Part shown: positions 1-64,000 of the stretch, piece after piece | How positions within the stretch are numbered: the stretch's first letter is position 1 | How the letters are laid out: every line of letters starts with the position of its first letter | Origin: an uncultured Pseudomonadota bacterium | Lineage (GTDB): Bacteria; Pseudomonadota; Gammaproteobacteria; Methylococcales; Methylomonadaceae | Assembly: GCA_903876445.1 (NCBI GenBank) | Contig: CAIQZX010000011.1 | Span: 1,543 to 65,542, forward strand | DNA: 64,000 bases | Direction: 5' to 3' | Notes under the pieces: generated by a model | Told to the model about the DNA's origin: nothing | Seen by the model: the letters and a program-made list of their open reading frames with translations, nothing else | The model's database searches: none | Translations under genes and position numbers: made by a program

Positions 1-382
1 CATGAACACCACGAGCAGGTAATGCGTTCAAATACGCCGCAAGCGTTGCCATTAACGTTTTGCCTTCACCAGTTTTCATTTCAGCAATTTTGCCTTTGTG
101 CAAAATCATGCCGCCAATCAACTGCACGTCAAAATGCCGCATTCCAAAAACTCGTGTCGATGCTTCACGCACCGTCGCAAAGGCTTCAGGCAATAAATTG
201 TTTAATTTTTCACCGTTTTCTAAACGGTCACGAAATTCTTGAGTCTTAGCTTGTAACGCTTCATCAGAAAGTTTTTCATATTCTGAAGACAGGGCATTGA
301 CCTTTTTGACCAATACTCTTTTTTTCTTAATCAGCCTGTCATTGCGGCTACCTATAACTAATTTGACCAGTTTGCCCAGCAT
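1..382 (-). CDS. secA: Preprotein translocase ATPase SecA, N-terminal about 127 codons (gene runs off the window start)
   Basis: Own minus-strand translation from the ATG at 382-380 gives [21 protein letters not shown]...[64 protein letters not shown]. This is the canonical SecA N-terminus including Walker A MKTGEGKT. It is absent from the ORF track because it has no stop in the window. Confidence 0.93.
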
Positions 383-745
383 ACTTTTTCCAATGTGAAT
401 TTAGTGAAAGTTTTACGAAAACTTGCAATTATATACTGTCTACTACCTTAGTTACAGCAGTTGAAATGCAAACTTCGAGATAGCTTTACATCATTGAATC
501 ACAATAATATGAAATACTTGTGTGTGATATTTTGTTTGAATTGGCAAATAGAGAGCAGTCTGTAAAAGGACAGTGTGAATTGCTTTTGTACTAAAAGGAT
601 TAGTCGTTAAAATAGCCACTCCAAAAATAGAACGTGATAAAACAAAATTGCTAATTTGGAAACTATGATTGAATATGCCTTTAATGTGACGATACCGTTA
701 AACTGATGCCCGAAATCAAAGAAAATAACTAAGAGACTATAATTT

Positions 746-2596
746 ATGAACCAAACCTTTAATTTCCATGAGTTGAAAACATCTAATCGCTTGCCATCCC
801 CGTCCGGCACGGCATTGGAAATCATGAAATTGCTACAACGTGATGATGCCGAAATTAACGAGGTCACAAAATTAGTAAAAATGGATCCTGCATTAACGGG
901 ACGTATTTTACAATTCGCAAATTCAGCGGCATCGGGTGCAAGTCGATCAATTAGTAATGTTAATGATGCCGTTATCATGATGGGGATGCGAGCGGTAAAA
1001 AATTTCGCATTAAGTTTATCCCTCGTTGGTAATGACAGTTATAGTCGCTGTCCTAATTTTAATTATCCGGCGTATTGGTCAAAATCCTTAGCTACCGCTG
1101 TGACAATTGCCCGTTTAAGTGTTCGAGAACGTGTGGTAAGTTCAGAAGAGGCGTTTACACTTGGTTTATTAGCGGATATTGGGCGTTTAGCATTAGCGAC
1201 GGCATGGTCAGAAAGTTATGGTGAATGTATTGTAGAAGCGCAAGGTGATGAGTTATTAAAACTCGAACAAGAGCGTTTTGCGATTAACCACAATACATTA
1301 ACAGTCATGTTATTAGCGGATTGGGGGTTTTTAGATTTATTTTTAGAAGGCGTTAAACTGAGCTTTGATCCTGTTGACGATAATTTGTCGAAAGCCAATC
1401 GATTAGCAAAACAATTGATTTTTTCTAAAAAAATTGCCAATTACTGCATAGCAGACGAAGCCTATCGTCAAACTTTAATGCCGGATTTAGTTATTGAAGC
1501 CTCTCATCATTTATTTGAAGAATGTGAATTACATATATTTCTTGAAGAAATCATCAAACAGTGGCAAGAATGGGGAAAAATGATTAACGTAAAAACGGAT
1601 ATTCGGCAATCTTCACCTGAATTAGGAAAAGGTAAAAGTTCACAATCGGGTTTGAACATATTAGTCGTTGATAACGACACTATGATGCTGGCGCGTTTAT
1701 CCAAACAATTGACAGCCGTTGGTCATAAAATTGCGGCGTGTAAAGATGGTGAATTAGCGTTGAAATACACGTTTGAACATAAGCCAGATTTAATTATTAC
1801 CAATTGGCACATGAAACCAATGAACGGGCTTGAACTTTCAAAAACGTTGCATTCGTCAACGTGGGGAAGTTCGATTTATATCATCATGCTCACATCAACC
1901 GAAGAGGAAAGTGCGTTAATTGAAGCATTTAATGCCGGCATTGACGACTATGTAACCACACCAATCAGTCTAAAAGCATTACTTGCAAGGATTCGTGCTG
2001 GACAGCGGATTATCACCTTACAACAAGAAGTTGCTAAAGAACGTAAAGATTTACAACGTTATATTGCCGAATTAGCGGTTGCAAATCGGCGTTTAGAATT
2101 GATGGCGAATACGGATGTGTTAACCGGCTTATCAAATCGTCGTTATTCCTTAAATCGTTTAGAGCAGGAATGGTCAAGCTCACGGCGTAATAATCGTCCA
2201 ATTAGCGTTCTAATGTTGGATTTAGACCATTTTAAATCCGTCAACGATACTTTTGGTCATGATTCGGGTGATTTAGTGTTAATTCATGCTGCTAAAATTA
2301 TGAAAAAATGTGCGCGAACTAATGACATTCCATGTCGTTTGGGAGGCGAGGAATTTTTAGTTATTTTGCCTAACACAGATGGCAAAGAAGCCCTGATATT
2401 AGCAGAGCGATTACGCAAAATGATTGAAGTAAATCAAGTTGAAAATGTACCATTATTAACGCCTATGACAGTCAGTATTGGTGTTGCGTGTTCTGTCGAT
2501 GGAAAAGTAGGCTGGAAAGAATTGATTACACTCGCTGACGAGGCTTTGTATTCGGTTAAACGAAATAAACGAAACGCCGTGCAGTTAGCAAAATAG
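746..2596 (+). CDS. HDOD domain - degenerate receiver - GGDEF diguanylate cyclase
   Basis: The N-terminus has an HDOD-like signature (LPSPSGTALEIMKLL...MDPALTGRILQFANSA). The central region is CheY-like (ILVVDND...LIITNWHMKPMNGLE...IIMLTS...DYVTTP). The C-terminus carries an RTND I-site five residues before GGEEF (2315-2356), close to the PleD pattern RxxDxxCRxGGEEF. Confidence 0.85.
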   Translation: MNQTFNFHELKTSNRLPSPSGTALEIMKLLQRDDAEINEVTKLVKMDPALTGRILQFANSAASGASRSISNVNDAVIMMGMRAVKNFALSLSLVGNDSYSRCPNFNYPAYWSKSLATAVTIARLSVRERVVSSEEAFTLGLLADIGRLALATAWSESYGECIVEAQGDELLKLEQERFAINHNTLTVMLLADWGFLDLFLEGVKLSFDPVDDNLSKANRLAKQLIFSKKIANYCIADEAYRQTLMPDLVIEASHHLFEECELHIFLEEIIKQWQEWGKMINVKTDIRQSSPELGKGKSSQSGLNILVVDNDTMMLARLSKQLTAVGHKIAACKDGELALKYTFEHKPDLIITNWHMKPMNGLELSKTLHSSTWGSSIYIIMLTSTEEESALIEAFNAGIDDYVTTPISLKALLARIRAGQRIITLQQEVAKERKDLQRYIAELAVANRRLELMANTDVLTGLSNRRYSLNRLEQEWSSSRRNNRPISVLMLDLDHFKSVNDTFGHDSGDLVLIHAAKIMKKCARTNDIPCRLGGEEFLVILPNTDGKEALILAERLRKMIEVNQVENVPLLTPMTVSIGVACSVDGKVGWKELITLADEALYSVKRNKRNAVQLAK

Positions 2597-2688
2597 ACTT
2601 ATCAAATTATTACAAAACCGTGCGAATCCATTTTTATCTCGCGCAAAAAATTAAACTTAAAATTTTTATTAAAACGTAGGAAAAAATT

Positions 2689-4476
2689 ATGCGAACCCAC
2701 AAATGTGGCGAAATTAACACCCAACAACTTGACCAAACTGTAACTATTTGCGGCTGGGTTCATCGTCGTCGTGATCACGGCGGTGTGATTTTTATTGATT
2801 TACGCGACCGCGCTGGTTTAGTGCAAGTTGTTTTCGATCCTGATTTAGCAGAACAATTTGCGATTGCTGAACACGTTCGTAGTGAATATGTATTACAAAT
2901 CAGTGGTGTTGTTCGTTATCGCCCAGAAGGTACGATAAATAAAAATATGCGTTCGGGCGAAATCGAGATTTTGGCGAAAGCAATTGTTGTATTAAATGAA
3001 TCAGAAACACCACCATTCCCAATTGAAAGCGATATTGAGGTAAACGAAGAATTACGTTTACGTTATCGTTATTTGGATTTGCGTAAAGCATCAATGCAAG
3101 AAAAAATGCGGGTTCGTCGTGATGTGACGCGGGTGATGCGTAATTATTTAGATGACAACGAATTTTTTGAAATCGAAACGCCTTATTTAACAAAAGCAAC
3201 ACCCGAAGGCGCACGCGATTATATTGTGCCAAGTCGTACACACGAAAATTCTTTTTTCGCCTTGCCACAATCGCCGCAACTTTATAAACAAATGTTGATG
3301 ATTGCCGGTTTTGATCGTTATTACCAAGTTGTGCGTTGTTTCCGTGACGAAGATTTACGCGCCGACCGCCAGCCTGAATTCACGCAGCTTGATATTGAAA
3401 CGTCATTCATGACGGAAGAACAAATTATCAACGTGACAGAAGAAATGATTCGTCAGTTATTTGCGAAAGTGATTAACGTTGAATTGGATGCTGAATTTCC
3501 ACGCATGACGTATGCAGAAGCAATTTCACGATTTGGTATTGACCGCCCTGATTTGCGAATTCCATTGGAATTAGTGGATATTGCGGAATTCATGAAAGAC
3601 GTAGAATTCAAAGTTTTCTCTGCACCGGCTAACGATCCAAAAGGTCGCATCGCGGCAATGCGTGTACCGAATGGTGGCAACATCATGACGCGCAAAGAAA
3701 TCGACGATTTAACGAAATTTGTCGGTAACTATGGCGCGAAAGGTTTAGCCTATATCAAAGTTAACGATTTAGCAGCCGGCATTGATGGTTTGCAATCGCC
3801 TATCGTGAAATTCGCACCAGCAGATGTTTGGGCAAAAGTATTAGAAAAAACAGGCGCGAAAGACGGCGATTTAATTTTCTTCGGCGCAGATAAAGCAAAT
3901 GTTGTAAATGAATCGATGGCAGCATTGCGTGTGAAACTCGGTCACGATTTAAATTTAGTCGAAGGTGATTGGAAACCGGTTTGGGTTGTTGATTTTCCGA
4001 TGTTTGAATGGGACGACAAAAACGGACGTTTCACGGCTATTCATCATCCATTCACCGCGCCAAGTTGTTCCGCTGAAGAATTAAAAGCTAATCCAGCAAC
4101 CGCTTTATCGCGTGCTTACGATTTAGTTTTGAACGGTACGGAAGTGGGTGGCGGTTCAATTCGTATCAATCGCCCAGATATGCAACAAACTGTATTCGAA
4201 ATTTTGGGTATTAGCGAAGAAGAAGCGCGTGAAAAATTTGGATTCTTACTTGATGCGTTAAAATTTGGTGCGCCACCACATGGTGGATTGGCATTTGGTT
4301 TAGACCGTCTAGTTATGTTAATGACAAATTCAAGTTCAATTCGTGACGTAATTGCTTTCCCAAAAACACAATCAGCAGCGTGTCCGTTGGTGAGTGCGCC
4401 GGCGGTTGTGACAGATGAACAGTTGAAAGAGTTAGGCATTCGCTTAATTAAACCCGCCGCAAAAGAAAAAGTTTAA
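2689..4476 (+). CDS. aspS: Aspartyl-tRNA synthetase
   Basis: 595 aa. The N-terminus MRTHKCGEI...[27 protein letters not shown] and the class II motifs ([32 protein letters not shown]) are typical of bacterial AspRS. Confidence 0.97.
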
Positions 4477-4489
4477 GGCTTTTTTTAGG

Positions 4490-4516
4490 CAGGCGGTTTG
4501 AAAATAACCGCCTGCA
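4490..4516 (+). terminator. Perfect 10-bp stem-loop just after the aspS stop
   Basis: gcaggcggtt-tgaaaat-aaccgcctgc lies 14 nt after the aspS stop. The trailing T-run is weak, so it may be a terminator or an RNA-stability hairpin. Confidence 0.5.
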
Positions 4517-4587
4517 ATCCGTTAAGTTTTCAACATCAAATCCTATTTACAAATCCAATAACACCTAGAAATTCATACAGTGAAACG

Positions 4588-6099
4588 ATGGCAGATAATT
4601 CTTCAGCATCCAAAGCTCAACAAATAGGAAAATTTATAGTTCAAGATGGTATCGCAATAGATACTGAAACAGGTTTGATGTGGCTGAGATTTGCTTATGG
4701 GCAAAGCTGGGAGAATGGAAAACCAATTGGTAATGCTCAATTAACTGATTGGAATACAGCTAAGAACATTAAGTTCATTTACGATGGGTATAATGATTGG
4801 AGAATTCCAACTATTGAAAACTTGTTAATGCTGAACGAAAACAGGTCTATTTTTCCAAAATGTCCACAATTTTTATGGACTTCTTCTGTGGACACTTATC
4901 TTAACAATTGGACTAATGAAATTAGTCGCAAAAGCTCATTAAGCCATATTCAATTGGTAAGAAATTTAACCCAAAACCAACAAGTTGAATTAAATAAACA
5001 AATAAGACGAGAAACAGAACGTACAGTAGAAAAAAATGGAATTTCCCATATTGAGGATATGTCCAAAGAGCATTTGGATAAAGTATTTTTAGCAATCGAA
5101 AATATAAGCAAAAGGCATCGCGAAGAAAAAACACAGCAAGTAAAAAACCATCAAGTAAAAGAACCTGAACGCAAAATCAAAGTCGAACAGCAAGCGAAAT
5201 TAGAAGCTAAACAAAAAGCAGAAAAAGAAAAACTCGAAATCGAACAAAAAATTGAAGCTGAACGCCAAGAAAAATTAGAGGCTGAACGAAAAACCAGAGC
5301 TGAATACTTGGCTAAAAAGAGAGCAGAATTTGAAATTGAACGCCGTCCAGACCAAAAAAGAAAATTAGAATTTCAACGAAAAGAAAAATTAAAAGAACAA
5401 GAAAAATTAGAAGTTGAACGTAAAAAAGAATCAGAAAAAAGAGCCAAGTTAGATGTTTTACAAAAGGCAGAAACGGAACGACAAGTGAAATTAGCTCTTG
5501 AACGTAAACGCCAAGCAAAGTCGTCGGTTGAGCGTAAAGCAGAGCAAGAACATCAAATAGAGACTGAACGAAAAACTAGAGCTGAATACTACTCGGCTAG
5601 ATTAGTGACTGAGCAAAAGGCAGAGAAAGAGCGTAAAGAAAAAACAGAAGCATTGCAAAAAATAGATGATGCCAAACAAGCACGAATAAAAGCAGAAGAA
5701 CAAACCGAAATAGAGCGTAAAGCGAAAATAGAAGCACAGCGAAAAGCCGAAATAGTCCGCCAAGAAAAATTAGACGCTGAATGCAAAATTGAAAGTGAAA
5801 AATTAAAAAATGAACAATTAAAGACAACTCATTTACAACAGCTTGAATCAGAAAAAGAACGACTAAAACGAGAATTTGAATCAGAAATTGAACGATTAAA
5901 AATTGAATCGGAACGACAAATAAAATTAGAAATTGAACGATTCAAAGCTGAAATGGAAGTAAAAATAAAATTGCAAGCTAACGAATCGATAGAAATTGAA
6001 CCGATTTTAGAAGTGGTGAAAGTTGAAATGAAACAAACAACCATTGCAGTTCCATTATTAAAAGATGAAGCCACCCAAGATTTTGAGGATATGTTTTGA
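4588..6099 (+). CDS. Cytoplasmic DUF1566 (Lcl C-terminal-like, lectin-fold) domain protein with a long E/K/R-rich helical region
   Basis: The ORF track starts at TTG 4498, but those 30 codons overlap the aspS hairpin, so I use ATG 4588 (MADNSSASK). There is no hydrophobic signal peptide. The DUF1566-like pattern is TGLMWLRF...W..A......GYNDWRIPTIENLL...LWTSS...HIQLVR. The rest is E/K/R-rich helix with an acidic tail. Confidence 0.6.
   Translation: MADNSSASKAQQIGKFIVQDGIAIDTETGLMWLRFAYGQSWENGKPIGNAQLTDWNTAKNIKFIYDGYNDWRIPTIENLLMLNENRSIFPKCPQFLWTSSVDTYLNNWTNEISRKSSLSHIQLVRNLTQNQQVELNKQIRRETERTVEKNGISHIEDMSKEHLDKVFLAIENISKRHREEKTQQVKNHQVKEPERKIKVEQQAKLEAKQKAEKEKLEIEQKIEAERQEKLEAERKTRAEYLAKKRAEFEIERRPDQKRKLEFQRKEKLKEQEKLEVERKKESEKRAKLDVLQKAETERQVKLALERKRQAKSSVERKAEQEHQIETERKTRAEYYSARLVTEQKAEKERKEKTEALQKIDDAKQARIKAEEQTEIERKAKIEAQRKAEIVRQEKLDAECKIESEKLKNEQLKTTHLQQLESEKERLKREFESEIERLKIESERQIKLEIERFKAEMEVKIKLQANESIEIEPILEVVKVEMKQTTIAVPLLKDEATQDFEDMF
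5116..5985 (+). repeat. In-frame E/K/R-rich low-complexity coding region with internal duplications
   Basis: ERK/AEK-type heptad-like peptides recur throughout. A 27-nt segment at 5282-5308 recurs at 5564-5590 with one mismatch (ctgaacgaaaaac[c/t]agagctgaatact, peptide ERKTRAEY). Confidence 0.8.
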
Positions 6100-7493
6100 A
6101 CCGTGAAGAATTAGACAAAAAAATCAGCGAAGCATTTAGCGATTTAGTGATTGATAAAGCCTTAGTGCGAAGTTTGAAAATTCGGGATAAACGCACGATT
6201 CCGAGTTTTGTTGAGGAGTGGTTAATTTCACGTTTTCAAAAATCGGACAAATCGAATGCGGACATTTATCAAGATGTCACGGCGTTTATGAGCAAACATT
6301 TACCCGCTAAAACTGAAAAAGAACGTATTAAACATGAATTGCAATCGGGCAATGCGTTAACGATTTTAGATAGATTTAACGTTCGCATTGATATTGCGAA
6401 AGATAAAAAAATGCTCACTGTTCCGTGTATTGAAGAAACTAATGCGCGAGTTTCAAACGAAGTTATCGAACAAAATCCGATTCTGTTAGAAGGCGGTCAA
6501 TGGGGCGCGGGGCGTTTGATGGTTCGCGCTGAAGGTAGAATTAACGTGATTGAAATGGTGGATTTTAAACCGATGCAATCGGGAAAAGTCGATTTACAGG
6601 CGTTAATCAAAGCGCGAGAGTATTTTTCAACCCGTGAATGGATTGCGTTATTGCTTCGCACGATGGGTTATGAACCGTCCGCCTACACCAAAGCACAACA
6701 AGATAATTTGATTTTGCGTTTGTTGCCGTTAGTGCAGAATAATTTGAACATGATGGAACTTGCGCCAAAAGGCACGGGGAAATCGTTTATTTTTTCAAAT
6801 TTAAGTCGTTATGTTTGGGTGAATAGCGGTGGCGCGTTGACGCAAGCACAGTTGTTTAAAAATTTGAACACGAAAGAAATCGGTTTAATGGGGCGTTATG
6901 ATTTATTGGTTTTGGACGAAGGGCAATCGATTAGCTTTAAAGGCGCGGACGATATTCATGCAAAATTCAAAGATTATTTAGAATCGGGACATTATTCGAT
7001 TGGCAATGACAAAATCACCAGTGAATGCGGGTTGATGATTTTAGCGAACATTGATTTGTATCACGACGGCAGCCCAAGAAGACGCGATTACATTCGCCAT
7101 TTGCCATCAATGTTTCACGATAGCGCGTTGATGGATAGATTCCACGGCATTATTGCAGGATGGGAAATTCCAAGATTTACAACCGACAGCGCGGCGCAAG
7201 GTTTGGGAATTAAAGCCGATGTGTTTGGTGAATATCTGCATCAATTACGACTTGTCAGTCACCACGAATTTCCATTTGGCGAATGTCCGCAATTAAAAGG
7301 TGACACGCGAGATGTGAAAGCGGTCACACGTTTAGCGTCGGCATTATCAAAACTATTGCTATTAAACCCAGACCACGATGATTACGAAGATTATGTTTTG
7401 AATCCTGCCAAAGCTCTGCGGCAACGTGTTAGAACACAATTAGCCGAATTAGATGCACACGAATTTTCGGGAAAATTGGATGTTTCGATTTGA
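6096..7493 (+). CDS. BrxL-like / TIGR02688-like AAA+ ATPase without a Lon-protease domain
   Basis: The TTG start overlaps the upstream stop (TTTTGA, 4-nt overlap). The N-terminus (LDKKISEAFSDLVIDKALVRSL...IPSFVEEWLISRF) resembles the BrxL N-domain as I recall it. Walker A is ELAPKGTGKS (6762-6785) and Walker B is DLLVLDEG (6900-6923). SALMDRFHGIIAGWEIPRF resembles the BrxL DRxH...GWExP block. At 465 aa it has no protease-like C-terminus. Confidence 0.65.
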   Translation: MNREELDKKISEAFSDLVIDKALVRSLKIRDKRTIPSFVEEWLISRFQKSDKSNADIYQDVTAFMSKHLPAKTEKERIKHELQSGNALTILDRFNVRIDIAKDKKMLTVPCIEETNARVSNEVIEQNPILLEGGQWGAGRLMVRAEGRINVIEMVDFKPMQSGKVDLQALIKAREYFSTREWIALLLRTMGYEPSAYTKAQQDNLILRLLPLVQNNLNMMELAPKGTGKSFIFSNLSRYVWVNSGGALTQAQLFKNLNTKEIGLMGRYDLLVLDEGQSISFKGADDIHAKFKDYLESGHYSIGNDKITSECGLMILANIDLYHDGSPRRRDYIRHLPSMFHDSALMDRFHGIIAGWEIPRFTTDSAAQGLGIKADVFGEYLHQLRLVSHHEFPFGECPQLKGDTRDVKAVTRLASALSKLLLLNPDHDDYEDYVLNPAKALRQRVRTQLAELDAHEFSGKLDVSI

Positions 7494-7515
7494 GTGATTG
7501 AAATTACAGAAATTA

Positions 7516-7533
7516 AGCGGCAAATAATTGCCG
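7516..7533. terminator. Bidirectional hairpin between convergent genes
   Basis: gcggcaa-ataa-ttgccgc lies between the stop of the ATPase gene (7493) and the stop of the minus-strand RND gene (7544), with A/T runs on both sides. Confidence 0.5.
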
Positions 7534-7543
7534 CATTGAATTT

Positions 7544-10147
7544 TCAAATTCGCTTTCCGCTCCAAGCCGGAAGTACAATCAAAGAACAAATCACCGTGAA
7601 AAATAAACCAATCGACAACAACAATCCCATGCTCGCCATGCCTTGATGATGTGTAAAGGACAAACTCGAGAAACTACACAACGTGGTGATTGAACTAAAA
7701 ATAATGCCGCGCGTTGTGCTGCTATGCAAAAGATTTTCATCTTCGTTTTTATTAAAATGCAACCGGTGCATAATCAGAATACTGCTATCAATCCCCATTC
7801 CAAGTAATAATGGTAGAGCTATCACGTTCGCAAAATTGAAGGGATTATTCAGCAATACATTTGTTGCGCCAGTTAATAATGCTGCCAACATTAACGGCGC
7901 AATAATAATCGCCATGTGTGAAAAACGACGATAAATCGCCCAAAGCAATAACGTAATGGCAGTAAATGCACCACCAAACGCTTGTAAAAAGGCTTTCACC
8001 ACTGCGCCCCCCCCCATTTCATTGGCAATCGGCAAACCCGAAACCGCATTGTCTACACTTTGAATTTGAGCGACAAATTCTTTCATATTCTCTTCAACGT
8101 TTTGATCTTTCGCAGGCGTGATTAAAACTTTATACAAGCCGTTTTCACTAACCCAATGCACACGAAGTTCATCGGGAATCGCATTCAAATCAAATGCTGT
8201 CGCACTTAAACTGGTTCGCAAACGTTCTAGTGTATAAGGTAATAATCCCAACACATTTTTTTCTAATTGTTTATAAATCGGCGATTCATCGTTGTGTGCG
8301 TGCAAAAAAACTTCAATATGACTTTGTAACTTTTCAAGCGTTTCGATAGGAGCGTTAGGCGTTTTGTCAGCAATCGCTTGTTTTAATTGTTCATTAAATT
8401 TAACCAGCGCAGCGCGTTGTTCATGATTTTCGGATAATGAAACATGAAAATTCTCAAGTTGATTACCTAACATTAAATTCAAATCATCGATAATCGCTAA
8501 TTTTTCATCCTGATTTTCAGCGACAAAACTGCTTAATGTAATGGTTTCGTGAACAGCAGAAAGTGTTTTCATTTTTGCGGCTAACGCATTCGCATCGTCC
8601 AAATTATTCGCTAAACCTGTTACGGCAAACGGCGAATCGTTTTTCGATTTTAATAAATCTTTAATTGTCGAAACCGATTCACTTTGTGGATCACGCAAGT
8701 TAATGGGATTCGCATCGAACGTTAAATTGGTTAATACGCCACACGCGCCAATTGCTAACAAAATTGAACAGATACGAATCGATTTCGCGTAATGAAACGG
8801 AAACGTGACAATAAATTGTGGCGCGAAAGCTGATTTAATGGGTTTGGGATTATTAACCGGCAAAATACAAAGTAATGCGGGTAAAACAGTGAGGGAAATT
8901 ATCAATCCAATAAAAATACCGCCACCGGAAATAATGCCTAATTCCGAAACCCCCGCATAATCGGTGGGAATAAAAGCTAAAAACCCTAATGCTGTCGTCA
9001 AAGCACATAAAAATAATGATGAACCAACACCGCTCATGCTGTGATGAATCGCATCCAGATTGGAATAACCCCGCGCTTTTCGTTCACGATAATATAAGCA
9101 AATATGCACCGCATAATCGACACCTAAACCAATGTATAAACTCGCAAAGGCAATAGAAATTACGTTTAAATGTCCAACCGAAATTGCGGCAAAACCCGCC
9201 GTTAAAATCAACCCCATAATTAACACGATGTAAGTAATCACTAGCAATCGCAAAGAATGAAAACCAATCCATTGCACAGCGAAAACTAAAATTAACGACG
9301 CTACGCCGGCAAATGTCGCTCCATTACTAACACTTTCGAGTTCTTCATGTTCTAACGCACTTTCACCCGTAATTCGAATTCGAACATTCGGATTTTCATT
9401 CATGATTTGATTAGCCGCTTCATGGGCAGCGTCTTGCGCGGCATCGACAGGCAACATCTCATCAAAATGCACGACCGGTTTTGCCACAATTAAAACGCGC
9501 TTTGCATCATCATTAAGTTTGTTATTCGCTAATAATGTTTGCCATGAAAGCGATTCGGATTTGTTATCCCGTTGTGCGTTAATCGTATTATCGACAGCAA
9601 GCAATAATGGATTTAAATCCATCGGTAACGTATTTTGTTTTTCATTTAACGCTTGTTGAATAATGTCAAACAAACCATCAAGCGAATAATTTTGCGCTAA
9701 ATGCCCAATAAACGGTTGTGCGTCGGTGAGTTGTGTCGCAACTATTTCTAAATCAGCAGTATCTAAATACAACAATGCTTGCTGACGAAAAAAATGATTG
9801 TCGTTTGGAATATAAACGGATGCAAAACGGTCAGGTTTTGCACGAAGTGAATCAACCAGTTTTGCTGCACTTTGCGTCGCTTCTTCAGGCGTATTCGCAT
9901 CGACAACAAATAACGTCGTATAAGCATCTTGCGGAAATGCTTCATCGATTCGACGTTGATTTTGCTGAAAAGGCAAATCTGGTGACAACATTTCAGCGGT
10001 GTTGGTATTAACAGTTAAATGGTTATAAACATAATAACTCGTGCCAGCGCAAAGAAATAATGCCGCTAAAACAACAAACCACGGGAAATGAACAATTTGC
10101 TTTTCGCACCAATGCGAAAGATGAGACAAAAAACGGTTGTGTTTCAT
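7544..10147 (-). CDS. hpnN: RND/MMPL-superfamily exporter, HpnN-like (putative hopanoid transporter)
   Basis: About 867 aa with two blocks of about six TM helices, each preceded by a large soluble loop, which is the MMPL/HpnN topology. A hopanoid gene cluster is in the same window. ATG 10147 (MKHNRF) is preferred over the TTG at 10162. Confidence 0.65.
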   Translation of the reverse strand: MKHNRFLSHLSHWCEKQIVHFPWFVVLAALFLCAGTSYYVYNHLTVNTNTAEMLSPDLPFQQNQRRIDEAFPQDAYTTLFVVDANTPEEATQSAAKLVDSLRAKPDRFASVYIPNDNHFFRQQALLYLDTADLEIVATQLTDAQPFIGHLAQNYSLDGLFDIIQQALNEKQNTLPMDLNPLLLAVDNTINAQRDNKSESLSWQTLLANNKLNDDAKRVLIVAKPVVHFDEMLPVDAAQDAAHEAANQIMNENPNVRIRITGESALEHEELESVSNGATFAGVASLILVFAVQWIGFHSLRLLVITYIVLIMGLILTAGFAAISVGHLNVISIAFASLYIGLGVDYAVHICLYYRERKARGYSNLDAIHHSMSGVGSSLFLCALTTALGFLAFIPTDYAGVSELGIISGGGIFIGLIISLTVLPALLCILPVNNPKPIKSAFAPQFIVTFPFHYAKSIRICSILLAIGACGVLTNLTFDANPINLRDPQSESVSTIKDLLKSKNDSPFAVTGLANNLDDANALAAKMKTLSAVHETITLSSFVAENQDEKLAIIDDLNLMLGNQLENFHVSLSENHEQRAALVKFNEQLKQAIADKTPNAPIETLEKLQSHIEVFLHAHNDESPIYKQLEKNVLGLLPYTLERLRTSLSATAFDLNAIPDELRVHWVSENGLYKVLITPAKDQNVEENMKEFVAQIQSVDNAVSGLPIANEMGGGAVVKAFLQAFGGAFTAITLLLWAIYRRFSHMAIIIAPLMLAALLTGATNVLLNNPFNFANVIALPLLLGMGIDSSILIMHRLHFNKNEDENLLHSSTTRGIIFSSITTLCSFSSLSFTHHQGMASMGLLLSIGLFFTVICSLIVLPAWSGKRI

Positions 10148-10394
10148 GAATAATAAAATCAAGTTTAAACCGTAAATTATAATTGTGAATCATTGATAAG
10201 AATAGTTACGAATGTTGATAAGAAAAAGTGAACGATTATTTTTGCGTTTGTTATTTTCGTTTTCGCATCCTCCTCGAAGTTTTTATGATGAAAATCTGCA
10301 ACTATTTTGTGAAAATTTGTTACCTTCAATTTTACACGGTAATAAAAAGTCGTATAGAATTGAAATGTTTTAGTCAAAATTGAGAAAAAGTGCT

Positions 10395-11894
10395 ATGAAA
10401 CGAAAAAAGAGTTATGCCCTATTAGCTGTATTTTTATCACTGAATGGTTGCGCGACATTTAGATCTTATAATTCAGAAACGCAAACGCTTGTTTCAAATC
10501 TTGAAACGGGTCAAGTTGATCAAGCAATCAGCCAGCATGAAACAAAGACGGGTTCAGATAAAGATTTGCTTTATTTCATGGAAAAAGGCGAATTACAGCG
10601 TTTGAAAAAACTTTATCCAGAAACTATTGCAACCTGGACAGAAGCCGATCAAATCATCGCGCAATGGGAAAGTGAAGCCAAAATCAGCGGTGCGAAAGTG
10701 AGCGGCGCAGTGGTTTCAGTTGTGGTAAATGACAAATTCCGTCGTTACGACGGCGAAGATTATGAAAAAGTCATGCTTTCAACTCGCCTTGCGCTGGCGT
10801 ATTTAGCCGCAGGCAAAACCGAAGACGCATTGGTTGAAATTAAAAAAACATGGGAACGCGAAAATTTAATTAAGACGCTACATGAAAAAGACATTGACGA
10901 AGCCGAAAGTACAGCCAAAGAAAAAGGCTACAAAACAAAATCGGAAGATTTAAAAGGCTATCCAATTGCCACGCTTAATAGTCCCGATGTCACCAATTTA
11001 AAAAATGGTTATCAAAATGCGTTTAGTCATTATCTATCCGGATTTTTATACGAAGCAGCGGGTGAAGGAAGTTTAGCTGCGGCAAGTTATCGCGCCGCCA
11101 TTGAACTGCAACCGTCTTTAGGTGTTTTAAAAGACGGTTTGATTGGTATGGATAATCGTTTTTCGAGTACCGCAATGCCTGCGGTTGCAAAATCAGAGAA
11201 ATCGACATTACCTTTGACAAAAGCCGCTGCAAAAAAATCTAAATCCAGTAAAAAATCGAAAAAATCAGCAAAACAAATCACTGTAGCTCCGATTGTTGAA
11301 CCTGTCAAAACATCGCCATTTATTGCACCATCGAATGAAAGTGATGTTTTATTCGTTGTAGAAACAGGTGTCGCACCGTTTAAAAAATCCATCATGATTC
11401 CGTTGCCGATTCCTTATGCGGGCGTTGTGCCAATTTCTTTCCCCGTTTTAGAAAGTAATCCTCTTTCAGCAAATCGTGCGGTTTCACTTACTTTGCCAAA
11501 TAATTCAACCTCGCCATTAACAACAATCGCGAGCATTGAAAACTTATCGCGTCGTTCACTCAAAGATAATTTGCCTTGGATTATGGTTCGAGCGGCAATT
11601 CGAGCAGCAGTTAAAGGCGGGGCGCAAGCTGCTGTTTATCAGCAAAATGCCCTCGCAGGTTCTGTATTAAACGCGGCTAATGTTGCAACAGAACAAGCTG
11701 ATGAGCGTGTTTGGGGGTTATTACCCGCTGAAATTACCATTTCGCGTGTAAAACTTCCAGAAGGGTCATCAACTGTGAAAATCCAAACTACACATGGGAT
11801 TAAAGAGGTTTCTGTGAATGTTTCTGGTAAGCACGTTGTTATTCCAATTCGTGTGCTCGGAGATTCAATTTATAACTTGCAAGCAAGTTTATAA
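10395..11894 (+). CDS. Lipoprotein with TPR-like N-terminal half (COG3014-like)
   Basis: MKRKKSYALLAVFLSLNGC carries a lipobox. The N-terminal half is helical-repeat and there is a K/S-rich linker (KKSKSSKKSKKSAK). It is the first gene of a lipoprotein string that contains YcfL- and LpoB-like genes. The family call is from memory only. Confidence 0.45.
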   Translation: MKRKKSYALLAVFLSLNGCATFRSYNSETQTLVSNLETGQVDQAISQHETKTGSDKDLLYFMEKGELQRLKKLYPETIATWTEADQIIAQWESEAKISGAKVSGAVVSVVVNDKFRRYDGEDYEKVMLSTRLALAYLAAGKTEDALVEIKKTWERENLIKTLHEKDIDEAESTAKEKGYKTKSEDLKGYPIATLNSPDVTNLKNGYQNAFSHYLSGFLYEAAGEGSLAAASYRAAIELQPSLGVLKDGLIGMDNRFSSTAMPAVAKSEKSTLPLTKAAAKKSKSSKKSKKSAKQITVAPIVEPVKTSPFIAPSNESDVLFVVETGVAPFKKSIMIPLPIPYAGVVPISFPVLESNPLSANRAVSLTLPNNSTSPLTTIASIENLSRRSLKDNLPWIMVRAAIRAAVKGGAQAAVYQQNALAGSVLNAANVATEQADERVWGLLPAEITISRVKLPEGSSTVKIQTTHGIKEVSVNVSGKHVVIPIRVLGDSIYNLQASL

Positions 11895-11955
11895 AATCCA
11901 ATGCGAAGTGATTTGTAAAAATTGCTTCGTTTTTTTAGCTTTTTGAGAGATTTTT

Positions 11956-12357
11956 ATGAAAAATAAAAATGCTTTTTTCAAATCAGCAAGTGCTTGCGCT
12001 CTGATTTCTGTTTTATTGGTAGGTTGTGCAACTCCACCACCACTTCCACCGCCACCAAATTCTGCAGCGGCAAAAATAATGTATCTTGGTGATTTGTCTT
12101 ACATTTCAGTGAATGATTTGCGTATGAGTGCGACAAATAATTTTTCTATTGTGAATGCCGATGTTGTTAATAACAGCAATGATTACACAGCTATTGAATA
12201 CCGTTTTCAGTGGCGCGACAAAGGCGGAATGGTTGTTGGTACAGAAGAAGAATGGAAAACATTGTCGCTATCACCAATGCAAACACAGCGTATTAAAGGT
12301 TCTGCAACCTCAAAATATGCGGTGGATTTTAAACTTGAACTAAAAAGTAAAAACTAA
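11956..12357 (+). CDS. ycfL: YcfL-family (DUF1425) lipoprotein
   Basis: It has a lipobox (LLVGC) and a proline run. The IEYRFQWRDKGGMVV...WKTLSL pattern matches the YcfL signature Y+F.W.D..G. It lies immediately upstream of an lpoB-like gene, as in E. coli. Confidence 0.65.
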   Translation: MKNKNAFFKSASACALISVLLVGCATPPPLPPPPNSAAAKIMYLGDLSYISVNDLRMSATNNFSIVNADVVNNSNDYTAIEYRFQWRDKGGMVVGTEEEWKTLSLSPMQTQRIKGSATSKYAVDFKLELKSKN

Positions 12358-12369
12358 GGAAATAAAATT

Positions 12370-13005
12370 ATGAATGCAAAACGTACACACATTTTAGGTT
12401 TAGCAATCGCATTAACCGCAACGCTTGGCTTTTCTGGCTGTGCTTCAACTTCAAATAAACCTGCTTTTTCTTCTGGTAACGTTGCTTATGGCGATACCGC
12501 TGTTCAAGAAAACTTAACAAATGAAATCAGTTCAAATGATTTTACAAAGCTGTCTAAATCAATGACTGATTCATTATTAACCAGTGCGTTAATTCGGAAT
12601 AGTAACGAAAGAAAAAAACCAACCGTTACAATTTCACAGGTTAAAAATAAAACCAGTGAACATATCGATACTCGCACGATTACAAACTCAATCGAAAATC
12701 AGCTTATGGCATCTGAAGCGGTTGAATTTGTATCGGATAGAAGTGAAGATGAACTCGTGCAATTAGAATTGCAAAGACAAACACAATCTGGTGAATACAA
12801 AGCATCAAAAAGCGCAAAATCAGGTCAAGCCGAGGGCGCAAAATATATGCTGATGGGTGAAATATCATCGATTGTCAAAAATGCGGGAGATATTAAAAAC
12901 ATTGACTATATTTTGCAGTTAAAACTTATCGAAGTTGAAACTAGAAAGAAAGTTTGGGCAGCTGAAGATAAAATCCGCAAAACATCAGAACGTCCTACGT
13001 TCTAG
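12370..13005 (+). CDS. lpoB: Penicillin-binding protein activator LpoB-family lipoprotein
   Basis: It has a lipobox (GFSGC). By eye it aligns to E. coli LpoB: KPTVTISQVKNKTSEHIDTRTITNSIENQL...FVS and GAKYMLMGEISS...LQLKLIEVETRKKVWAAE. Confidence 0.7.
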   Translation: MNAKRTHILGLAIALTATLGFSGCASTSNKPAFSSGNVAYGDTAVQENLTNEISSNDFTKLSKSMTDSLLTSALIRNSNERKKPTVTISQVKNKTSEHIDTRTITNSIENQLMASEAVEFVSDRSEDELVQLELQRQTQSGEYKASKSAKSGQAEGAKYMLMGEISSIVKNAGDIKNIDYILQLKLIEVETRKKVWAAEDKIRKTSERPTF

Positions 13006-13014
13006 GTCGTAAGA

Positions 13015-13938
13015 ATGAAAATTTTAGCAACATTTTTTGCTGGTTTAGTTTTCGTTAGTCCTGTAATGGGAAAATCCATTGCAGTCACTGATTTGGCTTA
13101 TTCAGAAACAATTAACGAATATATCCATGACATTGACTATCACAATGACAGCCAATTATCAGCATCAGCAAGCTCCAAGTCTGCCGCCAATGGTTACATG
13201 GGGGCAGCCGAAAGTGGTTACGGCGGTGTTGCCGTAGATGGCTATGGTGGCGGTGCGGCAGTAGGTGGTCATAGCAGCGCAGTAGCGGCAGGTTATGCGC
13301 AATCGGCATCTTCTAAAAGTAAATTAAACGCCAGCAGTAAAACTGACTATCACGAACATGAGCACAGCTTTTCTTATGTTAAATATGGCGAATTAAAGCA
13401 ATTTACGAGTGATATTCGTGGAGCGTTAATCAATTCTCGCCAATTTACACTAACGCAAGGAAAAATTGCACCAACAAAGAGAAATGAAGCTGTTTATGAC
13501 ATTATTACTCGAATTAAAAAAGGTGATTTTCCTCATGCAGATTACGTTTTATTTGGCAGAATGAATGAAATGAGCTTTAACGACAGCACTTATCAAGTCA
13601 ATAATGGCATGACCAACGTTATTTTGAGCTTAACGCTGACAGCTGAGTTTAGCTTGATTAACACAAAAACTTACGAAGTGATTGCTAGTTTTAGCGCTAC
13701 AGGTGATGGACAAGACACAAAAATTGTAACACCTGGAACTTATGCTGCGCCGAATCGCCCAGCAGTAGTTTCACAAGTCTCGAAAAGTTTGGGACAAGAT
13801 GTTTTCAGACAAATTGAAGAACAAGTTTTTGATCAAGTTTCTGGTGAACCGAATGTAAACGCTAATTTTGATTCGCGCCAAAACAATGGCATTGAACCAC
13901 CGCCACAAAAACCACAAGGCGTGACTGTTTTTTATTGA
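13015..13938 (+). CDS. Secreted protein with a Gly/Ala/Tyr-rich linker and an LpoB/CsgG-like C-terminal module
   Basis: It has a signal peptide and a low-complexity stretch (GYMGAAESGYGGVAVDGYGGGAAVGG). The C-terminal pattern DIRGALINSRQFTL...ADYVLFGRMNE...LSLTLTAEFSLINTKTYEVIAS echoes the LpoB-fold pattern of the preceding gene. Confidence 0.35.
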   Translation: MKILATFFAGLVFVSPVMGKSIAVTDLAYSETINEYIHDIDYHNDSQLSASASSKSAANGYMGAAESGYGGVAVDGYGGGAAVGGHSSAVAAGYAQSASSKSKLNASSKTDYHEHEHSFSYVKYGELKQFTSDIRGALINSRQFTLTQGKIAPTKRNEAVYDIITRIKKGDFPHADYVLFGRMNEMSFNDSTYQVNNGMTNVILSLTLTAEFSLINTKTYEVIASFSATGDGQDTKIVTPGTYAAPNRPAVVSQVSKSLGQDVFRQIEEQVFDQVSGEPNVNANFDSRQNNGIEPPPQKPQGVTVFY

Positions 13939-13960
13939 AACGTGACAAATTTTGATGTTA

Positions 13961-13997
13961 AAAAAGCCCTAAAACGATACATTTTAGGGCTTTTTTT
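13961..13997. terminator. Bidirectional rho-independent terminator
   Basis: aaaaa-gccctaaaa-cgataca-ttttagggc-ttttttt forms a 9-bp perfect stem flanked by an A-run and a T-run. It lies between convergent genes. Confidence 0.7.
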
Positions 13998-14014
13998 CTA
14001 GCGGAAATTTATTT

Positions 14015-14311
14015 TCAGTCCGGCAATTTTAAATCTGCCGACATATTCCAAGGTGAAAATGGAAACGGTAAAATCTCCGTTCCGAAAGTTAAAAATAACA
14101 AAAGATGATAATCGTAAATTGCCAACCCACGCCCAAAACTCAAGATGTGAGCATTTTTTTCGCCTGACAATAAAACAAAAAATAATTGTAATAAAATAAC
14201 TGCCCACGCTAACCAGCGTACTAATGTGATAACAACCGCGAACAGCAGCATCACGAAAATTCGTTTCCAAATTTGTACTTGAGATAAATGCGTGTTGATT
14301 TGTTCTTCCAT
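14015..14311 (-). CDS. DUF4389-like small membrane protein
   Basis: 98 aa with two TM helices and a C-terminal ...LPFPFSPW motif, as I recall for DUF4389. It is tightly linked to the upstream gene by a 3-nt gap. Confidence 0.5.
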   Translation of the reverse strand: MEEQINTHLSQVQIWKRIFVMLLFAVVITLVRWLAWAVILLQLFFVLLSGEKNAHILSFGRGLAIYDYHLLLFLTFGTEILPFPFSPWNMSADLKLPD

Positions 14312-14314
14312 TTC

Positions 14315-15403
14315 TTAACCTCTGTTCATAATATCGCGTAAATCGAGAGCCGCCGCATTTGCCCGCGCAATGTAGTTAGCCATTGATAACGAATAGTTGG
14401 CAAATAAACCGTAACCACTACCGTCTAAAACCATAGGACTCATTGTTGGTGTTAAACTATTTTCAAGTTCACGAATCATAATATCAACAGTACGCATGGC
14501 ACGTTTATCAAGCAAAATATCGTGGAAATCGTGCTTAATTGCTCGCAAAATATGTAATAACGCCCAACTTGCGCCCCGCGCTTCATAAAAAACGTTATCG
14601 ATTTCCATCCAAGTCACTTTTGCAGCGACTTTATCGTTCGCCGCTTCAAGTTCCATTTCAGTCAAACCCGGTGCAAAGTTACTGCTCGACGCATTTGAAC
14701 TTAAACGGGTTGATAAATCACCTAAACGTTTAATCACAACCTCGGTGTATTGCCATAAGTTATCCGCACGCGAATAAAATTGCGCTTTTTTCGCCGCATT
14801 TGGATCTTTTAAGCGTCCCATATATTTATGTAATGCTTGAATTCCTTTTTCATATTCGGCTTCTGTAGCAGGTAATGCCCATGAATTAGGTTCGTAATAA
14901 AAATACGGTTCCGCGACTGCTAAATCTGGATCTTGTTCTGATTGTGATTGGTCACGAGCAAAATGGTTTCTTAACGCAGTTGTCGCATCGCGTAACATAA
15001 CCAATGCGCCAAATTCCCAACTAGTAATGTTATCAAGCAACACACCTGGTGGTGCAACGTCGTTGGTAATATAACCACCACTTTTATTCAGCAATGTGTC
15101 GGCAATATGTGCCAAAGTCGCTGAATAGGTATAACCCAAAGGTAATTCTTTCGCTAAAATTTCATAGCTTGGTGCAGAAGATGCGCCATGCTCACTTTCT
15201 TCCGTATTTTCAGCGTCGGGTTGTGGCTCTGGTGTAAGACCAGCTTGGGAAATCGCCGATTCTAAGATGTTAAATTGTTGAGGTTCTCGCCCCCACCACT
15301 GCGCGAGAACAAAGATAACGAAAACAACAATCGCGCCTAAAACGCCGACTATCCACGTTGTACCTTTTGATTTTATGTCTGATATTTTTTCGCTTGCCGC
15401 CAT
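14315..15403 (-). CDS. DUF2333 family protein
   Basis: It has an N-terminal TM helix followed by WWGREPQQF...GGYITNDVAPPGVLLDN..SWEFG...RDQSQSEQDPDL..AEPYF...FYSRADNL. These blocks match the conserved DUF2333 blocks as I remember them. Confidence 0.6.
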   Translation of the reverse strand: MAASEKISDIKSKGTTWIVGVLGAIVVFVIFVLAQWWGREPQQFNILESAISQAGLTPEPQPDAENTEESEHGASSAPSYEILAKELPLGYTYSATLAHIADTLLNKSGGYITNDVAPPGVLLDNITSWEFGALVMLRDATTALRNHFARDQSQSEQDPDLAVAEPYFYYEPNSWALPATEAEYEKGIQALHKYMGRLKDPNAAKKAQFYSRADNLWQYTEVVIKRLGDLSTRLSSNASSSNFAPGLTEMELEAANDKVAAKVTWMEIDNVFYEARGASWALLHILRAIKHDFHDILLDKRAMRTVDIMIRELENSLTPTMSPMVLDGSGYGLFANYSLSMANYIARANAAALDLRDIMNRG

Positions 15404-15492
15404 AATGTGAACCTTTTTAAGGAAATAGATTTTCTGCGTATTTGAAATTTAAAATTGTGGCGCATAGTAGCAGTTTTTAATGCTTTTTGCGC

Positions 15493-16398
15493 CTAGACAG
15501 ATTTTTTTTTCGCCCGAGGATGTGCGTTGTCATAAACATTCGCTAAATGTTCAAAATCCAAGTGTGTATAAATTTGCGTTGAACTGATATTACTATGTCC
15601 CAATAATTCTTGAACAGCTCGTAAATCCTGACTCGATTGCAAAAGATGACTTGCGAATGAATGACGTAATGCGTGTGGGTGAACATGTTGTGAAATCCCT
15701 TTCTTAATGCACCATTGTTTCAAACGATATTGAACGCTACGCTGACAAAGTCTATCGCCGTTTTTAGATAAAAAAACCGCTAATTCCAATTCATTTCGCG
15801 CTACACGATGCTGTAACCATTGTTGAATAGCTAAAATGGCTTTAGTTCCAATTGGTAAAATTCGAGATTTACCACCTTTCCCCGCTTGAACCCGCAAGGA
15901 TTTATCACTTAAATCTAAATCAGACAAATTCAAATCCACTAATTCACTCAAACGTAAACCAGAAGAATAAAATAGTTCAAACATCGCTAAATCACGCACT
16001 TCTAAAACAGAATCTGTCCCCGCATCTAACAAGCCACCGACTTGGTCAACATCTAATGTTTTAGGTAATTTTCGAATGGATTTAGGAGCTTTGACATATT
16101 GTGCAGGATTCAGTGTCACCAAATTATTTTTTAGCAAATAATTATAAAATCCACGCATTGCAGATAATTCACGTTGCAAACTTGTACTACTCAAACCTTG
16201 TCGATGACGATTCGCAACGTGTTGCCGAATGTCATTCGATTGTAATTCTGACCAATGCTCAATTTTTTGTTTTTTGCAAAAATCTGTTAAATGACACAAA
16301 TCCCGTTGGTAATTTGTCAATGTGTGAATAGACACCCGTTTTTCGATTTCCATTTGCGTAAAAAAATCGACCCGTTGTTTTTCCGCGAGGCTATTCAC
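15493..16398 (-). CDS. xerC: Tyrosine site-specific recombinase XerC
   Basis: It has the N-terminal SAM-like core-binding domain and the catalytic R..HxxR..Y set (ARVSEL-type SGLRLSELV, HALRHSFASHLL, GHSNISSTQIYTH). The dapF-DUF484-...-xerC context favours xerC over xerD. Its GTG start overlaps the upstream stop. Confidence 0.85.
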   Translation of the reverse strand: MNSLAEKQRVDFFTQMEIEKRVSIHTLTNYQRDLCHLTDFCKKQKIEHWSELQSNDIRQHVANRHRQGLSSTSLQRELSAMRGFYNYLLKNNLVTLNPAQYVKAPKSIRKLPKTLDVDQVGGLLDAGTDSVLEVRDLAMFELFYSSGLRLSELVDLNLSDLDLSDKSLRVQAGKGGKSRILPIGTKAILAIQQWLQHRVARNELELAVFLSKNGDRLCQRSVQYRLKQWCIKKGISQHVHPHALRHSFASHLLQSSQDLRAVQELLGHSNISSTQIYTHLDFEHLANVYDNAHPRAKKKSV

Positions 16399-16724
16399 TA
16401 TTTTGAACGCTTTGTGCTATTAAACGTGTATGAAGAAACAATGTTATATTTATTAAATCGAACGACTAAATCTTCAGAATTTCCATTGCCAAACAAACTG
16501 TAATTGTAATCACCATACGTCCATGTTTTCAACCCATTTTCAACGCCTGTGCGCCAAGGCGTGCCGAATAAATTGGTAATATCATTTTGCGTGCTTTCAC
16601 CAATTTTAATACTTGAAACTTGTCCAGCCGGAAATTCATGACCAACTGTCACACAACCCGATAATAATCCGGTGACAACTACCGTACAGAATATTTTTTG
16701 AACATTAAACATGATACTTTTCAT
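16398..16724 (-). CDS. Small lipoprotein, SmpA/OmlA (BamE-like) domain
   Basis: It has a lipobox (LLSGC). The pattern IKIGESTQNDITNLFGTPW....W.Y is typical of BamE-like domains. Confidence 0.45.
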   Translation of the reverse strand: MKSIMFNVQKIFCTVVVTGLLSGCVTVGHEFPAGQVSSIKIGESTQNDITNLFGTPWRTGVENGLKTWTYGDYNYSLFGNGNSEDLVVRFNKYNIVSSYTFNSTKRSK

Positions 16725-16750
16725 TTTTGCATTACCTGTGTTTCAAAAAT

Positions 16751-18652
16751 TTAAGGATAACGACTCAATCGATGCGTCCAAATATAATCCGCCGATTGAT
16801 AATAACCCATCACGTCATTGACTAAATTGGGCTGTGTTTCAGGTTTTAAAATATGATGTTCACCGAGAGGCGCGTAAACCATATCCATTTTTTGTTGTGG
16901 TGATAAATACACCAATTTGTTATCTTTGAACAACCCCAATTTCTGATAATTACTCACTAACGCTCGTCCATTTTCAGGTAACATTTGAAAAATATCTTGC
17001 CCATAAAATTGGCTTTCATAATTTAAATTGAGCAATCCTAAAATGGTTGGTGCAACATCAATTTGACTTGAAAGCGTTTTGTTTTCAACGGCGGGAACGT
17101 GTTTTGGCGCGTAAATAAACAATGGAATGTGATATTTATCAACCGGTAATTCCGTTTTTCGCGCACTACCGGCACAATGATCGGCTACCATGACGAAAAT
17201 CGTATTTTCAAACCAAGGTTTTGTTTTTGCAGTTTTAATAAACTCTTGCATCGCGTAATCGGTATATTTCACCGCACCTTCACGACTTTGACCGGATGGA
17301 ATATCAATTTTTCCTTCGGGATAAGTATATGGACGGTGATTTGTCGTGGTCATAATTTGAAAGAAAAACGGTTTATTTTCACCAAAATCGTTGTCTGCTT
17401 CTTTGATGGTGCGATTAAAAATGACATCATCTGACACGCCCCACGCATTTTTAAACGTCATTTCTTCCGCCGTAAATTCGGTTTGATCAACAATACGATA
17501 ACCGTTACCCGAATAAAACGCATTCATGTTGTCAAAATACCCACGCCCACCATATAAAAACGCCGTGTCATAACCCCGTTCTTGTAAAACATGACCAAGG
17601 TTAAATAATTTCCCATTATCAGGACGTTTTACAATTGACTGTCCAGCGGTTGGTGGGATTGATAATGTCAATGCTTCCAAACCACGAATAGTGCGTGTTC
17701 CGGTTGCGTAAAAATTCGTGAATAACGCGCCGTCTTTAAACCATTCATCCATAAATGGGGTGATTTTTTGAGCATTTCCAAATTTAGTTAAATAATCTGC
17801 ACTCAAACTTTCCACAGTAATTAAAATGATATTTAAGCGTTTTTCTGCGCCCTGCCCTTTAATTTCACGTTTTATGTTGTACAAACCTTCACCACTCGCG
17901 CCTAATTCGGTTTTAATTTTCGCCGATAATTGTGCATCATCGCCTAAACGATAAAATCGATGATAATCCAATTCATTATTGCGAAATGCAGAGAAAAATT
18001 GATACGCCCCATTTGCGGCAATTTCATTTAGATAAGTATTTTGTGAGAACTGATACGTTGAACGACCGATAGCAAAATAACTGATTACAGGTAATAAAAA
18101 TAAAATACCCGCAATTTTTGCTCGACGTTTAAAATTTTCAGTGGCATAAAGTGTCGCGGTTAATAGGCTTTTTACTAGCCAAAAACACGCTATCGAAATA
18201 ATTAAAATACCTGTTAATAATTTACCAAGCGGATACGATTCAATAATGTTTTGAACAACTTCGTGTGTGTAAATTAGGTAATCCACGGCAATAAAATTAA
18301 ACCGCACGCCAAATTCATCCCAAAAAGTCCATTCTGAAAGAACAAGAAAAAATAGCCCGTATAAATTCAACAAAAAGCCCGAAAATACAAACCATTTATG
18401 GGGTTTGCTTTGATACCAATTATTCGGAATTACCAATAAATAAAGCGTGAATGGAATTAACAAATAACTGTAAAAGGCTAAATCATGAATCGCACCGATT
18501 ACAAATGCAAATATAATTTGATAAAACGGTGTATCAATATCTAACCATTGTTTCGCTAATAACGCCACGCGCAATAGCGCGAATGTCAGCAAATTTATAA
18601 ATAAAAATAGACCTAAAATGCTAAAGCGAGAACGTGAAAATGCAGAAAGCAT
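16751..18652 (-). CDS. LTA-synthase/sulfatase-family phospho-transferase (membrane-anchored alkaline-phosphatase superfamily)
   Basis: It has five or so N-terminal TM helices followed by a sulfatase-type domain (NIILITVESLSADYL, TTNHRPYTYPEG, VMVADHCAG). The start is taken at MLSAF (18652) to avoid overlap with the upstream gene. Confidence 0.7.
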   Translation of the reverse strand: MLSAFSRSRFSILGLFLFINLLTFALLRVALLAKQWLDIDTPFYQIIFAFVIGAIHDLAFYSYLLIPFTLYLLVIPNNWYQSKPHKWFVFSGFLLNLYGLFFLVLSEWTFWDEFGVRFNFIAVDYLIYTHEVVQNIIESYPLGKLLTGILIISIACFWLVKSLLTATLYATENFKRRAKIAGILFLLPVISYFAIGRSTYQFSQNTYLNEIAANGAYQFFSAFRNNELDYHRFYRLGDDAQLSAKIKTELGASGEGLYNIKREIKGQGAEKRLNIILITVESLSADYLTKFGNAQKITPFMDEWFKDGALFTNFYATGTRTIRGLEALTLSIPPTAGQSIVKRPDNGKLFNLGHVLQERGYDTAFLYGGRGYFDNMNAFYSGNGYRIVDQTEFTAEEMTFKNAWGVSDDVIFNRTIKEADNDFGENKPFFFQIMTTTNHRPYTYPEGKIDIPSGQSREGAVKYTDYAMQEFIKTAKTKPWFENTIFVMVADHCAGSARKTELPVDKYHIPLFIYAPKHVPAVENKTLSSQIDVAPTILGLLNLNYESQFYGQDIFQMLPENGRALVSNYQKLGLFKDNKLVYLSPQQKMDMVYAPLGEHHILKPETQPNLVNDVMGYYQSADYIWTHRLSRYP

Positions 18653-18656
18653 GATT

Positions 18657-19178
18657 TTAAATATCCATAAATAGCATTGGAATGCCATAAGTTAAGATGA
18701 AATAGCAAAATGCTAACGTCACACTTTTACTAACATCGTATTTAAAAAACCGCCGTAAAATATAAGCAACTATTGCTAAATACCAACTTACTAAAAACAC
18801 CGCCAAACCGATACCAACGTATTCATGATATTCGTAGTGCATTTTTATCAACACAACATCTAAAACTTCGCACAAAATCGCCAACGTCATAATGAAATTT
18901 TCACATACGAAAATGGCAGTAAAAACACGCTGAAATAATAAAATGTTTTTCTGAAAAAACAAAAAGGTAGCAACTGACGAAAATGCCATAATCGTCCGCA
19001 AAGACACTTCTAACGTTCCATCAGCAAAATCTGCAATTAACCCTTCGACGATAATGCCCGAAATTAAATAAAAAATAATGCAATTGTATGAAAAGTTACG
19101 ACTTGGCATTAAATCGGTAGGATCGCTTTTAAACCAACAAAGTTTGAGATAAGAACTAAGTAATGACATAACGGACAA
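18657..19178 (-). CDS. Polytopic membrane protein, unknown family
   Basis: 173 aa with four to five hydrophobic helices. It sits 4 nt upstream of the sulfatase-family gene. Confidence 0.4.
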   Translation of the reverse strand: MSVMSLLSSYLKLCWFKSDPTDLMPSRNFSYNCIIFYLISGIIVEGLIADFADGTLEVSLRTIMAFSSVATFLFFQKNILLFQRVFTAIFVCENFIMTLAILCEVLDVVLIKMHYEYHEYVGIGLAVFLVSWYLAIVAYILRRFFKYDVSKSVTLAFCYFILTYGIPMLFMDI

Positions 19179-19181
19179 AAT

Positions 19182-20072
19182 TTATTTCGCTTGTTGTAGT
19201 AAAGTGATTAAACGGGTGGCGATAACTTCGCTCATTTGTGTTAAAAACAAATGCCCCATACTGGCATGAAAACGTTTCTCATCGCGGCTTCCAATCGCTA
19301 ATAAACCTTCTAAACCGGTGTATAACATCGGTACAATCGCACACGATTTGACTTCGTTGGCTTGAAAACCAAATAACACTCGCGCTTGCATTATCGTTGG
19401 TTTACCGCAACTGGGTTTTCCACTTCGCAATTCATTATCAAATGGCTTTAAATCTTTGCTGTCGGATGAAATGAAAATTCCATCTAAATTTTCTGTATCC
19501 GATGAAGTTTGAATTAAACGAATCGCGACAAAATCGGTTAAAAAATACTCCGTCAAAACAATGTTCAAATTTGTGACAGCTTCTTTTAATGTTTTTGCAT
19601 CATGCAACGCCAAATTCAATTTGTGCATTCGACTTAATGCTGTGTCGTTGTCCCGCGCAATTTTAATCAATTCGGTTAATTGATTTTCCATATCGTGATA
19701 ACGCGCCCGAAATAATTCCAATTGTTTTGAAATTAGTGAAACTGACCCACCAGCCGCATGTGGAATACTAAGTTTTTCCAATAACTGAACGTGCTGATGA
19801 AAAAAATCGGGATGGGCTTGCAAATAATCTGCAACATCTTCGGCATTTAGACTGCGTGTTTCTTTTTGAATTTCTGGGACAGGTAATTGTGAAACTTCGA
19901 CTTTTTTTGCTCGCGGTTTTGTTACCGGTTTTACAAGTTTTATTGGCTCTACTTTTTTTTCTTTAACTTTTGAAATCGGTTCAACTTGCACAAGAGATTG
20001 CTTTTCAACTTTCGGTTTCGTCACACGCGATGTGCGAGTTTTTTTCACAGGTATTTCTAACTCTTCATTCAT
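19182..20072 (-). CDS. DUF484 (YigA-like) protein with a Lys/Val/Pro-rich N-terminal extension
   Basis: [45 protein letters not shown] is the DUF484 signature. It shows ATGA start/stop coupling with dapF, as in the usual dapF-yigA-xerC arrangement. Confidence 0.7.
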
Positions 20073-20893
20073 AACGCAATAAATCCTTCAAAAACAGAAA
20101 CTGCCGCTCCCGTCATAAACACAGGCTCACCTCGTCCTGCCCAACTAATGTTTAAATTTCCACCAGGCAATTCAACTTCCACTGTGTCACTTAATAAATT
20201 TTGCTCGATACCAATCACGACAGCAGCACACGCGCCACTTCCACAGGCTTGCGTTTCACCTGCGCCGCGTTCATAAACACGCAATTTAATTGATTTTTTA
20301 TCAACAACTTGCATAAAGCCAATGTTCGCGCGTTCGGGAAAAATGGCGTGACTTTCAAGTTCCGCTCCAATCGTTTCAACAGGTGCCATTTTTATATCAT
20401 TTACTTGCAAAACCGCGTGTGGATTTCCCATTGAAACTGCCCCAAATGCTTTTTCAATACCATTTACTTTTACGGTATAGAAACGGGCTTCTTGATTTTC
20501 CATCAGAGGAATTTCAGCCGGCAAATGTCGTGGAACGCCCATGTTGACAGTGATTAAATCGTCGCTAGTAAAACTGAGAACTAATTGCCCTGATTTTGTT
20601 TCAACGACAATTTCATCTTTATCTGTTAATTTTTTATCGCGTACAAACCTTGCAAAACAGCGTGCGCCATTTCCACATTGTCCCACTTCACTACCATCGG
20701 CATTGAAAATGCGATATTTGAAATCGGCATTTAACTGATTTGTTTTTTCAACGACTAAAAGCTGATCAAAACCGATTCCTGTATGGCGATTTGCCATAAA
20801 CCGAATTTTTTTTGGTGTCAGTGAAATGCGTTGATTGATTGCATCGACAACAACGAAATCATTGCCTAAGCCGTGCATTTTTGTAAATTTCAT
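20069..20893 (-). CDS. dapF: Diaminopimelate epimerase
   Basis: [17 protein letters not shown]..., with both catalytic Cys motifs ([19 protein letters not shown]). The start is taken at MKF rather than at the longer ORF-track start. Confidence 0.93.
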
Positions 20894-20906
20894 AACTTTT
20901 CTATCA

Positions 20907-22349
20907 TTAAACTTTTGTACCACCGACGGTTAATCCGTCGATTTTTAAAGTGGGTTGCCCCACACCAACGGGAACACTTTGCCCATCTTTACCACAGGTG
21001 CCAACACCGCTATCAAGTTCTAAATCGTTACCAACCATTGATACTTTCGTCAAAACATCAGGCCCATTTCCAATTAACGTAGCACCCTTTACAGGTCGTG
21101 TGATTTTACCGTTTTCAATTAAATAGGCTTCACTAGCAGAAAATACAAATTTTCCAGACGTAATATCTACTTGCCCACCTGCAAAATTTTTCGCATATAA
21201 ACCATTTTTAACAGAAGCAATAATTTCATCCGGTTGATGTTGCCCCGCCAACATATAGGTATTCGTCATTCGTGGCATGGGCAAATGCGAATAAGATTCA
21301 CGTCTACCGTTACCGGTTGGATTTACGCCCATTAAACGTGCATTTAAACGATCTTGCATATAACCTTTTAAAATTCCTTTTTCGATTAATACCGTATTTT
21401 CAGTTTGTGTACCTTCATCATCAATACTTAAAGAGCCGCGCCTTCCATATAAGGTGCCATCATCAACAACCGTACATAATGGCGATGCCACTCGCTCACC
21501 AACGCGCCCACTAAATGCTGACGTGCCTTTACGGTTGAAATCCCCTTCCAAACCATGACCAATTGCTTCGTGCAACAAAATTCCAGGCCAGCCCGAACCA
21601 AGAACAACGGTCATATTTCCAGCTGGTGCTTCATCAGCTTCTAGGTTTACTAATGCTTGACGTAAGGCTTCGCTAGCGTAATTCATTGCCGTATTTTGTT
21701 CAAAGAACATCGCGTAATCACAACGTCCGCCGCCGCCCATACTGCTTTGTTCACGTTTGCCATTCTCAACAACAATAACGGTTACATTTAATCGCACTAA
21801 CGGACGAACATCAGCAAGCAAATGCCCATCTTGATTTGCCACCAAAATATGTTCATGTACAGCAGATAAACTGATGATGACTTCTTCGATGCGAGAATCT
21901 AACGCACGAGTTTGGGTATCGAGCTGTTTTAAAAAATCGATTTTTTTCTGATCTTCGAAAGATTTCAACGGATTTAATGCTGGATATAAACGCCGTGTAT
22001 TTTGATCAATCGCCTTTAAATTCACCTGTGCATTTTGCGCCTGACGGGTGATTGCTTTGACATTATTTATGGCATCCAACAAAACCGAAATTTCTAATCT
22101 ATCACTATAAGCAAAACCCGTTTTTTCACCCACCACCGCACGCACACCAGCACCTTGTTCAATGCTGTGATGACCTTCTTTCACAATGCCACTTTCAAGC
22201 ACCCACGATTCTGAATGACTAGATTGAAAATAAATATCAGCGGCATCAACGTCCGTACTGAGCAAATGATTCATCAATTTTTCAATATCGGAATCCTGAA
22301 TGTTTGCAGGAGTTAGAATGGATTGTCGTGCTAATTGAAGTAAGTGCAT
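20907..22349 (-). CDS. tldD: Metalloprotease TldD
   Basis: It has the [11 protein letters not shown] zinc motif. Its length and N-terminus ([15 protein letters not shown]) are colinear with E. coli TldD. The start is taken at MHLLQ. Confidence 0.9.
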
Positions 22350-22399
22350 AAAACCTGATTTGAATGTGAATGCACACAACGTGTGCTTGATTATTTAAG

Positions 22400-22450
22400 A
22401 ATAACACCGCCATTTTAGAATTATTATCAAGTCTAAAATACGGTGTTATT
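22400..22450 (-). terminator. Compound hairpin downstream of the NlpE-like gene
   Basis: An outer 10-bp stem (aataacaccg / cggtgttatt) encloses an inner 7-bp stem (ttttaga / tctaaaa). It lies between the NlpE-like stop and the tldD start. Confidence 0.5.
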
Positions 22451-22461
22451 TGAAAAACGAA

Positions 22462-22998
22462 TTAGTGAATATGAACTTCGCGTGATTTAACTGTGTCGCT
22501 TCTACGCAAAATATAACGATCCGCCAGTTCTCCGGTCGCTTGTTTTCCCTCGTCATCGAGTTGAATCAACGTGCCTTCATCTTTAATCCGATATTGACGT
22601 GTGTTTGACTCATTATCGCGCGGCGTCAACAACACTAGTTTATTTTCTTCATTCCAAGTGTATTTTCCTTTTTCATAAAATTCTCTTGAGGATTCTTTTG
22701 CCTGCTGAGTTACGAGCAAATAATTACTATTATTTTTTAAAGAAAGGGTTGCTTTAATGCCATTACAATTTTCGCAAGGAAGAAAACCATAAAACACCCC
22801 ATGAAACTCCTGAGTTTTATCAACAGGATTCAAATGGGCGGCGTGTTCAGCTTCTTGTTGATGATTCATGACACGCGCTTCAAGAAATTTTTGTTGTGCT
22901 GTTAAATCTGTCGCGGCATTCACAGAATTGACAGAAAATAGAACGCTGACAAAAAATAAAGCCAAACTTTGTTTTAACTGTTTTTTTAATGTATTCAT
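22462..22998 (-). CDS. NlpE N-terminal-domain (copper-resistance/CutF-like) protein
   Basis: It has a signal peptide. FHGVFYGFLPCENCNGIKATLSL matches the NlpE N-domain Y.G.LPCADC.GI pattern. Confidence 0.65.
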   Translation of the reverse strand: MNTLKKQLKQSLALFFVSVLFSVNSVNAATDLTAQQKFLEARVMNHQQEAEHAAHLNPVDKTQEFHGVFYGFLPCENCNGIKATLSLKNNSNYLLVTQQAKESSREFYEKGKYTWNEENKLVLLTPRDNESNTRQYRIKDEGTLIQLDDEGKQATGELADRYILRRSDTVKSREVHIH

Positions 22999-23045
22999 AA
23001 AATCACCATTCAAAAGTTATCTAACATTTTTTTGAAATTGAAACG

Positions 23046-24179
23046 TTATTTTTGTCCCAATAAATCCACCAACATTTGTTCATAAATTTTGCTCAAAACC
23101 TCTAAATCTGCGATACCAATGTGTTCATTCACTTTGTGAATACTGGCATTTAACGCACCTAGTTCTATAACCTGTGCGCCGGTCGGTGCGATAAAACGTC
23201 CATCCGATGTACCGCCACCGGTATCATCGAGCGTTTCAAAACCGGTTACGGTTTTAATTGCATTATGTGCTGCGTCAATCAACGCGCCTTTCGATGTTAA
23301 AAACGGATCGCCAGACAAACGCCATTTAATGTCATAGTTCAAATCATGCCGATTTAAAATTTCTTCCGTCCGCTGTTTGATAATCTCAGTCGTTAATTCA
23401 GTGCTAAAACGCAAATTAAATTGCACATTCGCATTTGCAGGAATGACATTTTCCGCGCCCGCACCGCTGTGTATATTTGAGATTTGCAAACTTGTTGCAG
23501 GAAAAAACGCATTGCCATTATCCCAGATTTCACTGACCAAGTCGTTTAACGCCGGCGTTATTTTATGAATTGGATTGTCGGCTAATTCTGGGTAAGCGAC
23601 ATGACCTTGAATACCATGAACGGTTAAATTGGCATTCAATGACCCTCGTCGTCCGACACGAATCACATCACCAATTTGCTTGTCACTCGATGGCTCACCA
23701 ACTAAACACCAGTCGATTTTATCACCACGCTTTTCTAAAACTTCAACGACTTTTACCACGCCATTTGTCGCCGCGCCTTCTTCATCGCTGGTTAACATAA
23801 TTGCAATCGAACCGATATGATTTGGGTGGTTTTCGATAAATCTTTCAACCGCAGTCATGAAACACGCAATCCCACCTTTCATGTCTGCTGCGCCACGTCC
23901 ATATAGGTTTCCACCAAGAATAGTAGGTTCAAATGGTGGTGATTCCCACAAATCTAACGCGCCAACAGGCACAACGTCGGTATGACCCAAAAATACAAAT
24001 AACGGTTTTTCTGTGCCACGACGTAGCCACATATTTTCCGTGTCGCCAAAATTCAATCGCTCATCAGTAAAGCCCGACGGAGTTAAACGATTAGCGATCA
24101 AATCCAAACATCCGGCATCATTCGGCGTAACAGATTCCCGTCGAATCAGATTTTTTAATAATTCTATCGTATCTGTCAT
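23046..24179 (-). CDS. dapE: Succinyl-diaminopimelate desuccinylase
   Basis: 377 aa of the M20 family (GHTDVVP, RGAADMKG, SDEEG) and colinear with E. coli DapE. The arsC-family neighbour matches the E. coli yffB-dapE arrangement. Confidence 0.93.
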   Translation of the reverse strand: MTDTIELLKNLIRRESVTPNDAGCLDLIANRLTPSGFTDERLNFGDTENMWLRRGTEKPLFVFLGHTDVVPVGALDLWESPPFEPTILGGNLYGRGAADMKGGIACFMTAVERFIENHPNHIGSIAIMLTSDEEGAATNGVVKVVEVLEKRGDKIDWCLVGEPSSDKQIGDVIRVGRRGSLNANLTVHGIQGHVAYPELADNPIHKITPALNDLVSEIWDNGNAFFPATSLQISNIHSGAGAENVIPANANVQFNLRFSTELTTEIIKQRTEEILNRHDLNYDIKWRLSGDPFLTSKGALIDAAHNAIKTVTGFETLDDTGGGTSDGRFIAPTGAQVIELGALNASIHKVNEHIGIADLEVLSKIYEQMLVDLLGQK

Positions 24180-24526
24180 AACAAAAGCGTTTCGTAAATT
24201 TTAATATCAAAACCAACGACTAATTCTTTACCTGTATCTAACACAGGACGTTTCATTAAAGTTGGATATTCAATTATCAACGGCAATGCGGTTTCAATCT
24301 TTGAACAAAGTTGCTGTTGCTCTGGTGTAAATTTACGCCAAGTTGACCCTTTACGATTCACTAAAACTTGCCAATCATCAAGCTGTGCAGCAAATTTTTG
24401 CAACAGTTCCAAAGGAATACCGTCACGACGTATTTCGTACCATTGATATGAAATTTGATTTACGTTCAGCCAATAACGCGCTTTTTTGACTGTGTCACAA
24501 GTCGATAAACCGTAAAGGATAATCAT
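24176..24526 (-). CDS. ArsC/Spx-family protein (YffB-like)
   Basis: MIILYGLSTCDTVKKARYWL...NRKGSTWRKF aligns with E. coli YffB. The start is taken at MIILYG. Confidence 0.8.
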   Translation of the reverse strand: MIILYGLSTCDTVKKARYWLNVNQISYQWYEIRRDGIPLELLQKFAAQLDDWQVLVNRKGSTWRKFTPEQQQLCSKIETALPLIIEYPTLMKRPVLDTGKELVVGFDIKIYETLLL

Positions 24527-24530
24527 GACA

Positions 24531-24785
24531 TTAACCCTCTGAATCCGAGTCGCCACCGAGCAAATCTTCAATTGCGGGTAAATCTGGTTCGCTTTTTAAA
24601 CGAATTTTATAAACATCAATAAGTTCCATTAACGCTTGTTCCAAATCACCCAAAATTTCTTCTTCATTTTCGATTTCGTCATCAGGTACTTCACCTGATT
24701 CCAAATAATCTTGTTGTGTGTTGACCGAATCTTCGACGGACAAAATCGCATACATCAAGGTGGTGCTAGAAATATCTTTACTCAT
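24531..24785 (-). CDS. Small highly acidic hypothetical protein
   Basis: 84 aa, D/E-rich, with no TM helix. It packs tightly between queC and the arsC-family gene. I recognise no family. Confidence 0.4.
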   Translation of the reverse strand: MSKDISSTTLMYAILSVEDSVNTQQDYLESGEVPDDEIENEEEILGDLEQALMELIDVYKIRLKSEPDLPAIEDLLGGDSDSEG

Positions 24786-24818
24786 GGTTTTACCTCTTAG
24801 TTGTGAAAAAATAAATTG

Positions 24819-25490
24819 TTAAATTGCGTAACGTGTTGAATCTTCAATGCCAGCGGTTAAAAATCCTGTTTTGCGTAATCGACACGCATCACAAGTTCCG
24901 CACGCTTCACCGTTTTCATTAGCAGAATAACACGAAACGGTTTGTCGATAATCAACGCCTAAGGATGTTCCACGCGCAATAATTTCTGCTTTGCTTAAAT
25001 AAATCAACGGTGTGTGAATTTTAAATGGTTCGCCTTCCACACTGGCTTTTGTCGCAACATTTGCCAATGTTTCAAATGCAGCAATAAATTCTGGTCGGCA
25101 ATCTGGATAACCCGAATAATCGACGGCATTTACGCCAATAAAAATATCTTGAGCATGTAAAACTTCAGCCCAACCTAAAGCGAGTGATAAAAAAACAGTA
25201 TTTCGAGCAGGAACATAAGTAACGGGAATGCCTGCTCCTAAAGTTTGCGGCACAGCAATTTCTGCATCTGTCAATGCGCTACCGCCAATTGAACCTAAAT
25301 CCAAACTCACGACTTTTCGCACGACATCGTAATCGGCAGCGATTTTTTCGCCCGCTTGTAATTCGGCTTTATTGCGCTGACCGTAATTAAAACTTAACGC
25401 GAAACATTCATAGCCTTGTGCTTGTGCCATGGCTAAAACAGTAACGGAATCCAATCCGCCTGAAAGTAAAACAACCGCTTTTTTTTGCAT
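24819..25490 (-). CDS. queC: 7-cyano-7-deazaguanine synthase
   Basis: It has the PP-loop VLLSGGLDS and a C-terminal Cys cluster (CGTCDAC). Confidence 0.93.
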
Positions 25491-25493
25491 TTA

Positions 25494-26129
25494 TTATTTT
25501 CCTTGCGCGTCTTGCCACAAGAGTTTGTGAAGTTGAATTTGAAAACGAACCCGTAATTTATCCGCTAAAATTTTTTCTGCCAATTGAGTAGGATTTTGTT
25601 GTGGTACAACGGGCGAAAATAAAATTTGGCAACGTTTTGTTAATTGATAATCTTCCATCATTTTCTTTGACCAATCGTAATCGTCATCGCCTGTAATGAC
25701 AAACTTTACTTGATCTTGTGCCGTTAAAGATTCGATATTTTCATAACGATTTTTTTCACATTCGCCCGAACTGGGTGTTTTTAAATCCATAACTTTAACA
25801 ATTCGACTATCAACTTTTGATACGTCTAATGCACCACTCGTTTCAAGTGAAACACTAAAACCTTCGTCTGCTAATTTAGTTAACAAATCTAAACACGCTG
25901 GTTGCGCCAAAGGTTCGCCACCAGTGACACAAACAGTCTTACAATCATATTTTTGAATTTCAATCAAAATATCAGTAAGGAACATTTTTTGCCCACCTGA
26001 AAACGCATAACTGGTGTCGCAATAATTACACCGCAACGGACAACCAGTCAAACGGACAAAAACTGTCGGTAAGCCAACCGTGTTAGATTCGCCTTGTAAA
26101 GAATAAAAAATTTCGCTGATGCGTAACAT
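25494..26129 (-). CDS. queE: 7-carboxy-7-deazaguanine synthase (radical SAM)
   Basis: ISEIFYSLQGES..G.PTVFVRLTGCPLRCNYCDT is the QueE N-terminus with its Cx3Cx2C-like cluster. Confidence 0.9.
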   Translation of the reverse strand: MLRISEIFYSLQGESNTVGLPTVFVRLTGCPLRCNYCDTSYAFSGGQKMFLTDILIEIQKYDCKTVCVTGGEPLAQPACLDLLTKLADEGFSVSLETSGALDVSKVDSRIVKVMDLKTPSSGECEKNRYENIESLTAQDQVKFVITGDDDYDWSKKMMEDYQLTKRCQILFSPVVPQQNPTQLAEKILADKLRVRFQIQLHKLLWQDAQGK

Positions 26130-26969
26130 TTAATTTGGCATTTCATTAAGTTGCTGCAATTTTTTTGCAGCAACTTGAGCGGGTTTAGAATTCGGAAAGT
26201 CTGTAATGACGCGCGTGAAATACTCTTTGGCTTTAGGTGTGTTTTTAGTATCTATTTCAATCATGCCCAATTCTAACAAGGTATCCGGCACTTTTTGGCT
26301 AGTCGGATATTTTTCCAAAACAGCATTAAATGCTTTTTTTGCTGAACTTACATCTTTGTTCACACGATGCGCTTTACCTAACCAAAATTGCGCGTTATTC
26401 GCGTATAAATTCGTCGGATCTTTGCTTAATAGTGTATTGAATTGTGTAATCGCTTCGGCAACTTGACCGTTACGGAACGCTTCAAAAGCTTGTAAATACT
26501 GCTGTTTTTTCTCATCAACAGGTGTTGCAGCAGGAGCAGATACTGCTGGCGCAACTGCAGAAACTGCCGTAGGTTTCGAGGGCGTAGGTGCATCCGTAGT
26601 CGGTTCTGATTCTTTTTCTTTTACAGCAGGGGTTTCGGAAGAAGCCACCGATTTTGAACCACTTACTTTTGATTCAACTTGCTGCAAACGATCATCAAAA
26701 TCTGCATACATGGCCGATTGCTTTTTTTTCATTTCAGCAATCAAATTGGCTTGCTCTTCAAGTTTACCGTTCAATTGTTGAATTTCAACCTGCGCTTCGT
26801 CCAAACGAGTCATCAATTCAAACGTACTATTCATCGGCGCACTGACCGCAACTTGCGAACGAGACGATGATCCTCCCGTTGGGTAAGCCGAATTATCAAT
26901 TACAGGTGCTAGCGAATCCGCTAACACCGCCGAACTCAAAAGAAGTAAAAGCGCAGGGGATTTTTTCAT
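26130..26969 (-). CDS. cpoB: Tol-Pal system protein CpoB/YbgF
   Basis: It has a signal peptide, an N-terminal coiled coil and C-terminal TPR repeats. It follows pal directly. Confidence 0.85.
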   Translation of the reverse strand: MKKSPALLLLLSSAVLADSLAPVIDNSAYPTGGSSSRSQVAVSAPMNSTFELMTRLDEAQVEIQQLNGKLEEQANLIAEMKKKQSAMYADFDDRLQQVESKVSGSKSVASSETPAVKEKESEPTTDAPTPSKPTAVSAVAPAVSAPAATPVDEKKQQYLQAFEAFRNGQVAEAITQFNTLLSKDPTNLYANNAQFWLGKAHRVNKDVSSAKKAFNAVLEKYPTSQKVPDTLLELGMIEIDTKNTPKAKEYFTRVITDFPNSKPAQVAAKKLQQLNEMPN

Positions 26970-26970
26970 A

Positions 26971-27561
26971 TTAGTAAGCTATCTCAACGCGACGATTTAA
27001 TTCCCAAGACGACTCATCATGACCCATCGCAACAGGTTTTTCTTCGCCGTAGCTGACAATACCAAGTTGGCTTTCAGAAACACCTTGTGCTTTTAACATT
27101 CCAGCTACCGTTTTTGAACGTTGCTCACCTAATGCAATGTTATATTCACGCGAACCACGTTCATCACCATTGCCTTCTAACACAACGTGCTGACTTGGAT
27201 TTGCTAATAAATAACGCGCGTGAGCGGCAATTACGGGAATAAAATCTTGTTGAACTTGACTACTGTCCAACATGAAATAAATTGTGCGTTTTGAAAGTGG
27301 GTTATTTGGATCGCTAAATTCAGGAGGCAAACCATTTGCACCTTTTGAGCCGTATTTACCACCGTTAGCTCCGAAACGACCACCCATTCCCGAACCGTTC
27401 ATACCTGAACTATCGTTTAAACCACTTACTGACGCATCGTTCATTCCGCCATTTAAACTTCCGTCGGTCAAACTTGCGTCCTTTTCTTCATCAGAACTAC
27501 AACCGGTCAAAGTTAAAGCACTCATTATGGCGATTGTTGCCAATGTTTTTGTAAATTTCAT
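26971..27561 (-). CDS. pal: Peptidoglycan-associated lipoprotein Pal
   Basis: It has a lipobox (LTGCSS), a G/S/N-rich linker and an OmpA-like C-domain (GNGDERGSREYNIALGEQR...NRRVEI). Confidence 0.92.
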   Translation of the reverse strand: MKFTKTLATIAIMSALTLTGCSSDEEKDASLTDGSLNGGMNDASVSGLNDSSGMNGSGMGGRFGANGGKYGSKGANGLPPEFSDPNNPLSKRTIYFMLDSSQVQQDFIPVIAAHARYLLANPSQHVVLEGNGDERGSREYNIALGEQRSKTVAGMLKAQGVSESQLGIVSYGEEKPVAMGHDESSWELNRRVEIAY

Positions 27562-27600
27562 GTTACTTTCCAAAAATGTGGGATTAAAAATTAAAAATAA

Positions 27601-28881
27601 TTATTTAGGAGACCAAGCAGGTTCACGCACTTCTGCACTATCAAAAACCAGTTTTTGTTGCATTCTACCATCGATGGAAACAGCGGATAAATAACCCGTA
27701 CTTCCTTTTCGTGACGCATAAAGAACCATACTACCATTTGGCGCGAAACTCGGTGATTCATCGAGGGGTCCCGAAGTCAAAACACTAATGGATTTTGAAT
27801 TGACATCCATCACGCCAATTCTATAATCGCCGCCGTTTCCGTGAACCATCGTAATAAATTTTCCGTCAGGTGAAAAACTGGCGCGGGCATTATAGCTACC
27901 GCTGAACGTAATGCGTTTTTCTTCACCGCCTTGTACAGGAATAGAATATAACTGTGGTTTTCCACCTCTGTCAGAAGTAAAAACAATGTTTCGCCCATCG
28001 GGTGACCACGTTGGTTCAGTATCAATAGCGCGATTTTTCGTTAATTTTGACACAGCTCGTGAACCCAAATCCAAAATATAAATGTCTGGATTCCCATCTT
28101 TTGACAATGTCACAGCGAGTTTTGAACCATCTGGCGACCATGCCGGTGCGCCGTTGATACCAGGAAATTCCGCAACTCGTTCGCGCTGCCCTGTGGCTAA
28201 GGTTTGGGTATAAATAGCTGCAGTACGTTTCTCAAATGAAACATACGCAATACGTTTTGCATCCGGTGACCACGCAGGCGACATTAACGGCTCAATCGAA
28301 GTGGCTACCGCTTGAGCATTTGCGCCATCGGCATCCGCAACCATCAATTTATGATTACTTTGATCACCTTGTCGAGTGCTTGTAATGTAAGCGATTCGTC
28401 CGCTAAATACGCCTTTTTTACCAAGTATTTTTTCATAAATCATATCACTAATGTGATGCGCCGTTTTACGCAAATCATTCGCCGACGAAGTCATTCGATA
28501 GCCTAATAATTGCGAACCATTTGCTACGTCGAATAATTGAAATTCCACATTATACGCCCCCCCATTTGGCTGCACACGTCCAATCACAACGTAATTTTGT
28601 CCAACCGACTGCCAATCTGGAAAGTTAATCGCATCGGCTGATGTTGGTTTAGCGGGCATTCGTTGTGGCGATAACGTTTTGAAATAACCGCTGCGCGTCA
28701 AATCTGAATCGACGACGCTACTCACATCTAATGACGCTCCTTGTGAAGCGAATGGCACAATCGCAATCGGCATCGCACTTTCAATACCTTCTGTAATTTC
28801 AATCGACATTTCAGCATTCACAATTGGCGCAAAACACATTCCAATTGCAGATACTAAAACCAGTTTTTTAAATAAATTCAC
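27601..28881 (-). CDS. tolB: Tol-Pal system beta-propeller protein TolB
   Basis: 426 aa with repeated P.WSPDG propeller motifs and a GTG start. Confidence 0.95.
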
Positions 28882-28904
28882 GGGATACCTTCTTTAACTA
28901 TTTT

Positions 28905-30410
28905 TTATTTTGGGTCGAACACAAACGTAAAGGATTTAAACTCTTTAGCAAACAACTCTTTATCAGATGGAACAGGCAGATGACTACCAACTGCATTTTC
29001 AGCGGAACGATCGAAAATATCGTCGCCGCTGCTTTGAACAACCGTTGCATCAAGAACCGTTCCATCGGCGGATAAACGCACACGAATCGTACATTTTAAA
29101 TTCGCACTTTCTGGTGGACGAACCCAACGACTATTTACTGTTCGTTTAATTTCTGCCATTGCCTTTGCTTTCGCTTCAGCTTGAGCATTTGCTGCTGCTG
29201 CCGCAGCCGCTTTTGCATTTGCAGCGGCGGCTTCTTGTCCAGCTGCTTCAATTCTTGCTTGATTTGCCGCGTCACGTTCTGCAGCTTGTTTTGCTAATGC
29301 GTCAGCGCGTGCTTTTTCATTTGCAGCACGATCAGCATCCGCTTTTGCAGCAGCTTCTTTTGCGGCTTTATCTGCCGCTTGTTTGGCTGCGGCTTCAGCT
29401 TTTGCGGCTTGCGCTTTCTCATTGGCTAATTTTTCAGCTTCGGCTTTTTTAGCCGCTTCTTTTTTGGCTTCCGCTTCAGCCATTTTTTTGGCTTCCGCTT
29501 CCGCTTTTTTCGCTTCGGCTTTTTCGGCTGCTAATTTTTCTGCTTTTTCTTTTTCAGCTGTTTCTTTTGCAGCGGCTTTTTTCGCCTCGGCTTCGGCTTT
29601 TTTTGCTTCCGCCTTTTCAGCCGCCTTTTTCGCTTCTGCTTCAGCCTGTTTAGCTTCTTTCGCGTCTGCTTTTTCAGCCGCTAATTTTTCCGCTTTTTCT
29701 TTCTCAGCCGCTTCCTTTTTTGCCTGTGCTTTTTCGGTGGCTTCTTTTTCACGTTCTGCTTTTTTTGCGTCTTCAGCCTCTTTTGATTTCACATGCTCAA
29801 TCGCTTTTTTTGCTTCTTCGACCTTTTGCGCTTCAGCTTTTTCAGCGGCTATTTTTTCCGCTTTCGCCACCGCTTCTTTTTGTGTTTTTTCAGCCGCCAC
29901 TTTTTTAGCTTCTTCGGCTTTCGCTTCTTTTACTTCTTCCGCCTTTTTAGCTTGCGCCTTTTCAGCATCTACCTTTTTAGCTTCTTCACGCATTGCCAAT
30001 TTTTTGACTTCTGCCTTTTCCGTTGCTTGCTTTAAGGCTTCTGCTGTTTTTTCTGCCGCTTTAATTGCCGCCTGTTTTGCAGCTAAATCCTCTTTAGGTT
30101 TTGGTGGCTCGACAGGTTTTGGCGGTTCAATTTTTTTAGGCTCTTCGACAACGGGCGGTGGTGGCTCTGGTGCAATAGGAGCTGGAGGCTCAACCGGCGG
30201 CGATGGCGTAGGAATCGGTTTTTCAATAGGTGGCACAGGTTTCACCGGTGGCGGATTTAATTCAACCATTGTCGCGTGAATAATTTCCGGTTCTGGCGGT
30301 GGTGGCGGTGGCGCAGGTTTGTACAACGCACTGAGCGCAAACAAGCCTAAAAGCGTTAAATGAAACGCTAATGCCAATAAAAACGGTTTTGAAAATTTTT
30401 GATTAGCCAT
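28905..30410 (-). CDS. tolA: Tol-Pal system protein TolA (elongated helical domain)
   Basis: It has an N-terminal TM anchor, a Pro-rich segment, about 300 aa of A/E/K helix and a TolA_C-like end (RWVRPP...VQSSGD..FD.SA..AV). Its position between tolR and tolB fits. Confidence 0.88.
   Translation of the reverse strand: MANQKFSKPFLLALAFHLTLLGLFALSALYKPAPPPPPPEPEIIHATMVELNPPPVKPVPPIEKPIPTPSPPVEPPAPIAPEPPPPVVEEPKKIEPPKPVEPPKPKEDLAAKQAAIKAAEKTAEALKQATEKAEVKKLAMREEAKKVDAEKAQAKKAEEVKEAKAEEAKKVAAEKTQKEAVAKAEKIAAEKAEAQKVEEAKKAIEHVKSKEAEDAKKAEREKEATEKAQAKKEAAEKEKAEKLAAEKADAKEAKQAEAEAKKAAEKAEAKKAEAEAKKAAAKETAEKEKAEKLAAEKAEAKKAEAEAKKMAEAEAKKEAAKKAEAEKLANEKAQAAKAEAAAKQAADKAAKEAAAKADADRAANEKARADALAKQAAERDAANQARIEAAGQEAAAANAKAAAAAAANAQAEAKAKAMAEIKRTVNSRWVRPPESANLKCTIRVRLSADGTVLDATVVQSSGDDIFDRSAENAVGSHLPVPSDKELFAKEFKSFTFVFDPK
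29210..30095 (-). repeat. In-frame A/E/K tandem-repeat coding region of tolA
   Basis: The peptides AEKAEAKKAEAEAKK and EKEKAEKLAAEKA each occur twice. The DNA shows about 100-nt imperfect tandem copies around 29470-29710. Confidence 0.8.
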
Positions 30411-30418
30411 CTAAGCCG

Positions 30419-30862
30419 TTAATCATCTGATTTAGTCATTAACCCAACTGTCGGTACGCCAGCTTGTTTTAAGGTAGCCATTGTGACAACAACTGTGCCG
30501 TAATCGATATTTTTATCGGCGTTAATTAAAATTTGTGTTTCAGGTTTATTTTTTAAAACCGCTTCAATGCGTGGATAAATTTCTTCCAACGCAACCGGCT
30601 CATCTTCACCGTTACCCACATTTATAAAATAAACCCCGCCTTTTTCGCTATGTTGAATCGAAATGATGAACGGTGGCGTATCATCTTTTTGTTCAATCAT
30701 CGCTGCTTGCGCTCTTGGCAAATCAACCTCAACGCCCGATTGCAACATCGGGGTAGTAATCATGAAAATAATCAGCAACACCAACGTTACGTCGATATAG
30801 GGAACGACGTTGATTTCAGCCATTGGACGACGACGACCGGCTTTTTTGTTATTTACATTCAT
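30419..30862 (-). CDS. tolR: Tol-Pal system protein TolR
   Basis: The ExbD/TolR family signature (INVVPYIDVTLVLLIIFM) is present. ATGA coupling links it to tolQ. Confidence 0.9.
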   Translation of the reverse strand: MNVNNKKAGRRRPMAEINVVPYIDVTLVLLIIFMITTPMLQSGVEVDLPRAQAAMIEQKDDTPPFIISIQHSEKGGVYFINVGNGEDEPVALEEIYPRIEAVLKNKPETQILINADKNIDYGTVVVTMATLKQAGVPTVGLMTKSDD

Positions 30863-31536
30863 TTGCTGTGCGCCTGTCTTTGTAATAACACGATAAATTC
30901 TTCAACAAACAATTCATACCGTCCGGTTAATCTATCCAAACGAGTTGAAAAACGGTTATAAGCAACAACGGCGGGAATCGCGGCAAATAAACCAATTGCG
31001 GTAGCAATCAACGCTTCGGCAATACCCGGTGCAACTTGTGCTAACGTCGCTTGTTTAACATTTCCCAATGCCATAAAGGAATTCATAATCCCCCAAACCG
31101 TTCCGAATAAACCCACATACGGACTGGTTGAACCAACTGTAGCAAGAAACGCTAAATGTTCATCTAATCGGTCAAGCTCGCGCAGCAATTCGATTCGCAT
31201 CACTCGTTGTGCGCTTTCGACTTGCACAGCGGGTTCAACATTACCGCTCAAACGCATTCGAGAAAATTCTTTGTAACCAGCCAAGAAAATTTTTTCGATA
31301 CCTTCGGGTTCGAAATCTTTTGCAGCAAGTTTGCGATAAAGTTCCGACAACGAAACACCAGACCAAAATTGCTCCTCAAATTCGTCCGTAATTTCAATGG
31401 CGCGATTGAGTTCTTTGCGTTTAGAAAAAATAAACGTCCACGATACTAACGATGCTGTGAACAGCACCAGCATCACAAATTGCACCACAAAACTGGCTTC
31501 GGTGACTAAATGAAAAATCGATAAATCAGTGTTCAT
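30859..31536 (-). CDS. tolQ: Tol-Pal system protein TolQ
   Basis: The MotA/TolQ/ExbB signature (LATVGSTSPYVGLFGTVWGIM) is present. Confidence 0.93.
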   Translation of the reverse strand: MNTDLSIFHLVTEASFVVQFVMLVLFTASLVSWTFIFSKRKELNRAIEITDEFEEQFWSGVSLSELYRKLAAKDFEPEGIEKIFLAGYKEFSRMRLSGNVEPAVQVESAQRVMRIELLRELDRLDEHLAFLATVGSTSPYVGLFGTVWGIMNSFMALGNVKQATLAQVAPGIAEALIATAIGLFAAIPAVVAYNRFSTRLDRLTGRYELFVEEFIVLLQRQAHSK

Positions 31537-31942
31537 TGTTTTTAATTAAAAATGCGTCAAATAAAAAATCAGGAATGGCAGTCGGTTTTAAATTGTCTAC
31601 GTTAAGGCAGGCAATCCGACAGCTACAAGTGCAAAGCGTTATTTCACCGCACTTTATGGTTTGTTCAAACGTTAGGCTGGCTTTCTTTTTATGTAAAATT
31701 TCCGCGCTAACATATATTAAATCGTCGAATTTCGCTGGGCGTAAATAATCAATTTCTATATTTCTTACAGCAAAAATGATGCCCGATTTCTGGCGTAATT
31801 CATTTTGCTCAAATCCTAAATTACGCAACATTTCGGTTCGTGCGCGTTCAAAAAAGTTCAAATAGTTTGAATGATACACCACGCCGCCCGCATCGGTATC
31901 TTCGTAATAAATTCTAACAGGTAAAATAAAAGGTGTTTTCAT
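31526..31942 (-). CDS. ybgC: Tol-Pal-associated acyl-CoA thioesterase YbgC
   Basis: It has the 4HBT hot-dog N-terminus (VRIYYEDTDAGGVVYHSNYL) and lies directly upstream of tolQ. Confidence 0.85.
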   Translation of the reverse strand: MKTPFILPVRIYYEDTDAGGVVYHSNYLNFFERARTEMLRNLGFEQNELRQKSGIIFAVRNIEIDYLRPAKFDDLIYVSAEILHKKKASLTFEQTIKCGEITLCTCSCRIACLNVDNLKPTAIPDFLFDAFLIKNNEH

Positions 31943-31972
31943 AAATTAAATCACCAAAACAAAAATGTGGAA

Positions 31973-32260
31973 TCACTGCAAACGCGACTTCGCTAATTTA
32001 TAAACTTTGTCTTTTTCACGTTTGCCGATTGCAATAACCGACACAAAAATAATGTCATCTTCCACTTTGTAAATTAAACGATAGCCTAAACTTCGCAATT
32101 TAATTTTGTAGCAATTCGGCATTCCAGAAAGTGCTGCCGTCGGTACACGCGGATTTTGCAAGCGTTCCTGTAATTTTGACTTAAAACGTTCACGAATTGT
32201 TGCGTCGAGTTTTTCCCATTCTGCCAACGCCAATTCTTGAAAACGTAATTTATAAGTCAT
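31973..32260 (-). CDS. relE: Type II toxin, RelE/StbE family
   Basis: MTYKLRFQELALAEWEKLD..IRERFKSKLQERLQNP...YKIKLRSLGYRLIYKVEDDIIFVSVIAIGKREKDKVY is the canonical RelE/StbE layout. It overlaps the antitoxin gene by 11 nt. Confidence 0.8.
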   Translation of the reverse strand: MTYKLRFQELALAEWEKLDATIRERFKSKLQERLQNPRVPTAALSGMPNCYKIKLRSLGYRLIYKVEDDIIFVSVIAIGKREKDKVYKLAKSRLQ

Positions 32261-32495
32261 CGATATTGACCTCAATAAAAACGCCGTTGGAACGTTCACG
32301 GACTAATTTTTCGTCTTCTAAATCTTCCACATACGACAAAAGCTGCTCGTAATGTCGCGCCGATAATAAATAAGCTTCGGGGCGATTGTGATTCAAAATC
32401 GCAACGGCTTCGTCGTCAGCTTGTTTGATTACACCGCTAAAATTCCGTTTCAATTCACCAACACTAACACTTAACTCTGAAAAAATGTTTTCCAT
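32250..32495 (-). CDS. Type II antitoxin, Phd/YefM (StbD-like) family
   Basis: 81 aa. VSVGELKRNFSGVIKQADDEAVAILNHNRPEAYLLSARHYEQL is a Phd/YefM-type N-domain. It lies immediately upstream of the toxin. Confidence 0.75.
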   Translation of the reverse strand: MENIFSELSVSVGELKRNFSGVIKQADDEAVAILNHNRPEAYLLSARHYEQLLSYVEDLEDEKLVRERSNGVFIEVNIDDL

Positions 32496-32563
32496 AAATC
32501 ACTCCCAAAAAATCAAAACCCACAACGCCAAATCAATCAACAATTTTTTCGTTCCAAACATTT

Positions 32564-33601
32564 TCATGACTCAAATAAATCAACATTTATCGCCGCAACT
32601 TTTGGGGCGGTTAAACCAAAATGCAAATACGCCGCAGCCGTGGCAACTCGTCCGCGTGGGGTTCGCATAATAAAACCTTGTTGCAACAAATACGGTTCTA
32701 AAACATCTTCAATCGTGCCGCGTTCTTCGCTAATTGCCGCCGACATCGTGTCTAAACCGACTGGCCCGCCAGAGAAATTTTCAATCAATGTTAATAAAAA
32801 TTTTCTGTCCAAACTATCAAAGCCGTTGCCGTCCACTTTTAACATGGTTAAAGCTTCCGCCGCACCGTGTTCGGTGATGATGCCGTTACTTTTGACTTGA
32901 GCAAAATCGCGCACCCGCCGCAATAACCGATTTGCGATACGAGGTGTGCCGCGTGAACGTTTGGCGATTTCAACTGCGCCTTTTGGTTCGATGCCGATTT
33001 TTAAAACCTGCGCCGAACGGGTGACAATATGCGTTAATTCTTCAACCGTGTAAAAAACCAAGCGTTGCACAATTCCAAATCTGTCGCGCAATGGCGAAGT
33101 CAACAAACCTGCGCGAGTCGTTGCACCAATTAACGTAAACGGCGGCAAATCAATTTTAATCGACCGCGCCGACGCACCTTCACCAATCATCAAATCAAGC
33201 TGATAATCTTCCATTGCAGGATATAAAATTTCTTCAACGGCGGGACTTAAACGGTGAATTTCATCGATAAACAGCACGTCATGTTTTTCTAAATTCGTCA
33301 GCAACGCCGCTAAATCACCGGCTTTTTCCAAAACGGGCGCGGCAGTTTGACGCAAATTCACGCCCATTTCGTTGGCGATAATTAACGCTAACGTGGTTTT
33401 TCCTAAACCTGGCGGCCCAAAAATTAACGTGTGGTCGAGAGCTTCTTTTCGCGCCATTGCTGCTTCAATAAAAATTGCCATCTGCGTGCGGCATTCTTCT
33501 TGTCCAACATAATCCGCTAAATGTTTTGGACGCATTGCACGATCATGTCCTTCTTCGCCCTGCCCTGCATTCGCCGTAATTAAACGATCTTCTTCAATCA
33601 T
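32564..33601 (-). CDS. ruvB: Holliday junction branch-migration ATPase RuvB
   Basis: 345 aa. [12 protein letters not shown], Walker [10 protein letters not shown], Walker [12 protein letters not shown] and RTPRGR at the C-terminus are all present. Confidence 0.97.
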
Positions 33602-33677
33602 CTTGTTTTAAATAACACATTAAATACTCACTAAATTTATATCATCAAAATTTCACTGCCATCGCAACCAAATAAAT

Positions 33678-33905
33678 TTAACGCAGTGCAGCGTTTTTAT
33701 AAACTAATCGATAACCGATTGCTCGCAGTTTGATTTTGTAACGCGCTTTTTGACCCGATAATTTCGATTGCGCGTGATGTGGATTTTCCAACCGTTCTGC
33801 TAATTTTTGTTTGAATTGTTCACGAATTGTTGAATCCAAGGATTGCCACTCTTTCCATGCGATGGGGCGAAAATCAAAATCCCAGCGTCCACAAAGCCAA
33901 ATCAA
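33678..33905 (-). pseudogene. C-terminally truncated RelE/StbE-family toxin remnant (paralogue of 31973-32260)
   Basis: WKEWQSLDSTIREQFKQKLAERLENP...YKIKLRAIGYRLVYK aligns closely with the intact RelE at 31973. It stops right after the GYRLVYK block, it lacks about 30 C-terminal residues, and it has only a TTG start. Confidence 0.6.
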
Positions 33906-33994
33906 TCTCGATAAATATCACTACGATGCCCAATTTTAATGACGTTAATGATTAGAACGGCGTTTTCAATACTGTAAATCACCCACTCGAATTC
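33902..33994 (-). pseudogene. C-terminal fragment of a second RelE/ParE-family toxin
   Basis: Own translation of the minus strand gives ...EFEWVIYSIENAVLIINVIKIGHRSDIYRD-stop, which is a typical RelE/ParE C-terminus. There is no N-terminal half and no start codon. Its frame differs from the antitoxin ORF it abuts. Confidence 0.45.
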
Positions 33995-34146
33995 GATATA
34001 ACTCCTAAGGCTTGCTCGGCTTCTTTTACATCGATTTCGTCTTGGTAAATTTCAAATAGCATTCCCAAAAAATCATCAACCGATTTACCCACAACAGCCG
34101 CCATATTGGCTAGTTGTGTTTCGTTATATTCGCTGATTTGTATCAT
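33979..34146 (-). CDS. Small antitoxin-like protein, possibly 3'-truncated (RHH/RelB-like)
   Basis: MIQISEYNETQLANMAAVVGKSVDDFLGMLFEIYQDEIDVKEAEQAL resembles RHH antitoxins that end with ..EDEiDlk.aeeAl... A GGAGG lies 5 nt upstream of ATG 34146. The reading frame ends inside the toxin-fragment junction. Confidence 0.45.
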   Translation of the reverse strand: MIQISEYNETQLANMAAVVGKSVDDFLGMLFEIYQDEIDVKEAEQALGVISNSSG

Positions 34147-34217
34147 CAAAACCTCCAAAAAAATCAAAATCTCAACGCTCACCAAGCCAAAACAAAAGGG
34201 AAAAATACTGTCGCTAC

Positions 34218-35366
34218 CTACCTAACCAACCGAACATAATCGCTATAGCTCTTACTGTAGCCGTTCGAATAGCTAAGGACGAAATCGACACCCCACGCAT
34301 TGTTACTATTGAAAGCATTAGGCGAAGAAGACCAAAACCAATCAGTTTGCGTGTTTGGAAAATAAGTTGTGTCGATAGCTGGTATATTACCTAATTTCAC
34401 AATACCTAATAGCTCATCTTTTGTTGGCAATCGCCAGTCGCTTGCACCACATAACCCTTCCGAATTTACATCAATTACAAAACCATTGGCATTCGTTATC
34501 GCTGCGTAAAATTTGGGATCATAATCAGACGTATAATTCGTGTAAGTTTTAGCCATGTCACGCAAACCGCCATTCGTTTTAACTTCCCAAATCAAACCTG
34601 TGTCGTTGTCTTTGGTGCAAGCCCAATCGGTGGGTTTATTCCCTAAAACTGGATTAACGGGACAATCTTCTTCGCCTTCCAACGCGCCACTGTTACAAAC
34701 TTTGCTGTAAGCATTCACTGGAGTGGCTACAACATCAATCGTTTTTGATAAAATGGTACTCGTTAAAGCGGGTGTGCCGTTGTCTTTAGCGGTTGCCGAT
34801 AATGCAAATTTACCAACGGTGGTGTAAGTGTGTGTGAATGTGAGTATTTCATCATTTGTTGCTGTTTGCATTTCTGCTTTTGAGCCGTCTTTCCAATCAA
34901 CTGAAATTGAGCGCAGATTGCCGTCAACATCTGAGGCTTTGAGTTGCAAGGTATAAACTTTGTATTGTTCGACTGAATCGTCGCCGCTCACCAATGTTAA
35001 TGTTGGAGCGTTATTTATTTTGCTTGAAACGCTGTAATTGCCGCTAGAAACTTTGCCTTGCAACGCATTTTTCGCGTTGTAAATTCCGACTTTGTACGTT
35101 TGTGAGCCAGTTGTATAAATTGCCCGCGATAACGAATAACTGGTTTTGGCTCCTGTCATCGACGCTAAACCTTTACCCAAATCGATTTTGACTTTATTAC
35201 CTGCGGTTAATGGCGCGTTTAACGTCGCGGTAAATTTAAACATCGTTCCCGCTGTTGCAGAAGTTGGCGTGACGCTAATTTTGGTAATTTTCGGTGTAAC
35301 AGTTACAGCGTAAACATTCCCGACAAAAGCAAACATCAATCCTGTTGTTAAAAATAGTTTCTTCAT
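34218..35366 (-). CDS. Secreted Ig-like/PKD-domain protein with C-terminal DUF1566 (Lcl-C-like) domain
   Basis: It has a signal peptide (VGNVYA) and a PKD-like block (SISVDWKDGS...FTHTYTTVGKFALSATAKDNG). The DUF1566 pattern is TGLIWEV...ASDWRLPTKDELLGI...FWSSS...YVRLVR. Confidence 0.65.
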   Translation of the reverse strand: MKKLFLTTGLMFAFVGNVYAVTVTPKITKISVTPTSATAGTMFKFTATLNAPLTAGNKVKIDLGKGLASMTGAKTSYSLSRAIYTTGSQTYKVGIYNAKNALQGKVSSGNYSVSSKINNAPTLTLVSGDDSVEQYKVYTLQLKASDVDGNLRSISVDWKDGSKAEMQTATNDEILTFTHTYTTVGKFALSATAKDNGTPALTSTILSKTIDVVATPVNAYSKVCNSGALEGEEDCPVNPVLGNKPTDWACTKDNDTGLIWEVKTNGGLRDMAKTYTNYTSDYDPKFYAAITNANGFVIDVNSEGLCGASDWRLPTKDELLGIVKLGNIPAIDTTYFPNTQTDWFWSSSPNAFNSNNAWGVDFVLSYSNGYSKSYSDYVRLVR

Positions 35367-35383
35367 AAATTCCTTCTCTAAAA

Positions 35384-36373
35384 TTATAGCTTCTGCAATT
35401 TTCCAAAATGTAACGCCCCTAATAAACCGACTTCAGGCTGCATACAAACATTTATGGGCATTTTTTCCAATGCGCCACGATAACGTCCTTTTGCTAAAAA
35501 ACCTTCCAAAAACGTTCCCTGTTGCAAGAACGGCAAACATTTTGCTGCAATGCCACCAGCCAAATAAACGCCGCCATAAGAAAGACATTTCAAGGCTAAA
35601 TTCCCCGCTTCTGCGCCATAAATTTTGGCAAAAAGTTGCATTGCTGCGCGGCACAATTCATCACCATTTTCCATTGCGAATAAACTAATCGCTGCTGCCT
35701 TATCGTTGGCATTTTGTAATCGTGTTTCTAATTCGGGAGAAATTTCTGGATATTGCGTGTGTCTTAAAAAATCAAAAATCGCTTCAATACCAACGCCCGA
35801 TACTAAACGCTCATAACTAACGTGTTCAGGATAACGAGTTTGCATAAATGAGAGTAACGCAATTTGCTGGGCATCTGTTGGCGCGAAATCGGTATGCCCG
35901 CCTTCATTTGCAATAACGTGATGTTTTGCGCCATCGTAAAAAACAATCGCCTCACCTAAACCAGTTCCCGCCGCTAAAATAGCGCAATTTCCAATTTGAA
36001 CTTCTGCGTTAGAATTTAGAGAAACAAAATCACTTTTAGGTAATGATAAAATTCCCCATGCGGCGGCTTCTAAATCGTTAATTAAAATTACATTTTCTGT
36101 TTTTAACTGTTTGGAAATTTCATCGCATTTTAATTTCCACGGCAAATTTGTTGTTTCGCAATCACCATTCATAATCGGTCCCGCCACACCTAAGCAGACC
36201 GATGTGAATGTCAATTCATCGCCAGCAAAAACACAAAGACTTAAAAAATTGGTTAATAATTCTTGGAAGGTGTTGTAATTCGCGCTGTCAAAATGCTGTT
36301 TAAATACCGTTTTTTCGCCATCAAAAATAGCCAATAAAGTTTTTGTTCCGCCAATATCACCCGCCAAAATCAT
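35384..36373 (-). CDS. glk: Glucokinase
   Basis: MILAGDIGGTKT..., with the ROK-less Glk family layout at 329 aa. Confidence 0.9.
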   Translation of the reverse strand: MILAGDIGGTKTLLAIFDGEKTVFKQHFDSANYNTFQELLTNFLSLCVFAGDELTFTSVCLGVAGPIMNGDCETTNLPWKLKCDEISKQLKTENVILINDLEAAAWGILSLPKSDFVSLNSNAEVQIGNCAILAAGTGLGEAIVFYDGAKHHVIANEGGHTDFAPTDAQQIALLSFMQTRYPEHVSYERLVSGVGIEAIFDFLRHTQYPEISPELETRLQNANDKAAAISLFAMENGDELCRAAMQLFAKIYGAEAGNLALKCLSYGGVYLAGGIAAKCLPFLQQGTFLEGFLAKGRYRGALEKMPINVCMQPEVGLLGALHFGKLQKL

Positions 36374-36394
36374 AAATTTTCGTTCCTTAAAGTT

Positions 36395-37264
36395 TTAAAA
36401 GTGTTTTTGCTTTAATTGTTCAATTTTTGAATTCGCTTGAACATAATTTTGAACCGCTAAATCAAATTTTTGCGCGACGCTGCTAAAGGATTGCGACGTA
36501 ATTTCAAATTGTTTGCTGTAATCGCGCCATTTCAAAAAAGTCGTTTTTTCATCCGCCATTAAATCATCTTCAAGAGAAGCACTGACTTTGCCGTCATTTT
36601 CCAAATTCTTGCGCCATTGTAAAAACGATTCACGAGTGAAAATGTATTTATCCATTGCCGCTTCGTTGATGAATTTTAACGCGCCTTCCGCATTGGCACG
36701 AGCATTCACGGCTGACATGAATTGAATTGGTGCGCTAATGTAATACGCAGGAATGCTGGCATAACTGGCAGGATTTGCGGCGGTATCAAAAGCAGAAGCC
36801 GGCGCACTTCGCATTGTCATTGGACCAACCAGCGGTAAAACTAAATACGCACCTTGTGGAACACCCCAAACAGCAAGTGTTTGATCAAAATCTTCGTCAT
36901 TTTGTTCAAGTCCGAGCTGTTTAGCGACATCAATAAATCCACCTAAACCCACTGTAGAATTCACTGTGAAACGCCCTAAATCTGACGCGCTTTGCGGTAA
37001 TTTGGCTTGTAATAAATCATTTAAAACAACATTGATGCCTTTTAAATTATTAAAAAAATTGAACACGCCTGTTTGTACAAATTGTGGTGTAACAAATTTA
37101 TAACCATTCGCTATCGGTGCTGCAAAATAAGCATCTACATTATTGTTAAAATCATACATCGAACGGTTAAAACTTTCGTAAGGATCATTCGATTTCGTTT
37201 GAGCCGCCACATTCGACACGAATAACGCGCCACAAATAAACGTTGCCAATGTTTTTTTAATCAT
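36395..37264 (-). CDS. mlaA: MlaA/VacJ-family outer-membrane lipoprotein
   Basis: NDPYESFNRSMYDFNNNVD....P.A.GY....P......V.NFFNNL......LND.LQ is the VacJ signature. Confidence 0.85.
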   Translation of the reverse strand: MIKKTLATFICGALFVSNVAAQTKSNDPYESFNRSMYDFNNNVDAYFAAPIANGYKFVTPQFVQTGVFNFFNNLKGINVVLNDLLQAKLPQSASDLGRFTVNSTVGLGGFIDVAKQLGLEQNDEDFDQTLAVWGVPQGAYLVLPLVGPMTMRSAPASAFDTAANPASYASIPAYYISAPIQFMSAVNARANAEGALKFINEAAMDKYIFTRESFLQWRKNLENDGKVSASLEDDLMADEKTTFLKWRDYSKQFEITSQSFSSVAQKFDLAVQNYVQANSKIEQLKQKHF

Positions 37265-37276
37265 TTCTTTGCGTCC

Positions 37277-37888
37277 TCACTGTTTCGCATAATTATCAAT
37301 TTTTTCGTTAATTTTCGTAATTAAAGAGTCAAAACCATCACGTTGTAAAATTGCAGTATATTCTGAGCGTTTCAATGCTAAATCGCTCACGCCATTTGCA
37401 ATAATGTTAATAATACGCCAACTTGCGCCTTTTTCTTTCAGCATATAATCAAATTTAACTGGTTTATCATCCGGAATCGTTAAATGTGAATGAATTACTA
37501 CGCCGCCCATTTTAGTTTCTTCTTCGGAATCAATCTCAAAGGATTCACCACCAAACTCTTTAAAATTATGCGCGTAAGAAGCAATGCTTAATTTACTGAA
37601 TACATCCGTTAATTTTTTTTGCTGTTCTTCAGAAAGTTTTTCCCATTCTTTACCAACAACAATTCTAGCGATTTTGGGCAAATCATGACTGTTCGAAACA
37701 GCCGGCTCGAGTTTATCATAACGTCCGTTATAACCCAGTTTTTTACCCTCTTTCATCACTTGGACTAATTCGGTTTGAAAATTATCAACAATTTGCCGTG
37801 CCGTCGCGACTTCTTCTTGTGCGAAAACGGAGGATGTAAACAAACTACTTAATAAAAAAGTAACGATGGCTAATTTTTTGAACTGCAT
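37277..37888 (-). CDS. hpnM: MlaC/Ttg2D-family periplasmic lipid-binding protein (HpnM-like)
   Basis: It has a signal peptide and Ttg2D-like blocks (D...IARIVVGKEW..LS.EQQ..L...F). It lies between mlaA and hpnH, and HpnM of hopanoid clusters belongs to this family. The start at MQFKK (37888) has the better AGAGG spacing. Confidence 0.6.
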   Translation of the reverse strand: MQFKKLAIVTFLLSSLFTSSVFAQEEVATARQIVDNFQTELVQVMKEGKKLGYNGRYDKLEPAVSNSHDLPKIARIVVGKEWEKLSEEQQKKLTDVFSKLSIASYAHNFKEFGGESFEIDSEEETKMGGVVIHSHLTIPDDKPVKFDYMLKEKGASWRIINIIANGVSDLALKRSEYTAILQRDGFDSLITKINEKIDNYAKQ

Positions 37889-37953
37889 AATCATGCCTCT
37901 GAATTTTAGTAAATGTGATGAGCGCGAAAAAAACCGCGCCCACTTTTTGAGTT

Positions 37954-39054
37954 TTATTTTGTATGTTCAACCGTTATTGGAATGCCGGCGAACGTTGATG
38001 ACGTATTCGATGTTGGCGCGGCGGTATTGACCATTTTACCGTCTGTTTTTATACCACGAATTGAAGTTAAAAGTGCTTTAATTGGATGTTTCAACATATC
38101 TTCAACCGCCGTCGCTTCATAACCACAATGCGCCATACAACTCGCACATTTTGGATTATTCACGCTGCCATAATTATCCCACGGCGTAGTATCGAGCAAT
38201 TCTTGGAATGTTGCCGCATAACCTTCATCCGCTAATAAATAACACGGTTTTTGCCAACCAAAAACGTTGCGCGTCGGGTTCCCCCAAGGCGTGCAATTAT
38301 AATCTTGATTACCAGCTAAAAAGTCCAAATATAAAGACGAATGATTGAGTTGCCAGCCACGATTTTTTCCTAATTTGAAAATGCCACGAAACAATTCTTT
38401 AACATCAGTGCCTTTAATAAAAACATCTTGTTTTGGTGCGTGTTCGTAACTGAAACCCGGTGCGATTGTAATCCCTTCAACGCCTAATTCTGTCGCGTAA
38501 TCTAAGAATTCAGCCACTTCAGGGGCGGTTTCACCTTGAAAAAGTGTACAGTTAATGGTGACGCGAAATCCTTTACCTAACGCCAATTTAATCGCTTCAA
38601 CAGCGCGGTCAAAAACGCCTTCTTGGCAAACAGACGCATCATGACGCGCTTGCATTCCATCCAAATGAATTGAAAATGTTAAATAAGGTGACGGTGTGTA
38701 ATCGTCAATCCGTTTTTTCAAAAGTAGCGCGTTTGTACACAAATAAACAAACTTTTTGCGTGCAATCAATCCCGCTACAATTTGCGGCATTTCCTTATGA
38801 ATCAATGGCTCACCACCTGGAATTGAAACCATTGGCGCACCGCATTCATCAACGGCTTGCATACATTCTTCAAACGATAAACGTTTATCTAAAATGTCAT
38901 CGGAATAATCAATTTTGCCACAGCCTGCACATTCTAAATTGCATCGGAATAATGGTTCTAACATCAAAACGAGCGGGTATTTTTTCGCACCTTTAAGTTT
39001 TTGTTTAATTAAATAACTACCTACTGCCCATTGTTGACGTAATGGAACGCCCAT
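37954..39054 (-). CDS. hpnH: Adenosyl-hopene transferase HpnH (radical SAM)
   Basis: YPLVLMLEPLFRCNLECAGCGKI is the CxxxCxxC motif. The protein is 366 aa and is typical of HpnH. It is adjacent to and divergent from sqs-shc. Confidence 0.88.
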   Translation of the reverse strand: MGVPLRQQWAVGSYLIKQKLKGAKKYPLVLMLEPLFRCNLECAGCGKIDYSDDILDKRLSFEECMQAVDECGAPMVSIPGGEPLIHKEMPQIVAGLIARKKFVYLCTNALLLKKRIDDYTPSPYLTFSIHLDGMQARHDASVCQEGVFDRAVEAIKLALGKGFRVTINCTLFQGETAPEVAEFLDYATELGVEGITIAPGFSYEHAPKQDVFIKGTDVKELFRGIFKLGKNRGWQLNHSSLYLDFLAGNQDYNCTPWGNPTRNVFGWQKPCYLLADEGYAATFQELLDTTPWDNYGSVNNPKCASCMAHCGYEATAVEDMLKHPIKALLTSIRGIKTDGKMVNTAAPTSNTSSTFAGIPITVEHTK

Positions 39055-39409
39055 AAATTTTCTCCAAAAAATGATAAATAATACCGATGTCGTAATTTAA
39101 CAACAAATAATCTGACTTGAAAAATCAGTATGTTATGAAAAAAGTGTGTGCTTTCATACATTTAACTTCTTTTTGTGTAGAATACCTTTTTTTCAAGTTT
39201 GACTCCAGTTTTTGAAAAACTTTGTCGCATAACAGTTCAATTTATTGAAATAAGCTACTGTTTTTACTGAAAATGAATTTTACAACTCTGTGACTTTCGG
39301 TAATTAACAACAAAACAACATGATTTTGCAAATAGCCAACAAACAGTCTATGATTACGCATATATTATTCCCTCTTTTAACTTACAAACTCGCGATTTCA
39401 AACTTCAAA

Positions 39410-40489
39410 ATGACGAACGAAACTCAAACCGTTTTAGACAATTCAAAAACGTTGCTCGAATTGTCCGATAATCAATTTCAAGCCTTTTTGCTTGACGGTG
39501 TTTCTCGAACTTTCGCATTAACGATTCCACAGCTGCCTAAAGCCTTATTTCCTGCGGTTGCAAATGCTTATTTATTGTGTCGCATTGTTGATACGATTGA
39601 AGATGAAGTATCGCTTTCGCCTGAACAAAAGCATTATTTTTGCACTGAATTTATTCGTGTTGTGAAAACTAGCGAAAGTGCCGAAACATTTGCTTTAAAA
39701 CTTGCACCGTTGCTTTCAGAACAAACAATTCCTGCTGAACATCAGTTAATTCAAGTGATTCCGCGCGTCATTCAAATCACGCATAGTTTTGAACCGATTC
39801 AAGTTAAAGCGTTATCTGAATGTGTTGAAACAATGGCGAAAGGAATGCCAATTTTTCAAGCGCAAAATTTGCATGATGGATTAGAAACGTTGGCGGATAT
39901 GAACCGATATTGTTATTACGTTGCCGGTTGTGTGGGCGAAATGTTAGCGAAATTATTCTGTCATTATTCACCTGAAATCGCGGAACATGAAACCGAGTTG
40001 CTGAAATTGTCGGTTTCATTTGGGCAAGGTTTGCAAATGACGAACATTTTGAAAGATATTTGGGACGACGCGCAACGGGGGGTTTGTTGGTTGCCGCAAG
40101 ATATTTTTACTGAAACAGGTTTTGATTTAAAAAATTTAACACCCGAAACGAATGATGTCGCCTTCAATGAAGGTTTATCGCGTTTGATTAGTGTCGCGCA
40201 GGAACATTTGCACAATGCGTTACGTTATACCTTATTGATTCCCGCACACGAAACAGGGATTCGCAAATTCTGTTTATGGGCGTTGGGCATGGCTATTCTA
40301 ACGCTGCGGAAAATTAAAAGTAATTTGCAATTTAACCGTTCGGAACAAGCTAAAATTACTCGTAATAGCGTAAAAGCCACAATTATCAGCACTAATTTAG
40401 CGGTACGCAGTGACTTTTTACTTAATGTTCTTTTTAACCTTGCTAGTCGTGGTCTAACAACGCCCGATTGGTCTTATTCAAACAAATAA
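39410..40489 (+). CDS. sqs: Squalene synthase (squalene/phytoene synthase family)
   Basis: VSRTFALTIPQLP is present, with the two Asp-rich motifs CRIVDTIEDE and NILKDIWDD. It lies directly upstream of shc. The start is taken at MTNETQ (39410); the ORF-track start at 39320 adds 30 uncharacteristic residues. Confidence 0.8.
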   Translation: MTNETQTVLDNSKTLLELSDNQFQAFLLDGVSRTFALTIPQLPKALFPAVANAYLLCRIVDTIEDEVSLSPEQKHYFCTEFIRVVKTSESAETFALKLAPLLSEQTIPAEHQLIQVIPRVIQITHSFEPIQVKALSECVETMAKGMPIFQAQNLHDGLETLADMNRYCYYVAGCVGEMLAKLFCHYSPEIAEHETELLKLSVSFGQGLQMTNILKDIWDDAQRGVCWLPQDIFTETGFDLKNLTPETNDVAFNEGLSRLISVAQEHLHNALRYTLLIPAHETGIRKFCLWALGMAILTLRKIKSNLQFNRSEQAKITRNSVKATIISTNLAVRSDFLLNVLFNLASRGLTTPDWSYSNK

Positions 40490-40501
40490 TGATTTTTAAG
40501 G

Positions 40502-42478
40502 ATGACTTTCATGTTTAAAGAATCTCAAGATAACACATCGCATTCTCCAGCGAGTTCAGCAACACCTATCCATTCTAAAGCCTACAATTTAGATAATGCC
40601 ATTCAACAAGCACAAGATAAATTATTGAGTTTGCAAAATGCGGAAGGTTATTGGGTTTTTGAATTAGAAGCTGATTGCACCATGCCAGCTGAATACATCA
40701 TGATGATGCACTATATCGGTGACATTGATGACGTATTACAAGCAAAAATGGCGGTGTATTTGCGTTCGCGTCAATCAAACGATGGAAGTTATCCGTTATT
40801 CACAGGTGGAAAAGGCGAAATTAGTTGTAGCGTTAAAGTTTATTATGCGTTGAAAATGGCGGGCGATGATATTAACGCGCCGCACATGATAAAATTGCGG
40901 GAATGGATTTTAGCGCAAGGTGGCGCGGCAAAAGCTAACGTTTTTACGCGCATTGCCTTGGCGACATTTGAACAATTACCGTGGCGCGGTGTCCCGTATA
41001 TTCCGGTTGAAATTATGTTATTTCCAAAATGGTTTCTCTTTCATTTGGATAAAGTTTCATATTGGTCACGCACTGTCATGATTCCGCTGTTTATTATTTG
41101 CACTTTGAAAGCAAAAGCAAAAAATCCGAATAACGTTAGCATTTTGGAATTATTTGTCACACATCCAGATGAAGAACAGCATTATTTTCCTGAACGCACA
41201 ATGCTTAACAAATTCTTTTTAGGTTTAGATAAATTGGGACGCATGACGCGCCCATTGATTCCTAAAAATGCTAATGAATTAGCGATTGAAAAAGCGCGAG
41301 TTTGGATTGTTGAGCGGTTAAATGGTGAAGATGGCTTAGGTGCGATTATGCCGGCAATGGTTGGCGCGTATGAAGCATTACTTTTGTTAGGTTATGATAA
41401 AAATCATGAATCAGTTGTTATTGCCCGCAAAGCGATTGATAAATTATTGGTAATTAACGAAAAAGATGCGTATTGCCAACCCTGTTTATCGCCTGTTTGG
41501 GATACTGGATTGAGTGCGTTAGCATTGGAAGAAATTCAAAAATCTCACATTCAACCAAAAATCGAAAACAGTTTAAATCGCGCTTACGATTGGCTGAAAA
41601 CAAAACAATTACACGACGAACCCGGTGATTGGCGGATTTCACGTCCAAATGCAAAAGGAGGTGGCTGGGCATTCCAGTTTAACAATCCGCATTATCCAGA
41701 CGTTGACGACACGGCAGTCGTTGCATTTGCAATGGCAGAATCTCAAAATTCAAAATCACATGACGATTCAATTCATTTAGCCACGCGCTGGATTATGGAA
41801 ATGCAATCGAAAAATGGTGGTTATGGCGCATTTGATGTTGATAATACTTACTATTATTTAAACGAAATTCCATTTGCTGATCATGGCGCATTACTCGACC
41901 CGCCGACTTCGGACGTGAGCGCACGTTGTGCGATGTTAATGGCAAAAGTCGCGCAGAATCATCCTGAATACGCCGAACCATTAGAACGCACAATTGCCTA
42001 TTTACGCACAGAACAAGAAGCCGATGGCTCATGGTTTGGGCGTTGGGGAACAAATTATATTTATGGAACTTGGTCAGTTTTAATCGCATTAGAACAAACA
42101 AATTTACCAAAAACCGACCCTTTATTCACCAAAGCAGCGGCATGGTTAAAAAGCGTACAACGCAGTGATGGCGGTTGGGGTGAAGATAATTTCAGCTATC
42201 ATGATACGAATTTTAGCGGCAAATATCATTTCAGCACCGCATTCCAAACAGCATGGGCAGTATTGGCATTATGTGCGGCGGGCGAAGGTAAAAGCCCTCA
42301 AGTTAAAGCGGGAATTGATTTCATTTTACGCACGCAACAAGCGGATGGCGTATGGAATGACAAATGTTTCACCGCGCCAGGGTTTCCAAAAGTGTTCTAT
42401 TTGAAATATCATGGTTACGATAAATTTTTTCCTTTGTGGGCATTGGCTCGCTATCGTAACGAATTGGATAAAAAGTGA
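40502..42478 (+). CDS. shc: Squalene-hopene cyclase
   Basis: 658 aa with multiple QW repeats (Q..DGSW/GGW), the catalytic DVDDTA motif (PDVDDTAVV) and GWGE near the C-terminus. Confidence 0.96.
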   Translation: MTFMFKESQDNTSHSPASSATPIHSKAYNLDNAIQQAQDKLLSLQNAEGYWVFELEADCTMPAEYIMMMHYIGDIDDVLQAKMAVYLRSRQSNDGSYPLFTGGKGEISCSVKVYYALKMAGDDINAPHMIKLREWILAQGGAAKANVFTRIALATFEQLPWRGVPYIPVEIMLFPKWFLFHLDKVSYWSRTVMIPLFIICTLKAKAKNPNNVSILELFVTHPDEEQHYFPERTMLNKFFLGLDKLGRMTRPLIPKNANELAIEKARVWIVERLNGEDGLGAIMPAMVGAYEALLLLGYDKNHESVVIARKAIDKLLVINEKDAYCQPCLSPVWDTGLSALALEEIQKSHIQPKIENSLNRAYDWLKTKQLHDEPGDWRISRPNAKGGGWAFQFNNPHYPDVDDTAVVAFAMAESQNSKSHDDSIHLATRWIMEMQSKNGGYGAFDVDNTYYYLNEIPFADHGALLDPPTSDVSARCAMLMAKVAQNHPEYAEPLERTIAYLRTEQEADGSWFGRWGTNYIYGTWSVLIALEQTNLPKTDPLFTKAAAWLKSVQRSDGGWGEDNFSYHDTNFSGKYHFSTAFQTAWAVLALCAAGEGKSPQVKAGIDFILRTQQADGVWNDKCFTAPGFPKVFYLKYHGYDKFFPLWALARYRNELDKK

Positions 42479-43209
42479 TTACTGGAATTATTGTTGCCCT
42501 TTCTGAAGAATTAAGTACCTTAAAAACCTTGCCAAATGGACTGTGGGAACGCGGTATGCGGCGCGGGAAATTTATTTTCATCACCGATGATATTATTCTA
42601 ATGTATTCCGGTGCGGGTGCAGAAAATGCCCGTAAAGCTGCAGAATTTTTAGTTTCAAAAGGTGTAACGCAATTGATAAGCTGGGGTTGTGCAGCAGCAT
42701 TAAGCCCAGATTTAAAAATGGGTGATTTAGTTCTAGCCGACAGTTTATTAAACAGCGATGGCTTAGAAATGCCGGTTAATGCGGCATGGCATCAACACGC
42801 AAAAACTATTCTAGGTTCTCAAGTAGCCATTTATAAAGGCGCGTTAATCGCCAGCGATAAAATAATTTCGACAGCAAAAGAAAAACAAGCTCTTCATGAA
42901 AAAACCGGAGCAATTGCATTAGATATGGAAAGCATTGCAATTGCTGAAATCGCCCAGCATTACGCGCTGCCATTTTTAGCGATTCGCGCAATTGCCGATC
43001 CTGCGTCAATGGATTTGCCACTTGCCATTTCTAAATCATTAAATGAACACGGCGAAGTTGACATTCCAAAAATTATTGCTTCTCTCGTTTTCAATCCCAA
43101 GGAAATACCGCATTTAATTCAACTTGCACAGTATTTTCAGCTCGCTAAAAATACACTTTCTAATGTTGCCAAACAAATCCCACTTCTCAAAACGTATGAA
43201 AATCCGTAA
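42475..43209 (+). CDS. hpnG: Hopanoid-associated nucleosidase/phosphorylase HpnG (PNP/UDP family)
   Basis: MTA/SAH-nucleosidase-like blocks are present (GAGAENA, ALDMES, AIRAIAD). Its GTG start overlaps the shc stop (GTGA). Confidence 0.75.
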   Translation: MITGIIVALSEELSTLKTLPNGLWERGMRRGKFIFITDDIILMYSGAGAENARKAAEFLVSKGVTQLISWGCAAALSPDLKMGDLVLADSLLNSDGLEMPVNAAWHQHAKTILGSQVAIYKGALIASDKIISTAKEKQALHEKTGAIALDMESIAIAEIAQHYALPFLAIRAIADPASMDLPLAISKSLNEHGEVDIPKIIASLVFNPKEIPHLIQLAQYFQLAKNTLSNVAKQIPLLKTYENP

Positions 43210-43223
43210 TTTTGATATTTATT

Positions 43224-43240
43224 AACGATGAGCATCGTTT
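43224..43240 (+). terminator. Short hairpin after hpnG
   Basis: aacgatg-ag-catcgtt (effectively a 5-bp stem with a 6-nt loop) is followed by ttta. It is weak. Confidence 0.3.
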
Positions 43241-43338
43241 TATCTACAATCTACCTGAAAAATCTCATCATTTTTGCGCTAAAATAGTTGTTAACAGCCA
43301 CGATAAAAAATGGCGCACAATTTAGGTAACTTTTAAAC

Positions 43339-43935
43339 GTGAATTTAAAATTAACAAACACTTTGAAAACGCGATTGCCCACAGAAAACGGCGATTTTAT
43401 TCTGCATTATTATCAAACAAATCAAGATAGCAAAGAACATTTGGCTTTAGTCAAAGGTTGTGTCGCTGAACAAGAAAACGTTCCAGTGCGCGTGCATTCG
43501 GAATGTTTTACCGGCGATGTTTTTGGTTCACGCCGTTGTGATTGTGGCGAACAGTTGACGCTAGCAATGCAAGTTATTGAACGAGAAGGTTGTGGCGTTG
43601 TGATTTATTTACGTCAAGAAGGACGGGGAATTGGATTATTTGATAAGTTACAAGCCTATAATTTACAAGATAAAGGACTTGATACTGTTGATGCTAATTT
43701 AGCATTGGGGCATTTAGCTGATGAACGTGAATATGACGTAGCCGCTGCAATTTTAAATGACTTAAAAATTCGTTCAATTAAATTGCTTACCAATAATCCA
43801 GCAAAAATTTCTGCACTTGATGCTTTAGGTATTAACGTTACGGCGCGTATGCCGCTAGAAATTATGGCAAATAATGACAACGCCGATTATTTGAAAACCA
43901 AAGTAACTAAAATGGCGCATTTATTGAGCCAATAA
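43339..43935 (+). CDS. ribA: GTP cyclohydrolase II
   Basis: VRVHSECFTGDVFGSRRCDCGEQL and YLRQEGRGIGL are RibA signatures. The start is GTG. Confidence 0.9.
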   Translation: MNLKLTNTLKTRLPTENGDFILHYYQTNQDSKEHLALVKGCVAEQENVPVRVHSECFTGDVFGSRRCDCGEQLTLAMQVIEREGCGVVIYLRQEGRGIGLFDKLQAYNLQDKGLDTVDANLALGHLADEREYDVAAAILNDLKIRSIKLLTNNPAKISALDALGINVTARMPLEIMANNDNADYLKTKVTKMAHLLSQ

Positions 43936-43995
43936 ATGGAACAGCAGAATTATTGGCAATCGTTCACAAAATTTAAAACCTAGAAGAGAAAAATT

Positions 43996-44340
43996 ATGCG
44001 CCATTTGATTTTATTGAGTTTATTTCTATTTTCATTTACCGCAAGTGCCGTTGAAAGCGATGCACCACCACGTTTAGAACAAATACCTGATGTTCCAGAA
44101 GCACCAAAACAAGTGAAAAGCGGCGAAACATTAGAACCCGACATTACAATCGTTCGAAAAGGAAAAAAGACCTTTCAGGAATATCGGCGCAACGGACGTT
44201 TGTATATGGTGAAAGTCGTACCAGATGTTGGTTTACCGTATTATTTACGCGATACAGATGGCGATGGAAAAATGGACGTAAGAACGAATGAACTCGACCG
44301 TGGTGCAGACGTACAAATGTGGAATTTACTGGAATGGTAA
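43996..44340 (+). CDS. DUF2782 family secreted protein
   Basis: It has a signal peptide, followed by EPDITIVRKGKKTFQEYRRNGRLYMVKVVPDVGLPYYLRDTDGDG. This matches the DUF2782 pattern as I recall it. Confidence 0.65.
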   Translation: MRHLILLSLFLFSFTASAVESDAPPRLEQIPDVPEAPKQVKSGETLEPDITIVRKGKKTFQEYRRNGRLYMVKVVPDVGLPYYLRDTDGDGKMDVRTNELDRGADVQMWNLLEW

Positions 44341-44341
44341 G

Positions 44342-45208
44342 TTAATTTTTGAAAGTATAATTTTGTAAACTAAGCGACTTTAGCCATTTTTCACCGTCTT
44401 TCTCTTTAAGCATGGCAATTGTCGCAGCACTTCCGGCAACAACACATAAATCTGCCACAACACTCACAGCGGCTAATTTTTTTACGGGATAACCTGTTTT
44501 CGGATTCAAAATATGCCCATAACGCACACCATCAATTATCATACAACGCTCGTAATCGCCACTGCTTGCTAATGCACCCGTTTTTAGTCCTATGGTTTTC
44601 CAGACCTTTGTTTTGTCACGCGGATGTTGAATTCCAACGCGCCAAGGTTTGCCATCCGGGTGTGCGCCAATAACTTTTATATCGCCCCCTAAATTTACAA
44701 TTCCATGTAATACACCGGCATTTAAGCACAGTGTCGCTGCTCTATCTACCGCATATTCTTTGACGATTCCGCCAAAATCAATTTCCATTTCAGGTTGTGA
44801 AAATGTCAGAATAGAATTTGCAAGCTGCAATTTTTGCCAACCAATTTTTGTTAATAAAGACTGAATAACTTTATCATCAGGCAAACTGTTTTTATCGAAC
44901 TGCCATGCTTGTCGTAAAATTCCAGATGTAATATCAAACAAACCATCGCTTAATTCATAACAGGTTTTCGCGTAATTTAATAACCCTTCGGTTTCTGCAT
45001 CGACTAGAATCGAACGACCTAACCCAGCAACTTGATTGATTTGAGAAAGAAAACTCTCCGCTCGATAACGCGAGTATTTATGTTCTAAACGCCGAATATC
45101 GGCAATGATTTTTTGAGCGATTTTTTGAGCAACGAACTCGTTTTCCGTATAAATTTGTAATTCACACGGACTTCCCATTGCTGAGAAAGTGAAATGTTCA
45201 AAACGCAT
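44342..45208 (-). CDS. apbE: FAD:protein FMN transferase ApbE
   Basis: AMGSPCELQIY, D.GGI.KEYAVDR and SSGDYER are ApbE family blocks. The gene overlaps the upstream barrel gene by 11 nt. Confidence 0.85.
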   Translation of the reverse strand: MRFEHFTFSAMGSPCELQIYTENEFVAQKIAQKIIADIRRLEHKYSRYRAESFLSQINQVAGLGRSILVDAETEGLLNYAKTCYELSDGLFDITSGILRQAWQFDKNSLPDDKVIQSLLTKIGWQKLQLANSILTFSQPEMEIDFGGIVKEYAVDRAATLCLNAGVLHGIVNLGGDIKVIGAHPDGKPWRVGIQHPRDKTKVWKTIGLKTGALASSGDYERCMIIDGVRYGHILNPKTGYPVKKLAAVSVVADLCVVAGSAATIAMLKEKDGEKWLKSLSLQNYTFKN

Positions 45209-47684
45209 ACGACCACGTCGCAGATAACGCGCCTTCGCGTGGTAGTTGATAGCCGTTCACATCATCATGAACTGGTTGTAACCATTCAAAACTGAGTCGA
45301 TTTCCCTGCAAACTACCATTCGGCATTGAAGCGTTAATGCCAAAACCGACATCAACAAAACGTCCGCCATAATTTTGCCCGTAATCCATTGCGCCAATTT
45401 GATGGTAAACGCCCCGATACGCACCTTGTAACGAACCTTGCAGCGTATAAACACCTCGCACAGAAGCCGCCAACCAATTTGTCCAATTGTAACTTCCCCA
45501 ACCGGTTGCTTGAAAAATATCACCCAACACAAAACCTGCTTTGTTGTGCGATTCCAAACGTTTTGTGCCGTTCAATTGTGCGCCAAATGACCAATCATCA
45601 ACATTCACGGTGTACGTTAGCGCGGGTTTAAAATCCCACGTTCCACTACCTAATTGCATTCCATAATGAATAAAACCTAAATCAAATTTATGTGTATCAC
45701 GCAATTGAATTCCAGAATCGCCCGTTGGAGCCGTAACGCCTAAACTTATATTGAGTTGTTGATTGGATAATTTTAGTAAATTAAATAGCGCGTACATTCC
45801 CGTATCACCTATGCCACCGGTTGTATGTTCATGTGCAGAATGCACAATCGCCGCCCCTAACGCATCCGTCATCATATTTGGTGTTGGTGGCGCACCGTTT
45901 AATGCTCGCATCGTCATGTGCATATCCATAAATTGCGGCATTAACATTAACGTTAACCAGTCGGTTGGTGCGTACATCAAATCAAGCATGTGCATATTCA
46001 TGCTCATTTCATCAGGAGTAACGAAACATTTTCGAGGCTCACAACCGTTGTTAACGATAGTCGCATCACTTATAACGTTAGTTCGATTTTGGGTTGTTCC
46101 AGCTTGATTAGCGTACATATAACGATAACTAATCATCACATCGCCCGCATTTGGCAAAACGTGGTCAAACATAACACCTGCCGGCACGCTCGCTCTATGA
46201 TGAGCATGATGCGAATGTTCAGTATGATTTGAATTCGCCATCGATAAAGTAGCTAAATCGACTTTCAAAGCCGCATTAACTAAATAACCATCGAAATCTG
46301 CGTAATTGCCTTCGCCTCCGCTCCCTAATTTTAAAGCTCCGGCGTGCGTGTAATACTCCGCGCCCGCTTGAAGTTCTAAACCTTTAGCGAATTTTTTAGT
46401 GACCGTTAAACCACCACTTAACGCGCCATAACCCGATAAACGGTAATCACTCGAATAATTTTGCGGTAATAATTTTGAATCAAAAGTAGTTTTGTTTCCG
46501 GCTTGTTTTGTTAAAACATAAGGTGTGTAAAAATCAGCGGCATTCTGTGAATAATAACGCACGCGCGGGGTTATCGACCAACCATCACCGAGCGACTGAA
46601 TCCAATCGCTTGAAATGGTATGGGCTTGAATGCCCCAATCATCATGATAAAAACGATAATCTAAATGTAACGAGGCATCAAATCGGGCAACGTGTTGAAC
46701 GTAACGCAAATTTTCTGTCCATTGCTGACGCTCATCAGGACGCTGCTCTAAAAATGCGAACATTTTGGCATTTAATTCACCGTTTTTACCTATTTTTTGC
46801 ATCGGATCAACAAATAAAATAGCAGTAGTTTTATACGGATTCGCCATATAACCATTACTTACCGTGTAACTCACACTACCTTCAACAAGTGCTGCTTTGT
46901 TAAGAACTTGTGTTAATCCTAAACTTCCAGACCAGTCTTTTTTTTGACCTTTAACAAATTTATTTTTCAATTTCCCCAATGTTTTTAAATCTTTGATGTA
47001 GTCAAAAGCATCATGATCCAAAGTTGCATCGGTTTCACTCGCGGTATAACTTGCACCAAAATTCACGCTCGTTAATTTTTGGTTAAAGTCCAACCGTCCG
47101 CCGATATTCCCGAAACTGGAATTGTAATCATTTTCTGCTGACGTTCCCGCGCCAATATCTAAACTGGCTTCATCCCAATCGTAACCAAATCGCAAATCAC
47201 CTTGTTTGCGGGTTTCGGGTGAAGCGGTAGAAAGCGTATGAACAAGTTGATTATTTTTTGTGAATTTTGCGGTTTTTAAATCTTGTTGCAATGGATTAAA
47301 TTGGCTATCCACATAAACCGCATCATTTTGTAAATAGGGCGACGCGCCACTGAGAATATTTTTTTTAGCATCAATCACACGTTGACGATTTCCCGCAAAC
47401 GCTAATGGTGCAGTTGTGACGGGCGTTGCACCACTCCAGGTATCTTGCGTGTAATTGAACGCTAAACGCACACGGTCGGCGAGTTTAAGTTTGGTATTAG
47501 TTTGAATGCTATCGACTTGAATCGGTTTGAAACCACTTTGCGCGTTAAATAAATTTCGTGCGCCGTCTTCATAATGTCCATATTGAAAACTGGCTTCTTC
47601 TTCGCTTGCGTAAGTCGTTGTTAAAGGCAAGGCAAGAGCGGCAGCGATTAACAGAGCCAAGCTGTTTTTTTTAGTAACAGCCAC
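45198..47684 (-). CDS. Outer-membrane beta-barrel fusion: DUF3570-like N-terminal half plus His/Met-rich second barrel module
   Basis: Alternating aromatic/polar beta-strand texture runs throughout and the protein ends in ...WSYAF. The N-half identity is inferred from the DUF4266-DUF3570-ApbE-TlpA synteny. The C-half starts near MANSNHTEHSHHAHH (46197-46241) and resembles Phenol_MetA_deg-type barrels. The start is uncertain: GTG 47684 precedes a signal-like KKNSLALLIAAALALPL, and the ORF track extends to 47771 across the DUF4266 gene. Confidence 0.55.
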   Translation of the reverse strand: MAVTKKNSLALLIAAALALPLTTTYASEEEASFQYGHYEDGARNLFNAQSGFKPIQVDSIQTNTKLKLADRVRLAFNYTQDTWSGATPVTTAPLAFAGNRQRVIDAKKNILSGASPYLQNDAVYVDSQFNPLQQDLKTAKFTKNNQLVHTLSTASPETRKQGDLRFGYDWDEASLDIGAGTSAENDYNSSFGNIGGRLDFNQKLTSVNFGASYTASETDATLDHDAFDYIKDLKTLGKLKNKFVKGQKKDWSGSLGLTQVLNKAALVEGSVSYTVSNGYMANPYKTTAILFVDPMQKIGKNGELNAKMFAFLEQRPDERQQWTENLRYVQHVARFDASLHLDYRFYHDDWGIQAHTISSDWIQSLGDGWSITPRVRYYSQNAADFYTPYVLTKQAGNKTTFDSKLLPQNYSSDYRLSGYGALSGGLTVTKKFAKGLELQAGAEYYTHAGALKLGSGGEGNYADFDGYLVNAALKVDLATLSMANSNHTEHSHHAHHRASVPAGVMFDHVLPNAGDVMISYRYMYANQAGTTQNRTNVISDATIVNNGCEPRKCFVTPDEMSMNMHMLDLMYAPTDWLTLMLMPQFMDMHMTMRALNGAPPTPNMMTDALGAAIVHSAHEHTTGGIGDTGMYALFNLLKLSNQQLNISLGVTAPTGDSGIQLRDTHKFDLGFIHYGMQLGSGTWDFKPALTYTVNVDDWSFGAQLNGTKRLESHNKAGFVLGDIFQATGWGSYNWTNWLAASVRGVYTLQGSLQGAYRGVYHQIGAMDYGQNYGGRFVDVGFGINASMPNGSLQGNRLSFEWLQPVHDDVNGYQLPREGALSATWSYAF

Positions 47685-47877
47685 AACCGCCTCCACCACT
47701 TTGTCCTCCGCCAGAAGCGGCTTCACGACTTCCGTATTGATGCGAACGAAGACTACTTTGCAATGGCGCAACGTCTAAACGCATTTCAGATTTCGCTAAC
47801 GTGCCGCGCTCCCACGGTGAAACAGAACTACAACCCCATAAAAAAATAATCGGTAAAAGGTAAAAAAAACGGTACAT
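47671..47877 (-). CDS. DUF4266 small lipoprotein
   Basis: 68 aa. It has a lipobox (LWGCSS), WERGTLAKSEM and the characteristic C-terminal GGGQSGGGGCGCY. Confidence 0.7.
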   Translation of the reverse strand: MYRFFYLLPIIFLWGCSSVSPWERGTLAKSEMRLDVAPLQSSLRSHQYGSREAASGGGQSGGGGCGCY

Positions 47878-47880
47878 TGT

Positions 47881-48366
47881 TTATTTTTCAGCCAACAATT
47901 GAGCGATTTCCTGTTTCAATTCTTCCGTTTCCCCATCTCTAAAACCTTGATGAATGTGTCGAATAACACCGTGTTTGTCGATTAAATAGGAAGTGGGCAT
48001 AGCTTGCACATCGAAACTTTTTGCACATTGCTCACCACCATGATTGGCAATCGTAAATTTCGACGGATGATGACCTAAAAAGGCGAGCGCATCATCAACT
48101 TTTTCATCTAAATTCACGCCAACTATATGTAATCCTTGTTCGCCAAATTCATGTGTGAGTTGATTTAAAAATGGAAATGACTGCATACATGACGTACACC
48201 ATGATGCCCAAAAATCCACATACAAAACTTTTCCTGTATATTCGTGAATGTGTACAGGGGTATTGTTAAGTGATGTCAGCACGCAATCCGGTGAGTTTTC
48301 GTTAATTGTTGCCGCATACGAATTTGAAAAAAACAGCGTTGCTATTAAAAATAAAAATTGTTTCAT
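47881..48366 (-). CDS. TlpA-like periplasmic thiol:disulfide oxidoreductase
   Basis: It has a signal peptide, VLYVDFWASWCTSC (a CxxC motif) and the TlpA/ResA-like layout. Confidence 0.8.
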   Translation of the reverse strand: MKQFLFLIATLFFSNSYAATINENSPDCVLTSLNNTPVHIHEYTGKVLYVDFWASWCTSCMQSFPFLNQLTHEFGEQGLHIVGVNLDEKVDDALAFLGHHPSKFTIANHGGEQCAKSFDVQAMPTSYLIDKHGVIRHIHQGFRDGETEELKQEIAQLLAEK

Positions 48367-48375
48367 ACCGAAATG

Positions 48376-48756
48376 TTAATAACGTGTAATCGTTGTTTCA
48401 GTGTGATTGCCACCGCTTTCGCAATGGTATTCAATCGAATAACTGACAATCCCTACGCCGTTTTTATCAACGGTAATTCGATATTGCCCTTGACCTTGAT
48501 AAATTTCCACTCCACCACGGCTTGGCGTAATCGTTGTTGCAAAATTGCCTTTTGCTACTTGTGCGCTAATCAATGGCATCGCGTCAGAAGAACTGATTTT
48601 GAAGTACATTTTATCTGGAATCATGTCGCCATCGGCATCGCAAGAAACAGCTAAAAAGTCTGTCGCTGAAGCCTCGGCTGGTAAAACACCACTATAATCG
48701 TGAGCAAAACTGTTAAACGATAAACCCGCTAACATCAAAAAAATAAAACGTTTCAT
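48376..48756 (-). CDS. Secreted 126-aa protein, one copy of an unrecognised Cys-bracketed module
   Basis: The signal peptide ends in SFA, followed by His. The module runs DFLAVSC...YFKISS...ISAQVAKGNFATT...GQGQYRITVDKN...YSIEYHCESGG.HTETT. It lies 9 nt upstream of the TlpA-like gene. Confidence 0.5.
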   Translation of the reverse strand: MKRFIFLMLAGLSFNSFAHDYSGVLPAEASATDFLAVSCDADGDMIPDKMYFKISSSDAMPLISAQVAKGNFATTITPSRGGVEIYQGQGQYRITVDKNGVGIVSYSIEYHCESGGNHTETTITRY

Positions 48757-48773
48757 TTATATAATTCCTAGCG

Positions 48774-49658
48774 TTATTGATCTTGAATCGTTTGCAACGA
48801 TGATGTTTTCGTTTCAATGCCACTTGTATTTAAACAGCTATATTGAAAACGATAATTTCTAGCTGTGTTGATAGGGCTATTTACCATTATAGAATAATCG
48901 CCATTTCCGCCTTGCATTACTAACAGTTCGCCTGTGGTGTTAAGCGCGTTTTGTCCTTTTATAATTTGAGCAGTTAAATTTCCTGAAGGCGGTGTTTCAA
49001 TGACGGATGCCGCAGAAATTGACTTTGTAATTGCGGTTTTATTGGTAATTTTTAGTTTTAAACTGCTAGTATCACCTGTTGTTTTGCTTTTGCTGCATTT
49101 GATTGTGTATGTTTTAGTTTTTCCAGTAGTTAATGAACCTGATACAGTCGAAGAACCAGTGGTCACTTTACCAACGGAATTTAAACACTGGTATTGAACA
49201 GAATATGTTTGTGGATTTTTTAACGTCGAATCGGTGCCTATCGTATCAATCTTTAAACTATACGAACCATTTCCACCTTTTAAACTCAAATCTTTATTAC
49301 TGCTTGCCGCAATTTTTGAAACCGTCGAACTGAGTTTAGCTATTGTTAGCGTTACATTTAAGAACTGCGGCACTGTTTTCAAATCCGATAAAGGTTTTAA
49401 TTCTGGTGGTGTATCAATGACAGTCATAGCAGGAATAGTTGTAATGGGAGAAACCGCTACAACAGACGTTTCTGCTACGGCATTTTCGAGTAATTTAAAA
49501 TTCAAATGATCGGTTTCACCCGAACAAGTAACTTTAAAATAATCCGTTGCACCAACTACAGTAGTTAAATTTTGTGAGCCAGAATCTAAAGCAAATACGC
49601 TTTCAACGGAGCTTAGAACGATTAGCGATAACAACGTTTTTTGAGCTATTTTTTTCAT
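48774..49658 (-). CDS. Secreted 294-aa protein, two copies of the same Cys-bracketed module
   Basis: It has a signal peptide. Module 1 is DYFKVTC...GGNGSYSLKID...YSVQYQCLNSVGKVTTGSS. Module 2 is TYTIKC...LTAQIIKGQNALNTT...GGNGDYSIMVNS...YRFQYSCLNTSGIETKTSS. Confidence 0.5.
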   Translation of the reverse strand: MKKIAQKTLLSLIVLSSVESVFALDSGSQNLTTVVGATDYFKVTCSGETDHLNFKLLENAVAETSVVAVSPITTIPAMTVIDTPPELKPLSDLKTVPQFLNVTLTIAKLSSTVSKIAASSNKDLSLKGGNGSYSLKIDTIGTDSTLKNPQTYSVQYQCLNSVGKVTTGSSTVSGSLTTGKTKTYTIKCSKSKTTGDTSSLKLKITNKTAITKSISAASVIETPPSGNLTAQIIKGQNALNTTGELLVMQGGNGDYSIMVNSPINTARNYRFQYSCLNTSGIETKTSSLQTIQDQ

Positions 49659-49776
49659 GCAGAAAATCCAAGATAAATAACAGAACGATTAGTGCGTATT
49701 ATCGCGCATTTTTGATTGATTTGTATTTTGGAAATCGGCGCATTTCTGAAACACGCCGATTATTCACGGCGAAGAA

Positions 49777-50835
49777 TTATTTAATTGGTGTTGGCCAATA
49801 TAACGCATTTGCACCAGCTGGATATTTAGCCGATGAAATGGGTAAATAATTGTCAATATCTTCATTGCTTGGTTCGATATACACGGTGTCGTAATCTGTC
49901 TCAGCCGCGCACGAAATTTTATCTGATGTGCCACTTCCAGTGTCCCAACCTTTTTGAGTGCGGTCAATTACACCATTGTTAACATCTATTTTTTCAGCAT
50001 TGAAACCTTTTGTTCCTGGTAATGGATTTTTTACTAAATCACGATTCACGGTTAATGTTGACCAGTAGATAGGAGAAGAATTTTCACTTGGCATTACAAC
50101 ATTATCGTTAAATTTAACGGTTTTGTGACCGATCCATAAATCAACACGACTTGGACTGGTGTACGATTTCACACCTTTTTCACACCAGTTTGCAACGGCA
50201 ACACGAATTTTTAATGCTTTCGCACAGGATTCTGGTTTGAATTGAAAAGCGTTAATACCAAATGGCGATAAACCGGTTGTGCTAATGTCTGAACCGTCGG
50301 CTTTTTTTGCACTTTCTAACAAAGGCAAACTATTGAATGGTGATGTACCACTCCAACCTTGCCAACCACGCACATTACCTTTTCCATCGACGACTGGAAT
50401 TGTATTTGCGAATAACGTGCCACCTGATGTTACAACAGATAATGCCGCTTTTAGTGGTGTCGTATCAGCGGTTGAACCAACAATATCATTGGCAAGATTA
50501 GGAATAACTGTTTCTTCGCCTGTTGTAAATCCTTTCACTTCTGCCGTTGTGGCTGTTGCAGCGGCTGCCGGTTTTCCTTTGCTACCACGAATAATCACGT
50601 CAGCGAAATTAGGCGAATTCGGAAAAATGGCACTAATAGCAATAACATCTTTGTGCGGCTGTCCGTTGCCTTCACCACCAACATTTGAATTACAACCGTG
50701 ACCAATCGAAACCGCATTCCATGTTTTTACAGTTCCTTCTGTAATAGCATCTTTAAATCCCGCGTGCGCGTGTGCTACTTGTACTGTTCCAGCTAATAAA
50801 GCCAAAGATGTTAAAGTTTTAAATGTATTAGTCAT
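49777..50835 (-). CDS. Secreted 352-aa protein of unknown family; predicted mature N-terminus begins with His
   Basis: The signal peptide ...TVQVAHA is followed by HAGFKDAITEGTVKTWNAVSIGHGCNS. There are four further Cys residues and no TM helix. Any resemblance to YcnI/DUF1775-type proteins is tentative. Confidence 0.4.
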   Translation of the reverse strand: MTNTFKTLTSLALLAGTVQVAHAHAGFKDAITEGTVKTWNAVSIGHGCNSNVGGEGNGQPHKDVIAISAIFPNSPNFADVIIRGSKGKPAAAATATTAEVKGFTTGEETVIPNLANDIVGSTADTTPLKAALSVVTSGGTLFANTIPVVDGKGNVRGWQGWSGTSPFNSLPLLESAKKADGSDISTTGLSPFGINAFQFKPESCAKALKIRVAVANWCEKGVKSYTSPSRVDLWIGHKTVKFNDNVVMPSENSSPIYWSTLTVNRDLVKNPLPGTKGFNAEKIDVNNGVIDRTQKGWDTGSGTSDKISCAAETDYDTVYIEPSNEDIDNYLPISSAKYPAGANALYWPTPIK

Positions 50836-51086
50836 CTCTTAATCCTAAAATTTATTTTTGATTATTTTGCAAAGTTAAAACACGTTGAATTTTAACGTGC
50901 CACTATTCACTTTTAGCAGAATGCACGCCAGTCGTATTTTTTAATCTCAACACATTGTAATAATTCAACAAAATAAAATAAAAAATGATTTTCAGTCTTA
51001 TGGATAAAATGTAAAAAATGCGTGATATGACATAAAAAATAAAAAAGTGTGTGATATGCCACACCTAATAAATTTAAAAAAACTGT

Positions 51087-53000
51087 TCAACTTATTTTGA
51101 GAGGAATAGCGATAATGAAGCGTGTACCTTGATTAAGTTCAGATTCTACGGTCAATGTACCGTTGTGTTTTTCTATAATTTCGTAAGCAATCGACAAACC
51201 TAATCCGGTATTATCACGAGTTGTTTTGGTTGTAAAAAAAGGAGTAAAAACCTTTTCCTTAACGGCTTTCGACATTCCAGAACCTGTATCAGCAATTGTA
51301 ATAATTGCATTTCCATTAAGTTTTGCGGTCGTAATAATAATGGAGCCTGTTTTTGAAATAGCTTGAATCGCATTCGCCAAAATGTTCATAAACACTTGAT
51401 TTAACTCACCGGCATAACATTCTATTTTTTCATTTAATGCGAAATCTTTTTCAATCACAATTCTATTTTTGTATTGATGCTGTAACATTTGCAACGCTGA
51501 ATCAATACCATCTTCAAGCAATACACTTTTCACCTGACTTTGATTTAGATGTGAAAAATTCTGTAACGATAAAACGATATTTTGAAGACGGGCGGTGGCT
51601 TGACTTTGATTACCAATCCATTTTTCTGATTCATTAACAATATCGGCGTAATCGATTTTTTCCAAATGCTTATTAAATTTTTTTGTGTCTGCTTCGTTTA
51701 AATCGTTTTGTGCTGTCGCAACTGCCTCCTGAATAATAGCAATATGATCAAGAAGTAAAGATGTACTTTTGCAAATTGTTTCAAGAAACCTGTTAATTTC
51801 GGGTGTAATTTCGATCACTAATTGTCCAAGCGATACCATTTTTTCGGATTGCACCAACTGTGTTTGCATAGATTTAAGTTTTTGTAACGCTTCTTGTAAT
51901 TGTGTGTTGCGTTCTAAAATTTGATTTTCTAAATTCGCATTTATATTTTCAAGTTCTTGTTCAACAATTGCATTTCTATGGAAAAAATCATTAAGTTGAA
52001 ATGTCATGCGATTGAACGCATTACCTAAATCCGCGACTTCATCTCGCCCAGAAACTAGAAACTGAATCGATAAATCATGAGAATTTTCAATCCTGCGAAT
52101 CGTAGCTGTTAAGTTTTTAATTGGAGCGACTAAATGACGGCTAAATAAATTTATAACGAAAATCATTAAAGCACCGACCGCCAGCGCAACAACTAACAAA
52201 TTATTGATAAGCTCAAACAAGGATTCTTGCGCCAGTTTTTTTGGCATAAACGCCGCAATTTGAAAATTAAAATCATTTATCGTAACGGTTTTTGAAACCG
52301 CGCCTAAATAGTTTTCTTGATTGAAAAACCACGTTAATTGGGTTGTAAAATCTTCATTTAATTCAATTTCTTGAACGCCTTGTGATGTAAATAATTCAGC
52401 ATTATTTTCACTATTTTTACGCAACGCAAAATTATTTTCCGTCTTCGGTTCGAGTAATTTTGAAATATCATCCCACGGATGCGTAATTACTAAATATCCC
52501 GGCATTTTTAGTTGCGGCAGTTTTAATGCAGCAACCTGAGCAACAATACTTCCGTTGATAAAAGGAACATCGTGTTTAAAAATAAACTGCGAATCATTTT
52601 TCGTTTGCCATGATTCGGGTAATTTCGTTTTCAAAACGCCTTGCTGTGTCGATGAAATCAAAATTCCAGACGCATTAAATACATACAAATCGCCTTTTAA
52701 TTGGTAATGCTGTTTTAGGTTTTTAAGTTCTGAGTTGATTCGCTTATCTAAATCATTAACGGTAATATCCGACATGACCGAAAACGCTCGCGCAGAAAGT
52801 AAATTTAGGCGTTCAGAAAGCAAAATGTTGTTAATTTCTGAGGCTTTATAATCTGCGAGACCAATTAAGTTACGACGAATTTGTAGATTATTTTTTTCAT
52901 CAAATTGGTAAAAAACAACCGAACTTAATGTAGCCGTTAGCAATAAAACGATAAGACTAAAAAATAGTGTTAAACGAACAGAAAGCGAAAAACGTGACAT
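51087..53000 (-). CDS. Membrane sensor kinase-like protein (periplasmic domain-TM-HAMP-coiled coil-degenerate DHp-HATPase)
   Basis: It has two TM segments, a HAMP domain (VAPIKNLTATIRRI...LGNAFNRM), an N-box (NILANAIQA), G1 (DTGSGM) and F/G2 (FTPFFTTK...GLGLSI). In the H-box-equivalent LVQSEKMVSLGQLVIEITPEINRFL, Pro (51801-51803) sits where His is expected. Confidence 0.8.
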   Translation of the reverse strand: MSRFSLSVRLTLFFSLIVLLLTATLSSVVFYQFDEKNNLQIRRNLIGLADYKASEINNILLSERLNLLSARAFSVMSDITVNDLDKRINSELKNLKQHYQLKGDLYVFNASGILISSTQQGVLKTKLPESWQTKNDSQFIFKHDVPFINGSIVAQVAALKLPQLKMPGYLVITHPWDDISKLLEPKTENNFALRKNSENNAELFTSQGVQEIELNEDFTTQLTWFFNQENYLGAVSKTVTINDFNFQIAAFMPKKLAQESLFELINNLLVVALAVGALMIFVINLFSRHLVAPIKNLTATIRRIENSHDLSIQFLVSGRDEVADLGNAFNRMTFQLNDFFHRNAIVEQELENINANLENQILERNTQLQEALQKLKSMQTQLVQSEKMVSLGQLVIEITPEINRFLETICKSTSLLLDHIAIIQEAVATAQNDLNEADTKKFNKHLEKIDYADIVNESEKWIGNQSQATARLQNIVLSLQNFSHLNQSQVKSVLLEDGIDSALQMLQHQYKNRIVIEKDFALNEKIECYAGELNQVFMNILANAIQAISKTGSIIITTAKLNGNAIITIADTGSGMSKAVKEKVFTPFFTTKTTRDNTGLGLSIAYEIIEKHNGTLTVESELNQGTRFIIAIPLKIS

Positions 53001-53125
53001 AAGTTACCGTTATTAAATTGTTGTAAAACTTTTAAATTATCCGAAGAATGAACGAAGCAATTATAACTTATCGAGATTTTTACTCTTATAATTAAAACTC
53101 TTTTAGTTGAGAGTTAATTTTGAAA

Positions 53126-53407
53126 ATGTTTGAAATAATAAATCCTGAAATTTTAGGTTATGTCGCGGCAACATTGACAACTGCGTCTTTTTTGCCACAA
53201 GCGATTTTGACGATTCGTACTCGTGACACAGATGGATTATCGTTATCGATGTACAGCACATTTACGCTGGGCGTTTTTTGCTGGTTGTTTTACGGGATTT
53301 TTTTATCTAATAATGTCATCATTTTTGCAAATGCGATTACCTTATTTTTGGCAACCCTGATTTTGAGTTTTAAAATTTATAATTCATTTTTCAAGCGGAA
53401 AAAGTAA
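53126..53407 (+). CDS. SemiSWEET / PQ-loop small transporter
   Basis: It has three TM helices and the PQ motif (ASFLPQAILTIRTRDT.GLS). ATG 53126 is preferred over TTG 53120. Its stop overlaps the cca start (TAATG). Confidence 0.7.
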   Translation: MFEIINPEILGYVAATLTTASFLPQAILTIRTRDTDGLSLSMYSTFTLGVFCWLFYGIFLSNNVIIFANAITLFLATLILSFKIYNSFFKRKK

Positions 53408-54633
53408 TGAAAACTTATCTTGTAGGTGGTGCAGTTCGCGATAAATTATTAAATCGTCCAGTCACAGAACGCGATTGGGTTGTTTTAGGAGAAACACCTG
53501 AATCGATGTTGCAACAAGGATTTCGAGCAGTCGGTAAAGATTTCCCTGTTTTTTTACATCCAAAAACAAGCGAAGAATATGCCCTTGCGCGAAAAGAACG
53601 GAAAACCGCAAAAGGCTATAAAGGTTTTTGTGTCGATGCCTCGCCGGATGTCACGTTGGAACAAGATTTATTGCGTCGTGATTTAACCATTAACGCCATG
53701 GCGATGACCGATAAAGGTGAAGTGATTGATCCTTTTGGTGGTCAAAAAGATCTACAAAAACGATTATTTCGTCATGTCTCGCCCGCATTCGTTGAAGATC
53801 CTGTGAGAATTTTACGCATTGCACGATTTGCCGCGCGTTACGCGCGACTTGGATTTACTATTGCGCCAGAAACACAATTGTTAATGCGTGATATGGTTAA
53901 TGCTGGCGAAATAGATGCACTTGTTCCGGAACGCATTTGGGCAGAAGTGGTCAAAGCGTTAAATGAAACTCAACCGTCAGCGTTTTTTTATATATTAAAA
54001 AATTGTGGCGCATTGGCAAGAATTTTTCCTGAAATTAACGCACTTTTTGGTGTGCCGCAACCCGAAAAATATCATCCTGAAATTGATACCGGCGTGCATA
54101 GTTTAATGGCGTTAGAACAAGCGACGTTGTTATCGCCCTGTTTAGAAGTCCGCTTTGCAGCATTAGTGCATGATTTAGGCAAAGCTCTTTCACCTGAAAA
54201 TAATTTACCGCATCATTATGGACACGAATTGAAAGGTGTGAAACTCGTTGAGAAATTGTGCCATCGATTACGAGTGCCTAATCATTTCAAAACCTTAGCG
54301 TTACACGTTACGCAATATCATACACATTGCCACACAATCGGAAATTTAAATGCCACAACGATTGTGGATTTGTTACAAACGTTAGGTGCATTTAAACCGA
54401 CTAATCAGTTACCAGAATTCATTTTAGCGTGCAAAGCGGATGCGCGTGGAAGATTGGGATTTGAAAATACTGATTACCTATCAGGAAAAATTTTTACTGA
54501 AATCGCTAAAATTGCCGCAAATGTTGATACGTCTGCGGCATTAAATTCAGGTTTGGAAGGTAAAAAAATCGGTGAAGCCATTCGAAAAATACGAATTCAC
54601 GCGGTAAAAATTGCCGCTACTAAAAAACCATGA
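53407..54633 (+). CDS. cca: Multifunctional CCA-adding enzyme (tRNA nucleotidyltransferase with HD domain)
   Basis: MKTYLVGGAVRDKLL..P..ERDWVV, RRDLTINAMA and an HD domain (HDLGK) are present. It is 408 aa, like E. coli Cca. Confidence 0.93.
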   Translation: MKTYLVGGAVRDKLLNRPVTERDWVVLGETPESMLQQGFRAVGKDFPVFLHPKTSEEYALARKERKTAKGYKGFCVDASPDVTLEQDLLRRDLTINAMAMTDKGEVIDPFGGQKDLQKRLFRHVSPAFVEDPVRILRIARFAARYARLGFTIAPETQLLMRDMVNAGEIDALVPERIWAEVVKALNETQPSAFFYILKNCGALARIFPEINALFGVPQPEKYHPEIDTGVHSLMALEQATLLSPCLEVRFAALVHDLGKALSPENNLPHHYGHELKGVKLVEKLCHRLRVPNHFKTLALHVTQYHTHCHTIGNLNATTIVDLLQTLGAFKPTNQLPEFILACKADARGRLGFENTDYLSGKIFTEIAKIAANVDTSAALNSGLEGKKIGEAIRKIRIHAVKIAATKKP

Positions 54634-54888
54634 AAAACCATAAAATCTATAATTTTCCAGTATTTATTAACACCGTCAACACAGAAGCTATGAAAATCTT
54701 ACTCTGCTCTTGTGTACTTTTAAAGTCTGGCTGTAATGTGTCCCGACTGTTTTTATAAAGCCACTAAGCCTAACGGATTTTTTAACGTGAAACTTGGTTT
54801 TCGTTCCACGAAAAGCATTTTACATAAATAATAACTTCATGAAAAACAATAGATTAAAACGAACTGTTACTTACCCGTACAAAAATTA

Positions 54889-57708
54889 TTAGCGAGTAAT
54901 TACAACTCGAACAGCGTCCAAACGTAATTGTGCGATTTGGATATTTTCATGAATCAAAAGTGTTTTATCTTTTAAATCTTCGATTTCATCGCTTTTAATA
55001 CTCGGATTCACTTTCTGTAAACGCACTAAACGTTTAATTTCGGTCGTTAAAGAATCTAACATGGTGGTTGTTGCTTGTTCACAAATGACGGTTTTTTTAG
55101 CTTGTGCCTGTTGTTCTGCAAACGCGAGTAATTTTAAAATCAACTGACGTTGTTTATTTAAAAATACGGTAATTGCGTGTTTATCAAAATTTGCACCGCA
55201 ATCAATCAAACTTTCATGTGAAAAATCTGCCGTAACATCTTTTTGTAATTGGTTAATCAAAACGCGAATCGGCGTATGAGGTAAAAAACGGTTAATTTGT
55301 AATTCAGCCGGCGCACTATGCTCTACAACAAACAAGCATTCGAGTAAAAATTGCCCCGCTTTTAAATCAGGATGTTTAATACTACTTAGCGTTGCATTAC
55401 CGGTTTCACTCGACAAAACCATATCCATTGACGCGGTGACAAGAGGATGCTCCCACGTCAAAAATTGTAATTCTTCACGCGCTAAGGCTTGAGCGCGTGA
55501 TACTGTGACTGTTAAACCATCATCTTGATTCAAATACGGAAACGTTTCACAACGCAAATGTTCACTTGGTGTCAGTGTATGTGTCACAGAAGAAATTTCT
55601 TCAGTATCAACACCGTAACAATCAAACACGGATTCCATATAATCCCAAAGTATTCCTTCATTTTCATACGCTGATAACTCATGAATATAGTTTTCTGCTA
55701 TTTCTTTGCGACAGGAATTGAGTTCTAAAAGTTGGTCTCGTCCATGATTTAATTCTGCTTCAACTTTCAAACTTAAAGCGTGTGTTTTCTGAATAAAAGC
55801 ATCAATTTCTTGTGCCGATTCACTATTCAAAAGTGTTTTTAATTCGTTATGCAGCGTATCTGCAACTTGTTGAGCCGCCGAATTATTAGCACGGAACGCA
55901 TTTAATCCTTCATCGTACCAACGATATAAAATCGCTTGTTCTGTGTTTTCTAAATACGGAACATGAATTTGAATAACGTGTTTTTGCCCAATACGGTCTA
56001 AACGCCCAATACGTTGTTGCAACAAATCTGGATTCAACGGCAAATCCCATAAAATCAAATGTTGTAAAAATTGGAAATTTCGCCCTTCACTGCCAATTTC
56101 AGAACAAATCAGCAAACGTGCGCTACTTTCTTCGTCAGCAAAATAAGCCGCCGCGCGGTCACGCTCAATAATTGTCATGTGTTCATGGAAAACTGCCGAG
56201 GCAATACCTGCTCGCATTTTTAAGGTTTCTTCTAAATCTATGGCTGTTTGGGCTTCTTTACAAATCAACAATGCCTTTTTGCCCGCAAGTTGTTTTACTT
56301 TTTCAACGAGCCATAAATAACGGGCATCATTTTGCAAATCCGTTTCGTTAAAATTACCATTCAACGCATAACCAAAGTATTCACGTTCTGGAAAACCTTG
56401 TACTGTTTGGCGAGAATTCCGAAATAAAATGCGTCCTGTACCGTGATGATCAAGCAGAATGTTAATTAAAGTTTGACGTGCAGCAGCAGATTTCTCAGTA
56501 TCGTTTAAATTCGCTAACGTTTTCGATACGTTGTCATCTTTAAGCAAATTTGCTAACGCCTGTTGCTCTTCGACCGTTAACGACTTTTCAGCCAGCAATG
56601 CTTTTGCCGCATTTGCGACGGGTTCGAAGGATTTTTCTTCTTCTGAAAATGCAGCGAAACTGTAAAAACGGTCAGGATCTAATAATCGCAAACGTGCAAA
56701 ATGACTTTCTTTGCCGAGTTGTTCTGGTGTCGCAGTAAGTAAAATTAAACTGGGCGAAATTTGTCCCAATTGTTCAACAAATAAATAATCCGCACTAGGT
56801 GACGTTTCTGACCATTCTAAATGATGCGCTTCATCGACAATAACCATATCCCAACCCGCATCTAAGGCTTGTTCTTGACGATTTGAATAATTAGAAAAAA
56901 ACGACTGACTACATAAAACCAGTTGCTCAGACAAAAATGGATTCGCTTGATTATATAAATCGGCTTTTTCTTCATCATCAAATCCATCATCACCGATTTC
57001 ACTCAAACAACGCATTTCGTCAAAAATACTAAATTTCAAATTGAAACGGCGCAACATTTCAACTAACCATTGATGCAACAAACTTTCTGGGACGATAATT
57101 AAAATGCGTTTGCTCAATCCGTTAATCAAACGATGATGAATAATTAAACCCGCCTCAATCGTTTTTCCTAAACCGACTTCATCTGCCAGCATAATTCTTG
57201 GCGCAGCACGGTTTGCCGCTTCTTGAGAAATAAAAATTTGATGCGGGATTAACGCTGCGCGTCCACCAAGCAATCCTTTTACAGGTGATTTTGCATGTTG
57301 TTGCAAATGCTGCCAGGTTTCATAACGCAAGGAAAACCATGCGTTCGGGTCAGTTTGTCCAGTAAACAAACGCTCTTCGGGTTTGTTAAATTGACTGTGA
57401 TGATTTAAATCCATTTCTTCAAGTTCAATGGTTTCATCATTTTCATTTTTACAAATATAAGTCAAAATCCCTGCATTTTCAGTGACTTTTAAAACGGTTA
57501 ATTTTTCGTCTTCAACCGATTCGATATTATCGCCAACCGAAAAACGGACGCGCGTTAACGGTGCGTTATCAGCGGCATAAATCCGTTTTTCGTCACACGC
57601 TAAAAATAAAACAGAGATTCGATTAAAACTGACTTCGAGAATTAACCCTAAGCCCAATTCAGATTCGGTGTTGCTAATCCAACGTTGACCTGCGATGAAA
57701 TTTTCCAT
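54889..57708 (-). CDS. rapA: RNA polymerase-associated SWI2/SNF2 ATPase RapA (HepA)
   Basis: The N-terminus GQRWISNTESELGLG is present with helicase motifs LADEVGLGKT and DEAHHLE, in 939 aa. Confidence 0.94.
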   Translation of the reverse strand: MENFIAGQRWISNTESELGLGLILEVSFNRISVLFLACDEKRIYAADNAPLTRVRFSVGDNIESVEDEKLTVLKVTENAGILTYICKNENDETIELEEMDLNHHSQFNKPEERLFTGQTDPNAWFSLRYETWQHLQQHAKSPVKGLLGGRAALIPHQIFISQEAANRAAPRIMLADEVGLGKTIEAGLIIHHRLINGLSKRILIIVPESLLHQWLVEMLRRFNLKFSIFDEMRCLSEIGDDGFDDEEKADLYNQANPFLSEQLVLCSQSFFSNYSNRQEQALDAGWDMVIVDEAHHLEWSETSPSADYLFVEQLGQISPSLILLTATPEQLGKESHFARLRLLDPDRFYSFAAFSEEEKSFEPVANAAKALLAEKSLTVEEQQALANLLKDDNVSKTLANLNDTEKSAAARQTLINILLDHHGTGRILFRNSRQTVQGFPEREYFGYALNGNFNETDLQNDARYLWLVEKVKQLAGKKALLICKEAQTAIDLEETLKMRAGIASAVFHEHMTIIERDRAAAYFADEESSARLLICSEIGSEGRNFQFLQHLILWDLPLNPDLLQQRIGRLDRIGQKHVIQIHVPYLENTEQAILYRWYDEGLNAFRANNSAAQQVADTLHNELKTLLNSESAQEIDAFIQKTHALSLKVEAELNHGRDQLLELNSCRKEIAENYIHELSAYENEGILWDYMESVFDCYGVDTEEISSVTHTLTPSEHLRCETFPYLNQDDGLTVTVSRAQALAREELQFLTWEHPLVTASMDMVLSSETGNATLSSIKHPDLKAGQFLLECLFVVEHSAPAELQINRFLPHTPIRVLINQLQKDVTADFSHESLIDCGANFDKHAITVFLNKQRQLILKLLAFAEQQAQAKKTVICEQATTTMLDSLTTEIKRLVRLQKVNPSIKSDEIEDLKDKTLLIHENIQIAQLRLDAVRVVITR

Positions 57709-57806
57709 TGATGATTCTGCCCTGACGTGTATTTTAAAAAGTAGGAATGGCGCGTATTATAAGCCGTAAAAGAAGGTTTTGTTTTGACAAAATAAAAAGG
57801 TGAATT

Positions 57807-58184
57807 ATGAAAAAATTAGTCGCAATTTTAATCGCGTTGAATTGCGTTTGTGCAAATGCGAATGACCGTTACGCGCATGAATACTCCAGTGACGATTATA
57901 ATGAACGAGAAGAAAGGTACGAGCAAAAAGAATGGCATGAGAATAACGCTCAACCGCGTTATCAACAAAATCGTCAGCAATCACCAATTCAGATTTATTT
58001 GTCACCAAAATTGAATTCTTATTCGTTAGGTAATAATTCCTATCAACAACGCCATCCACACCATCATAGAGAAGAACGTTATAGAGAAGATCAACGTTGG
58101 CGTGATCGTCGTGAAGAATTAGAATGGCAGCCGCAAACGCCCTATTATGAAAATCAATTTAACCGGGATGACACGCATTGGTAA
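57807..58184 (+). CDS. Small secreted protein rich in R/E/Q/Y/H/W
   Basis: It has a signal peptide (MKKLVAILIALNCVCANA) and an AAGGTG Shine-Dalgarno 6 nt upstream. ERY/RY motifs repeat and there is a HPHHHREERYRED stretch. I recognise no family. Confidence 0.45.
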   Translation: MKKLVAILIALNCVCANANDRYAHEYSSDDYNEREERYEQKEWHENNAQPRYQQNRQQSPIQIYLSPKLNSYSLGNNSYQQRHPHHHREERYREDQRWRDRREELEWQPQTPYYENQFNRDDTHW

Positions 58185-58220
58185 CAACAAAAAATAGTTA
58201 CAAAAAAACTATATACGCAA

Positions 58221-58255
58221 AAAATCCGCCTACTTTTTCAAGTGAGACGGATTTT
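58221..58255. terminator. Bidirectional terminator between the small secreted-protein gene and rplT
   Basis: aaaatccg-c-ct...ag-a-cggatttt forms an 8 plus 2 bp stem with one mismatch and a 13-nt loop. An A-run and a T-run flank it. Confidence 0.5.
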
Positions 58256-58285
58256 TGAGTTTTAATCGCAAATTAAAATTTTAAT

Positions 58286-58651
58286 TTACGAAAGCGCACT
58301 CATGTTTGCTTTTGCTATTTCAGCAATTTTGCCGAATGCAGCAATATCCCGAACAGCAATATCAGCTAACACTTTACGATCGATTTTAACGTTCGCTTTC
58401 GTCAAGCCGTTGATTAAACGGCTGTAGGAAATACCAAACATCCGCGAAGCTGCGTTAATACGAACAATCCATAATGCACGGAATTGACGTTTTCTTTGTT
58501 TGCGATCGCGGTACGCATACTGACCTGCTTTGATTACCGCTTGTTTTGCAACACGGTAAACGCGGCTTCTCGCGCCATAATAACCTTTTGCTTGTTTAAG
58601 AACTTTTTTATGTCTTGCTCTGGCTGTAACGCCACGTTTTACTCTAGGCAT
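58286..58651 (-). CDS. rplT: 50S ribosomal protein L20
   Basis: [47 protein letters not shown]+.+KR.FR.LWI.RINAA is near-identical in pattern to E. coli L20. Confidence 0.98.
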
Positions 58652-58667
58652 GATTTATCTCCGATTA

Positions 58668-58865
58668 TTAAAGGTAAGGAATCATGCGGTTTGCCATGCG
58701 TAAATCTGAAGCGTGTACATGGTTTGGCGAGCGCAATTGTCTTTTTCTTTTAGTTGTTTTTTTCGTCAAAATATGACGACGGTGTGAATGACCACACTTA
58801 ATACCGCCGTTACCCGTACGCTTGAAGCGTTTCGCGGCACCGCGATTAGTTTTGATTTTTGGCAT
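58668..58865 (-). CDS. rpmI: 50S ribosomal protein L35
   Basis: [34 protein letters not shown] in 65 aa. Confidence 0.98.
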
Positions 58866-58974
58866 TTGTTTTCTCCAAAATAAGTTAAAAATTTCCCTAC
58901 AAAAAAGTTCGCAAAGGCAAAATGCAAGGCACTAAGCAAAACAAAAGTCGCACTTCCTATACGACCTAAAACCA

Positions 58975-59499
58975 CTATTTTTTCTTTTTAGGCGCAAGAA
59001 CCATGACCATTTGCCGCCCTTCCATTTTTGGAAATTGCTCAACAATCGCTAATTCTTCCAAATCCTTTTCGATACGCTTGAGGACATCCATCCCCAATTC
59101 CTTATGCGCCATTTCACGACCTCGATAACGCAACGTAATTTTGGTTTTATCGCCTTCGGTCAAGAACTTAATCAAATTTTTGAGCTTAACTTGATAATCA
59201 CCTTCATCCGTTCCAGGTCTGAATTTGATTTCTTTAATCTGAATTTGCTTTTGCTTTTTCTTAGCAACGGCTAATTTTTTGCTCTGTTCAAACTGAAACT
59301 TGCCGTAGTTCATAATTTTACAAACTGGCGGATCGGCGTTTGGCGAAATTTCAACTAAATCCAAATCCGCATCGTAAGCAATTCTTTTTGCTTCATCGAG
59401 CGGCATAATACCGAGTGCTTCACCCTCTGCGCCTGTTACTCGAACCCGCCGTGCGGTAATCGAATCATTTAAGCGCGTTTCATCTTTTTTCGCAGCGAT
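58975..59499 (-). CDS. infC: Translation initiation factor IF-3, apparently initiating at a non-canonical AUC codon
   Basis: The ORF track begins at the internal Met 59406. The conserved IF3 N-terminus ([30 protein letters not shown]) continues upstream in frame to an ATC at 59499-59497. That ATC is preceded by GGT and then a TAA stop, with a GGAGGA 7 nt upstream. Confidence 0.88.
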
Positions 59500-59519
59500 A
59501 CCTTAATCCTCCACGTTAA

Positions 59520-61430
59520 TTATTCTTTGTTTGCGACAACTTGTGCGAGTTTCTCACTAAAGTCTTCTATCGACAAACTACCTAAGTCTTCACCCTTCTG
59601 TGTGCGAACCGTTATTTTTTGTTGTTCTAATTCTTTGTCACCAATAATGACAAGGTACGGGACACGTTGCATAGAATGCTCACGGATTTTAAACCCGATT
59701 TTTTCATTTCTCAAGTCAATTTTGACACGAATGCCTTTAGATTCAAGGATTTTGAATACTTGTTGCGCGTAATCGTTATAACGATCTGCAATGGTTAGAA
59801 CCTGAACTTGAACAGGCGCAAGCCATGCAGGGAAAGTTCCTGCGTGTTGCTCAATTAGAATTCCAGTAAATCGTTCGAGTGATCCTAAAATCGCACGATG
59901 TAACATCACAGGCACTTGCCGCGAGCCATCTTCAGCAACAAAACTCGCACCTAAACGCCCCGGCATTGAAAAATCAACCTGAATTGTGCCGCATTGCCAA
60001 ACCCGACCGATACAATCTTTTAAGGAAAATTCAATTTTAGGACCATAAAATGCGCCCTCACCAGGTTGCAATTCCCACGCTAAATTTTTTGCATTTAACG
60101 CAAGCTCTAACGCAGCTTCTGCTTTATCCCAAATATCATCGCTACCTACTCGATTTTCAGGGCGTGTGGAAAGTTTAATAATGACATCGTCAAAACCGAA
60201 ATCTTTATACACATCAAAAAGTAATTCTATAAAAGTAGCGACTTCGTCTTGAATTTGTGATTCCGCGCAGAAAATATGAGCATCATCTTGGACGAAATTA
60301 CGCACCCGCATCAAACCGTGTAATGTGCCAGATGGCTCATTACGATGACAAGAACCAAACTCCGCTAAACGTATCGGCAGGTCTCGGTAACTTTTCATTC
60401 CTTGATTAAAAATTTGTACATGACACGGACAATTCATCGGTTTAATGGCGTAATCCCGATTTTCAGAATGCGACGTAAAAATCATCGCTCCAAATTTGTC
60501 CCAATGCCCTGATTTTTCCCACAAAGAACGGTCAACCAGTTGCGGCGTTCTAACTTCGCCGTAACCATTCACCCGCAATTTCTCACGAATGTATTGTTCG
60601 ATTTGTTGGTAAATTGTCCAGCCTTTTTCATGCCAAAACACCATACCCGGTGCTTCTTCTTGAATATGAAAAAAGTCTAGTGTTTTAGCCAATTTTCGAT
60701 GGTCACGCTTTTCGGCTTCTTCCAAGCGAGTTAAATACGCCTGCAATTCTTTTTTATCACGCCATGCCGTACCATAAATGCGTTGCAACATTTCATTTTT
60801 TGCATCACCACGCCAATACGCACCTGCGATTTTCATCAATTTAAACGCACCTAATTTTCCTGTATTCGGAACATGAGGACCTCGACACAAATCAGTGAAA
60901 TTACCTTGATTGTAAAGTGATAAATCTTGATCAGCAGGAATAGATGCGATTATTTCAGCTTTATATTTTTCGCCTTGATTTTTGAAAAATGCTACTGCTT
61001 CATCACGCGATAAAACAGAACGTGAAATAGGTGTATTTTCAGAAACCAATTGCTGCATTTTTGCTTCAATTGCTGTTAAATCATCTGGCGTAAAAGCACG
61101 AGAATAGGCAAAATCATAATAAAAGCCATTTTCAATCACAGGTCCAATGGTGACTTGTGCTTCAGGAAATAATTGCTTGACGGCTTGTGCTAAAAGATGA
61201 GCGGTTGAATGACGAATAATATCAACACCATCATCATCTTTTGCTGTAATAATCTGCAATTGAGCATCATTTTCGATAATTGTGCTGGCATCAACGAGTT
61301 GACCGTTGACTTTTCCTGCGAGCGTTGCTTTCGCAAGCCCTGCACCGATAGATTGAGCAATATCCATGACGCTTATTGGTGCGTCGTAGTTGCGTTGAGA
61401 ACCGTCTGGAAGCGTAATAACTAGCATCAT
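59520..61430 (-). CDS. thrS: Threonyl-tRNA synthetase
   Basis: [25 protein letters not shown]... is colinear with E. coli ThrRS. The start is taken at the tandem ATGs at 61430/61427, not the ORF-track start at 61454. Confidence 0.96.
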
Positions 61431-61451
61431 CAAAAACCGTAAAAAGTAGCA

Positions 61452-61483
61452 CAATAAAAAAAAGCACCGACTAGCAGTGCTTT
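61452..61483 (-). terminator. Rho-independent terminator after tRNA-Val
   Basis: The minus-strand RNA reads AAAGCAC-UGCUAGUCG-GUGCUUU followed by UUUUUUAUUG. It lies 10 nt downstream of the tRNA 3' end and about 20 nt upstream of the thrS start. Confidence 0.6.
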
Positions 61484-61492
61484 ATATTTGTT

Positions 61493-61569
61493 TGGTAGGC
61501 ACGAGTGGACTCGAACCACCGACCCCCACCATGTCAAGGTGGTGCTCTAACCAACTGAGCTACGCGCCT
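61493..61569 (-). tRNA. tRNA-Val (anticodon GAC)
   Basis: The reverse complement reads AGGCGCGTAGCTCAGTTGGTTAGAGCACCACCTTGACATGGTGGGGGTCGGTGGTTCGAGTCCACTCGTGCCTACCA. It folds as a cloverleaf with a 7-bp acceptor stem (one G-U), anticodon loop TTGACAT, a GTTCGAGTC T-loop and an encoded CCA. It is close to E. coli tRNA-Val(GAC). Confidence 0.95.
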
Positions 61570-61594
61570 GAAATTCTTTAACTTCAGTCAGGCG

Positions 61595-61622
61595 ATTATA
61601 TCAACTCATTCATTTTTGGCAA
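61595..61622 (-). promoter_or_regulatory. Sigma70-type promoter for tRNA-Val (and possibly thrS read-through)
   Basis: The minus strand reads TTGCCA, a 16-nt spacer, TATAAT and then a GC-rich discriminator CGCC. The -10 element ends about 25 nt upstream of the mature tRNA 5' end. Confidence 0.55.
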
Positions 61623-61778
61623 CATTTTTACGCATTTTTTTGTTTTTTTGTGAATAATTTGAAATTTCCACCTGAATTTTAAACGTCAATATAGATTGTG
61701 AACTACATCACAGTTTTTAACATGAGAATGCAGTACAGTTGCCATCTTTGATTTTCCCATCTCTAAATTAAATTTCCT

Positions 61779-62462
61779 ATGTTGACACACGCTCCTATTT
61801 TCAAAAATCTTAACTTACTATTCGTTGATGACAACATCGATGTGAGTGCTGGCGCGTATCAACTTCTATCTAGTTGTTTCAAATCTATGTATTTAGCGAA
61901 TAATGTCGAAAATGCACTTAAATTTTATTATGAAAAAAACATCGATATTATTATTACTGACATTAAAATGCCAAATAGCGACGGACTATCTTTAATTGCC
62001 GAAATTCGCAAAGAAGACTGCCATACTGCGATTATCATTTTGACTGCATTTACTGATACCGATTATTTATTACGCGCCGCAAATTCGCAAATTGATGCTT
62101 ACATCACAAAACCACTTAATTTTTCCAAGTTAAATACCGCATTAGATGCTGCGATTAAACGCATAGAATGGAAATTAGAACCCATTAAAATTACCGAAAA
62201 CACCCTCTACCATTCACCTACAAAAAAGTTGATTGTGAATAATGAAGACATAAGTTTAGGTAACAAAGAATGTTTGTTGTTGGAACTGCTTTTATTTAGT
62301 AAAAACCGCATCGTTAATAAATCGGAAATTAAAGACATCGTCTGGGGAAATCAAGATATGACAGATGCGGCATTAAAAAATTTGTTGGGCGAATTACGCC
62401 GAAAATTGCAATATGATGTCATTAAAAATCAACCCTCACGCGGTTGGTATATTGAAATTTAG
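61779..62462 (+). CDS. OmpR-family response regulator (receiver plus winged-helix)
   Basis: LLFVDDN, IIITDIKMPNSDG, ILTAF and YITKP form an intact receiver. The C-terminal winged-helix pattern is (L..KE..LLELL......V.....I....W) ...LR+KL. Confidence 0.8.
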   Translation: MLTHAPIFKNLNLLFVDDNIDVSAGAYQLLSSCFKSMYLANNVENALKFYYEKNIDIIITDIKMPNSDGLSLIAEIRKEDCHTAIIILTAFTDTDYLLRAANSQIDAYITKPLNFSKLNTALDAAIKRIEWKLEPIKITENTLYHSPTKKLIVNNEDISLGNKECLLLELLLFSKNRIVNKSEIKDIVWGNQDMTDAALKNLLGELRRKLQYDVIKNQPSRGWYIEI

Positions 62463-62465
62463 TTT

Positions 62466-64000
62466 ATGTTGAAAATAATCTGGTTATTGGGCTTGTGTTT
62501 AATTTATCAGCCAGTTTCTTATGCTTTAGATACGGTAACGCTGCAATTAAAATGGACACATCAATTTCAATTTGCCGGTTATTACATGGCAGAAGCGAAA
62601 GGTTTTTATCGTGAAGCAGGTTTACAAGTTAATTTTATTGAGGGTGGATTTAACGTCAACCCAGTAAATGAAGTTTTAAGTGAACACGCTAACTTTGGCG
62701 TAGGAAGTAGCAGTTTAATTCTTGATCGAAGCTCAGGAAAACCTGTTGTGGTTTTGGGTGTTATCTTTCAACATTCACCGCACATTTTGTTAATGCTAAA
62801 ATCTCCACCAACACAATCCATACATGATATTGTTGGCAAACGTTTGGCACTTGAACCACAAGCCGCAAGTGAATTATTGGCTTATGTTCAAAAGGAAGGC
62901 GTACCCATTGAAAGTCTTTCTATCATTTATTTTTCGCCCGAACTTCAAGATTTAATTCAAGGTCGTGCAGATGTAATGTCAGCATACAGCACAGACGAAC
63001 CTTATGAACTGGATAAATTAAAAATCCCTTATGCCATTTATAGCCCTCGTTCAGCAGGGATTGATTTTTATGGCGATAATTTTTTCACATCCGAAACGGA
63101 AATTAAATATCATCCCGAACGAGTTAAAGCCTTTCGAGAAGCCACGATTAAAGGCTGGAAATATGCGATGAGCCATATTGATGAAACGGTCGATTTAATT
63201 CACAGTGATTACGCCGGATTTATACCAAAAGAACATTTGCATTATGAAGCGAATGCAATGAAATCGTTAATTCAATCTAATTACACGGAAATAGGCTATA
63301 TGTTTGAAGGACGTTGGCAACACGTCGTGCAAACTTACGCAGAATTAGGTATGTTGCCAACTAATTTTTCGCTAGCCAATTTTTTATATTCACCGAATCC
63401 AGTCCCACCAGATTTTCGTTTAATCGCGTCGTTAATCGGTGCGATACTTTTTATTTTTATTATTAGTTTTGTGGCATTACGTTTTTTCCGATTGAATAAA
63501 AAATTAGATAAATTACTTTATATTCGTAATCAACACGCTAATTTGGGTGTATCTATGGACAACATTTCACATCAATGGAAACAACCGCTTAACGAATTGG
63601 GCGTACACATGATGTTGATTGAGATGATGTTAGAATCAAAATCCGTTGACGAAACGCGGGAAGAAATTAAAAAGATTGTCACAAAAAGTCATCATATTTT
63701 AGAGTTCATGGCGGAAACTGTTGATGTATTTAGGCATTTTTTATCAAATAATCGCCAAGTTAGCCTGATTGATCCCACAATAATGATTCTCGAAACGTTA
63801 CAATTAGTCACTGAAAATTTTACACTGGACTCAATTGAAATTTCACATGACTTACAAAAAGGAATGTTTGTTAGCGGTAATGGAACGGAATTTTCTCATG
63901 TGTTATTAAGTATTCTTGTGAATGCGAAAGATATGTTTCATGAACGCGCGATAAGAAATGCGAAAATTAAAATTCGAGTCTTCCGTTCGACAAAACAAGT
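62466..64000 (+). CDS. Sensor histidine kinase with periplasmic NMT1/THI5-like (SBP-type) domain; partial, runs off the window end
   Basis: My own translation is open from ATG 62466 to 64000. It shows a signal/TM segment, LQLKWTHQFQFAGYYMAEAKGFYREAGL (the NMT1/SsuA-like signature), a TM helix (LIASLIGAILFIFIISFVAL) and an H-box ISHQWKQPLNEL. It lies 3 nt after the response-regulator gene. Confidence 0.8.
   Translation, partial: MLKIIWLLGLCLIYQPVSYALDTVTLQLKWTHQFQFAGYYMAEAKGFYREAGLQVNFIEGGFNVNPVNEVLSEHANFGVGSSSLILDRSSGKPVVVLGVIFQHSPHILLMLKSPPTQSIHDIVGKRLALEPQAASELLAYVQKEGVPIESLSIIYFSPELQDLIQGRADVMSAYSTDEPYELDKLKIPYAIYSPRSAGIDFYGDNFFTSETEIKYHPERVKAFREATIKGWKYAMSHIDETVDLIHSDYAGFIPKEHLHYEANAMKSLIQSNYTEIGYMFEGRWQHVVQTYAELGMLPTNFSLANFLYSPNPVPPDFRLIASLIGAILFIFIISFVALRFFRLNKKLDKLLYIRNQHANLGVSMDNISHQWKQPLNELGVHMMLIEMMLESKSVDETREEIKKIVTKSHHILEFMAETVDVFRHFLSNNRQVSLIDPTIMILETLQLVTENFTLDSIEISHDLQKGMFVSGNGTEFSHVLLSILVNAKDMFHERAIRNAKIKIRVFRSTKQ

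Follow-up and report, generated by a model that had tools for sequence, protein, structure and literature searches.

The 64-kb stretch of DNA analyzed here (the window) contains a two-gene cassette in which a short-form BrxL (gene 2) is encoded directly behind a protein (gene 1) whose tail, judged by sequence, is the last 16 residues of PglZ on an otherwise unrelated protein. As shown by the comparative data, brxL and the last 16 pglZ codons appear to have left a BREX operon once, and a wide range of upstream coding sequences seems since to have been fused to the resulting "tail + brxL" unit. We give about an even chance to the reading that the cassette is a defence module derived from BREX, made up of an adaptor and a motor, with the tail docking BrxL. 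The coordinates of all features are listed in Table 1.

Table 1. Features of the cassette and its flanks, with positions in the window.
Feature	Position	Strand	Basis or remark
Probable left boundary: cassette leader	4517..4587	+	DNA alignment; position approximate
Gene 1, 503 aa, ATG start	4588..6099	+	ORF and homologues; Lcl_C head, E/K/R helix, PglZ-type tail
DUF1566/Lcl_C domain, residues ~12-126	4621..4965	+	Pfam PF07603; AlphaFold2/Foldseek
E/K/R-rich helical spacer, residues ~129-465	4972..5982	+	Composition; AlphaFold2
C-terminal tail VPLLKDEATQDFEDMF	6049..6096	+	Homologous to PglZ C-terminal tail; proposed BrxL-docking peptide
Shine-Dalgarno GAGGA	6085-6089	+	Inside gene-1 codons for E-D
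TTG start of gene 2 (6096-6098) overlapping gene-1 stop TGA (6097-6099)	6096-6099	+	4-nt overlap
Gene 2, short-form BrxL, 465 aa, TTG start	6096..7493	+	TIGR02688, Pfam, PADLOC
Walker A APKGTGKS (K229)	6762..6785	+	Invariant in BrxL alignment
Walker B DLLVLDEG (D274, E275)	6900..6923	+	Invariant in BrxL alignment
DRFH and GWEIP	7134-7172	+	Gene-2 sequence
Terminator-like hairpin, bidirectional	7517..7534	.	Separates brxL from the convergent MMPL/RND gene; terminator scan, both strands

Layout and Surroundings of the Cassette

Sequence conservation among relatives ends at the brxL stop codon, in agreement with the autonomous two-gene unit proposed in a preliminary description of the window, whose sequence-level statements on both genes all hold. 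The hairpin behind brxL is probably host flank rather than part of the cassette, since relatives have no conserved sequence past this stop codon. Of the two flanking hairpins described before, this one (7517-7534) was recovered; the other (4490-4516) is real but has no T-run and was not flagged by the terminator scan. In DNA alignments, the leader showed weak-to-moderate likeness to the DNA upstream of gene 1 at three other loci (L003, L001 and L139), where an older N-terminal ORF remnant (MLNDLPREKL...) precedes gene 1. A convincing sigma-70 promoter was not found in the leader (4517..4587).

The 42 large ORFs of the window were scanned with PADLOC and Pfam, and the best 25 of 36 PADLOC and 25 of 85 Pfam families were considered. 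Among these matches the neighbourhood of the cassette is entirely housekeeping. The helicase-type PADLOC matches comprise a single ORF each, most likely the ORF with the Pfam RapA_C match. PglX and DUF4007 were absent among the matches listed from both sources, as was PglZ, and BrxC/PglY was absent among the PADLOC matches listed. Using tblastn, nothing below E 0.05 was found for DUF4007, BrxC and PglZ in the 64 kb; three PglZ queries gave nothing below E 0.7, and the best match of two BrxC-like queries had an E of 0.053 over 44 residues. The absence of accompanying BREX genes, which had been claimed before, was thus borne out within the 64 kb. Zorya genes are also absent, as ZorA, ZorB and ZorE queries from sister loci had no match in the window at E <= 1e-5 (tblastn).

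Gene 2 and Its Coupling to Gene 1

Gene 2 scored 401.7 bits against NCBIfam TIGR02688 (cutoff 329.3), covering model positions 1-448 of 449, and 391.6 bits against the PADLOC BrxL profile, while gene 1 had no PADLOC match. The Pfam domains BrxL_N (PF20442, E 8e-27) and BrxL_ATPase (PF13337, E 3e-95) were identified, and residues 2-457 match the solved Acinetobacter BrxL 8EMC (E 2e-57). The score against the long-form model TIGR02653 was 245.9 bits (cutoff 628.25), with the match stopping at model position 459 of 675. As predicted from these matches, gene 2 is a BrxL N-domain followed by an MCM-like AAA+ core, without a Lon-like or HKD C-terminal domain. With its Walker motifs intact it belongs to the BrxL family, as described, and is not a housekeeping ATPase. 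It is not an ancient orphan: its sequence is 82-84% identical to the BrxLs of type-4-like BREX in related methanotrophs and nested among them in the tree. In the clade of BrxLs with non-PglZ partners (the escaped clade), dN/dS of brxL was 0.04-0.10 at dS 0.4-0.9.

The TTG start is backed by relatives, whose ATG-initiated proteins begin with MN(K/R)EELD. Its position within the last codons of gene 1 had been taken to imply coupled translation, and this was confirmed: the 4-nt overlap and the Shine-Dalgarno sequence inside the tail codons show the two genes to be translationally coupled, as far as can be judged from the DNA. Although the genome is AT-rich, the tail Glu codon was GAG in 55 and GAA in 4 of 75 distinct tails, as would be expected under a Shine-Dalgarno constraint. 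The embedded ribosome-binding site therefore explains part of the tail conservation and weakens the argument for a conserved peptide in the closest relatives.

The PglZ-Type Tail

The short acidic tail noted earlier at the end of gene 1 was found, and it turned out to be more than that, namely the conserved PglZ C-terminal tail and the key feature of the cassette. The PglZ C-terminus in related BREX loci reads ...LLEKD..TQ.FEDMF. Within the clade, the tail is identical or near-identical on every non-PglZ partner, the bodies of which are unrelated. Its motif is retained in 75 distinct DNA versions, whether overlapping brxL or not, and the last ~48 nt of DNA encoding it are conserved within the escaped clade. 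In the AlphaFold2 prediction the tail of gene 1 is disordered.

An acidic-aromatic C-terminal tail was found in the sampled BrxL-adjacent PglZs of types 1 and 4, the type-1 proteins ending in ...DDFF or ...DFDF. In the PglZs of Chromatiaceae and of type 1, this C-terminus is encoded without Shine-Dalgarno-like DNA. The motif is absent from two PglZs of BREX-5, a type that has no BrxL; these two proteins make up the negative control for the tail rule. The comparison points to the PglZ tail as a putative handle coupling BrxL to its partners.

Domain Structure of Gene 1

Homologues of gene 1 at other loci share the N-terminus MADNS... The DUF1566/Lcl_C module described for the N-terminus was identified with Pfam PF07603 at residues 22-108 (E 7e-9), where 36.4 bits is a marginal pass of the cutoff of 34.9. 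With 36 bits it is the weakest of the family, relatives reaching 62-67 bits per domain, and its second half is shorter than in family members. The AlphaFold2 model has a pLDDT of 73 overall and of 53-55 at residues 91-120. The top 50 PDB matches in Foldseek were all C-type lectin-like, as the assumed lectin fold would predict, but these matches were weak (best E 0.018, TM 0.41-0.46). The Lcl_C domain of gene 1 is the most eroded of its family, and gene 1 appears to be a 5′-truncated derivative of longer ancestors; the erosion and the apparent truncation count against the proposed defence module. Among the relatives, proteins combining Lcl_C and E/K/R repeats range from 318 to 1219 aa, and at one chromosomal site lengths of 943 and 1219 aa were found. 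The dN/dS of gene 1 against its relatives was 0.17-0.44, and the ORF is open at every locus despite the long repeats.

The N-terminus of gene 1, MADNSSASKAQQ, is polar, and a hydrophobic segment was not detected anywhere in the protein (maximum 19-aa Kyte-Doolittle window 1.03), so that the protein lacks a signal peptide or transmembrane helix, as had been described, and is predicted to be cytoplasmic.

The long E/K/R helix was likewise confirmed by composition and AlphaFold2, with a length of ~330 residues. Of the 290 residues from 181 to 470, 52% are charged; two are Pro, and Gly is absent. Pairs of opposite charge are more frequent at i+4 (65) than at i+3 (44), and heptad periodicity is lacking (Fourier power ~0.2 at periods 3.5 and 7). 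The spacer is therefore predicted to resemble a single alpha-helix of the ER/K type rather than a heptad coiled coil. AlphaFold2 predicted helices at residues 129-149, 156-280 and 296-465, with long helices at pLDDT 85-90 in residues 300-460, and a disordered tail at 466-503. If helical throughout, the spacer would be ~40-50 nm long.

Gene 1 was also considered as the target of a diversity-generating retroelement (DGR). This was rejected, since comparison of the Lcl_C coding region with the whole window gave chance matches of 12-21 nt only and no template repeat (blastn, word size 7), and no RT was present among the Pfam matches listed in the window.

Relatives and Genomic Contexts

The nearest BrxLs outside the escaped clade are at most 84% identical to gene 2 and are encoded 3′ of PglZ in type-4-like BREX loci; the 84% applies to related methanotrophs (L008 and L013). 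PglZ lies upstream of related BrxLs in 60-odd loci. There, DUF4007, a ~1200-aa BrxC-sized protein and PglZ are followed by a short BrxL, in agreement with type-4 BREX as described (PMC12839542). The BrxLs with non-PglZ partners form one clade nested among the PglZ-linked ones (80/100 bootstrap), which argues for a single escape.

Within this clade the tail of the upstream gene is constant and the remainder is shuffled: Lcl_C with E/K/R repeats, Lcl_C with DnaJ_C, Sel1, S1 and TM/coiled-coil proteins were found. A further tail-bearing partner is the ZorE nuclease, encoded 3′ of ZorA/ZorB. Several sister loci (L030/L096, L097, L091, L136 and L137) classify as Zorya II with the order zorA-zorB-zorE(tail)-brxL. 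The gene encoding Lcl_C plus tail is followed by brxL with a 4-nt overlap in all 10 loci with readable downstream DNA, a co-localisation far above chance. The proposed DUF1566-BrxL pairing is hence conserved across contexts; the conserved element, however, is "tail + BrxL", with DUF1566 as one of many heads.

The pair occurs in at least four genomic contexts, namely between aspS and MMPL (the window), between rpoD and mutS (L003), between argH and toxin-antitoxin genes (L087), and in a defence/mobile island with PIN, AbiC, AAA_15/21 and resolvase (L001). AbiP-like and helicase defence candidates flank the Sel1-type locus, and one further locus adjoins a type I restriction enzyme. The suspected association with defence genes is thus found in relatives located in defence islands. 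Members of the family came without exception from Methylococcales-like freshwater and sediment samples, and this narrowness counts against the proposed defence module. A search of a representative library with the Lcl_C of gene 1 gave 2320 relatives at E <= 0.001, mostly large proteins of several domains that lack the tail; ...FEDMF is the C-terminus of 13 among the 163 that were inspected. One MAG (JBAXMT01, ELA460) carries three brxL loci, with PglZ (L010), ZorE-Lcl_C (L006) and an unknown partner (L014).

Comparison With Known Systems

Type-4 BREX consists of PAPS-reductase/DUF4007, BrxC, PglZ and a short BrxL. Gene 2 falls into the same short BrxL group (N-domain and AAA+, no C-terminal domain) and is 60-84% identical to post-PglZ BrxLs of Methylococcales, Chromatiaceae, Vibrio and others. 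The upstream gene has the same tail, and the sister group (L008, L010, L012 and L013) has the same 4-nt overlap. In contrast to type-4 BREX, the window has no PglZ body, BrxC, DUF4007 or modification gene.

With the type-1 BrxL (8EMC/8EMH), gene 2 has the N-domain, the MCM-like AAA+ core and the Walker motifs in common, and the sampled type-1 PglZs are also acidic-aromatic at the C-terminus. The Acinetobacter BrxL is an MCM-like, DNA-dependent ATPase required for restriction, the pore of which binds DNA and which lacks a protease active site (PMC10164562). Gene 2 lacks the ~200-residue Lon-like C-terminal domain, through which two rings stack tail-to-tail in the solved structure (PMC10164562). 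The missing ring-joining domain counts against the proposed mechanism.

Zorya II is similar in that several loci of the same clade are zorA-zorB-zorE-brxL, ZorE having the same tail, and Lcl_C is inserted into ZorE at L091 and L006. ZorA, like gene 1, uses a long helical cytoplasmic extension (PMC11890865). However, ZorA, ZorB and ZorE are lacking in the window, gene 1 has no HNH motif, and published Zorya II systems do not include BrxL. Unlike its PglZ- and ZorE-linked relatives, the cassette lacks a nuclease and any other domain that would obviously kill, which speaks against a defence function.

AAA+ adaptors such as SspB dock to their ATPase, ClpX, via a short C-terminal peptide. The layout of gene 1 (globular binding domain, long linker, short disordered C-terminal peptide) is comparable, as is an adaptor whose gene adjoins that of a ring ATPase or which acts on one. 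In sequence, gene 1 is unrelated to these adaptors, docking of its tail is what we infer, and BrxL, as far as known, binds DNA rather than threading proteins. Gene 1 resembles DUF1566/Lcl_C proteins in its N-domain, which passes the Pfam threshold and the model of which weakly resembles C-type lectin-like domains. It differs from them in being cytoplasmic by prediction, in its shortened domain and in its tail, and from the secreted or surface-bound members in lacking a signal peptide or TM anchor by hydropathy. As in the preliminary description, no described system with this pairing was found: PADLOC has no match for gene 1, and in the literature searched no paper combines BrxL with DUF1566, or ZorE with BrxL.

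Proposed Origin and Alternative Explanations

We propose, at evenly balanced probabilities, that a type-4-like BREX gave rise to the cassette as its minimal and mobile derivative. In the proposed mechanism, the head of gene 1 would bind a phage-derived or infection-associated ligand and the disordered acidic-aromatic tail would dock on the BrxL ring, as the PglZ tail would in BREX. By homology to the Acinetobacter protein, BrxL would then assemble on double-stranded DNA in a way that depends on ATP and stop replication of the invader (PMC10164562). Gene 1 would be the adaptor or sensor and gene 2 the motor or effector; we infer this sensor-plus-motor mechanism.

The pair could also be a decaying remnant of BREX or of a Zorya-II/BrxL hybrid, with gene 1 as an accidental fusion and both genes dead for defence. 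This would fit the absence of an effector nuclease, BrxC, PglZ and ZorAB from the window, the eroded Lcl_C, the older ORF remnants upstream in L001, L003 and L139, and the patchwork-like partner genes, which include housekeeping-type pieces (DnaJ_C, S1). Decay does occur at such sites, as L054 has a 5′-truncated brxL after argH. We consider a remnant unlikely, however: purifying selection on brxL is strong in the escaped clade (dN/dS 0.04-0.10, dS up to 0.9), and gene 1 is open everywhere, with the 4-nt overlap always kept and dN/dS < 0.45. The truncated "MADNS" form is common to loci with brxL dS of 0.6-0.7, indicating that it persisted and moved between contexts. There is also little probability that the pair acts in trans, so that a complete BREX or Zorya elsewhere in the genome would gain a further BrxL from it, or a different adaptor for BrxL. 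The pair enters housekeeping neighbourhoods alone, and a common tail would set the adaptor competing with PglZ for BrxL, not cooperating. For action in trans speak the MAG with three brxL loci (L010, L006 and L014), the 64 kb that form the view of the host genome, and the dependence of type-1 BrxL on other BREX components for phage restriction (PMC10164562).

A function outside immunity, in which BrxL would remodel proteins or nucleic acids for a cellular process as Lon-family-like AAA+ enzymes do, with the partners as substrate adaptors, appears very improbable. The heads (lectin-like, Sel1, S1, DnaJ_C) are classic protein- or RNA-binding modules, the surroundings in the window are all housekeeping among the matches listed, and the tail is reminiscent of the docking or degron peptides at the C-terminus of AAA+ adaptors (SspB/ClpX). 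On the other hand, the clade branches from within BREX, with Zorya-II operons and defence-island loci among its members, and its patchy, strain-variable distribution with fast partner turnover is what conflict systems typically show, rather than housekeeping genes. In the solved BrxL, moreover, the pore binds DNA and a protease active site is missing (PMC10164562).

Implications for BrxL Coupling

As a broader and more tentative reading, somewhat short of an even chance, the PglZ tail may be a portable BrxL-recruitment peptide and "tail + brxL" a plug-in effector cassette wired to various front ends. These would be BREX via PglZ, the Zorya II membrane motor via ZorE, and free-standing sensor heads (lectin-like, Sel1, S1 and DnaJ_C), among which the S1 and DnaJ_C heads are possibly decoys of phage-targeted host factors. 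If the tail is such a portable peptide, the pair in the window would be the simplest system of this kind, and the family would represent a natural domain-swap experiment on the coupling of BrxL to BREX.

Structure of the Two-Gene Cassette

The preliminary description had proposed an independent two-gene cassette with a signal-less gene 1, and both ORFs were confirmed. Their positions are listed together with those of the flanking and comparison features.

Positions of the analyzed features in the window and in comparison loci from other genomes and metagenomes (L numbers)
Feature	Sequence	Position	Remarks
aspS	window	2689-4476	flanks the pair on one side
Hairpin	window	4490-4516	just 3′ of aspS
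Gene 1	window	ATG 4588 to TGA 6099	+ strand; 503 aa
Shine-Dalgarno sequence GAGGA	window	6085-6089	within the tail codons of gene 1
Gene 2 (brxL)	window	TTG 6096 to 7493	+ strand; 465 aa; 4-nt overlap with gene 1 stop
MMPL/RND gene	window	7544-10162	convergent; flanks the pair on the other side
Partner with DnaJ C-terminal domain	L009	8673-10004	161 bits
Partner with two S1 domains	L092	8616-10004	154 bits
Partner, shorter spacer	L087/L088/L090	7173-10004	943 aa
Partner, longer spacer	L089	6345-10004	1219 aa
ZorA	L096	284-2542	
ZorB	L096	2545-3237	
ZorE with tail	L096	3239-4021	
BrxL	L096	4018-5427	
argH and truncated brxL	L054	8549-10903	36 nt gap; no partner
Defence-type genes near BREX	L061	3274-4097	
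Defence-type genes near BREX	L013	35-2147, 11407-13575	
Defence-type genes near BREX	L024	11436-14771	

No hydrophobic segment was found anywhere in gene 1, which is therefore predicted to carry neither a signal peptide nor a membrane anchor. The proposed Lcl_C/DUF1566 domain was identified by Pfam at residues 22-108 (E 7e-9), with a score of 36.4 bits that is barely above the cutoff of 34.9. Gene 1 had no match in NCBIfam or PADLOC, and none at E <= 1 among the sequences of solved structures. Modelled on its own by AlphaFold2 (pLDDT 73), the head matched exclusively C-type lectin-like domains in the PDB, all of them weakly (best E 0.018, TM ~0.45).

The head is followed by the long E/K/R helix noted earlier. 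Residues 181-470 are 52% charged, free of glycine and without heptad periodicity, and opposite charges at i/i+4 occur in excess, a pattern that marks an ER/K single alpha-helix and not a classical coiled coil. Helices were predicted by AlphaFold2 for residues 129-149, 156-280 and 296-465 (pLDDT 85-90 over 300-460), whereas the last 38 residues were predicted to be disordered. Kinship of this helix with the ZorA tail was unsupported, gene 1 being without any PADLOC match.

A word-indexed homologue search, the sensitivity of which is limited by the low-complexity region and by the index, gave 13 matches for the whole of gene 1 and 8 for the head alone, and an exhaustive search yielded 2320 relatives of the head. 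Some close relatives lack the tail. In P0013 (842 aa) the head is joined to a caspase-like peptidase C14 domain, and in P0011 and P0012 it is preceded by the N-terminal domain (MLDNHPRHQL...) of some BrxL partners. The architecture of head plus N-domain is therefore probably older than the capture of the tail. DUF1566 proteins are among the known targets of diversity-generating retroelements; for gene 1 this was rejected, since no template repeat was found within the window.

A longer ORF of gene 1 from the TTG at 4498 (533 aa) was discarded, because it would cross the hairpin downstream of aspS and MADNS is the start in homologues. This perfect 10-bp GC-rich hairpin, previously assigned to aspS, is real, but it was not called by the terminator scan. 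Since its T-run precedes the stem and none follows, it does not qualify as a canonical intrinsic terminator, whichever strand is considered.

Gene 2 begins, as already described, at a TTG overlapping the stop of gene 1. Together with the Shine-Dalgarno sequence in the tail codons, this overlap provides the signals for coupled translation. The assignment as BrxL-like rather than housekeeping was supported by TIGR02688 (401.7 bits, cutoff 329.3), Pfam (BrxL_N and BrxL_ATPase) and PADLOC, and the positions proposed for its Walker motifs were correct. Residues 2-457 align with the solved Acinetobacter BrxL (E 2e-57), and the Lon-like C-terminal domain present in type-1 BrxL is missing. By these assignments gene 2 is a bona fide short BrxL. 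The absence of a PADLOC hit on the locus had been put forward as support for novelty; this applies to gene 1, whereas gene 2 is recognized as BrxL. The rest of the window consists of housekeeping genes (RapA, QueC, hopanoid synthesis, RuvB, tRNA synthetases and similar), and no BREX or Zorya genes were found within these 64 kb, in agreement with the earlier statement on BREX. In a scan of viral contigs for a phage origin, no BrxL was found.

Probable Peptide and Ribosome Binding Site Constraints on the Tail of Gene 1

The short acidic tail mentioned in the preliminary description is present, but it is more than an acidic stretch. Gene 1 ends in VPLLKDEATQDFEDMF and the PglZs of the type-4-like BREX group end in ...LLEKD..TQ.FEDMF, so the tail is assigned as a PglZ C-terminal tail. 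In the closest relatives, pglZ and brxL overlap by the same 4 nt. The tail peptide EVVKVEMKQTTIAVPLLKDEATQDFEDMF is a candidate BrxL-docking peptide.

The Glu codon of FEDMF was GAG in 55 and GAA in 4 among 75 distinct tails from AT-rich genomes, a preference that fits the embedded GAGGA Shine-Dalgarno sequence. The peptide motif is also kept in loci without an overlap between pglZ and brxL, and in the absence of Shine-Dalgarno-like DNA (e.g., ...FDNFFDL in Chromatiaceae). Both a peptide constraint and a ribosome binding site constraint thus seem to act on the tail.

The PglZ ends of BREX types 1 and 4 were compared with those of BREX-5, using eight proteins. Type-1 PglZs encoded beside a long BrxL end in ...AFQDDFF (E. 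coli), ...AFTDDFF (Acinetobacter), ...ISDFDF (Bacillus), ...DEFDFFS (Ligilactobacillus) and ...TNDFGDF (Planktothrix), and the PglZ of an Abditibacteriota locus with short BrxL ends in ...KDDDFDF. An acidic-aromatic end was found on these BrxL-adjacent PglZs (L141, E. coli p1658/97; L142, L143, L144, L145 and L146), whereas it was absent from the two BREX-5 PglZs (L147 and L148; ...FVTITQE and ...FISITQG), which belong to systems with a helicase in place of BrxL. With about 75 positive and 2 negative tails, a small sample, this distribution is consistent with the pattern expected of a BrxL-docking peptide. Judged from the eight proteins, the acidic-aromatic PglZ end may serve generally as a motif for BrxL recruitment.

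The role of BrxL in BREX was called unresolved up to mid-2026 (PMC13326643; PMC11974810), and its co-purification with the BrxB-BrxC-PglX-PglZ core is weak (PMC11974810). In the BREX literature consulted, neither a mode of BrxL recruitment nor a PglZ tail of this kind or a direct PglZ-BrxL contact is described.

Origin of the BrxL Clade in BREX

The BrxL alignment scan covered 80 loci from one genome per species, and a metagenome scan added 49. In the large majority of loci, brxL directly follows a gene for a PglZ of about 750-790 aa. The PglZ-linked BrxLs of type-4-like loci are at most 84% identical to the BrxL of the window. In the two type-4-like loci inspected in detail, L061 (Methylotuvimicrobium buryatense 5G) and L013 (a MAG), the genes encode DUF4007, a BrxC-sized protein of ~1200 aa, PglZ and a short BrxL. 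This layout agrees with the published type-4 BREX, in which BrxL has no C-terminal extension (PMC12839542).

Further defence-type genes occur around the type-4-like BREX loci of methanotrophs. A PemK-like toxin is encoded between DUF4007 and the BrxC-like gene, L013 is flanked by GmrSD-like proteins and a protein kinase, and a SIR2-STAND protein is found downstream in L024. In the Bathymodiolus japonicus symbiont, two brxL copies (L053 and L055) lie ~23 kb apart on contig NZ_BLYC01000028.1, and the PglZ before one of them was called at just 436 aa, which points to duplication or partial degradation of the BREX region.

All BrxLs with a partner other than PglZ form one clade inside the PglZ-linked BrxLs of Methylococcales (neighbor-joining, bootstrap 80/100). 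By this tree, tail and brxL escaped BREX once, after which the upstream partners were shuffled. In the crown of this escaped clade, BrxLs are 92-97% identical and the partner architectures quite different. The DNA similarity between loci starts ~48 nt upstream of brxL and is gone further upstream, and downstream of the brxL stop no conservation was observed between loci. Tail and brxL thus behave as a stable unit, whereas turnover is much faster in the 5′ part of the partner gene.

Partner Proteins Carrying the Tail

All non-PglZ genes found directly 5′ of a related brxL end in this tail or a close variant of it, and the overlap with brxL was 4 nt in every locus with a readable junction. The bodies of these partners are mutually unrelated. 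Single or double Lcl_C heads are followed by E/K/R repeats in proteins of 307, 318, 503, 566, 877, 943 and 1219 aa. Other partners combine Lcl_C with a DnaJ C-terminal domain (L009), consist of twelve Sel1 repeats (L007), or carry an N-domain of unknown type together with two S1 RNA-binding domains (L092) or with Lcl_C (L056). A multi-TM and coiled-coil protein (L094) and beta-rich proteins (L011, L095) were also found. The DnaJ and S1 domains, typical of host housekeeping factors, are each located between the N-terminal module and the tail. They may have been captured by accident or may be decoy-like sensor domains.

A further partner is the Zorya type II HNH nuclease ZorE, which occurs in full length (L136, L137), with its N-terminal part alone (L030/L096, L097) or with an inserted Lcl_C (L091, L006). 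Genes for ZorA2 and ZorB2 precede the ZorE-type loci (PADLOC > 300 bits), which are therefore zorA-zorB-zorE(tail)-brxL operons. L030/L096, L097, L091, L136 and L137 represent Zorya type II operons with an added brxL. In them the PglZ-type tail sits on ZorE or on its N-terminal part, with a 4-nt overlap into brxL.

The spacer also varies at a single chromosomal site. L087/L088/L090 and L089 have identical BrxLs, and their partners differ in length (943 aa in two samples, 1219 aa in a third) because an in-frame block of 276 E/K/R residues is duplicated.

The earlier suggestion of a DUF1566/coiled-coil gene as the conserved upstream neighbor holds for the recurrence of the pair, but the head can be exchanged, and DUF1566 is one of several types. 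Likewise, the idea of a conflict cassette was reasonable but incomplete, since the actual regularity is a PglZ tail followed by BrxL.

Mobility and Selection

The Lcl_C-BrxL pair was found in at least 4 unrelated neighborhoods. It is located between aspS and the MMPL gene in the window, between rpoD and mutS in L003, between argH and PemK and ParDE toxin-antitoxin genes in L087, and in L001 within a mobile or defence island (PIN, DUF3800, AbiC, AAA_15/21 ATPase, large helicase, resolvase). The partner-less brxL next to argH in L054 is 5′-truncated (310 aa) and a decayed copy at the kind of site seen in L087.

Within the escaped clade, brxL is under strong purifying selection (dN/dS 0.04-0.10 at dS 0.4-0.9). 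Gene 1 evolves ~10 times faster at non-synonymous sites (dN/dS 0.17-0.37 over its last 75 codons and 0.18-0.44 in the head). In L001, L003 and L139, the DNA upstream of the MADNS start still contains a short piece of an older N-terminal ORF (MLNDLPREKL...), which L056 and L092 have in intact form. The gene 1 of the window type is therefore a putative 5′-truncated derivative, which appears to have persisted and spread.

Possible Function of the Pair

An even chance is given to the pair being an adaptor-plus-motor defence system. Here, the tail would dock BrxL, the lectin-like head would bind a ligand tied to infection, and the ER/K helix would serve as a spacer of tunable length. BrxL would next load on DNA and replication would be blocked, as proposed for the BrxL of BREX (PMC10164562). 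Against this reading, the window cassette is without a nuclease, and no other member of the family has so eroded a head domain. A decaying remnant is considered unlikely; the ORF of gene 1 is open in all loci. The pair may also be an accessory that acts in trans, together with a complete BREX or Zorya system encoded at another site of the genome; this is judged rather improbable. It is favored by the MAG JBAXMT01 (ELA460), in which brxL occurs at three loci that differ in kind, linked to ZorE-Lcl_C (L006), to PglZ (L010) and to an unknown partner (L014), with a binning error being possible. A non-immune AAA+ adaptor system is the least expected explanation and quite doubtful.

For the adaptor-plus-motor reading, the closest analogy in working would be an AAA+ ATPase with its adaptor, where a short C-terminal peptide ties the binding domain to the ring. 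SspB/ClpX is the model for this analogy, and no homology is claimed. The window cassette belongs to the BrxL family. Since searches for PglZ, BrxC and a modification gene in the window found none of them, it does not count as BREX, and with ZorA, ZorB and ZorE absent it is not Zorya either.

As the preliminary description had supposed, no described system with this pairing was found. PADLOC (2023) has no model for gene 1, the literature search gave no publication pairing BrxL with DUF1566 or ZorE with BrxL, and a 2026 survey of BREX diversity mentions neither DUF1566, lectin, orphan BrxL nor a C-terminal tail (PMC12839542). Zorya-II operons with BrxL and stand-alone BrxL pairs with swappable binding heads were likewise absent from the searched literature and PADLOC. 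The cassette consists of known parts (BrxL, PglZ tail, DUF1566) in an undescribed arrangement, and the wider family including the Zorya-II/BrxL hybrids appears to be undescribed as well.

What remains with BrxL in this family while the rest is exchanged is a minimal unit of 16 C-terminal PglZ residues, and the escaped clade makes the coupling of BrxL to BREX directly testable. If functional, the Zorya-II operons with BrxL and the stand-alone pairs would add a compact two-gene defence module, and they would be an example of components of two defence systems recombined via a short peptide handle.
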